From Kudoa neothunni (taxonomy: Eukaryota > Animalia > Cnidaria), in the NCBI GenBank assembly GCA_964304625.1, contig OZ199838.1:9141245-9205244 (forward strand): a DNA stretch of 64,000 bases. The letters run 5' to 3'. Each line of letters starts with the position of its first letter. Within the stretch, counting starts at the first letter, position 1. Below the pieces are notes generated by a model. That model did no database searches and had not been told where the DNA came from. It saw nothing but the letters and a program-made list of their open reading frames with translations. Positions 1 through 64,000 of the stretch are shown in pieces. A program made the translations under genes and the position numbers.

Positions 1-1734
1 TTCTCACCTTACGAACTTACCACCTTCATGTATACACGGGTAATATCCATTTTTTTTATTTTTGGTCACTCTTTCAAATTATAACGATTATGGCTATCTA
101 TGTTAATTTCAAATACTTTTTTATAATAATTACTTTTTTAAGTTGGCCGATCAATTTAATTTTAACATACCACTGACCTCACAAATCTAATATTGATTAT
201 GTTGATTTCATACTAAAAATTTGATTTTGAACAGATATTTTTATTGACCGCTAGTTTCATTGCCATTTCGTTTCCATTGGTCATTGCATTATTTACTTTT
301 TCCGGTATGTTTTTTGTGTGGTTTATGTCCACTCAATGTATAATAGTCGTTTGTGGGAAATTGCTTCTTTATGTATTTTTTTTCGATGCGTCCTCATGTT
401 ACATATGCTTTTCTGCTGGTATTGTATTTTTCCATTGTGCCAATTTTTTGTACAACCACCTTGGTCACATTTTCACAATAATCAATGCTCAACAATCTCG
501 TCCAATTGCATTATCTGGTCAGATTAAAAGAAAAGTACTTACACCACTTTTTACGGACAATCGACTATATGGTTTTTTCGCAGTTAAAGAATTGGTTTTT
601 TGTCTATGTCATCAATTTGATAATATTCCCATTCGTTGTTGGAGAACTGATTCAATATTGGGTTCTAGTTGTTTTGGGATATAATATTCACACAGACATG
701 ATTTCGTCAATAAGTCAAGTAAATAAAATGCTAACGAATATTTTTCACTATTGATTATGAACGATGTTTGTGTATTTGTGTAGAGTCTTGTGATCGGTAC
801 AACCATGACAAACCTCGTTAGGGTGCTGATGTTGATACTTCCAGATGATGTTGCCAATCTTGCTCCAATTCCCGTATGTGATTGTTGGTAGTTATAATGT
901 GGCATTCTCTTCTCTAGCTACGATTATACATCACCAACAATATCTCCAGCTACGATCTCAGTCGCAAATTCTGCTTGCCTATAATCAGTTCACTCTTACT
1001 CTATTTAGCTACTCCCTTCTGTTTATTAAATTCAATTTTGTATGGTTTCAATCTGGAGGAGTCATTTATCAGAAAATGCCAATTCATTTTCTGTATTGTT
1101 CCACCTGGCTTTCTGACGCTCCTCACCTTTATCAGTCTAATCAAACACAGCTGGGACTATATCTATCAGTTACATCTTTCAGAAAAGTATTTTGAATTTT
1201 CTGTCGCAATTCTCAGTAATTATTCAACACATTATTATATAGCTATCTGGTTGAAAAAATTCTTCTAAACAGAGACACTAACAGTCCTCACGAGTTTAGA
1301 GAAAGATCTGTTTTCGTATCCGCCCATTACTCTTCCGATTCGTCTACTTCCCTCGACAGACAACGCCCAATTCCTGAGCGTTCGTAGCGTTCCTTCCTTC
1401 GCAACTCGGTTATTTCCACATTATAGATTTCAACATCATGTATATGAAATGACATTATCTTGATTAATGTAATGATTAAAACTGTTAAGTTTTGTCTTTT
1501 CAATTTTTATTTTCCCTTTCGTTTTTATTGTTCATTATATGTTTACGTGTGCGATCGAAAAATTTTTAATTTTTTACCTCATACGCACGCAGAAGAAGTG
1601 AATAATCCAATCTATAATTTTCTATGATGGAGGATTTAAGAACGTCTCGTATTCGATTTTGTATTTTTAAACCTTGAGAAAAATGATAGAATAGCTGATT
1701 TTCGTAAAAATTTAAGTTGAGAAATTTTACTTAA

Positions 1735-2964
1735 CCCTTTAGCGATAACGATACTGGGTCGAATCGACCCCAAAGTAGAATTGAATAACGGATAGCTTCT
1801 TCCCCTTAGTTCCAATGTTCTTAAATTCAAACGATTATTTATAAATATATTCTTCTATGTAACTGAGGAAAATTGGATAATTTAGATATTTTTATTTAGC
1901 CAAAATTTGAAGGATACCCTCCAACGATCATTTGAACACTCGGGGTCGATTCAACCCTGTCTTTTTATTTAATCGTTTTGTACATAAATTTCATTAAATT
2001 TGCTATTTTGAGATATTAAAAAAATTTACCTACAGAATTCTAAGGAAAATCCAAATTAATCCTTGAACTAATCTTACGCAACCTAATCGAACATTGCTCG
2101 CGCACAATTTGGGCGGTCGATTGCATTAGATAAAATGTTTTTTTTCTTCAGTGGTAATTCAGTATCAGGATATCTATGAATTCTAAATTTAATTTTTTAT
2201 TCAATAACGATGTGCCTTCTGGTAGTGAATATGAGGATGTTATAGTTGAGGATCTCTCAAGGAACTGATGACGATGGTCTGGGCATACACGATAATTCAT
2301 ATATAAGAAAATATGGTTTAGTTTAGAATCTTGCAAAAAGATATACATCAAGAATAAGCGTAGAAAATATTTTTTTGAACTCTCCACCGTATCTAACAAT
2401 CTATACAACGTTGAATGTAAAATCAATGCTTGATTGTTGTTATTTGTGGATTGTGCAATCGTCATTTTTTCAACGACCATTCAATTAGATGTTGCATTAA
2501 GTGTTTTCAAATCGAAGAAAATTAACCGAAGAGCAATAATATATTACGTAGGTAATGTTATGTTGTGAGTGAACGTTGGAATGTGTTATTTTTGTAAATG
2601 CACAGTCATAAAGCTACCTTTTATGATTGTTTTAATTTCAGTGAAATTTCGCTAAAATTGTAATAACTAGTATCATTAAATTAGTTTATATAGATGAATC
2701 TCATTTCATAATGTAGGCGCCGTTTCCTCAATATGTAATATTAACGATATGTGGCAAAGTTGTCTAAATCCGTACATTAATGGATTATCGAAGATTAATG
2801 GGTTAGTAAATCTTAATTTACTCGAAACTTCCTCGATAGATTTCTTACATATTTTATAAACCGAAACAAAATATTTTTTGGTACAGAAAAATAAAATAAA
2901 AATGTGAGGTCGATTCGAACCCAAATGATCGTTGGAGATAAGTCTATTTTATGATCATTGGGGG
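1735..2964. mobile_element. Non-autonomous piggyBac-like element
   Basis: TTAA|CCC at 1731-1737 and GGGGG|TTAA at 2960-2968. 16-bp inverted repeat CTCCAACGATCATTTG (1919-1934 vs 2922-2937). Palindromic GGGTCGAATCGACCC-like motifs at about 1756, 1942 and 2906. No transposase ORF. Confidence 0.6.
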
Positions 2965-3075
2965 TTAATATCGTTTATTATGCAATAAACAAAATTATGA
3001 TGAATAAATTTTATTAATTGAGTACTAGGTGGACACTGATGGCATCAGCCAATTTTATACTTTAGTTCGTCGCTA

Positions 3076-3430
3076 CCTTGTTTCCTCGAAAATAAGACCC
3101 GGTCTTATATTAATTTTCCACAATAAATAGCTACTAAGTCTAATATTTCTGACATGAAATCAAAAGGATTATACTCTTATTGTGACTAATAAAACAGTAA
3201 TGTATATTGGATTTTGTATATCGAAAAATTGTTATTATCTTCATAGAAAATGTAATTATTCATTGTTGTTGTAATTTTAGTCTGTTAATCAAGGTCTTGT
3301 CGAATAATGGTTACAAATTTACTCTGAAACAATGCCAGATTTTGTTAAAAATTTCCATTAAAAAGATTGTTAAGACATATTAAAGACAGCTTTAATAATC
3401 ACACTAAGTCTTATTTTCTAGGAAACATGG
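3076..3430. mobile_element. pogo/Tigger-type MITE
   Basis: TIRs CCTTGTTTCCTCGAAAATAAGAC / CCATGTTTCCTAGAAAATAAGAC (reverse complement of the right end), flanked by TA on both sides. Confidence 0.85.
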
Positions 3431-3599
3431 TAGCTAGAAGTTAACTATGGAACGTACCGCAATAAAAAATGTTTACAAATAAACTGCAATGTGCAAAAGA
3501 AATATTATACAGATAATATAATTTACAATAAATAAAAATCGGTTTCAATTTTTAGTTTTATCGCAGAGGTTGGCGAAAATCTTTTTGCTTGTATTCACC

Positions 3600-3883
3600 A
3601 AATCACCGTTTAAACTGAATCCAACGTCACCTATCTACGATATAAATTAAAACGCTCAACCAAAAAATAGGCATCTTACAGAAGCTGAATTTGAAAGCTC
3701 GTACAGCTTATGCCACATTTTAGAAGATTTTTGTGACGAAAAGCAATCAAAAGAATTTTCCTGTTCACAAGTAGCAGAAGACTCATAGAGTTCTTCTACC
3801 ACAACATCGCGTATATCATTACGAGGTTGATCAATAACATCAAGAATATTTTCAACTAAAAAACTAACAAAATCGCAACACAA
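3600..3883 (-). pseudogene. Possible hAT C-terminal dimerisation domain remnant
   Basis: KMWHKLYELSNSASVRCLF resembles the hATC W..L..LA....SSASVER.FS motif. Stops follow. Confidence 0.3.
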
Positions 3884-4677
3884 AGAATTTTACCTTCTGA
3901 TTCCATTTTCGGATTGACTTTCAATGGTTTAAAATTTATAGATGACAACTTTGTAGATACATATAGACTTTTTTTGAGATCATTTTCGTCAAGTATTTTC
4001 GTTAAATAATCTTGGTCATTTTTGCGTTCACCAGAATGGTCTTCTTTGGAGGCTAATTATAATTAGGAAAATATTTTCATTCATAAATGTACAAGATTTT
4101 GATTTGTGAGATTTCCTGTCTCTTAATATGAAAAAATTAAATTTAAAAAAATTGACGAATGATTATGTTACAAATTTTGGCGTTTATCACGACCGTCTCT
4201 ATGGTATTGATTAGATGACTTCAAATAAAATAATAACAATTACTTTCTTTTTCTACCTCCATTATTCTCATCTTTATGATTTCTAATGAAATTGAAAAAA
4301 AATTACAGGCATTTTTCCTTACCTGGAACTGTGTCGTGAGGATTCTTCGGATCTTCTTTTTCTACTGTGAGAAGAACGATCCGATGCTAAATGAAATAAA
4401 ACATGTTTACATCAAAAAATATTCAATTATCATACAATATTTTGAATATCGTTCGTTGGTAGAACCTAATTGTGAAAAATTAAGTGATAATCACTGTTCC
4501 AGGTAATTATGTTTTACGGTTTTCATCATCTGAACTTTTTCTTCTTGTCTAGAATATTTATAAACAAATATTAACCACTATTAAATCACATAATGTTTGC
4601 TTGAATGATAATGTGAATCAGAACGCCCCATTGTCAACTAATGCGCGTGCGTAAATCTAAAATGTTAAGATTTTGAA

Positions 4678-7523
4678 GGCATTGACAATTCTTACGGTAA
4701 GGAATATCTTTTAGATTAATCAAAATATTGCAAAACTGATTTCATGAATGTGTTAAGCAATTTTTATTTCCTCATTTATACAAAATTTCTTAAGTTAGTT
4801 TTTTATTAATTATTTCTGATGAGTATGATCCTTTAATCATCCTATATTTATTGAATTCACTTATTCGTAAATAAACTAGCGGTAAAATATGTTTTAATGG
4901 ATGATAATAACGTTTTCCATACTACTAATAAGTTCAGGGGTTTTAGTCATGAACCACGTGCGTCAGCGTTCTAGCCGGCCAAAGTAACCTTGTCTAATAT
5001 TCGAATACGTCACGAAACGCCGTTTTTAATGCTGCAAAGCTGTTGATTTTTTAAGAAATTTCTGAATTTATTTCTTGTTTTTCATTTAAAATTGATATAT
5101 TTTCTGTATAATAAATTTAGAAATCTTTACATTTTCTATTTCTTGAATTTTGAGAATAATTTATCTCTTTTTATCTAACTATGAGATTTTTGTTCAAAAT
5201 TTAGTGTATGAAGTTTTAAGATAATTTTATTCCTTTAACCAAGCTTTTTTGAAATAGAATTCGAACAGGTTTGCTCTCTATCAACCACAGTAATGTACGA
5301 TGAAAAAAATTTATATCCATTGATAATCAACGCATAGGATTGATAAAGAAGTGATGAAAATTAAAAATCGAATTCGTTTTGAAATTTGAATAGGATACTA
5401 AAAAATTCCCATATGCCTTGAATACTAGCGTTATTTTCAATAGAGTATAGCAGAAATTTATGAAATCCCCGCCTAGAAGAAATCACAAATCAAAAAGTTG
5501 ACATAACTAGTCATAGTAAGAAAAGGAAATCTAAATTTAATAGTAATAATTCACTCACAACAATTTTGACGTTAATAAATATTTTTGTGAAATGTGACGC
5601 TAACGAAAGTAACACTGAGAATTTTTCGTATAGTTTCTCTTGAGGTAAGATTGCTGCTCAAATGTTTTAAATTCAAAAATTTATTAATTACTGATTAGAT
5701 TTAAAAATCCATTATTATGTGTAAGCAATATAAATTAGAGTTAACCTCAGCATCTCAAATTCCCTAATACAACCCTCCGAACAATTCTCGAGTGTCAAAT
5801 ATTAGAAATTGTAAAATAATGTCCATTTGGATATTTAATAAAACTGAGATATCTAACCACCACCTTTTAGTCTAAATTTTCCATCAAAATTCAATGTATT
5901 AGGTTAAAGTTTACAGCATCCCCAACAGTCAGTGGTTTTCGTTTCCGAAGTCGCATGACTCCCAAAAAACCACGAATGCTTCCCGCTGTTTATTCAACTA
6001 ATAATTTAGATGAACTAAACTTTGAAGAAATAACATATTTCAAAGACAGGAAGGATGAACTGTTGAAATTTTTAATTGAAATTGGACTTGTGCCTAGAGA
6101 GAGAGAGTATGCATTTGTGGATGTAGAATGGTTATGGCGATTCGACCACGATATCCAGATGGATACAGTTTCAGATGTCATAATCGTGGTTGCCTAAAAG
6201 AACTATCCATTAGATATAATAGTTTCTTTTACCAATCGAAACTCTCATTATATCAAATTTTAAAAATTATATATCTCTGGTGCAATGAGATGCAGAGCCA
6301 ACGTATCCTCATGAAAGAATGCAGATTAGAGTCTACTAGGACGGCATGCCACTGGAAAAATTTCATGCGGGACTTATGTCTGAGTTATTATATCATGAAC
6401 CCCACTAAAATAGGCGGCCCCGGAATAAAAGTGCAAATTGACGTAAGTCAAATTTGCAAAAGAAAGTTTCATGTTGGAAGGATCTTGCAAACTCAGAGTG
6501 TATGGATTGTCGGAGGCGTCAATGAAAATGGAGAGGTATTCATGGTTCAAACTGAAATTAGAGATCAGCCGACATTAGAAGGGATTATTCTTCAATATGT
6601 TAATCAAGGTTCAATAATACACACTGATGGATGGCCAAGCTACGAAAACTTAGAAAATATTGGTTATCAGCATGGCGTAGTGATTCATAAGTATGAATTC
6701 GTGAGTGCCACTGGTATTCATACTAACAGAATTGAAAGTTTGCGGGGAGCTTTTAAACGTAAGTATAGGAGTATAACAAACAAGAAAAAAGAGATGATTT
6801 CATCCTATATTTCTGAGTGGTGTTTTAAGAGAAAGCATAAAAATAAAATATTTTCTGAATTAATAAATTTAATAAAATTAGTTTATAATTTTGAAAATTA
6901 AAATGTATAGTTTTCAGTCTTTATGTTTTGCGCAGCGCTTCGTCGATTATCGGAAACGAAAAATCCCGACTGTTGGGATGTGGTAAACTTTAACCCAAAA
7001 ATATATTTATTATTATAATTCATGTATAAATTAGTTTATAATTAGCCTCGTAAAATATTAAATACGTATTTGTCATTGAATGATCTATGAGATACAATAG
7101 CTATATACACATTTCAATATATTTCACGAAATAAATAAATAATTTTAAATAAATTTAACCAAATTCACAACGTCTACTTTAATTTAATCAATTATCCAGA
7201 ACATCGTACCTACTATGTAAGCGCACACGAAATCGCGCGCAACTCAAATTTAACGAGCACGTAGAGTATGGAATAGAGCGTTTTTCCACAAAATAAAGGC
7301 CCAAATTAAGTGTTATTTTGACAAATTGGTTTATATATAGGAAAATTTAAGGAAATAACTACGATATAACGTTAAATCTCATCAGTGAATTTTGATAAAA
7401 AGATATCTTTATGAAATTTTATTTTCGAGGAAATAAAAAATATCTTTGTACGCTAGTGAAATCAGTTTTATAAAATCTCCGCTATTCTAGGAGATATTCT
7501 TTACCGTAAGAATAGCCACTGCC
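4678..7523. mobile_element. Non-autonomous MULE-like element with long TIRs, hosting a nested Merlin element
   Basis: Ends GGCATTGACAATTCTTACGGTAAGGAATATCT / GGCAGTGGCTATTCTTACGGTAAAGAATATCT (rc). Inverted homology continues roughly 150 bp (AAAACTGATTTCA, TTTTATTTCCTC, CTGATGAG blocks). 9-bp flanks GATTTTGAA / TATTTTGAA. Confidence 0.75.
5902..6995 (+). mobile_element. Merlin (IS1595/ISXO2-like) DNA transposon with frameshifted transposase (5955-6901)
   Basis: About 45-bp TIRs GGTTAAAGTTTAC..CATCCC.AACAGTC...TTTCGTTTCCGA. Zn ribbon C-I-C-G-C...RCHNRGC. DDE motifs VQID, IHTDGW and TNRIESL. Frameshift in (AG)6 at 6096-6107. Confidence 0.9.
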
Positions 7524-8061
7524 TATTTTGAAAGCTAAAATTTATAAGTCACTAGGCATTAATATCTGCTTTCTTTTACATTAAGGAGTTAGATGAAGTG
7601 ATAAAGCTCAATAAAATAGCCATCTGAGCACTTTTATATTACATATAAGGAAAACTAATAAGTCAGTATTCATAGATTAGTACAATAACGAATTCGAACT
7701 ATTTAATTTATTAAATTCTTATTAATAAATGTTGTCCTTTGATTTTTACAGCTTGAAAGTGCTTTTTCTGAGTTTTTCCATAGATAAGGCGTTCTCTAAT
7801 TAAAATTAAATGATTATAGTTTATTTTTTCAGATTGATCGATTATTATCGTCTCAATTTCTATAATTAGGAGATGAATTTATTATTTTTTTGTTTTAAAT
7901 CTTAAATAATCTCGTTTTTCGAAGCTAAAATATAATTTTCTATGAATTTTTCAAGACATTATAACTCATATGACTACAATTTAACAAAATAATAGTGATT
8001 TAAATGCTATATGGGGAGGTTTTTCAAACCTTCATTATTTCCGTTGATTGATTACATATAG

Positions 8062-9110
8062 TAGGGGTGGCCAAAGCGCGGCTCGTGAGTCGCATATGAC
8101 TCTTGAAAACATTTTTTTTAGTTTCATTTTTTTGTAATTCAACCAACTCATTAATTAAGAACAACACAAAGTTTAAACTATTTCATCAAGTGAAGAAATG
8201 AACATTTTAATCGTAAACTAGATAATGTTTATGATTAGAAAACGTAGTTACAAATTACCATATAGTTTTGCTATTTGATGCAAATTAGAATTATTACTAG
8301 TTCCATTAGGAGATACAGTTAGAACCATTGTTTATCCATTACCAAAGTGATAGATATCGAAAGGATAAAACACGCATTAAAGATTTAAAGATGATTTATA
8401 ATTCCAACTCACCATGTGAATTTTGGAAATACGTCCCAGAAACTAAATATTCAGAATTAAAAGAAAATTTACTCAAATTTGTTTCTATCGTTGTAACAAC
8501 TTATTGTTGTGAGTCTATTTATTCAACGATGAAGTTTGTAAAATCGAGACATAGCGGATCCCTCCTTCACAAACAACCACCTGATGGAACTAATTCGTAC
8601 GGCTTTAACAGCATACGAACCAGATTATCATCAGCTCACTGATAATATGGAAACATAGAAAACTTGTAACATCAGAAACAATTTCTAAAAAAAAATCTCG
8701 AAAGCATTAAATTCATGTAGTACTACTTTATTCTTAAATATTTTATTTGATTTTTTGTCAGACTACGATACACGATTAAATGTGAAAAATATTTCAATAT
8801 TTTTGCGACCTTTTTCATATAGAAAAAAATTTCTTGGATCGTTAACTACTAATTTACCTTTTTGGAAAAATCATCATAAATTCTACCTGTAAAAATTATA
8901 TGTAAATTTTCCAGCGATCAACTGAAAAAAAAATTTAAAAAACCTTTATTTATAATCCTACAACATTATGCCGTAATGTTTACAAAAAGTTTTCCTGAAA
9001 TGTAAGTTTTTAATAAGTGAGATACATTAATGATTTTAATGCCTTGTGGCTCTCAAAAATTTGGGCAACCTTAAAGTTGGCTCCCGAATTGGCGGGTCTG
9101 GCTATTCCTG
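8062..9110 (+). mobile_element. Internally deleted hAT (Charlie/SPIN-like) element
   Basis: TAGGGGTGGCCA left end and TGGCTATTCCTG right end. 8-bp TSD ACATATAG / ACATTTAG. ORF 8328-8642 is a hATC domain (EFWK..Y.EL...TTYCCES.YS.MK.VKS). Confidence 0.85.
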
Positions 9111-9115
9111 ACATT

Positions 9116-10103
9116 TAGCGAAGGTGTGAGGGCGGTGGATTGTGAATCGCGAGGTCATTAGTTCAAATCCGGACCCGACCAAATCACCACTTCTATTCTG
9201 TGTCTGTATTCTATAATAAGAGGTGTGGTTAGAGCAGTGTTTCCCAACGTGGGGTCCGAAAAAATTATGGTGGGCATGGAAATTTTTGAACGCTTAATGA
9301 AACACCGGTGAGACGCGGAAAATCCTGAGTATTGGTGTGGCACGGTTAATAATGAAATAATTGGGAGTCTGACCAACTTTGAAGTTAATATCGCGATTTT
9401 CGATATCGCTTATTTATAAATCACAATCAATATCAGAGAAACTACAAAAAGAAATGACTAATTACATGGAAATTAATAATAAAATTTAAAGTGTCCTTCA
9501 TCCGAGTAAATCAAAATGGTTTGATCTCAATCATGTCTCTTTTAGAATCGCATACCCCTGTTTTGATTTAATCTAATATAATATCGACTAATTTTCAATA
9601 TCTACTATTTATTTTCAGTTTATAAGTCAGTTACACACGAAATTCTTTCCTAATGAAGATTGAAATACCTCGAGTTTCACGTGATGCTGTTTTTGACGGA
9701 GTGAAGAACTAAATATGTTAATTTTTAGGGTCCACCGACAAATTAGGTTAGATCTTGTCGAACACATTTTAATTTTATTTAGAAAATAAATATATGTTAA
9801 TTACCTTCAAATTTTGACGTTATAAGGAGATTTATTTAAAGTTATGAACAGTTTAAGTTAAAAAATTGATACTTTTGATAAAGGTGGGACACGAAACTTT
9901 TTTTCAAGAAAAAATGGGGCGCGATAGAAAAAAGGTTGGGAAACACTCGGCCAGAGTTTGTTCTCATTATTACGCGTAATGCACCTGCAATTATAGTTCG
10001 AACCAATGGAGTGGATTGAATTAGTCAATTCATAATCTTGCGCGTTCCGCAGAGTCAAAGCCTCTGAAGAGGCATTGTTTGAGGATGGTGGTCGTCCCTC
10101 AAA
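9116..10103 (+). mobile_element. Putative tRNA-derived SINE, interrupted by a hAT MITE
   Basis: A-box-like TAGCGAAGGTG (9116), His-like loop TTGTGAA (9140-9146) and B-box GTTCAAATCC (9161-9170). The body resumes after 9956 and ends in two hairpins (10060-10073, 10078-10103). Confidence 0.45.
9235..9948. mobile_element. hAT MITE
   Basis: TIRs CAGTGTTTCCCAAC / GTTGGGAAACACTC. 8-bp flanks GGTTAGAG / GGCCAGAG. Confidence 0.8.
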
Positions 10104-10106
10104 TTA

Positions 10107-10555
10107 ACACGTTTCTCCGATTATAACCTATCCTAAAAACAAAACCTAATGGTATTCTTGAGTTAGTTTTTAGTATGTCTTATCCCAAAAATATGACAGT
10201 AAAATACGCATAATCTGGATGTTCTAAATTATATAACATAGTATCTCTAGTAATATAATTTGATTTGGTAGTTAATAATAATAACAATTTTAAAACTAGA
10301 ATATTCATAGATTTAGAGTGTGATCGTCATCTTATTTTCATTTTTATGGAAAAAATAAACATATTCATTTTATATGTTCCACGTCGTATTTCTTTTAATA
10401 AAAATATTTTGTCTTTTTTTAATTGTGTTATGAGTTAAACATAGAATAGGAAATTTTTTCTGTTACAAATATAAGACCTACCTCTAAGATAAGATCTAAT
10501 TCCCCTTATTAAACCAAAAAAATATTGAATCTGCCCTATAATAGGGGAAACACAG
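10107..10555. mobile_element. Degenerate pogo/Tigger-type MITE
   Basis: Right end TATAATAGGGGAAACACAG|TA with internal ATAAGAC motifs like the 3076 MITE. Degenerate left end CGTTTCTCCGATTATA. Confidence 0.45.
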
Positions 10556-11364
10556 TAGTATGTTTAGTGATTTAAACTCTGGCGCCATTGCAGAAAAATA
10601 AGGAGAAGGGTTACGTGTAACTAGTTGGGCTTCCTTCAGGGTTCATGGAACCGACCCCATCAGATAGAACTCCGCAACCTAATAAGCTATTCCAATGACA
10701 TTTTTACATTGAAAAAACAACTTTATTAATAATCCTATCAGAATAATTCCATGGTTCATAGCTTAATATAGATGACGAAATTTTAGCCAAAAAATTGTCG
10801 TTCAGCGATAATTCGTCATGTCACCTTAATCTTAGTGTGCAGTTCACTTCACTTTAATTCTTTATCGTGATTAAATTAATTAATAAGCCATATTATATTT
10901 TTATCTAAAAAATAGGAGTATGATTATGATTTTAATAGCATTACCATAATATTAGGGGTCGTTACTAGAGCGTCACTGATATGAACATCTCAAATATTGT
11001 TTTATTGTGATAACTTAAATTATAATAGTTTTGTAGAGAATTTTTTATTATTAATGTCACAATAAACCAAGAGACAAATTTACTAATTTTGAACTATAAA
11101 GAGCTGACTGTAAAATCATGAATTTTACTTATTCTTCCAAATCATACAATGATATGACGCTACCGCAAAGAACTAAAATCGACAAGTTGAATTTAAACTA
11201 CTTTCTTTAAAAGGAAATTTTAGACTTTGCTTTAAAAATTGTTACTCACGCAGGTAAGTAAAACTACGAAATAATTTACAGCCCCAAAGCGTTTATAAGG
11301 AGCCCATGTAGAATTGGATTTCGTATGATTACGCTATCTCGGGGAAAAGAAAAACAAACACTAA

Positions 11365-12415
11365 ATGTACACCAAGAGGCTGAATAATTTGATATTGAGT
11401 ATAACAGTTGGAATTGCTCATGGCTGTGTCATATACGGAAATTATGTTCTTTATAAAGGTGGCAGTAAAATATTAGCTGCTAATAATGAGGTGCCTTCGC
11501 TGGAGAGCATTTACACTACCACCCTTACCTATATGAGTCCATCCTATAACACTATGGTATGGGTTGCAATGTTGTGTGATATATATTTGGAAATTTGGTT
11601 GGTGTTTATGACTGGTATGAATATATTTATGACCAAACCATTCACACCACACGGACGTAAAGTGTTTGTGAGTATACTGTTGGTGGATATCAGTGAAGTG
11701 CTGTATTTGTTATATCAAGCCAAATCGATGTATATGGTAGCGCTTAGTGCTATAATAACTAAAATTATATTAAATTGCTACCAAACATCGTATTTTGGCC
11801 ATAGGACTGAAGCGCCAAAAATGAACCCCAAGGTAAGTAATCACCCACCCAAATCATCACGATGATAATGTTGATATTGATATGCTCAAATAATTATTTC
11901 TTATCTAAACAATATGAGCATCAAAATATTTCATTTTGATATTTAAAAGTAATTTTTTTCACGAATAGACTCCCAAATGGATTCGCACTGTTCATCGTGT
12001 TCTATTGGTAAATGGATTTGGTTTCGATGCAATGTGGTCATTTATTCTACTAATAATATATTTTTCGTCCGCCTTGAAACTGTCTCAACCAAACAACCCT
12101 TTAGATTCGAAATTTCAGGCTTTGATGCTTCTTATAAATGTGGTAATGTGTGGATACTTTATTTATGATTGCACTAGTGGTGTGCTATGGCTGTCTTGTT
12201 TAGTATCTCCTTATATTGCAATCATTTTTTACACTATTAGTTTGCTTGCCAATAGTAAAAATCATTCTATTCCAACCGATTCAATTCTCTTGTTGGTAGA
12301 ATTAACTGTTGGAGTGATATTTCTTTTCCTCAGCAAACTATATTACTTAATCCAAGATTATCGAAACAAAATGGGATACACCCCTCTCAAGCTGATATCC
12401 AAAGCTAGCTATTGA
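11365..12415 (+). CDS. Orphan multipass membrane protein (about 304 aa; exons 11365-11832 and 11969-12415)
   Basis: GTAAGT donor at 11833 and AG at 11967-11968 join the two ORFs in frame (MNPK|TPKWIRTVHRVLLVNG). About 7-8 hydrophobic segments. C-terminal GYTPL. Confidence 0.7.
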
Positions 12416-12572
12416 TAACTTATAATTTTGATAGAATTATTTATATTATTATTTTCATCATACATTGAATATTTGTTTCAATTTAGATTCATTATTTGTA
12501 ATTAATACCTCACAGTGGTGGATTAGACTTTACTTTATTATATTGCCACTCAAATATAGAAGAATAACCTTA

Positions 12573-15500
12573 ATGTTTGTTCATCAAATTTTCCTTATTA
12601 TAGTTATTTCATCCGCAATTCGAATACGAACATATCCAAACTATTCGTCTCTCAGTTTACTTACAACTATAAAATATAGTTTTACTCGAAGTGTACCCCG
12701 TTCGCCTCCTTTTCATATCTACTACAACGATCCCATGTCATTAAAGTCGGATCCTTTCATCCCCTGTGCAATAGTGGTTTTATTGCAATTTTAGAGTTTG
12801 GTTCATTGGTGACTTTCCAACGTGCCTCTTTTACAAGTGTCACATCCATTATCTCAACCAAACACACAGTTGCGAATGTGGGGACGAATTTGTTGTGGGG
12901 AGCACAGAAATAACCTTCCATAACTTCCATGTTTTCTCCGACAGTTCAATTATTGTATTTACTCTTTTGTTATTAATGCCTCCCAAACTATATATCAAAT
13001 TTTATTAATAATATTAATAAGTAATAATATAAAGGCGTGTGGATCAACAAATATTACCAACTTCGATACGAATTTCTTTAATAGCAATTGTTATTTTAAA
13101 TACGGTTGCATGAAGGGGTTCGTTAAAATGCTCAATCCTTGTATTCCAAATTTATTGGTTTTCAATCATTATTGACTTTTAAGACAACCACTCGTTCCCT
13201 CTCCTTGGATTCGACCTAAAACCCTCACACAACAATCTTTTATTCAGTTCGGATCCTTCGGCCTTCAATCATCAAGGTATATTTTTTGCAATAAATTATA
13301 TTTATTTATATTACCATGATGATTAATTATTCATATCGACATATTTCATATTTTGAGTGATAAATAAAATATGTAAATTTAAGGATGAAAAAATAACATT
13401 AAAAAATTAAACAAACGATATAAGATTATTAGACATATTAGATGATGTGAATTCTAATATAGGTGTAGTATTGGTAACGGACATATCTCGACAACCTTTT
13501 CTGAATTTTTTCCAATTCAAAGGGCTTAATATTTCAAACCAGCTATTGGGTAGGAAATATTAGTTAAGTTTGTGCGCTAATTCTTCTTTTTAAAAGGATA
13601 CGCTATGGAAATTGTTAATTTGGAAAATAAAAAAAGTAACATTGCATGGCATTTTATTAAAAACATCCTTTAGTTCTCGTTGTGTCTGCACCAAAATATA
13701 ATCGTGGAAGAGGAAGGGTAAACTGTTATCATAAATTTTTGTATTGCGAAGTTTCTTAAAGGTCTACATAAAATATTGTATTTATGTGAAATTTGAAATT
13801 TTATCCAATGTGGATATAGCTAAAATCTCGCTAAAAATTATTGATCCACCGAAAGAATTTAATCAGGTTAGATTTTACATTATGAAGGAGTTAACTTGGT
13901 TCAGATCGGACAACTATTTGGATATTCGCTACTTTCAATAGATATCAATGGGGACAGGTAAAGTTTATTAATTTTCAATTTATTATTTCGCTTAATCTAC
14001 ATCTATAAGTTTTAACTATAAAACATATTTCTGTTAAATATCGATTTGTTTTTTTATAATTTTTAGGCCAAATGAATATATTTAATTGCATTTTATTTAT
14101 TTAATTTAACGAATATTTAACCTTTTATTACCAAATGATATATTGTAGTGATAAGTCAAATAATTAAATAATAATGATTTAGGATGGACGAACTCCTCAT
14201 ATCCGCCCCCTATTTCAAAAGGAAATTAATTGACGGTGTTGTTCTGATGTACACATATACCAAATCAAATGATATGGTTAATTTCTTTGTCTTTTTAAAT
14301 GAATGATGATTAATAGCACCTCAAATTTTTAACCGCTATTTACAATGAGGACTTACAAGTACAAGATTTTGGATTTTGCACCAACTTCGGTTTGAACTTG
14401 AAAAATTTGGGTTATTTCAACGATGATCCATTCGAGGGTATTTATTTTTAAATTTCCTTCGTGTGATTTACTCTCTTTTCAGATCTTGGAGTTTCTGCCA
14501 CCTGTAAACAACCTAATTCGCCAAAAACAACTAATTTTTTTGTCTTTTATGGAACAGGCTCCCCAATTCTAGTAATTGTGCGACTCTAAATTAAAAAATC
14601 TTTTAAAAGAAATTTATTTATTCCCATAAAACAACCCAACAACTCAACTTTGTTATCAAATCCTTTCATTCTATCATTACGAAAGTCGACTTTGATAAGG
14701 ATGGTCTAAACGGTAATATGACATTTGCTATATATTATGAATCGATTTAGATTTACTCGCCTTTACTAAAAACGAGGATGAAAAAATGGTTTCAATTCAT
14801 TTTTTAAAAACAGTTAAACCCACAAAAATCATTATTAGTGGAAATATCTACAATGACAGCAGTATGGAAAATCATACTAAGTAGTTAAAAAACTTGATTT
14901 GAACTAATGGCAACCTGGGATAGGGTGGTTGTAAAATTTTGCTCAGATCAATCGTTAAATATTACAAGAATCAATCCAAGTAATGTTATTTAACTGAAAT
15001 TTTTTTTCATTTTCTTAATAGAAATATTTTACTACTATGAAGATAAAGATGAAATAATTGCTTTGGCCGGCAATGATAGTGTTGATATTTCCTATTGGGA
15101 TGAATCTAACAAGTGTTTATACATGCAAAAGTTTTTCAAAGTACTTCACACAATTATTTAATTAATTTTTTCGTTTATAACTTTTAATGGATTTGTTTTA
15201 ATAGAATTACGAGTTTTTCAACATTGAAAGTGTCTACGTTTTGTACGCTGAAGATGATAAGGAAAAACTGAGCCTATTTAAGCTTGACTCTATCCACACC
15301 AAAGTGGAAAAGAATATAGCTGCTATTAAACACGAAGAAAATGATCGCAAACTTGGCATAAGTATTCATATAGTCGATAAAAATTCTAAAATGTAATTTT
15401 CTAAATAAAAATATCTCGGAGTTGAGTTCAGGATAGGGTTGTAGGAAGTGCTCTTTATTGTTGTCTTATTGGATCAAGGAAAATCTCACTCAAAAGCACG

Positions 15501-18500
15501 TTAGAAATTATGTTATATAAAATTTCTGAGGACATGGAACTGACTATTACACCAGTATCTAATAAATAATATTTTGCGCTATTTATGGGTTTTAGCATCA
15601 TTATGCTGACCAAATAGTAACTATTTACAGAGATTATCAATCGATGGTATCTTTTATAATCAACGTATCCATAAAAAATTCGATTAGTAACAGGGTATAA
15701 AGGATTTATGCGAGAGGGTTACATTTTACTCTACTTTTAGATTCATATTGAAATTATCGCTAAAGGAAGGAATAAATCAGTCGTTCACCCCAAAAACTCA
15801 TTTATTGGTTCATATAATTTAGTCTTTGTCCGTGTTTTAAAGTATATATTTTTATTATTGTTTAGTTGATGTTAATGTTAATGTTTATGTAGGAATGAAA
15901 ATACTAATGATAAATTTAATTTTTCCATTGATGAGACCAGTTCAGAGTTGTCTAACATTAACATATTAAATTTCAGTGCGTATGTTACAATGAATAAAAT
16001 TCCTCGATAAATTGTTATGTAGATGGCTTAAGCTAGAAGAGATTGAGTCGTCAAACAATTTTTCAAACTACATTAAAGTAATGTGAACACTGAATAATAA
16101 TCTCAGCTTCTTATTTTAGATTATTAATAATGGACCTACATTGTTCACACCAACTGTCCTAAATTTAACCATATCGAACTTGAATTTTCGTTGCTCGCAT
16201 ATAACATATCTCCAAATTTCAGTAAACTCGTTTCAATTAAATATTAAATAATAATTGACAGGATTCGAACAATATAACCATAAAATGCAGAACTATAAAT
16301 TCTACGGATCGCATTGTCATTATTTTAGGTTAAAAAATATCTAGGTTCGTTTTAGATTAGCTCAACTTGTAACTTGAGCATGTTACCTCACGGCCCCACC
16401 ATAATAAAAATTCAGTTAGATGCTGATTTCAATTTAAACTCTAACCATGTAAAACCTCAATTGCATGAAATGATAATAATTTAGCTATAGAGATACAAAA
16501 ATTTGTCGCTAGACACATTGGTACATGTGAAAACAAACTGTTCGGCTGTATGCTATGCTATGGTTGATTCTACAATCTCGTTGCACGTACTTTTTGTGTA
16601 ATTAACAAGGATCCTCGCGATAAGTATTCCAAAATTTATCCCGATAGATAAAATATTTTTGCCTCATATTTTATTAAAAATCGAACCAATTAATAAGAAA
16701 CAAGAATTGGGAATTATTCGGCTATATTGATGAATTTTGTTTCAGTAAAAACTTATTTAATTCTTTCGTTATTTAGCCATTTAAACTGATTTAATAAAAA
16801 TTATGTTTATGATTTTTCAAGTGGTAATTAAAAACTGCAGTCTTCGAGTCGTTTGTATGTCAAGAGTCGAAAAAAAATTGAATAATACACCTCGAATTTC
16901 ATTTAATAATTTAAACCCGTTTCATAATACTAAATTCAGTTTATTCAGAAAATAAGGAGAATTTGATCTTTAATGTTTACTTATATTTGTGTTCATATTT
17001 AACAAATTGTAAATGTTTCCCTAAATCATTCAACAGTTGTAATAGATTTTTTAGTTTTCAGTATAATAATTTAATGATAAATTTAGTTTCGAATATATAT
17101 AATTATAATTAAAAAATATAGAGTGGTGTTTTATAATTGTAAGAGTTATCGACTAGCTTTGTAATATAAGATTATTCAAGGTGATAATTTTCTAATACCG
17201 GCCATAAATTAAGAAAATTAAGACAAATATTCATAACTGATCTAAAGTAGTCAAGTTTTTTATAACTGGTTCACTCCTGAAGCTCATTTTAATTACCGCC
17301 TACGTGTTTTAGTCATTCAAATGTTTATATAATTCTCTATTATTAATTAAACTCATAAAGCCCTCTTCTGTTTCAATTCTGTACTTAATGCTTTATTTGA
17401 CTTGTGCAGAAAACAAAATTTCGATGAATTTTGGGATCAAGAAATTTCTAAATATCCAAAATTAGAATTATCCTTCTTTTTATGTTAAACACGAATTTCT
17501 ATAAAACGTCAAAAAATTTGATATTTTCAGCTACTCTCTGTTTCAGCGCGCGCACGTAATGTTGGCACCACAAGTTATCCGCTGACATCTCCCTTTTTGA
17601 ATAAAGAAAAAGAGCCATATATAGATTATTCAATTAGATATTAATGAATTATAGTTTATGTGTTTTATAAATGGGCCTTCTGAAGATAGATAATATATTA
17701 TTGTAACATTTGTAGTAAAAGTTTGAGATTAAAAACACAAACCTCCTTTAAATATTGCTTTACACAAGTGATGTACGAAAATTCAATTATTTAGCTTAAT
17801 GTATATTATTACAATTTATAAATTAGGTGAATTGATAAAATTATTGCTTAAAATGTCATTACTAATCTTACAATACGAAATTTATAACCTCAAATTGTAA
17901 AATAGGCCAATTGTATTTTTGTTTAAGTTTAATTAATGTTGATTTAATCTAACAAAACGTTATGTATTATTAAATATATTTCCATAATTTATTAAAAAAT
18001 GATAGACACTTTTCTCATCTATATACATCAATATTTAATATTTTATTAAATAGCGCGAACTTCTCAGCTCCATCTGCGATCACAAATATTTTAAATTAAA
18101 AAATAAACGAATACTCTTAGTTAACCCATTGAAAAAATTAGACTACGAAAATTCTAAAGTGTCGTTTTTTTCACATTTGCAATTGTTGAAATTTAAATTA
18201 AGATCATCTATAGAGATTATGAAAATAGAAAAAATTATCTAGTTAGAAGATAGCTTATGAAAATTACATTTTACTTCCCAAATCAATACCCACTTTATCC
18301 GGTAAAAACTATAATACTCTTGACTGCAAACATTTTCGCGGAATTTAAATATCAACCTAAATAATTTAAATAGATCGATAAAATAAAAGTACAACGCCGT
18401 TATGGAATTTAATTGTTAATAGTTCAATTTAACGAGCGGATTAAATGAAATCTAGGGACATAGCCCCATTATTATAAGCCCTTATTCTGTCCGATTATAA

Positions 18501-19775
18501 CGTGCATTACAAATTCATCGTTAAGTAAGCAAATATAGACTTTTTATGAAATTTAAAACCATTAAAAAAGCTTTCAAAGTGTAATTATGAATTAAAATAT
18601 ATGTCTTTGTATAAGCAGTATTTTTGCACAACAAATATAAAAAGACGTGCCTAATTTATAAATATTGGTTGATGACATGTTAAATTAACATTTGATCATA
18701 AAGCTAAGGAGTATCTTAATTTGACTAATTATCACTTTGAAGTAAGCGGATGTTAATCCTATTGTTGAAAAGTGTAATCCGTTTAACAAACTTAACTTCG
18801 ATAAAACCGTCATTTTATGAATCTCATTTAAATCTTGGATTGTTACAAATAATTAATTGAATCGTTATAATATCGTAATCTAATTAAAAATTCATATATG
18901 TTCGTTTATACGTAAAAAATATTCATCGCACATGCTTTCATGTGGATACACACAAACAAGCCGACAGAGTATATATATAAGAGATATTTCTTATTTTTAG
19001 ATTTTTGGATTTTTGAAGATTTAATACAATAATCAATGATAACGAACAAATAATGCAAATATTTAAATTTATATAAATAATAATCGTTCATTATTTAATT
19101 AAAAACCTTCAAACAAAATAAAATAAATATTTTTTAACCAACAAAATTATGATTATACAATTCTTACGAGATATCCAGAAAATTAATTAACCTTCTAAAT
19201 AGTCCTACTTTTATTTAACTCTTACAGCATAGTTTATTCATAGTTAATAAACATTTGTTAGTTTTAAGAAATCTTAGATTCAAACACATTTTAATTTCAC
19301 ACATAAATACATATATATTAGAATATGAATTTAGTAGAAATGTTGTTTTACATTACATTTGTTATCACAAATTATGACTCGAAATTATTTTAATTTATAA
19401 TTGGAACAAAATGTGGCTATAGTAGGAACAATGTGAGGATCCTTGAATCATCAACTGTATTATAACATAAATTAATTGTAAAATATCTCTCAAGGCTAAC
19501 CTTATGATTTATCCAAATTTGGACAAAAACAATCCTATTGCTATAAAACATGTAATTTATATTGTATGTGGTATCCTGTTGGGATTTCTCATTGTCATGG
19601 GGATTCGAGTTTTTCACAAGGTATGGAACAATTATCTAAACAGACACAACCACTACATTTTATCTAGCGAATACGCCCTACCGAAATTCACCAGTTTCCC
19701 TATTCTCAAATAACAGGAAAGACTTCAAACCCAAATCTTTCCAACAATCAGAAAATAACAGATAGTTTCGTATAA
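12573..19775 (+). CDS. Integrin alpha subunit-like protein, many small exons (middle exons not fully resolved)
   Basis: Signal peptide MFVHQIFLIIVISSA. Spliced FG-GAP blades: LLGFDL..LLFSSDPSAFNHQG, LGYAMEI..VLVVSAPKYNRGRGRVYI, FGYSLLSIDINGDRMDELLISAPYF (13905-14220), NFGLNLKNLGYFNDDPFEDLGVSA (14385-14500), VDFDKDGLNDLLA (14685-14762). Calf-like IINNGPT at about 16120. Single TM IYIVCGILLGFLIVMGI at about 19555-19605. Confidence 0.85.
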
Positions 19776-19867
19776 TGACAAATATGGCACATTTTTTATT
19801 ATGCGCAAAACATACAACAATTAATTACAAAAATATTAACTATAATCAGTAGTCACAGTGAGGACCG

Positions 19868-21344
19868 TTAACTAGTATAATATAGTATCCAAGCAATGGG
19901 ATACCGCACAACAAAGGCAAACAACGAAGCAGCCACCTAAATAATGATAAAATGAGTGAGTTTCGATGAGAATGAAAATTGCCAATCTCTACTTGAAGCC
20001 TCAAAAGAAAATTTAGCAATTCTTCCTCACTCATTGGTCCGTATTTTCTCAAGACAAAATTCAACAGAGTTAAATTGTCGGCAGTGATAACTTTGGACGC
20101 GTCTTTGGAAGGATTAGAAATTGTGGCCATACCAAAACGTGACATAAGTCCTACAACAATACAACCGCCTAAATCCAATGACGATAGCTTGAAAGAGGTT
20201 TGACTAGGAATTCTATCCAATGTATCCTCAGCCAACCTACACATCCGATTCAGTAACCATCATCCATTAACATTTACATTGGCAAACGATGTCTTGGGCA
20301 TGGAATCATACCGGTAAGTTGTGGGATGGACAAGAAAAAGTTTAATATTTGCGGCAGAAAAAATAACAATAAAGTCTTGCAGTTATGACTTAGGATACCA
20401 GCAACAGCAAAAGTCATACCAGCGAAATAACAATATGTATCTCCAACAAACACTTTGGCCGGATATCTACGAAACAGAGTAATCATACACAGCATCAAAA
20501 TTCAATTACTTATTGAATTGGAAAAGCGCCAATGAAACCGCCAGAAATGGTATCAGAATAAAAATTGGAGTTAAAGACTCAGCGGTGCCTTTACATTGCT
20601 CCACAAATTCAAATATTATCCACGATATTGCAATCACTATCGATTGTCCCACTTCCAATCCATTAATTCCTGCGTATATATTGATTGTGTTACAACAAAA
20701 CACTGTTATACAAACCAAAAACACATAATGTAATATTCCTATATTGACAAATTTGCCGAAGATTTGTCTGGCAATAACTGGCATTATCACAGTCGTTGAT
20801 CCTTCATTAATCATATAGATTAATACTAATGGAATTGATGCTAAAAATGGAAGCAAAATTTTATATCTCCATCGAATATTCAACACATCATCGGAAAACC
20901 CCAATAAAATCATACTGGTGATCGATAACAACGCTGCCAAATATTCTGTTAACTATATACACATTAATTAAATTATTAGATAGGTGCGGATAGTAATTAC
21001 ATATTTGGTATCACTCCACACTGACTGAGATCCAGTAAAATAACTACATCCGTAAGGTAGAGCTATCACCACAAACAAACACATCATATAAATGATGCCA
21101 CTAACGAATCCAACCGCTTCAGGTCTAAACGTGATAAAATGAGTTTAAATCTGGTTCTAAAGTTGTACAAAACAGTCGGTTCTTTTCGACCAAGATCTTT
21201 TCCTTTTAAACCAGCAGCAAAAAACAACTTAGAACAATTTTCTATTGTCACATATGACAAGCGATACGCAATCCACGACAGCAGGATATTCCCCAACAAC
21301 ACAAAAATTGTGTCATTCACATAAAGGAATTGGCAATCAAACAT
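19868..21344 (-). CDS. DPAGT1: UDP-GlcNAc--dolichyl-phosphate GlcNAc-phosphotransferase (ALG7)
   Basis: Spliced motifs [78 protein letters not shown] and C-terminal [15 protein letters not shown]. Confidence 0.97.
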
Positions 21345-23062
21345 TGGCAACAACAACTATCAAATACAACAATAGGCACAGCCAAAAATCCCTTAGAATT
21401 AGGTAGATGGTCGCGCAACCCTTTTAGTTGATCTGTTAGCTGGCAGCAGGGAAAATATCGATCGTTCCCATACTCTCATTAGAGCGTCTTTTATTATTAC
21501 CGCCTTTCAATTATTGTTAGGTTGCGGTTTTAAATGGATCGAATATTTTGCTTTTGATAGATAGGTTTAATACTACAATATTTGTTATTATAATGTGTAT
21601 ATCCCAGGTTTATTGCTCAGGCCAGTCATTTATGGATTAAAAATATTTATCCATTCATTATTAACACATTTTAATACTCGTATTTAGTTAGTAGGGGCAA
21701 TAATGCATTTTGCTATCTCCTACAGGAAATTTTATAACTAAAATAGAGTAAGTTAATTTGTTTCAACTAACTTTTATCGTTGAACCAATAGTTAAACCAA
21801 TAATGTTATGCTATCTTTTTTTAATATACTGCAAAATTTAGCTTAGAATTGTTCTGGGAATTAATCACTCGATTTTACACTGTACATTTAACACATACAA
21901 TCTCCTTGTCAGCGTCTGTGTCTGTGTTAAAAAATATAATTTAAAATTTAGTAATGTTTTTTAAAAACCATGTCTTCCCAATTAACTAATACGCTATTTT
22001 TTCAACAATGTATTAACTTTTTAATAATTTTGTTTGGCGATATAATACCATGTTTATTCCAATGTATGACAGGTTTTGTATTAGTTTTTGTTTTATAAAA
22101 TTATAGTAGATCATTGACTTTTAGGTGGGGAATTTTTCGTAAGGTGATTGATGGTTCTTTAAAAAGATTTATAAATTATTCTTATTCAAATAATGAAAAT
22201 TGATATAATCCAACAGGGCTTGTACGCGACAGGTCGTGGAATGAAGTCTCTTTACGTAGAATCGCTGCATTACGTACGAGCCATGTTTTGAATTATTTTC
22301 TTATAGGAAACGAAATCCTTTTATTTTTATTTATTTGATAATTAAAAGTATTCGTTTTATTATAAATAAGAATTAGAAAATTCGGTTAAAATGTAGAATA
22401 GTGGCCACATTTTCTGATTAAAGATTATAATTGGTTCGTAGATTAATCCTGAAGTTTTTATAACAAATTAGCATGAAGTATCTTGAATATTTAATGATAG
22501 GAGTAAGTGGATTAATTATAATAAATTATATTTGATATTAACGTATGCAGTTGATACAATTTAACATTAAATGCTTGCAGAAAATATGAATTTCTTATTC
22601 CTATAGGCATAGAATTAATAATAGGCAATCGTTAATGATGAAATATGAAAATTAATAAAAAATCATAATTGTTACACTCAAATTTTAGGATAAATAAAGC
22701 ATGCTTTACTCCCTCGATTAAATGATATGGCCTGTGGAAATAACTACGAGGGGCTAGCAGTTATTTAAAGAATATATTACAGCAACCACTATCGGTAACT
22801 AATACAGTGCCGAAAATAACTTACTGGTGGTGAAACAGCGATAAATACAAAAAATTAGAATAATAAACAGGTTCGATTTTTATCGTGGTCGTTGATTTGG
22901 ATTACGGCCACTGTTCTACATTTTGACCTTGTATCTAATATATAACGGTTTAATAAAATCATAATCTGTTGGTATTATGCATTATCATATTTTTTGAAGC
23001 CTGAGGAATATTCTTGGGTGAAATTATTCTCAATATTCAAAGATGTAATTTGTCGTGTTTAA

Positions 23063-24184
23063 CCCCCTAATGATCTCAAAAGCGCTGAACGTGTAATAAC
23101 TTTTGGGTAAATTTTACCCCACATTTTTTTTGAATTATAACACTTTAAAAATCTAATAATCAATATTGTAGAATAATTTATAATTCCTATGGATGAAACA
23201 CTGGAAAATGTATATTAAATTTTGACGAAATCTACGTGATAATTGGTTTCGTCTACGATCCGTCTTATGCCGGTACACTACACATCGATGTTTCATTAAT
23301 AAAGTAATTGCGTTAATTCAGTGGAATTAAACGCGTTGCGCCAGTTGAAATATTAAAATAAAACATAAGATGAATTCTTGAAAGTTATGCGAAGTTAAAA
23401 CAGTTTTTAAATGCGCAAATTGAACAATAAAACTTATGACAATTTTCGCATAATTTAAATTTTTTATCATTTTTCCTCTCACTGTATCCACATGTTGCTC
23501 GCTTTACATTAAGAAGATATTCCTGTTGGGGTGCATAAACAATGTTGAGACCTGTTTTTATTGCTTTGTTTATGGAATTTGCTGTCAAAAATGTTTTGTT
23601 TAATTGTTCAACGATTTTTTTAAGAAAATCCCGCATTTGGATTTATTGGGAACATAAGATACCAACATATACTTCTCACGGAATACAAAAATGCTGCCAC
23701 AACGGGTTCTATTTAGTGATGATTGGAGGTATGGCGGTATCTCTAGTTTTTAACGTAATATCTCTATGGCCAATTTTTTCAAATAATTTTTCAGCGAGAA
23801 GCATAAATAAGAAGAAATTTTCATCGACAACATGATTTTCATTCTCGGATAAACAAAATTCATCAATGAAACCATTAGAATAACACATCTTCATACAATT
23901 CGCGCATGCGAGTTAATGAATTTATCTAACATTTCCTTACTTTCTACAAAAACTAGTCATAGGAATTTTATTATGTTTAAATTAGAAATTGTTTACATTT
24001 GTTGAAATATTTGTAATAAAAAAACATGGGGTAAATTTTACCCCAAAGACCATTACAAGATTAAATAAAATTTAAAACTTATACAATAACTTATCGAAAA
24101 AATTTTATTAGAAGAATAAATGAGATCTATTAGGTATTGGATTACTTTATAAAAAGATATACCATTAATTAAATCGTTTGGGGG
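23063..24184 (-). mobile_element. Internally deleted piggyBac element
   Basis: TTAA|CCCCCTAATGAT ... ATCGTTTGGGGG|TTAA. Subterminal palindrome GGGTAAATTTTACCCC at both ends. ORF 23385-23636 ends in the Cys-rich piggyBac C-terminal domain (CENCHKFYCSIC). Confidence 0.85.
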
Positions 24185-25634
24185 TTAATAATAGAAATAT
24201 CAGAAATTACATAGAAAATGACAATTTATCCTCGGATATCAAACTTGGAATGCTGAGAAAAAGTTTTTATTTTTATTAAAATCATTTTTCAGTGTTTGGT
24301 GGCTTCCTGGAATTAAACGTACAGGAAAAATTTTCTTATTGATTATTCTTTACTCCATTATCTGTGTAATTATTAGATTTTCGGTTCGTAAAAACCAATT
24401 GAATAGGTCGTTTATTTAAAATTTTGATTCTTATAGATAGTTAAGATTTTAGAAATAATAACTCAATCTATTTTGTTATTATTTCATAAAAGTTTGAAAT
24501 ATGTAGCATGATGATCATTAAATTCTCATTAGAAATTTCTTTAAAAACCTCCTAAAACATGTTCCGTCATCATTGATTACTTTGAAAGCTACGCCACACT
24601 CCGCATTTTCTACACCCACCTCACTGTAAAGCACGATATAAAATATATGAGCAACGTTTCAGGAGCTCACACTAACATTATTGAATGATATTCAGTGCCA
24701 AAAGTACCGAATATCACCAGTTAACGAGCAGGGTGTCGTCAGTATGAATGGAATAAATAAGTTAATTGGTGAATTTCAATGGAGGGGAAAACTCAAAATG
24801 ACCTATAGAATGGTTTTATACATGACCTAAAAATAATATAGAATAAAACAACTTTTTTTAGTTTTTTTCATAAAAAGTATATTTATAATATAAATAATTA
24901 TTTTTTATCTTTCAGTTGTAAAGCGAGAATTTGATCCACTAAAAATATTTGTCTTGTGTGGACCGCCGCTCAAATTTACCCTTTAATCTTCACGAGGGTT
25001 TATTCTTTGTAACTCACAAGAAAAATTTTATTACCTAACATGTTTTCCATAACTTTTACCTCTAATCTGACCCTTCCCATTGGATAGGATTATAAGAGAG
25101 GCGCATCAGATATAAAAATGGGCGTACAATCTAATTACAATTCCAATTGCAGAATAGGGGCCGCGTGCAGAAAGGGAATTAGAATTGAATTCGTTAACCC
25201 TAGGATTTCGTTCCAATGCCCTTATATTTTTGCTGTCTTCCTCGTTCGTAAAAATAATATTGCATATTTGTTTATAAATACATACCCTTATTTTATTATC
25301 TGTGAGTTATTATCCGCTTCTACATGAGAAATCTTTTTGAGCGCAATAATTTTTAATCAGTACGTAATGAAGAAAAAGATTTTCTGTTATTTTTCAAAAA
25401 TAATCTACAGTTATGTACAGCCCATTTATACCTGAGAGACTCTAATTTAAAGATAGTAATGAGACAAATACATTAAACAGCAGTGTTATTTATAAGAACT
25501 CTCTCAAAAGGCAAAAGTTTCTTAAGAAAAAAAAAATATAGACATTTTTCCATCTAACGCCATATCAATATTTATTTAGATAAACAGCGACGTAAAATAA
25601 AAGTGATTTTTAACAAACAAAAAAATTAAATCTA

Positions 25635-26006
25635 TTATGCATATTCTATTTCTTTATTGCCACATTCAATACATGTATAAAAAACTGTTTGGCCTTCATC
25701 AGCAGATCTGGTTTGCATTGTGGAATATGTCATCTTTTCACATGAACATTTCGAACATTTTCGATCGACAATAGGACCGAGATTTGGAACTGATTGATTC
25801 GTACTCTTTTCAAGCACTGATGAGCTAACCTTCCTGGCCGCATTTTCATTGAATGTGATCGACGACACTGAGTATATATTCTCGAATTTGGTGTACAAAA
25901 TAAGGTTATTGCATATGTCACATTTTGTAGAATCTCCACTCTTTGGAATAATTACAATAGATCCGCATTTTGGACAAAAGTCGGGATCACAATCAAACAA
26001 TACCAT
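25635..26006 (-). CDS. POLR1H: RNA polymerase I subunit RPA12
   Basis: N-terminal Zn ribbon FCPKCG..CDIC. C-terminal TFIIS-like CSKC..MTYSTMQTRSADEGQTVFYTCIECG, where ADEGQT is RPA12-type. Single exon. Confidence 0.95.
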   Translation of the reverse strand: MVLFDCDPDFCPKCGSIVIIPKSGDSTKCDICNNLILYTKFENIYSVSSITFNENAARKVSSSVLEKSTNQSVPNLGPIVDRKCSKCSCEKMTYSTMQTRSADEGQTVFYTCIECGNKEIEYA

Positions 26007-28001
26007 ATTGGCGCGATCTTGAGCGACTGTTCCCGATTAATCTGCTGGGAGGGGGCGTAAGAAAATTACCTCAAATTAAAACCATATATAGCACTTTTCA
26101 AGCGAATCTTCGTTTACTCGAAGGAAACGTGATCATTTGTAATTTCGATATGACAGGTTCCAGAAACAAACGAAGTTGGTTTTCATTTATAAAAGGTGAT
26201 TATTGGGGACCAGAATGGCAATAATGATTGTTTACTTGCCGCTCATACATAAGTTTTTTAAATAAAGAAGGGTACTTCTAAAAAATTTTATGGTTATTTA
26301 TTTTGCGTCGGAAGAAGGTTCAATGGGAAAATATACCAAATATGATTCTCTTTTATGGATTCATGTTCCAAATATATAATTTTTTCTGTTTATGAATTAA
26401 AATCTATACATGCTTACTTCACATTATTTTTCTAATTAAATTGACGATTTTGAATAACTTCTTTACATCATTTAATCAATTTTTTATGGTACTTTTTATA
26501 TTGTTAATCCCTATTAGTTATGAGATTTTCAGCTTTAAAGCTGAGAAAGAGAGCCTGCTGTTTAATTTAGCGATATATTCTCATACCCAGAGCTAAAAAT
26601 ATTTCAAGCAGAAGTAACAAGTTACATTCCAATCTTGACAACACAAAATGCACAAATATATTCGTTAGATTGGAGGTTTAAAGTATTAGTCACTTTTCAA
26701 AATTGAGATTTTTCACCTAATTAAAAAGGTGTCAACTAGTCAGAACTGAACTACGGGTAATTTCAAAGGAATCAACACCGTTTTAAATTCAAGTCATTAT
26801 TTCGTATACGTCTAACCATACCTATTTCATTTTGGAATAATTTTATAAACATTAAAAATGAAATATTATATGTAAAAAAATTTAATCACAAATTGCATGT
26901 AATTTACATGATCTTTTAAGATAGGAAGTGTTTATTGATCCTTACAAATTTAGCCCCCTATTTGTAGTTTTGACTATAATTCATTATCTTTGAACCATCG
27001 TAACACTCTCGATTATCAGTAATGTGAACTTCTAATAAATACTAATGAATTCATCATATCTGAAATCTAAAAATAGGAGTTTTAAGATTTAAAAATATAA
27101 GCTGCGCGTGCATGCACATTGAAGATTAAATCGGTACCAGAAACTAGCAACAATCCAATTATAATTATTCAGATTGTACTCTCAAAAATTCTTTAGACAA
27201 AATAGAAAAAGATCAATAAAAATTATCTCAGTATAGGTTTTATCGAGACTGACTACCTAAAATACATGAATGTAGATAGTCAATATAACTCTTAAATATA
27301 TATTAGTAACGTTTGAAAAGAGTCTATAATTTATAAACAATCCATATTCAGTAATATTTTGTTTACTTTTGAATGATAACAAGAAATCAACGAATTTAAA
27401 ATATTCATGTCATTAGCATATGAACTTACAACATGTTTTTCAAACGAGTGCAGATTTACACAAACTTGCAGGAAAGTCTGTCGCTGAAGTCATTTTCATT
27501 AATACTTACTTATCTCTAAAAGCGATACATGAAATTATCACGTTACTTTACAAATTTAATCCTTTGTTAGAATCGGTCAGAAATTCTTACAATATAGCAA
27601 ATATGTTATCTATCTCACCAAATTAATATGTTCTCATTACTATATAAATACAAACTAAAAATGATTGTGTTAATTTACATTTTTATTATTTTGAGTAATT
27701 GATTAAAGGAGTTGATTAAGAAGTGTAAACACCATGGCTTCCATTTAGTAATATTGTAACCTGCAAAGAACATGAAATAATTCAAATTTTTATATTTGTT
27801 GGTTTAAGAAGTTGTAAATTAATTCAAGCTTGTAATATATTAATAAATAATTTTCTTGTCTATTTAAATTTACAGAGATAAAACTTTAAAAGTGTCTCAA
27901 AAAAGTTGTACTCTAGTCAGCTAGCATGGTGAATAATCAATCGCGTGCAGAGAAAGTAAAATCACATCTCGAACCACGTGAGCGCACGCGCATATCAAAA
28001 G

Positions 28002-31000
28002 ATGGTTAATATCGATTCGGTAGGAAATGATTACGTCAAAAATGCATCATTTATAACATATTCAAGTGAGGATATTCTGAAAATAAGCGTAAAGCAAATT
28101 ACCCAACCAGTGACGTTAACAAATCTTGGTGTGCCTGTCACTGGGGGGTTGCTTGATTCAAGTTTGGGAGCTACTGAATTGAACAATGTGTGTTCAACTT
28201 GCCATTTGAATGAAAGACAATGTCCTGGGCACTTTGGTCACATCAAACTCTCTCTTCCTGTGTTCAATCCATTATTTTTCAAGTTGTTACAAAATTTGTT
28301 GAAAGGCACTTGTTTTTTTTGTCACCGACCGTACATTAAGAATCTGACCAAGAAAAAATTTTTGATTCAATACAAATTGATAAGAGAAGCAAAGTTTGTT
28401 GAGTGTGAAGAGTTGGAAGGTTTGATCAGTAGATGGACGCGTAAAATGCTTAATAAAGCGGTTAAACTCCAAGAGACATCTACAGCTAATGAATGTTTGA
28501 TACTTGCCAAAATAGACAGATTCCACAGGAAAAACACCGATTCTAATAACACGCCAAAAGATACTGAAATATTGACTAGCGCTATCGTTGCACGACTGGA
28601 TGAACATTTGAGGACTTTTATGAATGGTATCTACCTCGACGTTGGTTCAAAATATTGTAACCACTGTGGTTTGCCAAAACTGAAAGTTCATAGTGAATTT
28701 TCCACGGTGTTTATATTGAAACATACAAAGAACGACTTCAAAGTGATTCGAAAGTTGAATGAGTTGAGTAATGAATTTTTGGAAGAGTCATCAGTGAAAA
28801 TAAACGATAAAACCTTTTCTACAAATCATTATCTGACTGCGCTGGATGTGAGAATTCACTTGAATAAAGTGTGGGATACTGATGCTGAGCTAATATGTAC
28901 TTTGATGAATCGCGAAAATTCGCGCGACGTAGTTGAAAGTTTTTTCATGGATCATATTTTGGTGGTGCCACCAAAATTCCGTCCAGTATCGGTTTTTGGT
29001 GATTCAAAATATGAAAATCCCATGACTGCAATGTATATCAATATCATTACTACCTCCTATGTGTTGAACGAAATACTGCACTCGATGGATGTTGAAGCAG
29101 CTCCACATGAAAAAATTAAATTGAGAATTCACGTGTTGGGAAATGGATTTAAGGGAAAGGAGTCTTTCGAAAAAATCCAATCTGCCTGGACCCAACTACA
29201 AACAAATGTCAACGGCTTGGTGGATGCTGAACTTCTACGAACCAATTTGAAAGATAGATTGGTTGGAATAAGACAAATTCTAGAGAAAAAAGAAGGTCTT
29301 TTTCGCATGCACATGATGGGCAAGCGTGTCAACTATGCAGCCCGTTCTGTTATTACTCCAGATCCATATTTGGATGTGGATGAAGTTGGTCTTCCGGAGA
29401 TATTCGCTTCCAAACTTACTATCCCAGAGCCTGTTACCGATGCCAACTTTCATCGACTTCAACAAGCCGTTTACAATGGCCCGGCTAACTATCCTGGTGC
29501 TAATATGATTGAAAAAAGTTCTGGCCATAAAGTTTACATTCAGGCGCATCGCCCTACCAAGCGTGACGCATTGGCCAAACAACTAATAAAAGAATTCGAT
29601 TATGATAAACTTAACTCTGAAGACAGCTACCAATACAGAAAAGTTTATAGACATGTGGTTGATGGTGATATTGTGTTGATGAATCGACAACCCACCCTTC
29701 ATCGACCTAGTATAATGGCACACAGAGTGCGTGTTCTACCCAAGGAGAAAACCATTCGTATGCATTATGCCAACTGTAAATCTTACAATGCAGATTTTGA
29801 TGGCGATGAAATGAATTCTCACTGTCCTCAAACGGAACTGGCTCGTTCTGAAGCATATAATTTGGTTGCAACTTCCAAACACTACCTTAGCCCTCGAGAT
29901 GGAAAACCACTCACCGGTCTAATTCAAGATTACATGATATCGGGAGTAATTCTCACTATGCAAGACAGATTTTTTACTCGTGACCAATATCATCAACTTG
30001 TGTATGCAGCATTTATTGACTTTCCAGGAAGAATCAAAACTATTCCTTCGGTGATAATCAAACCATATCAGCTATGGACTGGAAAAGCTGTCATATCCAC
30101 TATAATGCTCAATGTTACACCGCAAGAAAGAAAACCCATCAATGTTAATAGCAGCAGTAAACTCACCGACAACCTATGGAGTATTACAATCAATGATCCC
30201 ATTCTGAAGGAGATGACAGACAGCCAAGTTATCATTCGTGATGGAGAACTTCTTGTTGGCATTCTTGATAAGAATCAATATGGTGCAAGTCCATATGGTA
30301 TTATACATTCATTTTTCGAGGTGTATGGAGGTTGCGTGGGTACCAAATTATTGTCGGTACTTGGAAGATTGTTTATTGCCTACCTTCAAATACATGGTTT
30401 CACATTGGGTATTGAAGATACTATTTGTGTGGAGGGTGCACAATCAGCCAGAAACGCACTTATTGAGGAATCGAAGATGTGTGGTTTTGATGTACTAAAA
30501 AAGGCGTTTCACGCGGATGACACCGACACACAGGAAGATCTAATCCATCTCTACAAGAAATTCCATTGTAGAAACAACGTCGAAAAACTCAACGAAGTAG
30601 AATTTTCAGCCAAACATTATACCAATGAATTTCAAAATCAAATCAATAGTGCCTGCTTGCCTAATGGTCTTATGAAAAGATTCCCTCGAAACAACCTCCA
30701 ACTTATGATTCAGTCAGGCGCAAAAGGCACATCAGTCAATGCAATGCAAATATCATGTTTGTTGGGGCAGATAGAACTGGAAGGTAAACGTCCTCAAATG
30801 ATGACTACTGGGAAAACTTTGCCATGTTTTCCAGCCTACGATCCATCCATTGCTTCGGGCGGTTTCACAACTGGTAGTTTTCTCTCTGGTTTACAACCAA
30901 GTGAATTTTTCTTCCATTGTATGGCTGGCCGTGAAGGTTTGGTTGATACTGCTGTAAAAACTAGTAGAAGTGGTTATTTGCAACGTTGTCTTATCAAACA

Positions 31001-33275
31001 CATGGAAGGTCTTGCTGTGAATTATGATCTTAGTGTTCGTGACAGTGATGGTTCTATTGTCCAGTTTTTGTATGGTGAAGACGGCTGCGACACAACCAAA
31101 ATTCAGTTTGCGTTCGACAGTCGGTTCGATCTAATATCTATGAACCACCGTAATTTCTATGACGAACTCAACGTTGAAAGTGCCTCCAAATATCTGGATT
31201 CAAGAAAAGCATCCAAATATTTCAAATCGGTGGAGAAAGCTTTCAAGTCGTACTCACGTTCTTACACTGACCCAACATCGAACTACAAAATCATTGGCTA
31301 TCACTCAGATTTCAATCACAAGTTACCTTCAGCTTTCCAGCGTTATTGTTCCGATATCCCATTTGACCGTACTCCCGCTGCTGCAGATGAAAAATATAAA
31401 GCATGGCACGATTTGGACAATGAAACAAAATGTCACTACCTTTCCTATTCGAAAGGATGCCCATTGCCAGTTTTAGCATCCTACGCACCGACACATTACA
31501 TGGGATCAGTGTCGGAAATGTACAACGATTTGTCCAAAGGTTTCATCAAAAAGGAAGTTTTCAAGAAATATTCTGCAACTGTTGTTAATGATCGCGACGA
31601 AAATGCCTCGGATCTCTTCAACATCAGATGGAAATGTGGAAGGAAACTTTTTGAAAAATTAACCAAATTAAAGTATGTAAAATCGTTGGTCGATCCTGGA
31701 GAGTCTGTTGGCATTCTTGCTGGCCAATCTGTGGGTGAGCCATCCACTCAAATGACACTGAACACGTTTCATTTTGCTGGTCGTGGTGAAATGAACGTCA
31801 CCTTGGGTATACCACGTTTACGTGAAATTCTTTTGGTCGGTTCAGCCAGAATAAAAACGCCAACCATTACTGTTCCGGTGCTGAATGAAAATCCGCAAGC
31901 TCTCCAAGTTGCTCAAGAACTTGAGAAAAAACTAACGCCCATTTCCTATTCGACGTTTCTCCATAAGGTGACTATCACCCATAACAAACTTTATGATCCT
32001 ACTCAAAAATCCTTGGTTCGTTCCTTCACACTAAAATTCGATTTTATCGACTCAAAAACATTGAAACATGAATATAACGTTAATCGCAAGCATCTATTAT
32101 CTTTTTCTGAGAGGATATTCGTGAAAAAGTTGGCCATCGAACTCAACAAAACTACCAAGATAAAAAAGAACTTTTTTATTGTTAACGAAGAAAAATCCGC
32201 CAACAAAGACAATGATGAGAACATTCATCGGGATAGCAACAAAGATATGGAGGATGATGATGATGATGATACTGACAACCAACCAAACACCAATGGAGGT
32301 AATGACTACAACAAACAACAATCATCATCGGATGATGATGACATTGAAGATTATGGTGAAAATAGCGATGCACTGGAATCAAACGATGAGTTATCGATTG
32401 ATGCTGATGGCAACGCTCATCACCCACCTCTCACTTCCACTATGGTTAACCATGAAGATGGCCTTACTGTTACATCTATTGAAAATCTCTTTGATTCCGA
32501 TAATGACGACGAAGCCAATAATGGCTCAAAGTACCCCTTGTTGACTGGTGCTGCCAGCGATAAAGCAACCCAAAAAGACAAATCAAAACGAATCAAGCAA
32601 ATTCTTCAAAATTACAGTTTTCTTTCCGGCTACAACTTTGACGATAAACACCATAAATGGTTTGAACTTAGTTTCGAGTTGCCTGCCAATCTCAGTAAAA
32701 CCTTCATGACTCCTCTGATTAAACGTGTGACCAACAATGTCAAATACAACTATGTGGTGGATATTAGCCGATGTTTCATGATGTCCACCACAAAAGCCAA
32801 TTCAGATGTTCCATCCCATGTGCTGACAGTTGAAGGTGATAATATACGGGAATTGTGGAAGTATGGCGGTGATTCGTTGGATTTCAACCAACTCTATTGT
32901 AACAACATACAAAAAGTGGCGTCTTATTATGGAATTGAAGCGGCCAGAATTGTGTTAATCAAAGAAATTCAAAATGTTTTCGGCGCTTATGGTATCACTG
33001 TCAATTATCGACATTTGTCTTTGGTTGCTGACTACATGACATTCCGAGGTACATACAATGCCTTCAATAGATTCAGTTTTACAAGCTGTTCCTCCCCCTT
33101 CCAAAAAATGAGCTACGAAACTACAATGAATTTTCTACGTTATGCATGCTCGTACGGGCAAAATGACCCTATTGAATCACCTTCAGCAAGATTGGTTATT
33201 GGTCGTCCCGTCCATGTTGGTACCGACTTTTTTGACGTTCTAACCAAACTTACTACTTCTGGAGCCTCACACTGA
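28002..33275 (+). CDS. POLR1A: RNA polymerase I largest subunit RPA1
   Basis: CPGHFGHI, KEGLFRMHMMGKRVNYAARSVI, YNADFDGDEMN, TSRSGYLQRCL, GEPSTQMTLNTFHFAGRGEMNVTLGIPRL (Pol I type) and an acidic expander insert at about 32170-32560. First ATG at 28002. Intronless. Confidence 0.99.
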   Translation: MVNIDSVGNDYVKNASFITYSSEDILKISVKQITQPVTLTNLGVPVTGGLLDSSLGATELNNVCSTCHLNERQCPGHFGHIKLSLPVFNPLFFKLLQNLLKGTCFFCHRPYIKNLTKKKFLIQYKLIREAKFVECEELEGLISRWTRKMLNKAVKLQETSTANECLILAKIDRFHRKNTDSNNTPKDTEILTSAIVARLDEHLRTFMNGIYLDVGSKYCNHCGLPKLKVHSEFSTVFILKHTKNDFKVIRKLNELSNEFLEESSVKINDKTFSTNHYLTALDVRIHLNKVWDTDAELICTLMNRENSRDVVESFFMDHILVVPPKFRPVSVFGDSKYENPMTAMYINIITTSYVLNEILHSMDVEAAPHEKIKLRIHVLGNGFKGKESFEKIQSAWTQLQTNVNGLVDAELLRTNLKDRLVGIRQILEKKEGLFRMHMMGKRVNYAARSVITPDPYLDVDEVGLPEIFASKLTIPEPVTDANFHRLQQAVYNGPANYPGANMIEKSSGHKVYIQAHRPTKRDALAKQLIKEFDYDKLNSEDSYQYRKVYRHVVDGDIVLMNRQPTLHRPSIMAHRVRVLPKEKTIRMHYANCKSYNADFDGDEMNSHCPQTELARSEAYNLVATSKHYLSPRDGKPLTGLIQDYMISGVILTMQDRFFTRDQYHQLVYAAFIDFPGRIKTIPSVIIKPYQLWTGKAVISTIMLNVTPQERKPINVNSSSKLTDNLWSITINDPILKEMTDSQVIIRDGELLVGILDKNQYGASPYGIIHSFFEVYGGCVGTKLLSVLGRLFIAYLQIHGFTLGIEDTICVEGAQSARNALIEESKMCGFDVLKKAFHADDTDTQEDLIHLYKKFHCRNNVEKLNEVEFSAKHYTNEFQNQINSACLPNGLMKRFPRNNLQLMIQSGAKGTSVNAMQISCLLGQIELEGKRPQMMTTGKTLPCFPAYDPSIASGGFTTGSFLSGLQPSEFFFHCMAGREGLVDTAVKTSRSGYLQRCLIKHMEGLAVNYDLSVRDSDGSIVQFLYGEDGCDTTKIQFAFDSRFDLISMNHRNFYDELNVESASKYLDSRKASKYFKSVEKAFKSYSRSYTDPTSNYKIIGYHSDFNHKLPSAFQRYCSDIPFDRTPAAADEKYKAWHDLDNETKCHYLSYSKGCPLPVLASYAPTHYMGSVSEMYNDLSKGFIKKEVFKKYSATVVNDRDENASDLFNIRWKCGRKLFEKLTKLKYVKSLVDPGESVGILAGQSVGEPSTQMTLNTFHFAGRGEMNVTLGIPRLREILLVGSARIKTPTITVPVLNENPQALQVAQELEKKLTPISYSTFLHKVTITHNKLYDPTQKSLVRSFTLKFDFIDSKTLKHEYNVNRKHLLSFSERIFVKKLAIELNKTTKIKKNFFIVNEEKSANKDNDENIHRDSNKDMEDDDDDDTDNQPNTNGGNDYNKQQSSSDDDDIEDYGENSDALESNDELSIDADGNAHHPPLTSTMVNHEDGLTVTSIENLFDSDNDDEANNGSKYPLLTGAASDKATQKDKSKRIKQILQNYSFLSGYNFDDKHHKWFELSFELPANLSKTFMTPLIKRVTNNVKYNYVVDISRCFMMSTTKANSDVPSHVLTVEGDNIRELWKYGGDSLDFNQLYCNNIQKVASYYGIEAARIVLIKEIQNVFGAYGITVNYRHLSLVADYMTFRGTYNAFNRFSFTSCSSPFQKMSYETTMNFLRYACSYGQNDPIESPSARLVIGRPVHVGTDFFDVLTKLTTSGASH

Positions 33276-33667
33276 TAATGTCGCACCCTATCCTATCCTG
33301 CCCTCCCTCTTATATGTTATGTTATGTGTTTTACTTACTGCGATAACTTAAGATAAAATAAACTCCTAGTGCACACAAAAACACATTATACATATGACAA
33401 ATATTAGTTTAGATATAACGAATCGTTTTAGCAATATGTACTATAAATATTGGATTTTTATGTTGATGTGATTGTTTTTTTGAACGCAATAGCAGCAACA
33501 ACTGTTGAACAACGACCTTCATCAGTCATTAGTGAATAGGAGATTTTTTAATGTGGTAATGTGTTATTTGATAAAGTTGAAGTTTTTTAACAATGGAAAA
33601 GTTCAATTAAATAAATGACGAGGGTGTAACAGCTGCTGGTACAATAAGTTAAGGAGTTTTCGAGCAA

Positions 33668-34684
33668 TCAGTGAATTTGGGTGCATGTGCAGGGACCAAC
33701 ATTTTTTTGAATAGCCTCACGAATGGCACAGGCGTCCAGCGAGGGAGAGTCCCGTTGATCTTTTATGATGTAGATAACTTTTTTGGTTCGGCGACCTTTT
33801 TTACTAAGGTTGGGTTGTTTTTCCAAAACAACACTAGATGAGGTGGTTTTCTCCTCTTTAGAAATGTATCCACTTTCCTTATTGTTTTTGGAGGAGTTCT
33901 CATCGTAGTTGCCGTTCGCAAGCGGAGTTGGATCGTAAGTAGTGGCTTTGCTATCCATAACACTTTTGGTTTCTCCAATTTGTTCAGTCTTTTCGTTTTC
34001 AGAATTCTTGGGAGCGCTAGGTTTGTCTTCATTTGATTTTGTATCCTTAGGATTTTTTCTAAAGTTGGGTCTCATAAAATTTTTTGCAGGCCTTCGATAC
34101 GATTGATTGTATCTTCTCGGATATTGTGGTATGTATTGGGGATTGAAGAATCGTATTATTCGGGCATATCTACTGGCTCTGGCTGGTTTACCTTCCGGTC
34201 CTGTAACATTCCTTGCTTCAGGCCCCTAATTGAAATTAGTTGAATTGTTAAGATGACATTAATACCTTAGAGGCTTGAAATATATCAAAAAACACAACTT
34301 CTCCATCACCAATACTTTTGGCTTTGTTTGGTGAACTACGCTTTATTCCATTCTAAGTGTTGTAATTATTATTAATTTTTTGTCCATAAATTCTACTTTA
34401 TGAACAAAAACGTCCTCCTGAGTATCCAATCTTTTGATAAATCCGTATCGAAATTTCACATTATACCACTTGACTATTCCGTACACACCTTGTTGGAGAC
34501 ATATTTCTTCAGATTTAAACTTCTTGCTGGTATCACTCTCAGACTTGCTTAGGGTGGATTCCATCTTTTCGTTACATTGTGATAAACTTCTGTCTATTGT
34601 GGATGAACTTAACAGTGACTTGCTGTTCATGGATTTAGATGCTTTAGTAGGGGAGGATGGTTGTTGCACAATAGCTTGGCTCAT
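33668..34684 (-). CDS. Y-box (cold-shock domain) protein; exons 34684-34397, 34352-34266, 34225-33668
   Basis: GIVKWYNVKFRYGFIKR..DVFVHK|..KSIGDGEVVFFDI..|GPEARNVTGPEGKP..SRYA. Introns of 44 and 40 nt, both GT-AG. Confidence 0.92.
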
Positions 34685-35427
34685 TCAGTCGACTGTCGAC
34701 GGTAATTGACCTGGTTCGGTGAAAACAATTAAACAAATATGGGTGTTTGAGGTGTATCTTAGGAAAGGTTATTGTTTTGGACTTCTGGATAGTTCTACTC
34801 CCTCGCCAAACCAATGGTCTCCTAGTTATCTGCAATGCTCCACTTGTCATATTCATTTTATGTACAATAAACTAATAACTATTTAATTCGAACCGAAAAA
34901 TATTACTATAGTAATATTAGAAATAACAATACTAAACCAGTTTAATTATTTATTGTATTCAGAATTTGAAAATACAATAGGTTTATAGTTCGTTTAATTG
35001 TACAACTCACATTGCTAAGCTCCTTTGAAGTTTGTTTAATAATAACACCTAAATAATTAGTTGAGAATTCTGCAAATCATAGCTAAAAATTTCTGGATTT
35101 TGTCAAAATCTATTATTATATTTTTAATATCTTATACTGAAATATTAAAAATAAATAACCAAATAATATTGTGAATGAGCAACAAACTTTTTTGCTACAT
35201 AATATCAGTTCAAAGCTCCCCCAAGTGAATATGCACCGTAAACTTTAATTAAGAAATAATTTTTTGCGCAATCTTCAATATCACAATATTTTTAAAATAA
35301 AAGATTATTGTTGGAAAAAAGTGATATAAAAATTATTCCTATTTTAAAAATAAATTGTAGGAATAAAAACGACTTGTAATGAATATAATTAATCCATTCG
35401 TGCATTTACATCTGCTTGTATTATAAT

Positions 35428-37333
35428 TAGGGTTGGCGACTTTCGACGTTTATTTTTTTTTACAAACCGACGGTTTTAATTGATCGAAATAAATAAAAAT
35501 TTAAAATCTATATTTTTTGCGAAAAACAATAAAATTGACCTAAATACTGTCTAATAAGTAATATTATAGTTGAGATTTACTGTGAGGGACCATTGAAATT
35601 TAACACTAATAACATTGTGAGGCGTTCAACTGTAAGATTCATCTTTTCTTTGCCGAAAACATACCTTAATTTTGAAAAGCTCCTGTCGACGTTGATGGAT
35701 GATATAGGAATAGTCAATAAATCCTCCGAAAGTTGTGAAAAAACTGGACAGCTGTTTGATTTATTCTTCCAGAAATCATTGTTGATGGATGGATCTGATT
35801 CTTTCAAAATTTTGCAGAGGAGATCATATTCTTTTTGAGTTTCAGACTTCACATTTATCTATAAAAATAAATAAGACCAGCAATCCACATTTTAGATTGT
35901 AATTTTATTTTTCGGATCAATTTCTTTAATCGTTCGGAAAAATGTAGTCGATGGCAAACAATCGTTAACACTATTTATTACTGACTGGTGAATCTCATAA
36001 ACAATTTCAGAACTCAAACTTTCTGTTTTAATCATTAATTGACTTCTATATTCAAATGGAATAAGTCCGAGAATATCTTTATAAACTGTGATTAAATCTT
36101 TCGGGTTAATTCTAAAGTCATCTTTTATCCAATCAGCAATTCTTGAAATAGAGCAGTTTTCCTCAGTTCATCCATTAAAATATTTAATGGACAATAAAAT
36201 GTATTGTAAATATCTGAATCAAATTCAATTATTGAGTTCAATTTTTGTTCTGTTTCATATTTTTTAGTTTCTTTTAAGAACCAGTGACTACAGGATAGCA
36301 ATCATTTATGTGTTTTAAACAGTTAAAGAAACTACATCATCGTATGTCCAAAACACGAGGAATTTCCTACGTTGTTTGGAAGTTATCTTTTAGATGAACC
36401 CAAAACTTCCTTTTATAATTACCATTTTTTGATAAAAGGGCGAAAACTTCACGGCAAACCTTTTTGTATCGGAAAAGTATTGATTTGTAGCTTTTTGAAC
36501 TGCCAAATGAATAATGTGTGAAAAACATGGATTTCTGATGATAGCTGTTATACATGGTTCTCAAATTCTTAAAATACTTTTTCATGTACTGTGTTGAGTC
36601 AGAAACAATCGCAATGCATTTATCCCATTTTAAGTCGTACCAATTTGGTACACTAGATATGTGATCAGCTATGATTACGGATTTGCATTTAACAGGCCTC
36701 GAAGAATCAAGCTTTATAGTTCTCCCTTTACCGGTAACGCAATCAGGAAAAGAAGCTAATGCATTGAAAATCGGCATATTTTTCGAATCAGGGGACTCAT
36801 CAATTATTAAACTAAATCTTACATCCCTCATCGCTGATCGCTGATTTAATGTTATCGACACCTTCTTGGAATACAGCCAAATGATATTTATCAGTCAATG
36901 TTTTCCCATTTGGCAAGGATCTCGAAGCTGAGCAATACTTAAAAGGGAACCCCCACAAATTACATTTTTTACTAATTGCATCAAATGGAAGACCGTCAAC
37001 AATTTCAATCTTCACCGAATCGATTTCAATATTACTCAATTTAGATCTGTCGAGATTTAGAATATTTTTTAACGGTATTGTTTTAGAAACCTTTGACGTT
37101 ATTGACAAATATTCCTGTGAACTGAAATGTTCTTGAATTTTGTTTTGTTTACGCGGCAACCGAAACTTGCAATATTTACAAGGCAAGGAATCGCCAGCAG
37201 CCTCTAAACCAGCCCACGACACTAAATAATTGGTAATATCACGTCGCTTCCTACCCATCTTAATTCGATGTTGACATGTCAAAATCGTTTTTTACCGATC
37301 AAAATAGATTTTAATCGAAACTCGCCAACCCTA
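35428..37333 (-). mobile_element. hAT transposon with decayed transposase
   Basis: TIR TAGGGTTGGCGA(C/G)TTTCGA. Perfect 8-bp TSD ATTATAAT. Fragments encode a BED-like CKYC finger, LIIDESPD and hATC (FWK..PISSINVDRSFS), with frameshifts. Confidence 0.93.
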
Positions 37334-38881
37334 ATTATAATCATAGGAGTATACTCATATAAAGTTCTCATATTTGTCCGAGCTTGAGTTTACAGTTGTA
37401 CGTGTGTGTTAAACTAAAATTATTTGGAATACAGCATTTAGTATACACTTGATAGGAATAGATTATTATAAAGATTTTCTATTTCACATAAAAGTATTAA
37501 TATAATGAATATTGTTCTAAGAAGTAACGAATTGCTATATGCCCTATAACCAAGAAGATCAGCACGTACCCGTGAAGGATTTATATTCGTTTGTTTCATA
37601 TTAAAAGTTATTTAAAATTTGCTTTTATATTCTATAGGAGAAAATAAATTAATTGAAGAGTATAATGTTCTAAAGATGCCAAATATGCCACGAAGAGAAA
37701 TTTTAAGGCGGGTGAAGCCATTAACATCATATTTACCAGAGATATTGCACACCCCTTAAATTTCGTGGTATATACCAATTTTTAGGATATGAATTAAATA
37801 TTCAAACATTACAGATATATTTTAAATACAAATGATTTGAGATTATAAACTGTTATCGTAAACTTTACGACGTAAAGTAATGAGTTGGCGGGGCTACACG
37901 CAATCTAAAACCTATTTAAGATGTGCGTAGAGTTTTTAAATTCTATAATTTCTGTTCAAACTTCTTAGCTACTATTTATATTTCTCCCAAGTTCATAAAA
38001 ATGTTAAAATATGATATCAATCATGTTAATCGAATAAGATTGAAATGATATTCATTTTTCCAAAAATTTTGTCGCTTTTTTAATTTAAATAAACTTTCTT
38101 ACTTTAAAACTGATACAACTGATGTAATAATTTTCTACATTAGATTTAACTATTCTTAAAGAAACATTTAATCTCCAAATCCAAATTTTTTTTCCTAGCT
38201 TAAAGTTAATATCTAAATAAAAACCAAAAAGATTTATATGCTAAAAAATTGAATATGGTGTCAAAACTGTATAAAACATGGCCTGTAGATGAAATAGATA
38301 ATTTTAGAATCCACACTTGATTTAATTCGAAAAAATTACAGTCTGATCTTATTACGCACTATTCTGTTAGTAAATAAAAAATTAATGCTGTATTGGATAA
38401 AACCGATATTATTATAATATGCATACTTATTTTGGATTAGTTAATATAATTATCCCCAAATAATTCAAAGAGAAAGTTTCCATCAAAAATACCACCCCTC
38501 GATAAAAATCAATCGATATTTAACTTTTTATTTAGTTTTTTTAAACTAAAAACACATATTTTCAACTTTCATATTTTTTTAATTTAGGTCGTGTTGGTTT
38601 TTTTACCCCAATAATATTAGTGCAACTAAATTTATTCTAAAGTCTAAAAATTGTGTTAAAATAGCGAACGTATAGTATTCCGCTCACAAATATTTTTATT
38701 TGAATAAGCTTAAGATCATCCACAATATAATCGGGAGTAATATTTGACATTATTTTTTTGGGCATCATCCTCATTTTTATTACCTATCCTTTTAATATCT
38801 AGGCTAATTTTCAAGCATATAACTTAAAAATTATATATTTTTTAATTTTTCAATAGTACACAAAATTTAAATACATTAAGA

Positions 38882-39467
38882 CAGGGGTTCTCGACCGTTT
38901 TTTTCAAATTTACCCCCTCATCCTGGTGATCCTGGTGAAAAATCCAAATTTATCCCTATACGTTGGAAACCAAATTCATATTCGCTTCAGATTTTATATT
39001 GTTTTAGAAATGGCAGAGATTATTCACTTGGTAAATTCTATTCCTAAAAGGCATTTACGCTTGTGTAATGACAATTTTTATTCCTATCAACTCTAATTCG
39101 TAAGCTGTCTACAGATTTAATTTTATTAGATTTTTCTATATTAAATTATTTCTGACCTGTCTTTCCCTCTTAGGGGTCAGAGATAATCAGAAATAGTCAA
39201 AACTAGTGACACTTAAATATTATTTACCACGCAAATGGCAACTTTAAGTATTTTGTTAGGTTACATCACTAAAAAACAAATGAGTCATACAAGAGACCGT
39301 TTATAGTTTTATAAATATTTGTTAAATATCTACCAATTTATTATTGAGTTTAATAATCCCGAATAATATAATTCCTTAGAAATCCATCGGTACGTCATAA
39401 ACCGCATTCTGGAAGAATTACCCCTATCCAATTTTGATGTTATTTAATTTACCACCGGTTGAGAAAC
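38882..39467. mobile_element. hAT MITE
   Basis: CAGGGGTTCTCGACCG left end and CCGGTTGAGAAAC right end (terminal bases lost). Perfect 8-bp TSD CATTAAGA. Confidence 0.8.
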
Positions 39468-40518
39468 CATTAAGATGTTCATATTTGTTTTAAGGATTCC
39501 CCATAATATTTATCTCAAACAATTAAGAGTACTGAAAATTTCAGTATTCATCAACACCGCTACCCAGGGGGTCCAAAGCTTGTTTTTTCCGTCAGCCTCG
39601 GGTTTTTTCATTTATGTACAAAACTAAGTTTTTATTAAATAAAATCAGGTTATTTTTAATAATAAAATTAAATTAAAAATTAAAAAGAATCACAAATTAT
39701 TCATGGTTTCACAACTAAACCAAAATAAAACTGTATAATCCCTCGAGTGCGTCTCATATTTTGGGAAGGTAGCACGCTTTCTCCAAAGCGTTGCCTCGGT
39801 ATTGCGGTTTCACTCATTAGTTATTGACGTCATTTTATTTTATTCAGTATTTTATAGGATTTTTTAATTAACTTAACTATTATACTATATTATTCTGACA
39901 GTATTTGAAGAATTTTCTCTTTAATAAATGCCATGAAAATAAAGCGAACCAACTTATTGAAAGGGAAAACAATAAAATTCAAGCGGTTTTCATAGCTTCT
40001 ACTCGGACTTATTAATATCTTCACAAAACGAAATCCCACAAAAAACAATTATAAGAAGTGAGCGATGGAGCCGTAAGTCAAGGATATGTTGTCAACTTAA
40101 AATATTAGAGAAAATCTGACACAAAAATCAGGACAAGGGTATGATAATCGACCGATAGCCAAGACCAGAAAAAAGGGTTCAATATTATTTTATTTTTCCG
40201 AATATTATACTTTTAATTCTTCGGTTGTTTAAAAAATACCGGTAGACGCCCTGCCATACATTATCGGGCGATGCTAGGATTCCGCGCCAGTTAATCGATA
40301 AAGACGCGTACATAAACTCATCGTTATCAATTACAGTGCAGCCTTAGGCTTCGACCATGATCCGTTTTTAAAGTGTGCTCGAACTCAGAATAATTTTTTC
40401 CCATACAAAATATTGAAAATTAGTTTGGTCTGTTATTACTCATCAAATAAATGACTATTTTTTCTTATTTATTGAAAAAAATGTATAAATCTTTTATATA
40501 AAATATAAGAAATAAATA

Positions 40519-41710
40519 CAGTAGGCAACCGATATTACGCACTTTCGTCGATGTGATGTATTCAAAGTATATATTGGATGAAACGTTATATAATATTTTT
40601 GTGATTGTAAAAAGATACAGTCTTAAAAATATTTACGAATTAAATTAGGAAATTATCAATCGGTTGTATCACATGACTAACAGATAATACACACTTTTTT
40701 CGGCCAAAACACGTAGATTAAGTTGTTTTTATTAGAAACGAGGGAAAAATTTTAATTCTGACGGTTGAATTTTTGAACGAATAGAAAAGTTTTTTGAGAT
40801 ATCTAGTAAAAAAAGTGGTCATTTCCATGAAAATGAAAATTTATTTCAAGACAATGTTAGTTGAAAATTAAAGAATAGTATAGATGCACACAAATAAATA
40901 TTTTACGATTAAAATAGAAAAAACATTTTCATATTATGCTAAAAAATGCATAAGAAATAAAATAAAATTTATAATTTTTTAGAATTGACCATGTACTAAC
41001 TTTTATCCCAATGTAAAAAGATATAAATAGGGATCGTAGTTTTCGATTAAAATCGATTTTAATCGTCGAATTTTAAATAAAGTTTCGACGTTTATTTCCC
41101 GGGAAAATTCGAAATTTTGTGAAAAAATTGAAATGGGTAGTAACCGGAGAGAAATTAATAATTTCTTTGTTGAATAGATCGACACAGAGCAGGTGGGAAA
41201 TAAATTTTCTGATAAATATTGCAACGTGAAATTATCCCTACAACAAAATAGAATTTACAAGAAAACAAAAGAAACATCGTTAAAAAGCGCATCAAGACAT
41301 TTCTCTTCCAGTTACTGTTGTAGAGATAGAAAAAAATAACAAATTTGAGAAAAATTAGGTTTCTGTTATTGTTCTCGACGTTATTCCACTATCGCTATTT
41401 GATAAGAAAAGATTTTTATAAGGAGCTCTCTTTCAAATTTTTTTAATATATGTAATGTTTTAACATTTACGCGTGCGTATTATTAGGTTGACCAAAATAT
41501 ACGTCGAAAACTACGATCCCTAGATATAAATATTTTACCAATAAATATGATTAAAACAAAAATTGCGAGTTATTTATCGGGCCAATATTTCTAATAATGT
41601 TTTTTATTCCAATTAAATAAAAGGTGTAATACCTATGCTGAAAAATAAAAAAACACAAAAAAATAATAACTCCGCACGCATTTTTAGTGCGAATTATCGG
41701 TTGCTTATTG
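40519..41710. mobile_element. pogo/Tc1-mariner MITE (middle element of a nest)
   Basis: TA|CAGTAGGCAACCGATATTACGCACT vs right-end rc TA|CAATAAGCAACCGATAATTCGCACT. Confidence 0.85.
41028..41522. mobile_element. hAT MITE (inner element of a nest)
   Basis: Perfect 19-bp TIR TAGGGATCGTAGTTTTCGA and perfect 8-bp TSD GATATAAA. Confidence 0.93.
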
Positions 41711-42104
41711 TATTAAATATAATTATAAATATGAAATATAGGATAAATATTTTTTGATGGCGTTTGCACAATTTGATAGAGCGAATGTTCTTCTAGAGGT
41801 TCTTCAGTCGGCTGTGTTTGCTCACACTGGATATGTTCCAAATACCGTTTCTATATGTGTTCGAACTCCGAGGTTGTACTGTATATAATTTCAATTAAAA
41901 ATTCTTATTATATCTTACATTATGTAGCCTAAGAGTCACGTAATAAAACTATTAAATTATGTTAAGCGCGTATGTTATGTGAGCTTAAAAACAATATTTT
42001 ATCATGCGCAGGAAATAGCACCAATATTTTTAACTCTACAAGTAATAAAGTTCAGCAGTTAAAAATAATCGACGCAACAAAATTTTTTTTATCAAATTTG
42101 TTAA

Positions 42105-42651
42105 CTAATCCATATGACGATGGCCTAATCTTCCAGGGTGGCATTTGTCAGTGACGGACACATCATATTGAATTTGTAGATTGGGATAGGATTCACCTTT
42201 CATTAGGTAATAGTAATTCCTGCATTTTGGGCACTGTGAACGGTTATTTCTGAAAAGGATAATTTGAGGATGGCTTGAATTGGTACACATGCAAGGAACA
42301 GTCATCACCGAATCCATATGAGTGATAACAATTGGATTGTCAAGAGAACCTCTGAACCTTTTAGGTTCCACATAGAGTGGTTCGAGTATTTCCCGATTGC
42401 TATCTTTGACTGCTCTATCTTGTTCAAAGAGTAGCGGCTCTTTTGACGCAGGGTCAAAAAAAGAAACTGGTCTAAATTTTTGGTATACTAAAAAAGTCAG
42501 AATTATTTAGTGTATCAAGTCATTCGTAGTAGTGCGTGGCAATAACGGCACACATACTAGGATTGGATGTGCTTTTCAACACCTTAAATGACCAAAACTG
42601 TTCTACATATGGGAACCACGTTTGGAACCAATGCGATCTCACAAGCGACAT
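42105..42651 (-). CDS. COX5B: Cytochrome c oxidase subunit 5B; exons 42651-42558 and 42487-42105
   Basis: GSLDNPIVI..TVPCMC..RSQCPKCRNYYYL matches the COX5B zinc site (G...P..V...V.CxC...CPxC..Y.L). A phase-1 GTATGT..TTTTAG intron gives an open 158-aa frame. Confidence 0.82.
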
Positions 42652-42722
42652 TAGTGGCGAAATTAGATTCTGCGCATAAAATACAAATTTAAAAATCACG
42701 CATGCGTATAATATAAAAAATG

Positions 42723-44497
42723 TCAATTGCTTAGTATTAGACTATATCTAACATCATCATTAACGTCACATAGAAAAAATCTTCCGTTGTAAGAGAGTGA
42801 AGCATATTTGAAGGCGTCCGCATTTGAAAACACAGAACAATACACAGTATCCTCGTGTGAATCATTTACGTCCAATACGACACTATTAATATTTTGGTTA
42901 ATAATTGGCTTATCTCTATTAATTAGAATTATTTTGTTTGCAATATAAATATATAAGCTCACCCATGATTTTTATATTCATTAAATTTTAATTCCTCATT
43001 TTTCGAGTCAGAACTGATCAGTAAAAGTTTCGAGGTTGAATCACTACTGGCAGTTGTTATCAGTTGATCATAACAATTATCATATTTGACACTCCATACA
43101 CTAAATAAAGATTTCGTTTCATAAATATTAAATAAAGTCATTTTACCAGTGAGAATGCACTGGAAAACTCTCAATAGGATTTGCACAGTTGCGGCAATCC
43201 CAAAACTTTATCGAGCCATCTTCAGAAGAGGTGACAAAGTGAAACGCATTACCAGAACTTAAATCCAGATTCAAAGTTCTGTTTATAGGATTTCCTGTTG
43301 AAAATTGTAAACTATTCCTATTCGTTGTGATGAGTGTATCGTGAGACTCAATTTAAGCTATTGCATACTTGTTTGCTCTAGTGTCCCAAATAGTCAGGGT
43401 GTTATTTGACGATATACTGTAGAAAATGGTGGATCCATGGTGGATACGCCAACATCCACCAATAAAGTTTTCCCCACGATAATAATCGCATTCGAAACTG
43501 TGTTCTTGCTATAGCAATAAGCAATAAATAAATTAATACGGGATAATTTGAAAAAACGTCCATTCACAATAATGTTTTTAATATTTGAACTATGGTGAAT
43601 GGAAATGATTAACTTCTGCACTTACATTTATACCACCGTCCCCATTTAGTGAATAAATTTCTAGATTGTTTTTCGAGATGGAACAAAAACGATAAATATG
43701 TAATTGATTCCATAATATTCTAATGAAAACAAAAATCAAATAATATTTTTATTCAAAAGTTACTTTATGGGTATATTAGACGGAACATCTACAATTTTTT
43801 CAATCTCTCCGGTCGGATTGTTAGTTTGATTCTTCTCTTGCAATTGCCAAAGGGTTGATTTCATTTCTTTGGAACCTACACATTTGTTAATATACATATG
43901 TTTTTATCGGATCAATAATACTGTCAGCATAGCATGTACTCAAAAATTGTTTATCGCTTTTACATGTGGAAATATCCCTTTATATTTATGATGAAATTAG
44001 AACTTATATAGCTCTACTATCTAATCTACCATATGGTTCCTACATCGTGCTCGAATTGTGTTTTCCTTAATGTATTGCTCTCCTCGCAATATTCAACCAT
44101 TAAAACCTAACCTAATTAGTTATACAGAGATGCGATGTGGATTCTACTCTTTTGGTATTTTTTAAACATTGTGTTCCAATTAAAAATTTGCAGCTATTTT
44201 CCTCCCAAACACAAGGTGTTAGACATCTAGACTTGTACAATTGACCGATTTGTCCAGTGAATTTAAAATCAATATATACTGGTGCGTCAGTGCCACAGAC
44301 CAGTTTATTTGATGATAACGACTGTTTCTCATTCATCACGGTCTTTACGTCTTTACTGGTGGTGAGTTTGCGCAATGAATTGATTAGTGGTTGCAAGTTT
44401 TGATATTTTAATATTTTTAGCTATGGTTTAATTGGATAATTTTTGTTATCAAATTAATGAATTATTCAACCGATTTGACAAAATCATCTTTCTTCAT
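42723..44497 (-). CDS. EIPR1: EARP/GARP-interacting WD40 protein (TSSC1), multi-exon; start uncertain
   Basis: SRCLTP..KFLIGTQCLK, HDVGTIW|DIS..LSTCY, VWSVKY..DQLITTASSDS and C-terminal HEDTVY..FSNADAFKYASLSYNGR..VRYSLILSN* are collinear with the EIPR1 sequence as I recall it. Confidence 0.88.
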
Positions 44498-45329
44498 ATA
44501 GAGGAGTGTCGATGGAGGAATTGGAACTCCAAATTAAGGAGATCCATTTTTGGATGTTTGACAGAGAAGATTTATAATTTTTATGTTTTTAAATAAAATA
44601 TTTAAATTAAAGTCATCCAAAATTAAAAGTAGGCATACAACCTCAGTTGTAAAAATGGTATAAATCAACTCTTCTCAACGAGAGGAGTTTGATCACAATT
44701 GAAAATAATTTTTGATAACTTTTTTAGAATAAACTATCGATTTTTATATTAGATAATCGTAAAAACTTGATTAATATGGGATTACTTTTCCTAGTTTTAT
44801 CAGTTTTCATTTTCTTCCAATTAAATATAATGGGGAATATTATATGAGGCGCGGTTTATTCAAAAAATTAATGAGTAAAAACTTTTAGTTTTAATATCAG
44901 AAGCGATTTTAAAACGGAAAAACATCATTTAGATTTGACAAAATTCTAGTGATCTATAACGCATAATAAAAGATCCGTAGCCGTGTTTTTCCTAGTGAAT
45001 GCAAAGTCAGAAAATGGAGTGAAAATTACATTGTTTATTGCCTTATAAAAGTGGTTATCAGTGGAGTGAAAAACATAGTGTACACTTGGTCGTATTATCC
45101 TTGCAAATTCTAAACTCAAACCGTCCAAACTTGGTAAACGAATACTTTTAGACAAAACATGAAAGAAGATACCAGAGAATAATCCCGAATTCTTAAAGAC
45201 TAAAAGTAACTTTTTTGATATCAGACGAGCTCTCTCTCTAAGCTAGAATTTACATCGTTTGAGAATTTACAGTTAATTGCTTAATTTAAAATTATGCATG
45301 GGGTTTCGAAAATTAAGGAACCTTTCTCA

Positions 45330-46020
45330 AACCATGTGTGGAGAGTACAATTTTTAACCTTAGGGAAGAAAAGATGGGAAAACTTCAAAATATTTCGTTA
45401 TCAAATATCCAATGATGTCATCAGGAATAGAATCGATGGCGGTAGTGTTGATTTATTCAATCGGCATTGATTTAGACATCGAAACATCACCTTTTAAGAT
45501 GATTATTACAATAGATGAAACAACCGATTTTTTATAAGTTCTAATTATCAAATTGCCTTTTTTCGTTATATTAAAGGTAATGTTATCGAGAAAGATTTCC
45601 TATTCCATAAAGAGATGAAGATAGCGACAATTGCAATGGACGTATTTTATAAGACGAAGAGATTTTTTGATTAAAATGTTTTCCCTTTGGACGTTATAGA
45701 GTCCATATGCACGGATTGTGCTCCTAACACGTTAAGATACCGGGCAGGCTTTGTTGCACTTATGAGAATAAAATCCATTAAGTTAAATTGACTCATTGTA
45801 TTATTCGTTAACACATCTAAATGTCAAAATTTTGTCCGTTACATTGAAAAATGTTCTCGATTATTGTATTAAAATCGTGAATTTATCAGAGAAAGAGCAT
45901 TCAATCATAGGCTTTTCAAGTCCTTTGCCATACTTTCGATAATAACGCTGTCGTCTTATTTTTTCATACCGAAGTTAAATGGTTTTCTCGAAGTTTTGGC
46001 AGGATTTTTTAATCTGAGAA
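45330..46020 (+). pseudogene. Decayed hAT (Buster/ZBED5/SCAND3-like) transposase
   Basis: Fragments SNDVIRNRID, IDETTD, ICTDCAP..AGFVALM, THCII and FHTEVKWFSR, with stops and frameshifts. Confidence 0.75.
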
Positions 46021-46749
46021 AATTCGTTCGTTTTTATTAACCCGAAGGGGTTAAACTCTGTCTTAAAACTGACAAAATTTTAAACTTAAATATACATAAA
46101 GATTCAATTTATTTAAAGGAGTAGAAAAACTGACTTAAAAATATGGAAGATTTCGTTATAGAGAAATTTATAAGCACAAAGACATTTCGTTAAATATTCA
46201 CGCGCGCGCATGTTGAATTCATTCGCTTTTTTAAGGTACTTTCTAGAATTGATTCCTTAATAAATGACCTAATAATCATAATTAATTAGAAACAAAAATT
46301 TTAAATTAGTTTTACTGGTTTCATCATTTATTGTTCTAAAAAGAAAATTCAATTTTTTAATGTGTGATCTTTCTTATAATGAAAGTTTGTTTACAAACAT
46401 TTGAAATTAAATAATTTAAAATGTATAATAGTGATTTTTTATGTATAAATAATAGTTGTAGTCATCGTAGGAAGTTCGAAATAGTGTATTTTGATATTAC
46501 AACTAAGGAAATAAGGTTGGTCAACACCTTGCTCAAAAAAATTTCTCACCATATATTTAGCGTCTATTCAACTGATTCAAACAGTAGCAAAACATTCTAA
46601 AATACGTTTTTATCCTATAAATATAAATATATATACGAAAAAATTATTTTATGACCAAATATCAAATTATATAAGGTATTTCCGTACTTGCATTGTGGTG
46701 TAGTTGAATTTGGAATTTATGAAATGAGATTTGAATTGTTGATTATAGA

Positions 46750-48159
46750 TATGAGAAATTGCTACTTTACGAACTCGCTAATAGTTGTATATGTGTGGCT
46801 GGTGTGCGGAATTTTTCATCTACACAAATTGGAAAGGATAAATATTGATGCTATGAGACAAATTTTAAAAAATGTAAATCTAACGAATGATCAGTTGAAC
46901 GTACTACTAAATTCAGAAAATGATTCGCCCAATTCCAACCTAACTTCATCTAATAAGGGTTTTTCTTATCGATTGTAATCTTGTATCTAAATGGCTTTTT
47001 TTAGGCGAAACTCTCGGTAATGTGACCTCTGGTCAAAAAGAACTTACCAAGGAAGGATTTTCAGTTGTTAACGAAAACTTTAAAGAATACGACAATCTTA
47101 ATAATTTACCAGACGCGAATTCATTGAATTCAAAATTGTTAGAGTACATCAATCAAAACCAAAACGACATTGTCAATGTATCTGGAGAATATGTTTCAAC
47201 CAAAACGACCATTGTGCCTCAATCTCCACAAAACTCAACTAACACCGACGTGTTATTAAACATGCCACCTGAAAAGATCCAAAACTTATTATACAAACTA
47301 AACGGTAGCTCCTTATTCGGTAGTGTAAATGGATCAACGACGACTGCTACACCAACTTTAACGACATCAACAACAGCAACCATGGCTAATGCACCCTCCT
47401 CTACCCACGAAACTACCACTAACAGCAATTATGATAGTCTAATGACCACTCCTCAACCAACAACTGAAAATGTTACTAATGGGCCTATTGTTTATTTTAC
47501 CAATCAATCTAGCCCTTCAAACATCGTTAATGTAACAAGATATTTCTCAGAAATAAATTTTTTATCATTTATTTAGTTGCCGGATGTAGACAACAAATTA
47601 GATGCGGTTCAAAAATTTCAACTAAAAAAATACCCAGATGGAAGTTATATTTTGATCCCCCTTAAAGAGAAGCCAGAAAATAAAACCATTGAATTTCAAA
47701 TTACTAACGCCGATGGATCAAAGAAAAGTGAACCGCATTCACAGCCAGAGGTGCAAGAAAAGGCGTCAAACAGACAAAGCTTGCAAATATCCACACTAGC
47801 TCAAGCACTTTATAGTCCCTTCAGTGCAGACAAAAATGCGCTACATCTTAATCTTAAAGGAAAAGATGGTAGAGAAGGGAAATCAGGTCCAAAAGTAGAT
47901 GTTAGTAGCGACTTGGATTGTTATATGATTTGTGTTGATTAGGGTCCTCCAGGACCAGTTGGACCCGAAGGACCAATAGGACCGAAAGGTGACAAAGGAG
48001 AGCCTGGCAGCTGTAAAAGAGTGGTAAGTTTTTGCAACTCGAATATGTCGGTGTTTTACAGTATTTTAATTAAAGGTCCCAGGGATGTATCCGTGCTCGA
48101 ATGATGAAATTGAAAAAATTAATTTCCAAGTTGATTACCTCGAAAGAGTTTGTCTCAAA
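46750..48159 (+). CDS. Secreted protein 5' part: signal peptide, N/S/T-rich stalk, 12 Gly-X-Y repeats, Cys-containing neck; 3' linkage unresolved
   Basis: Exons about 46750-46957, 47005-47530, 47577-47894, 47943-48023 and 48076-48159. GKDGREGKSGPK|GPPGPVGPEGPIGPKGDKGEPGSC, then CSNDEIEKINFQVDYLERVCLK. Confidence 0.75.
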
Positions 48160-48684
48160 GTAAGCTTTTAGTTTTAACATATTCCACTAATCAGCTGCAC
48201 TTATATCTAAGTTCCTAGTAAACAGTTGAATAAACATAGCCATCCCTTCAACTCATTATTGTTATGTAAAAGATGAGTGATCCAAGCTATTACCATCTAT
48301 ATTTGAACCTTTATCTTGTTGCTACTTTCAATATGTAAGATAATCTGCATGCAGTCCATCATGAAGCTCATCGTTCGAATGTATAACAAAGTTAAATAAT
48401 TTGATTTATGCTTACGTAATAAATTTTAAATTATTTTTTTAATACACCATCGTTTGGTAGGCGTGATGATTCGATAATAGAGTCTATGTGGTTAAAGGTT
48501 ATGTGTTTTTCCGTGACTAAATAAGCACTTCTGGGGCATTACAGTTGGTAATATGAGCTGCATTTAGAAATAGATGAGTTTTAGGTCGAGATCGAGTTTA
48601 AAACAGAATATATGTAGGAAAAGGGATATTATGAATTTATAAATTTGTATTGTTGAAATTTAAGATCTAATAATATTTATCAAG

Positions 48685-49653
48685 GTATTGCCACCACTTC
48701 CATTTGTGCCCCAAGGGGAATTAGGTAGCGAAACCAACCCTCCTCCCAATTGTCAAGCTATTTATGAAGCAGACCCAAATGCTAAAAGTGGGTCATATTG
48801 GCTTATGGTGAATGGAATAAAATTTAAAGTAATTATTACAAAATATTTATAAAACATACGACAGTTAACAATAATAAAATAACATCAACGCTTACTCCGC
48901 ATATAGACAGTCTAATGCCCGAATTTAATTAAAGAGTAACATAATAGGATAGGTTTTGTTAGGAACTAAGCAGTATTACTAATTTAATACATTGTATGTG
49001 ATTGTTTTCAGACAAAATGTGTTTTTGACAAAAAAAACAACAAAGGTTGGAGTCTGGTTGGTAGAGTGGATGGACAAGGCTATGAATTTTCAGCGGTATC
49101 TAACGCATGGGCTGACACCTCGGTTATCAATCCAGAGACCGCCGCTGACGATGATACTCAAACTACAATGAAATCACACGCTTGGTTTCTGCTGAAAAAT
49201 AATGCAATCAATGTGTGTTTTGACGGACCGAATAAAGATTGTGCTACCTTCACTCACAACCTAGGAATCACACTTTCCAACCTTTTTGAAAATCAATACG
49301 GCATTGTGGTGGACGAAAAATGGACTTTTGAACGATTTCTTGCCAAAATTGGAAAATCATGCAATCTAAAACGAATGAATAAATATTGGTGTGGATTAAA
49401 CATGGCTAACATTTGTCATCCGGAGGACTTCAATCCTAACCTCAACCCTACCAATCACATAGTTCGTATTGGTTGTATAGGTGAAGATGAACTCACCTGT
49501 ACACCTGATGATTATGCTGTTGGAATAGGTGTTACTAGTTGCTACGATGGTTATGGTTGTAAGAGAGTTGGACCAAACACTCCCAGTATGCATTGGGCTT
49601 GTGACCCTTTCTTCGGGATCTTGGAACAAATTGCTTACATCTACGTCAGCTGA
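48685..49653 (+). CDS. Fibrinogen-related (COLFI/FReD-like) domain, isoform A; exons 48685-48828 and 49012-49653
   Basis: LGSETNPPPNCQAIYEADPNAKSGSYWL..FK|TKCVF..GWSLVGRVDG..IVRIGCIG..C..DDYAVGIG..AYIYVS*. From memory this resembles the cnidarian USOMP5-like family. Confidence 0.75.
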
Positions 49654-49911
49654 GCCACATCATTATTACTGTCTAACATTACAAAATATTTTGTTATCTG
49701 TATCATATAATTTAGTTACTGATTTTTTTAATATTTTAAGCAAATACTGCAGTTATTCTACCGATTTTTACGGTTACAAATTTTGTGTGTGTATATATGG
49801 GAGGTTGGTAGGAGGAGAAAGCGTTGAGTTAGTTTGGTAGTAGTAGTAGTATGAATTCTTAAAATCAACTATAATATCAATGTATATAAAAACTAACTTA
49901 ACTGACAATAG

Positions 49912-50589
49912 ACTTGGTGTGAATTTATTCCAGGCAGTGGTTCTGGTGGTGATGATGAAGCCATTCCCCAACCTGGAGGTTGGACCCTCATTGCACGTAT
50001 CAATGGTATGGACACTGACTGGTCTCCTATTTCAGAAAATTGGATCAACAATTCATCTTTTAATGAAGATTCTGCCTACAATATTGACGCTTCTTCATCC
50101 ATGAAAACAACCGGTTACAGCCAACTCATTTCAAACGTTATTTTGGTTTGTTTCAGTGGTTACAACACGGGATGTGCACCGTTCACCCACAATAAAAATG
50201 TTGCAACAAGTGAACTGTTTAAAAGATTTTTTGGTATTATTCCCGAAGAACAATACACATTTGCAACATTGATGAAATCATTCGGGAAAAGCTGCGATCT
50301 TTCTGCTATGAGACAAAGTTGGTGCGGAATGAATTTGGCTAACGTGTGCAATATCCATGGAGCTGATCCCAACGAAAAACCACCCAGAACCACTCACATT
50401 GTTAGAATAGGCTGTATTGGAGATAAGACCGCGACTTGCTTCCCCGACGATTATGCTATAGGTATAGGTGTCACTAGCTGTAAGGATGGTTTTGGTTGCA
50501 ACAATGTAGGTGACTCTAAAAATCTTCATTATCGCTGCGACTACGTATTTGGGGCATTCTCACAAACAGCCTTTGTCTATATCAAGTGA
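49912..50589 (+). CDS. Second paralogous terminal exon of the fibrinogen-related domain (isoform B)
   Basis: CTAAC branch site (about 49893) and AG at 49910-49911. Phase-0 exon TWCEF..GGWTLIARING..HIVRIGCIGD..C.PDDYAIGIGVTSC.DGFGC..AFVYIK*, collinear with exon 49012-49653. Confidence 0.75.
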   Translation, partial: TWCEFIPGSGSGGDDEAIPQPGGWTLIARINGMDTDWSPISENWINNSSFNEDSAYNIDASSSMKTTGYSQLISNVILVCFSGYNTGCAPFTHNKNVATSELFKRFFGIIPEEQYTFATLMKSFGKSCDLSAMRQSWCGMNLANVCNIHGADPNEKPPRTTHIVRIGCIGDKTATCFPDDYAIGIGVTSCKDGFGCNNVGDSKNLHYRCDYVFGAFSQTAFVYIK

Positions 50590-52587
50590 TATGACAGTAT
50601 ATTTGAAAATGGATATCCAACATTTTGTATGTATTTTGAGTGTATTTTGCTTATGCAGTATTTCTGATTGTTAAATGAGAAATTTGTTTCTAATCTCTTG
50701 TTGATTTATAGCCCATAATATGAAATGTAAGAAATGCAAAAAACGCAAAAATAGTTAAAAAAATAGATTAAGTCTCAGTTAATATAACCTTTGCGTCCGA
50801 GACACTAGCCTCTCCTAAGGTAGCATTTCTTAGCGATTCCAATCCCTATCTACCTCCTAATATGTCTCTAACCCAACTGATTCTAATTATATAATTACTT
50901 TGAGACTGTGATTATGGTTAGAATAAAGTTTAATCTTAAAAGATGCTTATGTTTACATCTGCCATCATTTTTTCTAAAAACTCCTATTTTTAGGTATTAT
51001 ACGCAGTTAATTCGCCAGAACTTTCAATAATTAACTTTTCTGCATCCTTATGGGATTAATTGTAGGCTTATAATTATAAGATATCGTAAAAATAAGCCCT
51101 ACCTTATTATTATGATCTATAACAATAACCACCTACTAAAATTTAATTGTGTCATATTTTCTTTAATTTTTTTAATATGTACAATTGATTAACAACAAAA
51201 AAATGGTAATATAGATATAAACGCAAAATCAAAATGATAAAGTCCAAGCCTAGGTTTAAATCTAATTCAAGTTAAAAATTATTTCTCTTAAAGGCTAATT
51301 ATTCTCAGTATAACTCCAGCAATACAAATAAAAATCATTGATATTATATATCGAATTCTCAAAATATATCGAATTCGCTAATGATTAATAAAATCATTTA
51401 TAAACCGAAAAACTGTAAAAACATCCTTATCTAATTAATGTCAAATTACGAATTTAACTTTGAATAATGTTTTATGTTATGTTAGAGAACCTTTTTATTT
51501 ATTTTGTTGGGATTATTAATATTAAGAGAATATTTAAAAATAAATTATTCCTACTACTAAAAATATAGGTAAGTATTAATAATTAAGTCACAAAAACACA
51601 TAAATTATTATTTTTTTGATATTTTTAACCATTTTTTAATTCCTATGTAATGACTCGATATTTGAATCTGACAATGAATTATTATATTTATTAATAGTTA
51701 TAACCAGTTTTTTAATTTAAATTTAATATTAGGCGATATTTTAATAAGCATTTAAATTATTTTGTTAAAAACGTGATAACTACCTTAAAATTATTTTTTA
51801 GATTAATTTAAATAACTTAGCAGTCCCGCTTTTTCTTTATAGATTTTTCAATGAAAACCATTCGATTAATAATGAAAAAAAGTAGTTATTAACAAAAACG
51901 GGAATGGTGCATTATTATAAAGTTTGGTGGCATTCTAGTAAAGATATGATATATTTTATATAAAAATTTGCTCTAAATAACGTTCAATATCCAAACTAGC
52001 ATAAATTTTCTCTCCCATGCCAATTGCTTAATTGAATTCTAGCTATGCACCAACCCGACTACTATTCTGACCAACATAAGACTGAAAAAATTGCACAACT
52101 TCCCTCACCTCAAAACGCCTTATATTCCCAAAATTTATTTTTATTATAAGAGTTTCTACAGATATATGAGATCACGATCATCAAAGGATTAAATGCTGGG
52201 GATCTTACAAAATATTATCTAGTATGGGTCTGAGGGTAAAATATTTTTCACCTAATGATATGAATACCAAGTGAAAATGACTACGTTTTGGGAGTTGAAA
52301 TTAAAATTATATCCATTCCTTCACTTAATTACTATTTTTATATACATTCACTTAATCAAGTTATTAATCTCAAAAATAGTTCTCTTCAAATGAAAACTTC
52401 AAAAAATCGTAGAGATTCCCACTGATAAAATTGAGTTGTTGAGAACAATCTATAATACTTAATATCAAGGGAGTTTTATTTAAAAATGGCAAACCAAATA
52501 AGGATGTAATGGTTCAAAATTTTTCCATCAATAAAATTTCAAATTAAAAGGAATTAAAGTAACATAAACTTGCAAAACTAACAAGTT

Positions 52588-54520
52588 TTATGGATATCTT
52601 TCAATAATCATAGCATGCCCCTAAGGATAAATGATGAGAATTGGACTTTTACAAAATAAATACAAGCCCACCAGCAGCACATGCCGAAATAATCGCATAT
52701 CGAGGAGAATTGGGATCAATCGAATGTTCGTAAATAAGACGATTGGCGGCCATTGTTAATAATCTTGAACCGGTAGCCCCAAAAGGATGACCTAACGATA
52801 AACTACCTCCCCATTTGTTTACTTTATCCATTGGTAGAGATCCAATGGCATGCTCTAGTCCAATATGATTTTTGCAAAAATAATCGGATCCTAGAGCAGC
52901 GGACACTGCCAAGACTTGTCCGGCAAAAGCCTCATGTAATTCCACTACACTTATATCGTTCCATGTCAGCCGGTTTTTAATCATTAATTTTGAAATAGCA
53001 TATGCTGGTCTATACAGGAAATTGGCGTCAGTGTAATCAAAATATTGAAAATCACCCAATCAAAAGTTGATCAATAGGGTCTTGAGCGGTATAAATATAA
53101 TCTCTATAAAATGAATTCAACATAAACACAGTCATTAACAATCGTACCTAATATACGCTTTAGGTTGCAGTGTTAACTCGAGAGCTTTATTTTTTGACAT
53201 AATCAATGAAACAGAAGCTCCATCAGTCTAATCGAGATATAGATAACAGAAATTTAACTCGAAATGACTACAAGAGGAGAAGAATTTCCAGAAGTAATAG
53301 TACCATAATCTTTAATGAATTTCGGCTTTAAAGCGCTAAGTTCATCGATAGTTGTAGTACGAATAGTATTATCATTTTTTATTATTCCATTATCGGTCAT
53401 CACAGGAACAATATCACAAAGATGATTGTTCTATGTCGAAAATAACTTTTAAGTAAATTAAATCAACCGGAAAAATACATTTTTGGCTTTCTCTGCAGCT
53501 GTAAAACTGCTCAAAGCATATTCATCTTGCTGCTGTCTACTTATTTCAAACGTACTACAAAGTCGATCCGCACTATGTCCCAGTGATTCGTTTGAAGTGA
53601 ATTCAGATAATGATGGTGTCTACCAAATCCGTAGTATCGCTACATACATAAACAACTCGTTTTTACATCTATTCCAATATCCTTAATATTCGGAAGGGAC
53701 ACAGCATTTTTGTAATCATTCAGAGTTTTTGCCTAATTCAAAAATTACACACAATACCACAAAGTAAGGGCAACCAATTTTAATTTGACGAATAGTTGGC
53801 GTAGTGATTTTGATATTTTGATAGGAGGATCCGACAAACTGTCTACACCACCAGTTATAACAACGCCAGCTTGTCCAAGCTTTATCATATTAACTCCTTA
53901 AAGTAAGTTGGTTGAAAGAACATATTTTGCACTGCTAACAAAAAAACAATACCGGTGGTTATTGCTTGATTTGAAGATATACATGCCATAGATATAGTGT
54001 GTGCAGGAACATGGTCCGGTAGACCCGCCACAAGTTTCGACTACAATTATAAATTACTCATTAAAGATGGGATAATATTAATATAATTACCACTCTAGCT
54101 ACATTATGGGTGTTTATATCTTGCACTACTGTTCCCATAGTTACGTAATCGATGTGTTCTAAATATTTAGAGTAAGCTAGCCTAATGACAGATTGGAAGT
54201 AAATCAAACTTTTATCAATCCCCACTCTATCCATGAGTCCCTTAATTGCAATAGCTCCCAATTGATGAGGTTTTATTTCACTTAGACTACACAAATAAGT
54301 CAAATCTAATAGTAACAATTAAAAAAAGGAATATACTTTGTGCCACTTTTACAAAATGGGGTTCGGACACCATCAACAAAAACCACATCGCTCACAGAAG
54401 ACATATGCCTTTGCAATGCTAAATTCAAAATTTACAATTTTATTCTTATTCAAGGCTGCCCATACATATATTGGAGATAAATTTGAATTTATTAATCCTG
54501 TGAAGTTGGTTAACCATCAT
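52588..54520 (-). CDS. HADHB: Mitochondrial trifunctional enzyme beta subunit (3-ketoacyl-CoA thiolase), multi-exon
   Basis: [45 protein letters not shown] and SACAAGGL|[10 protein letters not shown]. Basic N-terminal presequence. Confidence 0.95.
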
Positions 54521-54899
54521 CGTTTCAGAGAAAAGAGAACAACTCAAATCTAGAGGTCCCCTGTAAACCGACAAGTGACGAGCATCCAGGACTTGGCCAC
54601 ATTTTAACCTCTGCTATATGGTAGGCCCAGCAAAAATTTGTCCAAATGGAAATCAAATATTTTGACGTATTCTAGGTTGGTTTATGAATTCGATTGATTC
54701 ATAATAGGACGAATTATGTTAAACCGCTCATAGTCATGTTTAAACCCCACTGAAGGGGAGGCGGGGCTAAAACTTTAGTTCGTTTCATAAGAATCTTTAT
54801 GGATTTTCTAGGTTTATTTGGTTATTTTAAAAGTAATATTTTAAACGATAAATAATTATTTTGTAATAAATTTAGAGTCATAATTTTTACTTTTAAATA

Positions 54900-56733
54900 A
54901 TTTGACGCATATGATGATATATTGCCAGATTTCAATTTTCAAAAAGATTTTGTTCCACTAAATATAGAAAATGGATTAGAGATATCTACCACAAATTTAT
55001 ATGCCGTTCAGCAAAATTCCGGTTTCAAAACCGATATTGAAGAAATTCAAAAATATATTGGTGTCTTGATTATCATGGGCATAGTTAAAATGCCTAGATA
55101 TAGGCGTTACTGGACAAAACTCTTGCAATATCCCATTGTCACTGAATGTTTTTCGAGAAATCGCTTTGAGGCAATGTCGAAATATTTACACTTCGTAAAT
55201 AATAATAACATTGCAACCGACCCAAACTCTCCCAAATATAACAAAGTTGCAAAAATTCGCCCTTTATTAAATTCGGTCAGAGAAGCCTGCCTGAAAGTAG
55301 AATGTGAGAGGAATAATTCTATAGATGAGAAAATTATTCCTTTTAAAGGAAAATGTAAGGCTAAGCAATACATTCCGAAAAAACCGACAAAATAGGGTTT
55401 CAAAATGTTTGCCAGATGTGGTGTTAGTGGTTTGGTATACGATTTTCACCTCTATGATGGAAATAAACCAAATGTGCGTAGAAGTTGTGGACTTACATCC
55501 GGTGATTTTGTTGTAAGCTTTGTGAAAGTTTGCCTGCAGACAGTAACCACTATGTTTATTTTGACAATTGGTTTACTTCTATTCCACTCCAAATTTTTCT
55601 AAAGAAAAGAAATATTTTTTCGGTTGGAATGATACGCTCAAATAGAGTGAAAGGATCTTCATTGATGGCCGACAAAGAGCTCAAGAAATTAGGACGCGGC
55701 TCATATGACTATGTGGGAGATTCTAAAAACGGTATATATTTTACACGTTGGTTTGATAGCTCTGTTGTCACTCTCTCTTCTACCCATTCCTCAGTTGAGC
55801 CTGTTTCATTGACAAGAAGATTTGACCGATTCAAGAAAAGAATAATAGAGGTAACTTGTCCAGCAGTTGTCAACGAATATAATAAAAACATGGGAGGGGT
55901 TGACCTCTCTGATATGTTGATGTCGCTTTATGTTATGCAACATAAATGCAAGAAATATTATCATCGAATTTTCTTCTGGTGCTTGAGCACGTCAATAATC
56001 AATTCTTGGATATTATACTGACGAAATTGCGCTGTTAGAAATGTACCGAATAGGAATATTTTAGATTTGTTAGATTTTTCATTAAGTATATGTGAAAATC
56101 TTATATATTACAAAAAAATCGCCCTTACAAAAAAAGAGGAGGACCATCTAAAACCCTCCTTGAAACCGAAGGTAATGATTCCAGTACAACAAAAGTGCAG
56201 CTTACCGACCAAATCAGGTTTGATGACGTAGGTCACTATCCTGAGATACGTACCGACAGGTCTAGGTGTCGCGTTTGTCAGATGAAAACTAGAATATGTT
56301 GTATGAAATGCAACTCATACTGTTGTTTAACCGCTGAGAGAAATTGTTTTTTTTCAATATCATAAAGAAAAAAATGTATAATTATTTAAATCAATAAAAT
56401 ATGTTGTTTCATGCGCGCGCGCACTTCTATTACTACTTCCTTATATTCCCATTGTCCCATATATAGAACAGTTGAAAAATTAAGCATATATTCCAAAAAA
56501 GTAATTTAGCTTGTTTAATGTAACACAAGGTCCGAACCTGGGTTCTTTGCATTAAAAGGCGGTGGTGCCATACCGCACTGCTCTCGATCGCACATCTATA
56601 GGTTATAGGTTGGTGGATTATAACCCTTATATAATCCACTTGTTACATTTAAAAATAATTAAAATTGAGAAAGCAAACATAATTAATGTAGAATAATAAT
56701 TTTCAGATCGAAAAAAAATTGGGAGCGAAAGGG
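54900..56733 (+). mobile_element. piggyBac (PGBD3-like) with pseudogenised transposase; left end uncertain
   Basis: SIDEKIIPFKG..QYIPKKPTK*GFK, YFDNWFTS, YNKNMGGVDLSD and a C-terminal Cys-rich domain. Right end GGG|TTAA at 56731-56737. Confidence 0.9.
56519..56647 (-). mobile_element. 129-bp solo-LTR-like element carrying a tRNA-derived Pol III promoter
   Basis: TGTAACA...TGTTACA termini and 5-bp TSD TTTAA. Perfect 10-bp hairpin stem (56613-56622 / 56630-56639). Minus-strand CAGTGCGGTATGGCA..CTTTTAA..GGTTCGGACC is tRNA-Lys(UUU)-like. Confidence 0.7.
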
Positions 56734-56737
56734 TTAA

Positions 56738-59700
56738 CAAAAATAAAGGAACCTCAACCGAGAATACCTCGAATCATTACAAAATGGAATCCAAAGTCTG
56801 CGAAATGTTGGAAAAGCTCACAAATAGAATCGCCACTTTGGAGTCAGAAATACAACATAATAAAAAGAACGATGGTACCGGACCCGACGAAAGGAGACGT
56901 TTCAAGTGCAACAGAAAAGGACACATTCAATGCAGATGTCCTTTAAACTTCAGGAGGTCGCCCCCTCAGGCAAGTCGGGTACGACCTCCTCTACATTAAC
57001 CTGCCAACTATTTACGTTGCTGTTACTTAACTGTTATGTTAATGGTCATTATTGTGTGTTTTTATTGGATATTGATGCCGATATATCATTGATAAATAAA
57101 CACTTGTGTAATAGTATGAGAGTAGATGCATGCAACGTTATCCTAAAATGTATCAATAACTCAATGTTAAAAATTAATAAGAAAGTTTATGTTGATATCC
57201 AAATCGGTATACCAAATTCAACCACCCTTTCCTTGTTGGAAATGACCCACCATATGATGGCATGCTGGGATTTGATTTCATGGCTATAAACAATGTAATT
57301 ATCGACGTTGGAAAAAGATTGATTTATGTTAATACAATACCAACTGAAATAGCAAACACAAAAACAAAACAAGATGTCTCACATAACAATTACACAACTG
57401 TCAGTGAAATTTTCAAAAAACATACAGGTTTATTCACGGACAAATTATCGAAATCAATTACACGAATTACGATCGAGCATCGTATCAACACAGGAAATAC
57501 TTTGCCGATAAAGCTGACTTGTAGAGACTGCCGATTTCGTTAAAGAAGGAAGTACATGATCAAATACCCGAAACGATAACCATTGGAATAATTCGGAAAA
57601 GCAACAGCCCATGGGCATCACCTATAGTCATGGTAAAAAGAAAAACGGAACGCACCGAATTTGCGCTGGCTATAGAAAATTAAATGCGGAAACGAAAAAA
57701 GACTGATACCCTATCCCAAGAATCGATGAGGTATTGGAGTTATTAAAAGGATCATCAATCTTTACCGCGCTGGATATGACATCAGGATATTGGCAAATAC
57801 CTGTTGCTGAAGAGGATAAAGTGAAAACAGCGTTCATAACACCGTATGGACTGTTTGAGTTTAATGTCATGCCGTTTGGCCTTTGCAACTCATCGGCAAC
57901 GTTTTAGAGACTCATGGAGCGTATTCTACGGGAATTTATAAACAAAACGTGTATCGTTTATTTGGACGATATTTCAATATTTTCAAAAAATCTGGAACAA
58001 CATTCGCAAGATATCAACGAGATCCTAAACATATTCGAAGATTATGGCCTATAGCTATCCAAAGGAAAATGCAAATTTAACCAGGAAAAAATCAAATACT
58101 TGGAACATATTCTGTCAAAAGATGGAATTGAAGTGGACAAGAGCGAAATAAAGACCATTGGAAACTATCCCGTACTGAGGTGTAGGAAAGAACTACAGGA
58201 GATTTATTGACGGATGCTCACCGATATGTGCATAACTTTACAATTTAACCCCTCCATGCCTATTGTGCGGTATACTGAACATTAACTTCTCCTTTGTCTA
58301 GAATGAACATTTAACTATTTTTTCGCATTCGTTACAAACACATAATTTTAACTCAATTGGATGTATAAAAATCGTTATTATATTTTTTAAGAAACTTTCT
58401 GTATAATAAATTGCATTAACAGTGTTTAATTCTTCCTATCACGTTCTTCCTTAAAGTAATGTATTAATTCGTGTACCAAATTATATTATTTTTTGGATCC
58501 AAAATTTATACAATTACAAAATGTTGTTGCTAATTAAATTTTCCTCTTTAAATTTTAAGAAACATTATTATTTGAAATGATACGATTTTAAGTCTTGTCA
58601 GTAAACTGAACAACAGGAATACGTGGACCTATTCTTGGACAATCGCAATGGATTACGACATATCCGAACCGGATACATATTCTAAAGATGATACAACATT
58701 TACATCATCAATAATGAACGAATTCTCAGATGCGAAAGAATGTTCATCATCCGATGAATTTGTCGCTGAAATTGACACTAACCTTTAATGGAAGAAACAA
58801 GATATCAGTTCAAATTTACCAGAGGAATTGTGCAACATAAACGACGAATTTGAAAAGTTAGATCATTTAATTCACCCCATCGATTATTTCAACCAATTTG
58901 TTGACGATGATTCGATTGAATTAATTTTAAACAAATCAAATCGATGCTATTGGTCCAACCATTTCAATTATCCCCTATTTCAGATGTCCTTTCTAGAGAC
59001 AGATTTGAACAACTCTCGAAATTTTTACATTTTAATAATAATGATAATGCAACTAATGATCATTCTTCCCAAACGTTTGATCAGTTTGTCAAAATTAGAA
59101 CTTTTTTAGAGCACTTGAGGCAAGTATTTTTAAAAATCACTCCAGAGAGCATAAATTCAGTCGACGAACAAATGATTCCCTTTAAGGGGTTAGTGTCGGG
59201 AAAAACAGTATATATCAAATAAACCGACCAAATGGGGCTTCAAGGTTTTTGCTAGATGTGGAATAATGCATGATTTCAATTTTTATGATGGAAAATCGTC
59301 CCGTTGTACAAGAAAGCTGTGGTTTGGTTTCCGGAGATTTTGTAATAAAATTATGTGAACAACTTCCAAACAATAGGATGTATCTATCGTATTTCGACAA
59401 CTGGTTCACATCATTCCGGATGCAATTTATATTGAAAAAAAGGGGAATATATTGGGTGGGGACTATTAGAAATAAAAGAATTAAAGGATGTCCCTTACTC
59501 GGTAAAATGATTTAATGAAAAAAATGACGTGGCTCATTTGATGTTGCTCAAAACTCTAATGATGCATTAGCATTAACTTGATGATATGATAGCTTCGTTA
59601 TGACTTTATCATCCACTCACTCTGGTAGTGAACCTCTAACAACTGTAAATAGATATGATAGGCGATATAAAAACGCGATAAAGTCGAGTGTCCAGATGTT

Positions 59701-61514
59701 GTATCGGAATATAACAAAAACATGGGTGGTGTTGATTTGTTCGATATGCTAATGTCATTATATAGGTTAAATCATAAATGTAAAAAATTTTACATGCGGA
59801 TATTTTTTGGGCCATCAACACCGCGATCACTAATTCGTGGTTATTCTATCGGAGGAAAAATTCCATGAATAATGTAAACAAGAGTAAATTTCTCGATTTG
59901 CTTTCATTCACATATTCAATCTGTGAATCATTATTGTATAAAAACCAAACATCAATACAAACTCGAAAACGTGGTCGTCCCATTAATGATTGTAATTCGC
60001 AAAACATAATGGAATCTACTATATCAAAATGAAAGGGAAATACTCTTTTACCAGATCATATTAGATATGATAGTGTGGGCCGTTTTCCATAAGTAGTATC
60101 TACGCCATGTAGATGCAGAAGTTGTGGAAGAAACACAAATAATTTGCTTAAAATGTGGCGCTCCTTGTTGTCTTGTAAAAGGTAGAAATCGTTTTAATGT
60201 GTACCATAATACTTAAAATTATTGTTTTATTGATAACTTTGGCTGTTACTGTTATAATAATTCGATTTCTTTTTTGCGCATTTTCTTTACCACAAAGTCC
60301 CATTGTTCAATCTACTGAACAAAACTTACAACTTTAAAATATTAGCCCAACAAAATTTTTATTTATTTAGTATTAGAAGAATGTATAGTATTAACAAAAA
60401 ATTTAGGAATAAATAAAAATTCAGTCACGAAAAGGTTAATAGAGAAAAACGCAGAATTCAATTGGACTGATGATTGTATCAAAAGTTTTAAAGAATTAAA
60501 AAAAAGACTGACGATGTCACCCATCCTCTCCTATCCTAACTTTGCCAAATGGTTTATTTTAACAACAGACGCTTCGGATACAACTATCGGTGCTATATTG
60601 AGTCAGGATAAAGATGGTGAGGCGGGGGTAATTGCATACTATAGTAGAATCTTGGCACCGGCAGAAAGGAAATATTCAGTGTTCGAGAAAGAAGTTTTGA
60701 CTATTGTTTCAGCAATTAAAGAATTTCGACATTACCTGTACGGTTGTAGATTCGAAGTGAAAACAGATCACAACCCCTTATGTTTCCTCCAAAATCTAAA
60801 GGATAGCCACGGAAGAGTAGCTAGATGGTTGATATTCTTACAGGAATATGATTATGAAGCAGGCTACAAACAAGAGAGTCTAAACCAAAACGCGGATGCA
60901 TTATCTCGCATCACCTTCATGATGAATACAATCAACGAGAGTAGTGAAATTAAACGGTTACATCAAAATTATGAGAACGACGACTTTGCTATGGACCTAC
61001 TAAACAAAATCAAAACAGCGGATAATGGAATACACATAAAAAGGGAATCATTCTACAATGTACAGCTATAAACTAAAAGTTAATAATGATAAAGTTCGGT
61101 TGCTGGATTCAAGAAAGCACGTCTCAAAATTTGGTCCAACGTGGACCGGTCCATATACAGTCTTGAAAGTTAAAGGAATCATAATCGATATAGAGGACCT
61201 TTGTAAACAAATTACACGAGTGCATAGAAATAAACTAAAACAATTTATTTCGACTACACAGAATTGGAAAAACTTTGAAACCAAATCAGTAATGCCACAC
61301 GACGAGAAACCGTTTTCCTTGAATGGGGAGGAGATGGATCACCTAAAGATAAAGCTAAGAGAATCGGAAAATATGACGAGTACAGATCAGGGTAGTAGTC
61401 CGACAGAAGCACCACCAAATGGAGAAAACCAACCATTGGAACCAAGTAAGCAAATATTGCCTAAATGGTTAGATAACTTTACAACGTAATAAAAGGGGGA
61501 GAGGTGCTACGTAT
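56738..61514 (+). mobile_element. Decayed Ty3/Gypsy LTR retrotransposon, interrupted by piggyBac at 58249-60435
   Basis: Gag knuckle remnant FKCNRKGHIQCRC, protease LLDIDADISLI, RT (LDMTSGYWQ, MPFGLCN, VYLDD) and RNase H (TDASD..YSVFEKE..TDHNPL). Integrase core deleted. Polypurine tract 61491-61504 followed by TG. Confidence 0.92.
58249..60435 (+). mobile_element. piggyBac (PGBD3-like) nested in the Gypsy RT/RNase H junction
   Basis: TTAA at 58245-58248 and 60436-60439. SVDEQMIPFKG, YFDNWFTS and YNKNMGGVDL. Removing it restores Gypsy LYNLIEKNAEFNWTDDC. Confidence 0.93.
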
Positions 61515-62210
61515 GGTAATCTCCGCGCGGCGGTTTTGGATGACCGAATAACCTCGAATAACAATGGGGTATATTTTGGCGTATCGTAGTCTCTCTGCAA
61601 TGCAACACTTGGGTACAATTACGGGACACTCTTCTCAAACAATTACTAACTATTGTCACTATCTTCGCCGGCTGGTAGAAGATAGTTTAGACTTTGAGGA
61701 CATAGTTATTGGAGGAGAAAATATAATTGTAGAAATTGATGAGTCCGAATTTGGCAAGGTGAAACATAACGGAGAACATGGCGTTAACGAAGCATGAGTT
61801 CTTAGAGGTGTAGAAAGGACATCAGAGCGAAAGATGTTTTTGGTGTTGGCTCCTGACAGAACTGCCGAGACTCTTATCCAACGAATAAAAACGTACGTTC
61901 ACCCTAGCTCGATTATTATAACCGATTGCTTCAAAAGTTATGGGACGCTACATAATTTCTATATTCAACTCACTGTAAATCACGGTATAGAATATGTGGA
62001 TAGTACCACGGGGGCACATACAAACACTATTGATGGAACCTGGGGTGCTATCAAATATAAAATATCACGGAGGAACAGGACATCTTCAGTTAATAAAGAT
62101 GGTTCTGTGAGTATGTATGGGAACAATGAATTTTTTGGTGAATTTCAATAGAGAAGAAAAAACAATCACGATTTATGGGGTGGCATTATATCTTCATTAA
62201 AAAAATCGGA
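61515..62210 (+). pseudogene. Merlin (ISXO2-like) transposase remnant
   Basis: IGGENIIVEIDES, IITDCFKSY, TVNH..YVD..TGAHTNTIDGTW. Internal stop at about 61795. Confidence 0.85.
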
Positions 62211-62229
62211 AGGTTCGCCGGTACCGAAA

Positions 62230-63780
62230 TGTCTGACATATCTGTGATAATATCGAAAAGGAATAAAGAAATGATTTTATATATAATTATGATTCAAGAA
62301 CAAAAAAGGGACTTAGTTGGAGATGCCGTAACCGAGGATGTTGCGATAGAATCTATACATGTATTGAGAAAAAGAACGTGATTGATGAGATTAGTCACAC
62401 TCACGAAAATCATAAAAATGAGATTACCAATTTGAAAATTCGCGAAAAGATCAGACATCAAGCGATTACTACTCCATTACCACCTTCTGGTATCATCATC
62501 AAGCCCTTCGAAAATGAAAACCTGGATGAGATTAAAATTATCAACAAATACGAAAGTATCTCCGATTCAATAACTAAAATTAGGCGGCAAATGGGTATTA
62601 AACATATCTCTAAATATGACGATATTCCAGAAAATTTCAAGAAAACACTCTCTGGTCAGCAGTTTTTGTATTTCGATAGTGGTGTTGGCTCTATTGATAG
62701 AATCTTAGTATTTTACCATCCTAAAATAATCGAATTTTCGAATAAATCTTTGGTATAGTATGGTGATGGTACTTTATGGATTATGCCCCGAGACTTTTAC
62801 CAACTTTTTACATTACGCGCTCAAATAGGAGCACATGTATCACCGATAGTTTTTTGCTTGATGCAAAACAAAAATTATGAAACATATTCTACTTTTTTCA
62901 AAATGATTTATGATAAAGTTGGCCCCTATGAACCCAAATACTTTTTTTGTGATTTTGAAGTAGAAATTAGGAAATCGTTTAATGAGGTTTTTAAGAAAAT
63001 TGAAATTAAGCACTGCCATTTCCACTTCGCCCAAACAATATGGAGAAAAATACAAAATGTAGACCTGGTAAGTCTTTATAAGCAATCGAAGATCCTAAAA
63101 TCCTACATTGAATCAATAATATTATTATGCTACGTTCCAGAATGTGATGTTGTCAGGATCTACGAACTCTTAAAGGATACATTCAAAAATAAACTATGTG
63201 GTATTAAAATTGATGAATTCGATAAATTTTTAGAAAAGGAGTATATTTACACAAAAATTAATACAAGCATTGGATTGGTATCGTACGCGAAATTTTGGTC
63301 TGTATATTACCCTGTTCTTGGGGGGTATGGTTCCACAAATAATGCACTAGAACAGGGGTTCCCAACTGGGGGTGCCCGCACCTTAGGGGGTACGAACTTT
63401 GGTTTCAGGCAGTGCGAGATCCGATCAAAATTGAAAATAATTTTTGATAAATTTTAAGTCAGTTACACCTTATCGTATGCAAAGGGGTGCGAGTCCAGTT
63501 TCAGTTGGGAAGCGCTGCACTAGAAGCTTGGCACGGTTCACTGAAAAGAAAGACTCGCTCGGCGCATCTTAATCTAGGCAAATTCATAACGCTGTTACAA
63601 AAAGAAGTGAGGGAAACGCAAATAAAAACGAATAATCCAAGAAGTATTACAAATTTATCCGGTAGAAAATGTCTAATAAGCGAAATTGTTAGAAATTACA
63701 ATTTATATGATGGGCTTTCATACCTTGAAAGTTTAAGCATGTATTTTGGATTTAATTTGGACCAAAAAATATCAATTTAA
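62230..63780 (+). pseudogene. FLYWCH-MULE transposase, disrupted
   Basis: WRCRNRGC..HTH (FLYWCH-like), YGDGT..FYQLFTL, FCDFE, HCHFHFAQ and TNNALE|AWH split by a MITE. Confidence 0.88.
63353..63517. mobile_element. 165-bp hAT MITE inserted in the MULE transposase
   Basis: TIRs CAGGGGTTCCCAACTG / CAGCGCTTCCCAACTG (rc). Perfect 8-bp TSD CACTAGAA. Confidence 0.93.
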
Positions 63781-64000
63781 TATTGATACTTCTTTTAAAA
63801 CTATTATTATCTTCATTTAAAAAAATTTTGTTGATTACCAATTAGATTTGTATTTTGTGTTATTTTTCATAGTTTTTTTGTATTGCACTAATCCTATATT
63901 AATTTGGGATTATGGGGTTTATGTTAAAGTTCAGCCTTAAAAATTAAATATTTACAACAGCATGTTACAAATTAAACCAATTTTACCGTCTGGGGTCCAA

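What the first reader, a model, noticed from the sequence alone, without database searches (positions are those of the whole stretch)
48685..50589. Switchable head domain: one shared exon, two tandem mutually exclusive terminal exons for a fibrinogen-related domain
Seen: exon 48685-48828 encodes only the first subdomain (GSETNP..C..SGSYWL) and ends in phase 0. Exons 49012-49653 and 49912-50589 both start in phase 0 at the homologous residue (T-K-C-V-F / T-W-C-E-F), share the same Cys framework and each has its own stop. The 258-nt spacer holds no copy of the first-subdomain exon and no signal peptide, and exon B has a CTAAC branch site. Established: the cnidarian nematogalectin gene makes A/B isoforms by alternative splicing of duplicated exons, but with a galactose-lectin domain. 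Inference: this is a parallel, possibly undescribed system that swaps the ligand-binding head of a secreted protein, perhaps by stage or host.
Basis: partly seen in the sequence, partly recalled or inferred. Interest (0 to 1): 0.8.

Follow-up and report, generated by a model that had tools for sequence, protein, structure and literature searches.

The report
Ancient two-headed collagenous intelectin-like gene
A secreted collagen-stalk protein of a fish-parasitic cnidarian can end in either of two duplicated, intelectin-shaped heads chosen by splicing; the same pair, in the same order, is kept in Hydra, jellyfish and corals, so it is an ancient, apparently unstudied cnidarian system rather than a parasite invention.

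Summary
Observation confirmed. One phase-0 donor (48828) is followed by two stop-terminated exons, A (49012-49653) and B (49912-50589), 44% identical, with 11 Cys each. The gene looks myxozoan: signal peptide, Ser/Thr-rich stalk, about 12 Gly-X-Y triplets, Cys-flanked neck, head. The same shared-exon/A/B layout occurs in six other cnidarian genomes. A and B each form one clade across Anthozoa, Medusozoa and Myxozoa (99-100 support), under strong purifying selection. Intron-less coral contigs carry both junctions, and RefSeq lists both isoforms in Hydra, Montipora and Oculina. The coral A-form contig keeps B as 3' UTR, pointing to two acceptors competing for one donor. No RNA from this species was available, so splicing here is inferred. 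The head folds like intelectin (Z 15.5), not a canonical fibrinogen/ficolin domain. It parallels nematogalectin and NSP2/nb012 but is neither, and shows no concerted evolution. A host-driven origin is excluded; ligand and cell type are unknown. A polar-capsule role is plausible but had no direct support. I found no paper on it, and no earlier scan note on other DNA.

The parts
46751..46958 (+). Exon 1 (predicted): ATG at 46751 (another in-frame ATG at 46724), hydrophobic signal-peptide-like stretch; ends in phase 1
   Evidence: Kyte-Doolittle maximum 2.68 at aa 11; boundaries inferred from GT/AG and frame, no RNA
47005..47531 (+). Exon 2 (predicted): Asn/Ser/Thr-rich low-complexity stalk
47577..47894 (+). 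Exon 3: conserved pre-collagen motif and start of the Gly-X-Y run
   Evidence: tblastn matches in Henneguya, Hydractinia, L003 and L010
47943..48023 (+). Exon 4: collagen Gly-X-Y repeats ending in Cys
   Evidence: Pfam Collagen E 5e-4, below the curated cut-off; 12 triplets in full-length orthologues
48076..48159 (+). Exon 5: Cys-flanked amphipathic neck (coiled coil inferred)
48685..48828 (+). Exon 6, shared: linker plus first helix and hairpin of the head; the single donor used by both isoforms
   Evidence: same phase-0 donor in six orthologous loci; weak COLFI hit
49012..49653 (+). Alternative last coding exon A (proximal acceptor), 213 aa, intelectin-fold remainder
   Evidence: coral contig L018 carries the shared-to-A junction
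49654..49911 (+). 258-nt spacer: 3' UTR of the A form and 3' end of the B intron; no AATAAA
   Evidence: 51-669 nt in orthologues
49912..50589 (+). Alternative last coding exon B (distal acceptor), 225 aa, with a B-specific loop insertion near its start
   Evidence: shared-to-B junction in L011-L017, L019 and P0145

Best explanation
A single-copy gene for a secreted, probably trimeric collagenous protein with an intelectin-fold head. One donor (48828) is spliced either to the proximal acceptor (49012; form A, about 667 aa, spacer and exon B left as 3' UTR) or to the distal acceptor (49912; form B, about 679 aa). The duplication predates the Anthozoa-Medusozoa split and both heads have been kept distinct by selection. 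Inferred working: the shared stalk, collagen and neck trimerise three heads, and the A or B head supplies different binding loops, so splicing sets the binding surface (pure or mixed trimers). Shown: anatomy, conservation, selection, both junctions in orthologues, fold. Inferred: splicing in this species (about 0.9), glycan or matrix binding (about 0.6), a cnidocyst/polar-capsule or spore-matrix structural role (about 0.5).
For: Same donor-A-B layout with AG + Thr codon in phase 0 in seven genomic loci, plus adjacent M. squamalis models MXB_3248/3249. Spacer only 51 nt in Henneguya and 75 nt in L010. Intron-less contigs L018 (shared+A, then spacer+B) and L019 (shared+B) share 766/771 nt upstream and diverge exactly at the junction. 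RefSeq X1/X2 pairs in two Hydra assemblies, two Montipora species and Oculina. A 596-aa contiguous ORF with shared+B groups loosely with myxozoan B (85/70). Tree: A and B each one side of a branch, 99/99, 97/95 and 100/99 with outgroups. pN/pS 0.099/0.74 (A) and 0.044/0.76 (B) against L010. Fold: Foldseek E 2e-8 and VIA Z 15.5 over 209 residues to human intelectin-1.
Against: No RNA run of this species: the laid runs were genomic contigs, and one metatranscriptome gave no reads. No myxozoan A-form cDNA was found. Logan contigs are assembly paths, their RNA origin is inferred from lacking introns, and L018 could reflect incompletely processed RNA. RefSeq isoforms are automatic models. No trace in the C. 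shasta capsule table as held (sequences cut near 400 aa), and it is not among NSP1-7. No sequence-level match to intelectins, and metal/glycan residues were not mapped.
Confidence: 0.8

Rival explanations
1. Same splicing, but its purpose is co-expression at a set ratio to build A/B heterotrimers (as C1q or fibrinogen use paralogous chains), not switching between cell types or stages.
For: Identical collagen and neck in both forms; both heads retained in every genomic locus of this gene examined, with class-invariant residues (68 columns invariant in A, 88 in B, 47 in both). Hydra nb012a/b are co-expressed in the same nematocytes (PMC2687796).
Against: No expression data for this gene. B-form intron-less contigs were recovered more often than A-form ones, which may mean unequal levels or only assembly bias.
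Confidence: 0.4
2. The protein is a soluble innate-immune or adhesion lectin (ficolin/collectin-like defence collagen), not a capsule component, and the two heads widen glycan recognition.
For: Collagen-neck-lectin-fold architecture; intelectins recognise bacterial glycans (PMC6321704); not found in the capsule or NSP lists I could check.
Against: Single copy, slowly evolving and retained in a 40-Mb reduced parasite genome; immune lectins usually expand and diverge (general knowledge). The same exon-duplication pattern marks nematocyst genes (PMC6134521).
Confidence: 0.3
3. In this myxozoan the A/B choice is tied to host or spore type (myxospore versus actinospore).
For: Both exons are intact and under selection in four myxozoan data sets.
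Against: The pair is equally conserved in free-living Hydra, jellyfish and corals, so host alternation is not needed to explain it. No stage data.
Confidence: 0.15
4. Exon B is a separate gene or a dead duplicate in this species, or A and B are joined into one double-headed protein as some gene predictions show.
For: B is annotated as its own gene in M. squamalis and Hydractinia; fused models exist for Henneguya, Oculina, A. digitifera and old Hydra builds.
Against: B has no signal peptide or first subdomain, the spacer is 51-75 nt in two myxozoans, and its acceptor is conserved; B is the most conserved exon. The fused models cut A at three different places and truncate it; later RefSeq builds give separate isoforms.
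Confidence: 0.05

Closest known systems
Nematogalectin A/B (Hwang et al. 2010, as described in PMC4195985 and PMC6134521)
   Same: Secreted cnidarian protein with a short Gly-X-Y run and a lectin-type head; two forms from tandemly duplicated, alternatively spliced exons.
   Different: The head here is intelectin-fold, not gal-lectin. Only the part after the first subdomain is swapped and the collagen is shared. Nematogalectin copies show concerted evolution in medusozoans, lie on different contigs in Nematostella, and showed no alternative splicing of A, B or related genes in Kudoa; here A and B stay distinct and in tandem in all three lineages.
NSP2 / nb012 (PMC6134521, PMC2687796)
   Same: Cnidarian gene with two transcripts from tandem duplication of 3' exons; present in Myxozoa.
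   Different: Laminin G3-like domain, no collagen reported; its tree groups by lineage (concerted evolution), whereas this one groups by isoform.
Intelectins (X-type lectins: human intelectin-1 4WMQ, Xenopus XEEL, lamprey LSVL)
   Same: Fold of the whole head, Z 15.5, rmsd 3.3 A over 209 residues, intelectin-1 residues 34-313.
   Different: About 15% identity and no HMM match; intelectins lack collagen and coiled coils (PMC6321704); binding residues not tested.
Ficolins and other canonical FReD proteins
   Same: Collagen plus a fibrinogen-like N-terminal lobe.
   Different: Only Z 5.6 to H-ficolin and 7.0 or less to fibrinogen chains; no Pfam Fibrinogen_C hit in either exon or in full-length orthologues.
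RefSeq uncharacterised genes Hydra vulgaris LOC100214365, Oculina LOC144646623, Rhopilema LOC135688898, Montipora XP_068678355/6
   Same: Orthologues; automatic annotation already lists both isoforms in Hydra, Montipora and Oculina.
   Different: Unnamed; no paper in the searched library mentions the identifiers tried.

Membership tests
Nematogalectin | Signal peptide and short Gly-X-Y domain | tested here: met
   (signal peptide judged from hydrophobicity only)
Nematogalectin | C-terminal galactose-binding lectin domain | tested here: not met
   No Gal_Lectin Pfam hit; fold is intelectin
Nematogalectin | Localisation in the nematocyst tubule | not testable with these tools
   No expression data found
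NSP2/nb012 | Laminin G3-like domain | tested here: not met
   No such Pfam or fold match
Intelectin (X-type lectin) | Fibrinogen-like lobe plus intelectin-specific fold | tested here: met
   Foldseek E 2e-8, VIA Z 15.5, next best 7.0; exon B alone Z 10.1
Intelectin (X-type lectin) | Sequence-profile similarity to solved intelectins | tested here: not met
Intelectin (X-type lectin) | No collagen or coiled-coil stalk | tested here: not met
   12 Gly-X-Y triplets and a neck are present; criterion from PMC6321704
Intelectin (X-type lectin) | Calcium-dependent glycan-binding residues | not testable with these tools
   Fold searches return ranges, not residue pairs
Ficolin | Canonical FReD over about 215 aa after the collagen | tested here: not met
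   No Fibrinogen_C hit; Z 5.6
Alternative last exons from tandem duplication | Homologous exons in tandem after one donor, same phase, own stops | tested here: met
Alternative last exons from tandem duplication | Both junctions present in RNA of orthologues | tested here: met
   L018 and L019; RNA origin inferred from lack of introns
Alternative last exons from tandem duplication | Both junctions present in RNA of this species | tested here: inconclusive
   No informative RNA run

The most novel reading that the evidence does not exclude
An undescribed core cnidocyst/polar-capsule protein family, a collagenous intelectin-fold lectin, whose two heads have been chosen by splicing since the last common ancestor of corals, jellyfish and myxozoans and confer different glycan specificity by cell type or, in myxozoans, by spore stage.
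Probability: 0.3. Interest if true: 0.78.

Novelty: new variant of a known kind. Interest (0 to 1): 0.56.

Why it matters
It adds a third cnidarian case of duplicated 3' exons and, unlike the two described ones, one in which both isoform lineages stay separate and in tandem across corals, medusozoans and myxozoans (more than 500 million years by the myxozoan date in PMC5566210). Collagen joined to an intelectin fold is not a standard lectin architecture, and Pfam misses the head. Retention in a highly reduced fish parasite suggests an essential role, perhaps in the capsule or in attachment. It is directly testable in Hydra, Hydractinia or corals with isoform-specific probes and glycan arrays. 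It also explains several split or fused gene models in public cnidarian annotations.

Tried and rejected
Read laying: X2-X4 are unspliced genomic contigs and X5 gave no reads. The single joint 48667-49266 has TA..GG ends with unknown letters between, and is not a splice junction. Pfam and PDB sequence searches did not name the head. Identifier and keyword paper searches found no description. Supplement searches of the C. shasta, Biology 2022 nematocyst-proteome, Nematostella matrisome, Stylophora and Hydractinia papers gave no hit, but several files are truncated or not held, so this is not evidence of absence. Hwang 2010, Balasubramanian 2012 and Wesener 2015 are not held. Rejected: nematogalectin, NSP2 and ficolin membership; B as pseudo-exon; B as independent gene; the CTAAC motif as strong evidence. 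My first notebook entry misplaced the donor by one base; corrected. As the operators asked, the window's spliced model was searched exon by exon and never joined; the whole-head fold used the Hydra RefSeq protein by reference (P0112:340-586). The large protein search was run once because family scans left the head unnamed.

Full report
Observation. Exon 48685-48828 (144 nt) lies between AG and GT in phase 0. Exons A (49012-49653) and B (49912-50589) each follow an AG, begin with a Thr codon in phase 0 and end in TGA. They are 44% identical over 203 aa and have 11 Cys each. The genome (40 Mb) gave only these two matches for the head, and the 258-nt spacer has no copy of the shared exon. The CTAAC before B is real but weak: about 2% chance per 30 nt, and not seen in all orthologues.

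The whole gene. Frame and GT/AG checks give six shared exons from about 46751: a signal-peptide-like start, an Asn/Ser/Thr-rich stalk, a conserved pre-collagen motif, about 12 Gly-X-Y triplets, a Cys-flanked neck and the first part of the head. By adding exon lengths, form A is about 667 aa and form B about 679 aa. The 5' boundaries are predictions. Short introns, other notes on this genome and the tree place the organism among myxozoans; the species is not identified.

Conservation. The same order, one donor then A then B, with conserved acceptors, is in a close myxozoan (L010), Henneguya salminicola (L008), Hydractinia (L009), a scyphozoan-like assembly (L003) and two anthozoan-like assemblies (L005, L006). 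Myxobolus squamalis has the two as neighbouring models. The spacer is only 51 and 75 nt in two myxozoans, too little for a promoter and 5' exons. In maximum-likelihood trees A and B each form one group spanning Anthozoa, Medusozoa and Myxozoa (99/99; 97/95 and 100/99 with outgroups), and each group separates anthozoans from medusozoans plus myxozoans. Whether A and B are each other's closest relatives among all heads is unresolved. Against L010, synonymous sites are near saturation while pN is 0.099 for A and 0.044 for B. About 20 aligned positions and one loop insertion distinguish all A from all B sequences, many in the C-terminal loops.

Splicing evidence. For this species there is none: no holder run was RNA, and the reads laid were genomic or absent. 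Orthologues supply it. Intron-less Montipora-type contigs L018 (SRR28116744) and L019 (SRR22097840) share 766 of 771 coding bases up to the junction; L018 continues into A, its stop, a 238-nt spacer and then B, while L019 goes straight into B. Further intron-less B forms come from a Pocillopora-type coral (nine contigs), a hydrozoan-like contig and a 596-aa ORF that groups loosely with myxozoan B. RefSeq lists both isoforms, identical up to the junction, for Hydra vulgaris LOC100214365 in two assemblies, two Montipora species and Oculina. Since the coral A form keeps B as 3' UTR and the window's spacer has no AATAAA, the likeliest mechanism is competition of two acceptors for one donor with a common 3' end. 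This rests on one contig, and some orthologous spacers do contain AATAAA, so alternative polyadenylation is not excluded.

The head. Pfam does not name it. An AlphaFold model of exon B alone (pLDDT 78.5) matches human intelectin-1 residues 66-313 at Z 10.1. The complete Hydra A head (pLDDT 89, pTM 0.90) matches residues 34-313 at Z 15.5 and Foldseek E 2e-8, with fibrinogen chains at Z 7 or less and H-ficolin at 5.6. So the shared exon and either last exon form one intelectin-fold domain, and nearly nine tenths of it is swapped. From memory, intelectin's ligand site lies in its C-terminal part and so would fall in the swapped exon; I could not map residues. Similar folds occur in other cnidarian proteins such as skeletal organic matrix protein 5. 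Single-head sequence relatives occur in Nematostella (LOC116615576, with an extra intron), the sponge Corticium and metagenomic proteins that look algal, bacterial or archaeal (my guess from sequence), so the domain is not cnidarian-specific, though the A/B gene was seen only in cnidarians.

How it probably works. Shown: anatomy, conservation, selection, both junctions in orthologues, fold. Inferred: collagen and neck trimerise three chains, as in ficolins and collectins (established for those families), and splicing decides which binding surface is shown. Either different cells or stages make A or B, or one cell makes both and builds mixed trimers; nb012a/b are co-expressed (PMC2687796), so the second is a serious rival. 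A capsule or spore-matrix role is suggested by retention in a reduced parasite and by the same duplication pattern in nematogalectin, minicollagens and NSP2 (PMC6134521). Against it, the gene is not among NSP1-7 and did not show in the truncated C. shasta table. A host switch cannot be the original reason, since free-living cnidarians have the pair.

Comparison and novelty. It works like nematogalectin and NSP2 at the gene level and like a collagenous lectin at the protein level, but fails membership of nematogalectin, NSP2, ficolin and intelectin proper. The splicing mechanism is of a known kind, and automatic annotation already lists the isoforms, but I found no paper on the gene (the library lacks most subscription journals). 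What is new is the collagen-plus-intelectin-fold architecture and an isoform pair kept distinct, without the concerted evolution reported for NSP2 and medusozoan nematogalectins, from corals to myxozoans. Verdict: real, new variant of a known kind, interest 0.56.

Procedure. The window's spliced model was searched exon by exon by reference; the joined step was left out.

Noticed in passing
window 49531; P0113, P0101, P0070, P0040: Several public models fuse a truncated A to B. The old Hydra model and the Acropora digitifera model cut A at the same place (after the conserved A-I/L-G-I/L-G motif, where a Val codon offers a phase-0 GT; the window has GT at 49531). Probably a predictor artefact, but a minor double-head splice form is not excluded.
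   Followed up: partly
L007 (Nematostella LOC116615576), P0110/P0111: Single-head relative with 9 Gly-X-Y triplets, the same intron after the first subdomain and an extra intron in the head; it falls outside both A and B. No Nematostella A/B gene turned up in my searches.
   Followed up: partly
P0310 (Corticium candelabrum LOC134181800), P0024, P0147-P0151: The same head occurs in a sponge and in metagenomic proteins that look algal, bacterial or archaeal (E 1e-52 to 1e-61), with other stalks; no Pfam family covers it.
   Followed up: partly
window 48160-48684: A 525-nt intron, long for this gene; Henneguya has extra short coding pieces here and an intron inside the shared exon, so micro-exons may be missed.
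   Followed up: no
window 52649-54430, - strand: Intron-split thiolase-like gene (resembles mitochondrial trifunctional enzyme beta subunit, from memory), convergent with the studied gene.
   Followed up: no
window 54922-56021, + strand: piggyBac-like transposase pieces in separate frames (recognised by eye).
   Followed up: no
window 56719-58080, + strand: Fragments resembling a gypsy-type retroelement (zinc knuckle, protease, reverse transcriptase start) in several frames (recognised by eye).
   Followed up: no
L010 (SRR31175926): An unlabelled AT-rich contig of a close myxozoan relative: 94% identical in B, 85% in A, with synonymous sites near saturation.
   Followed up: yes
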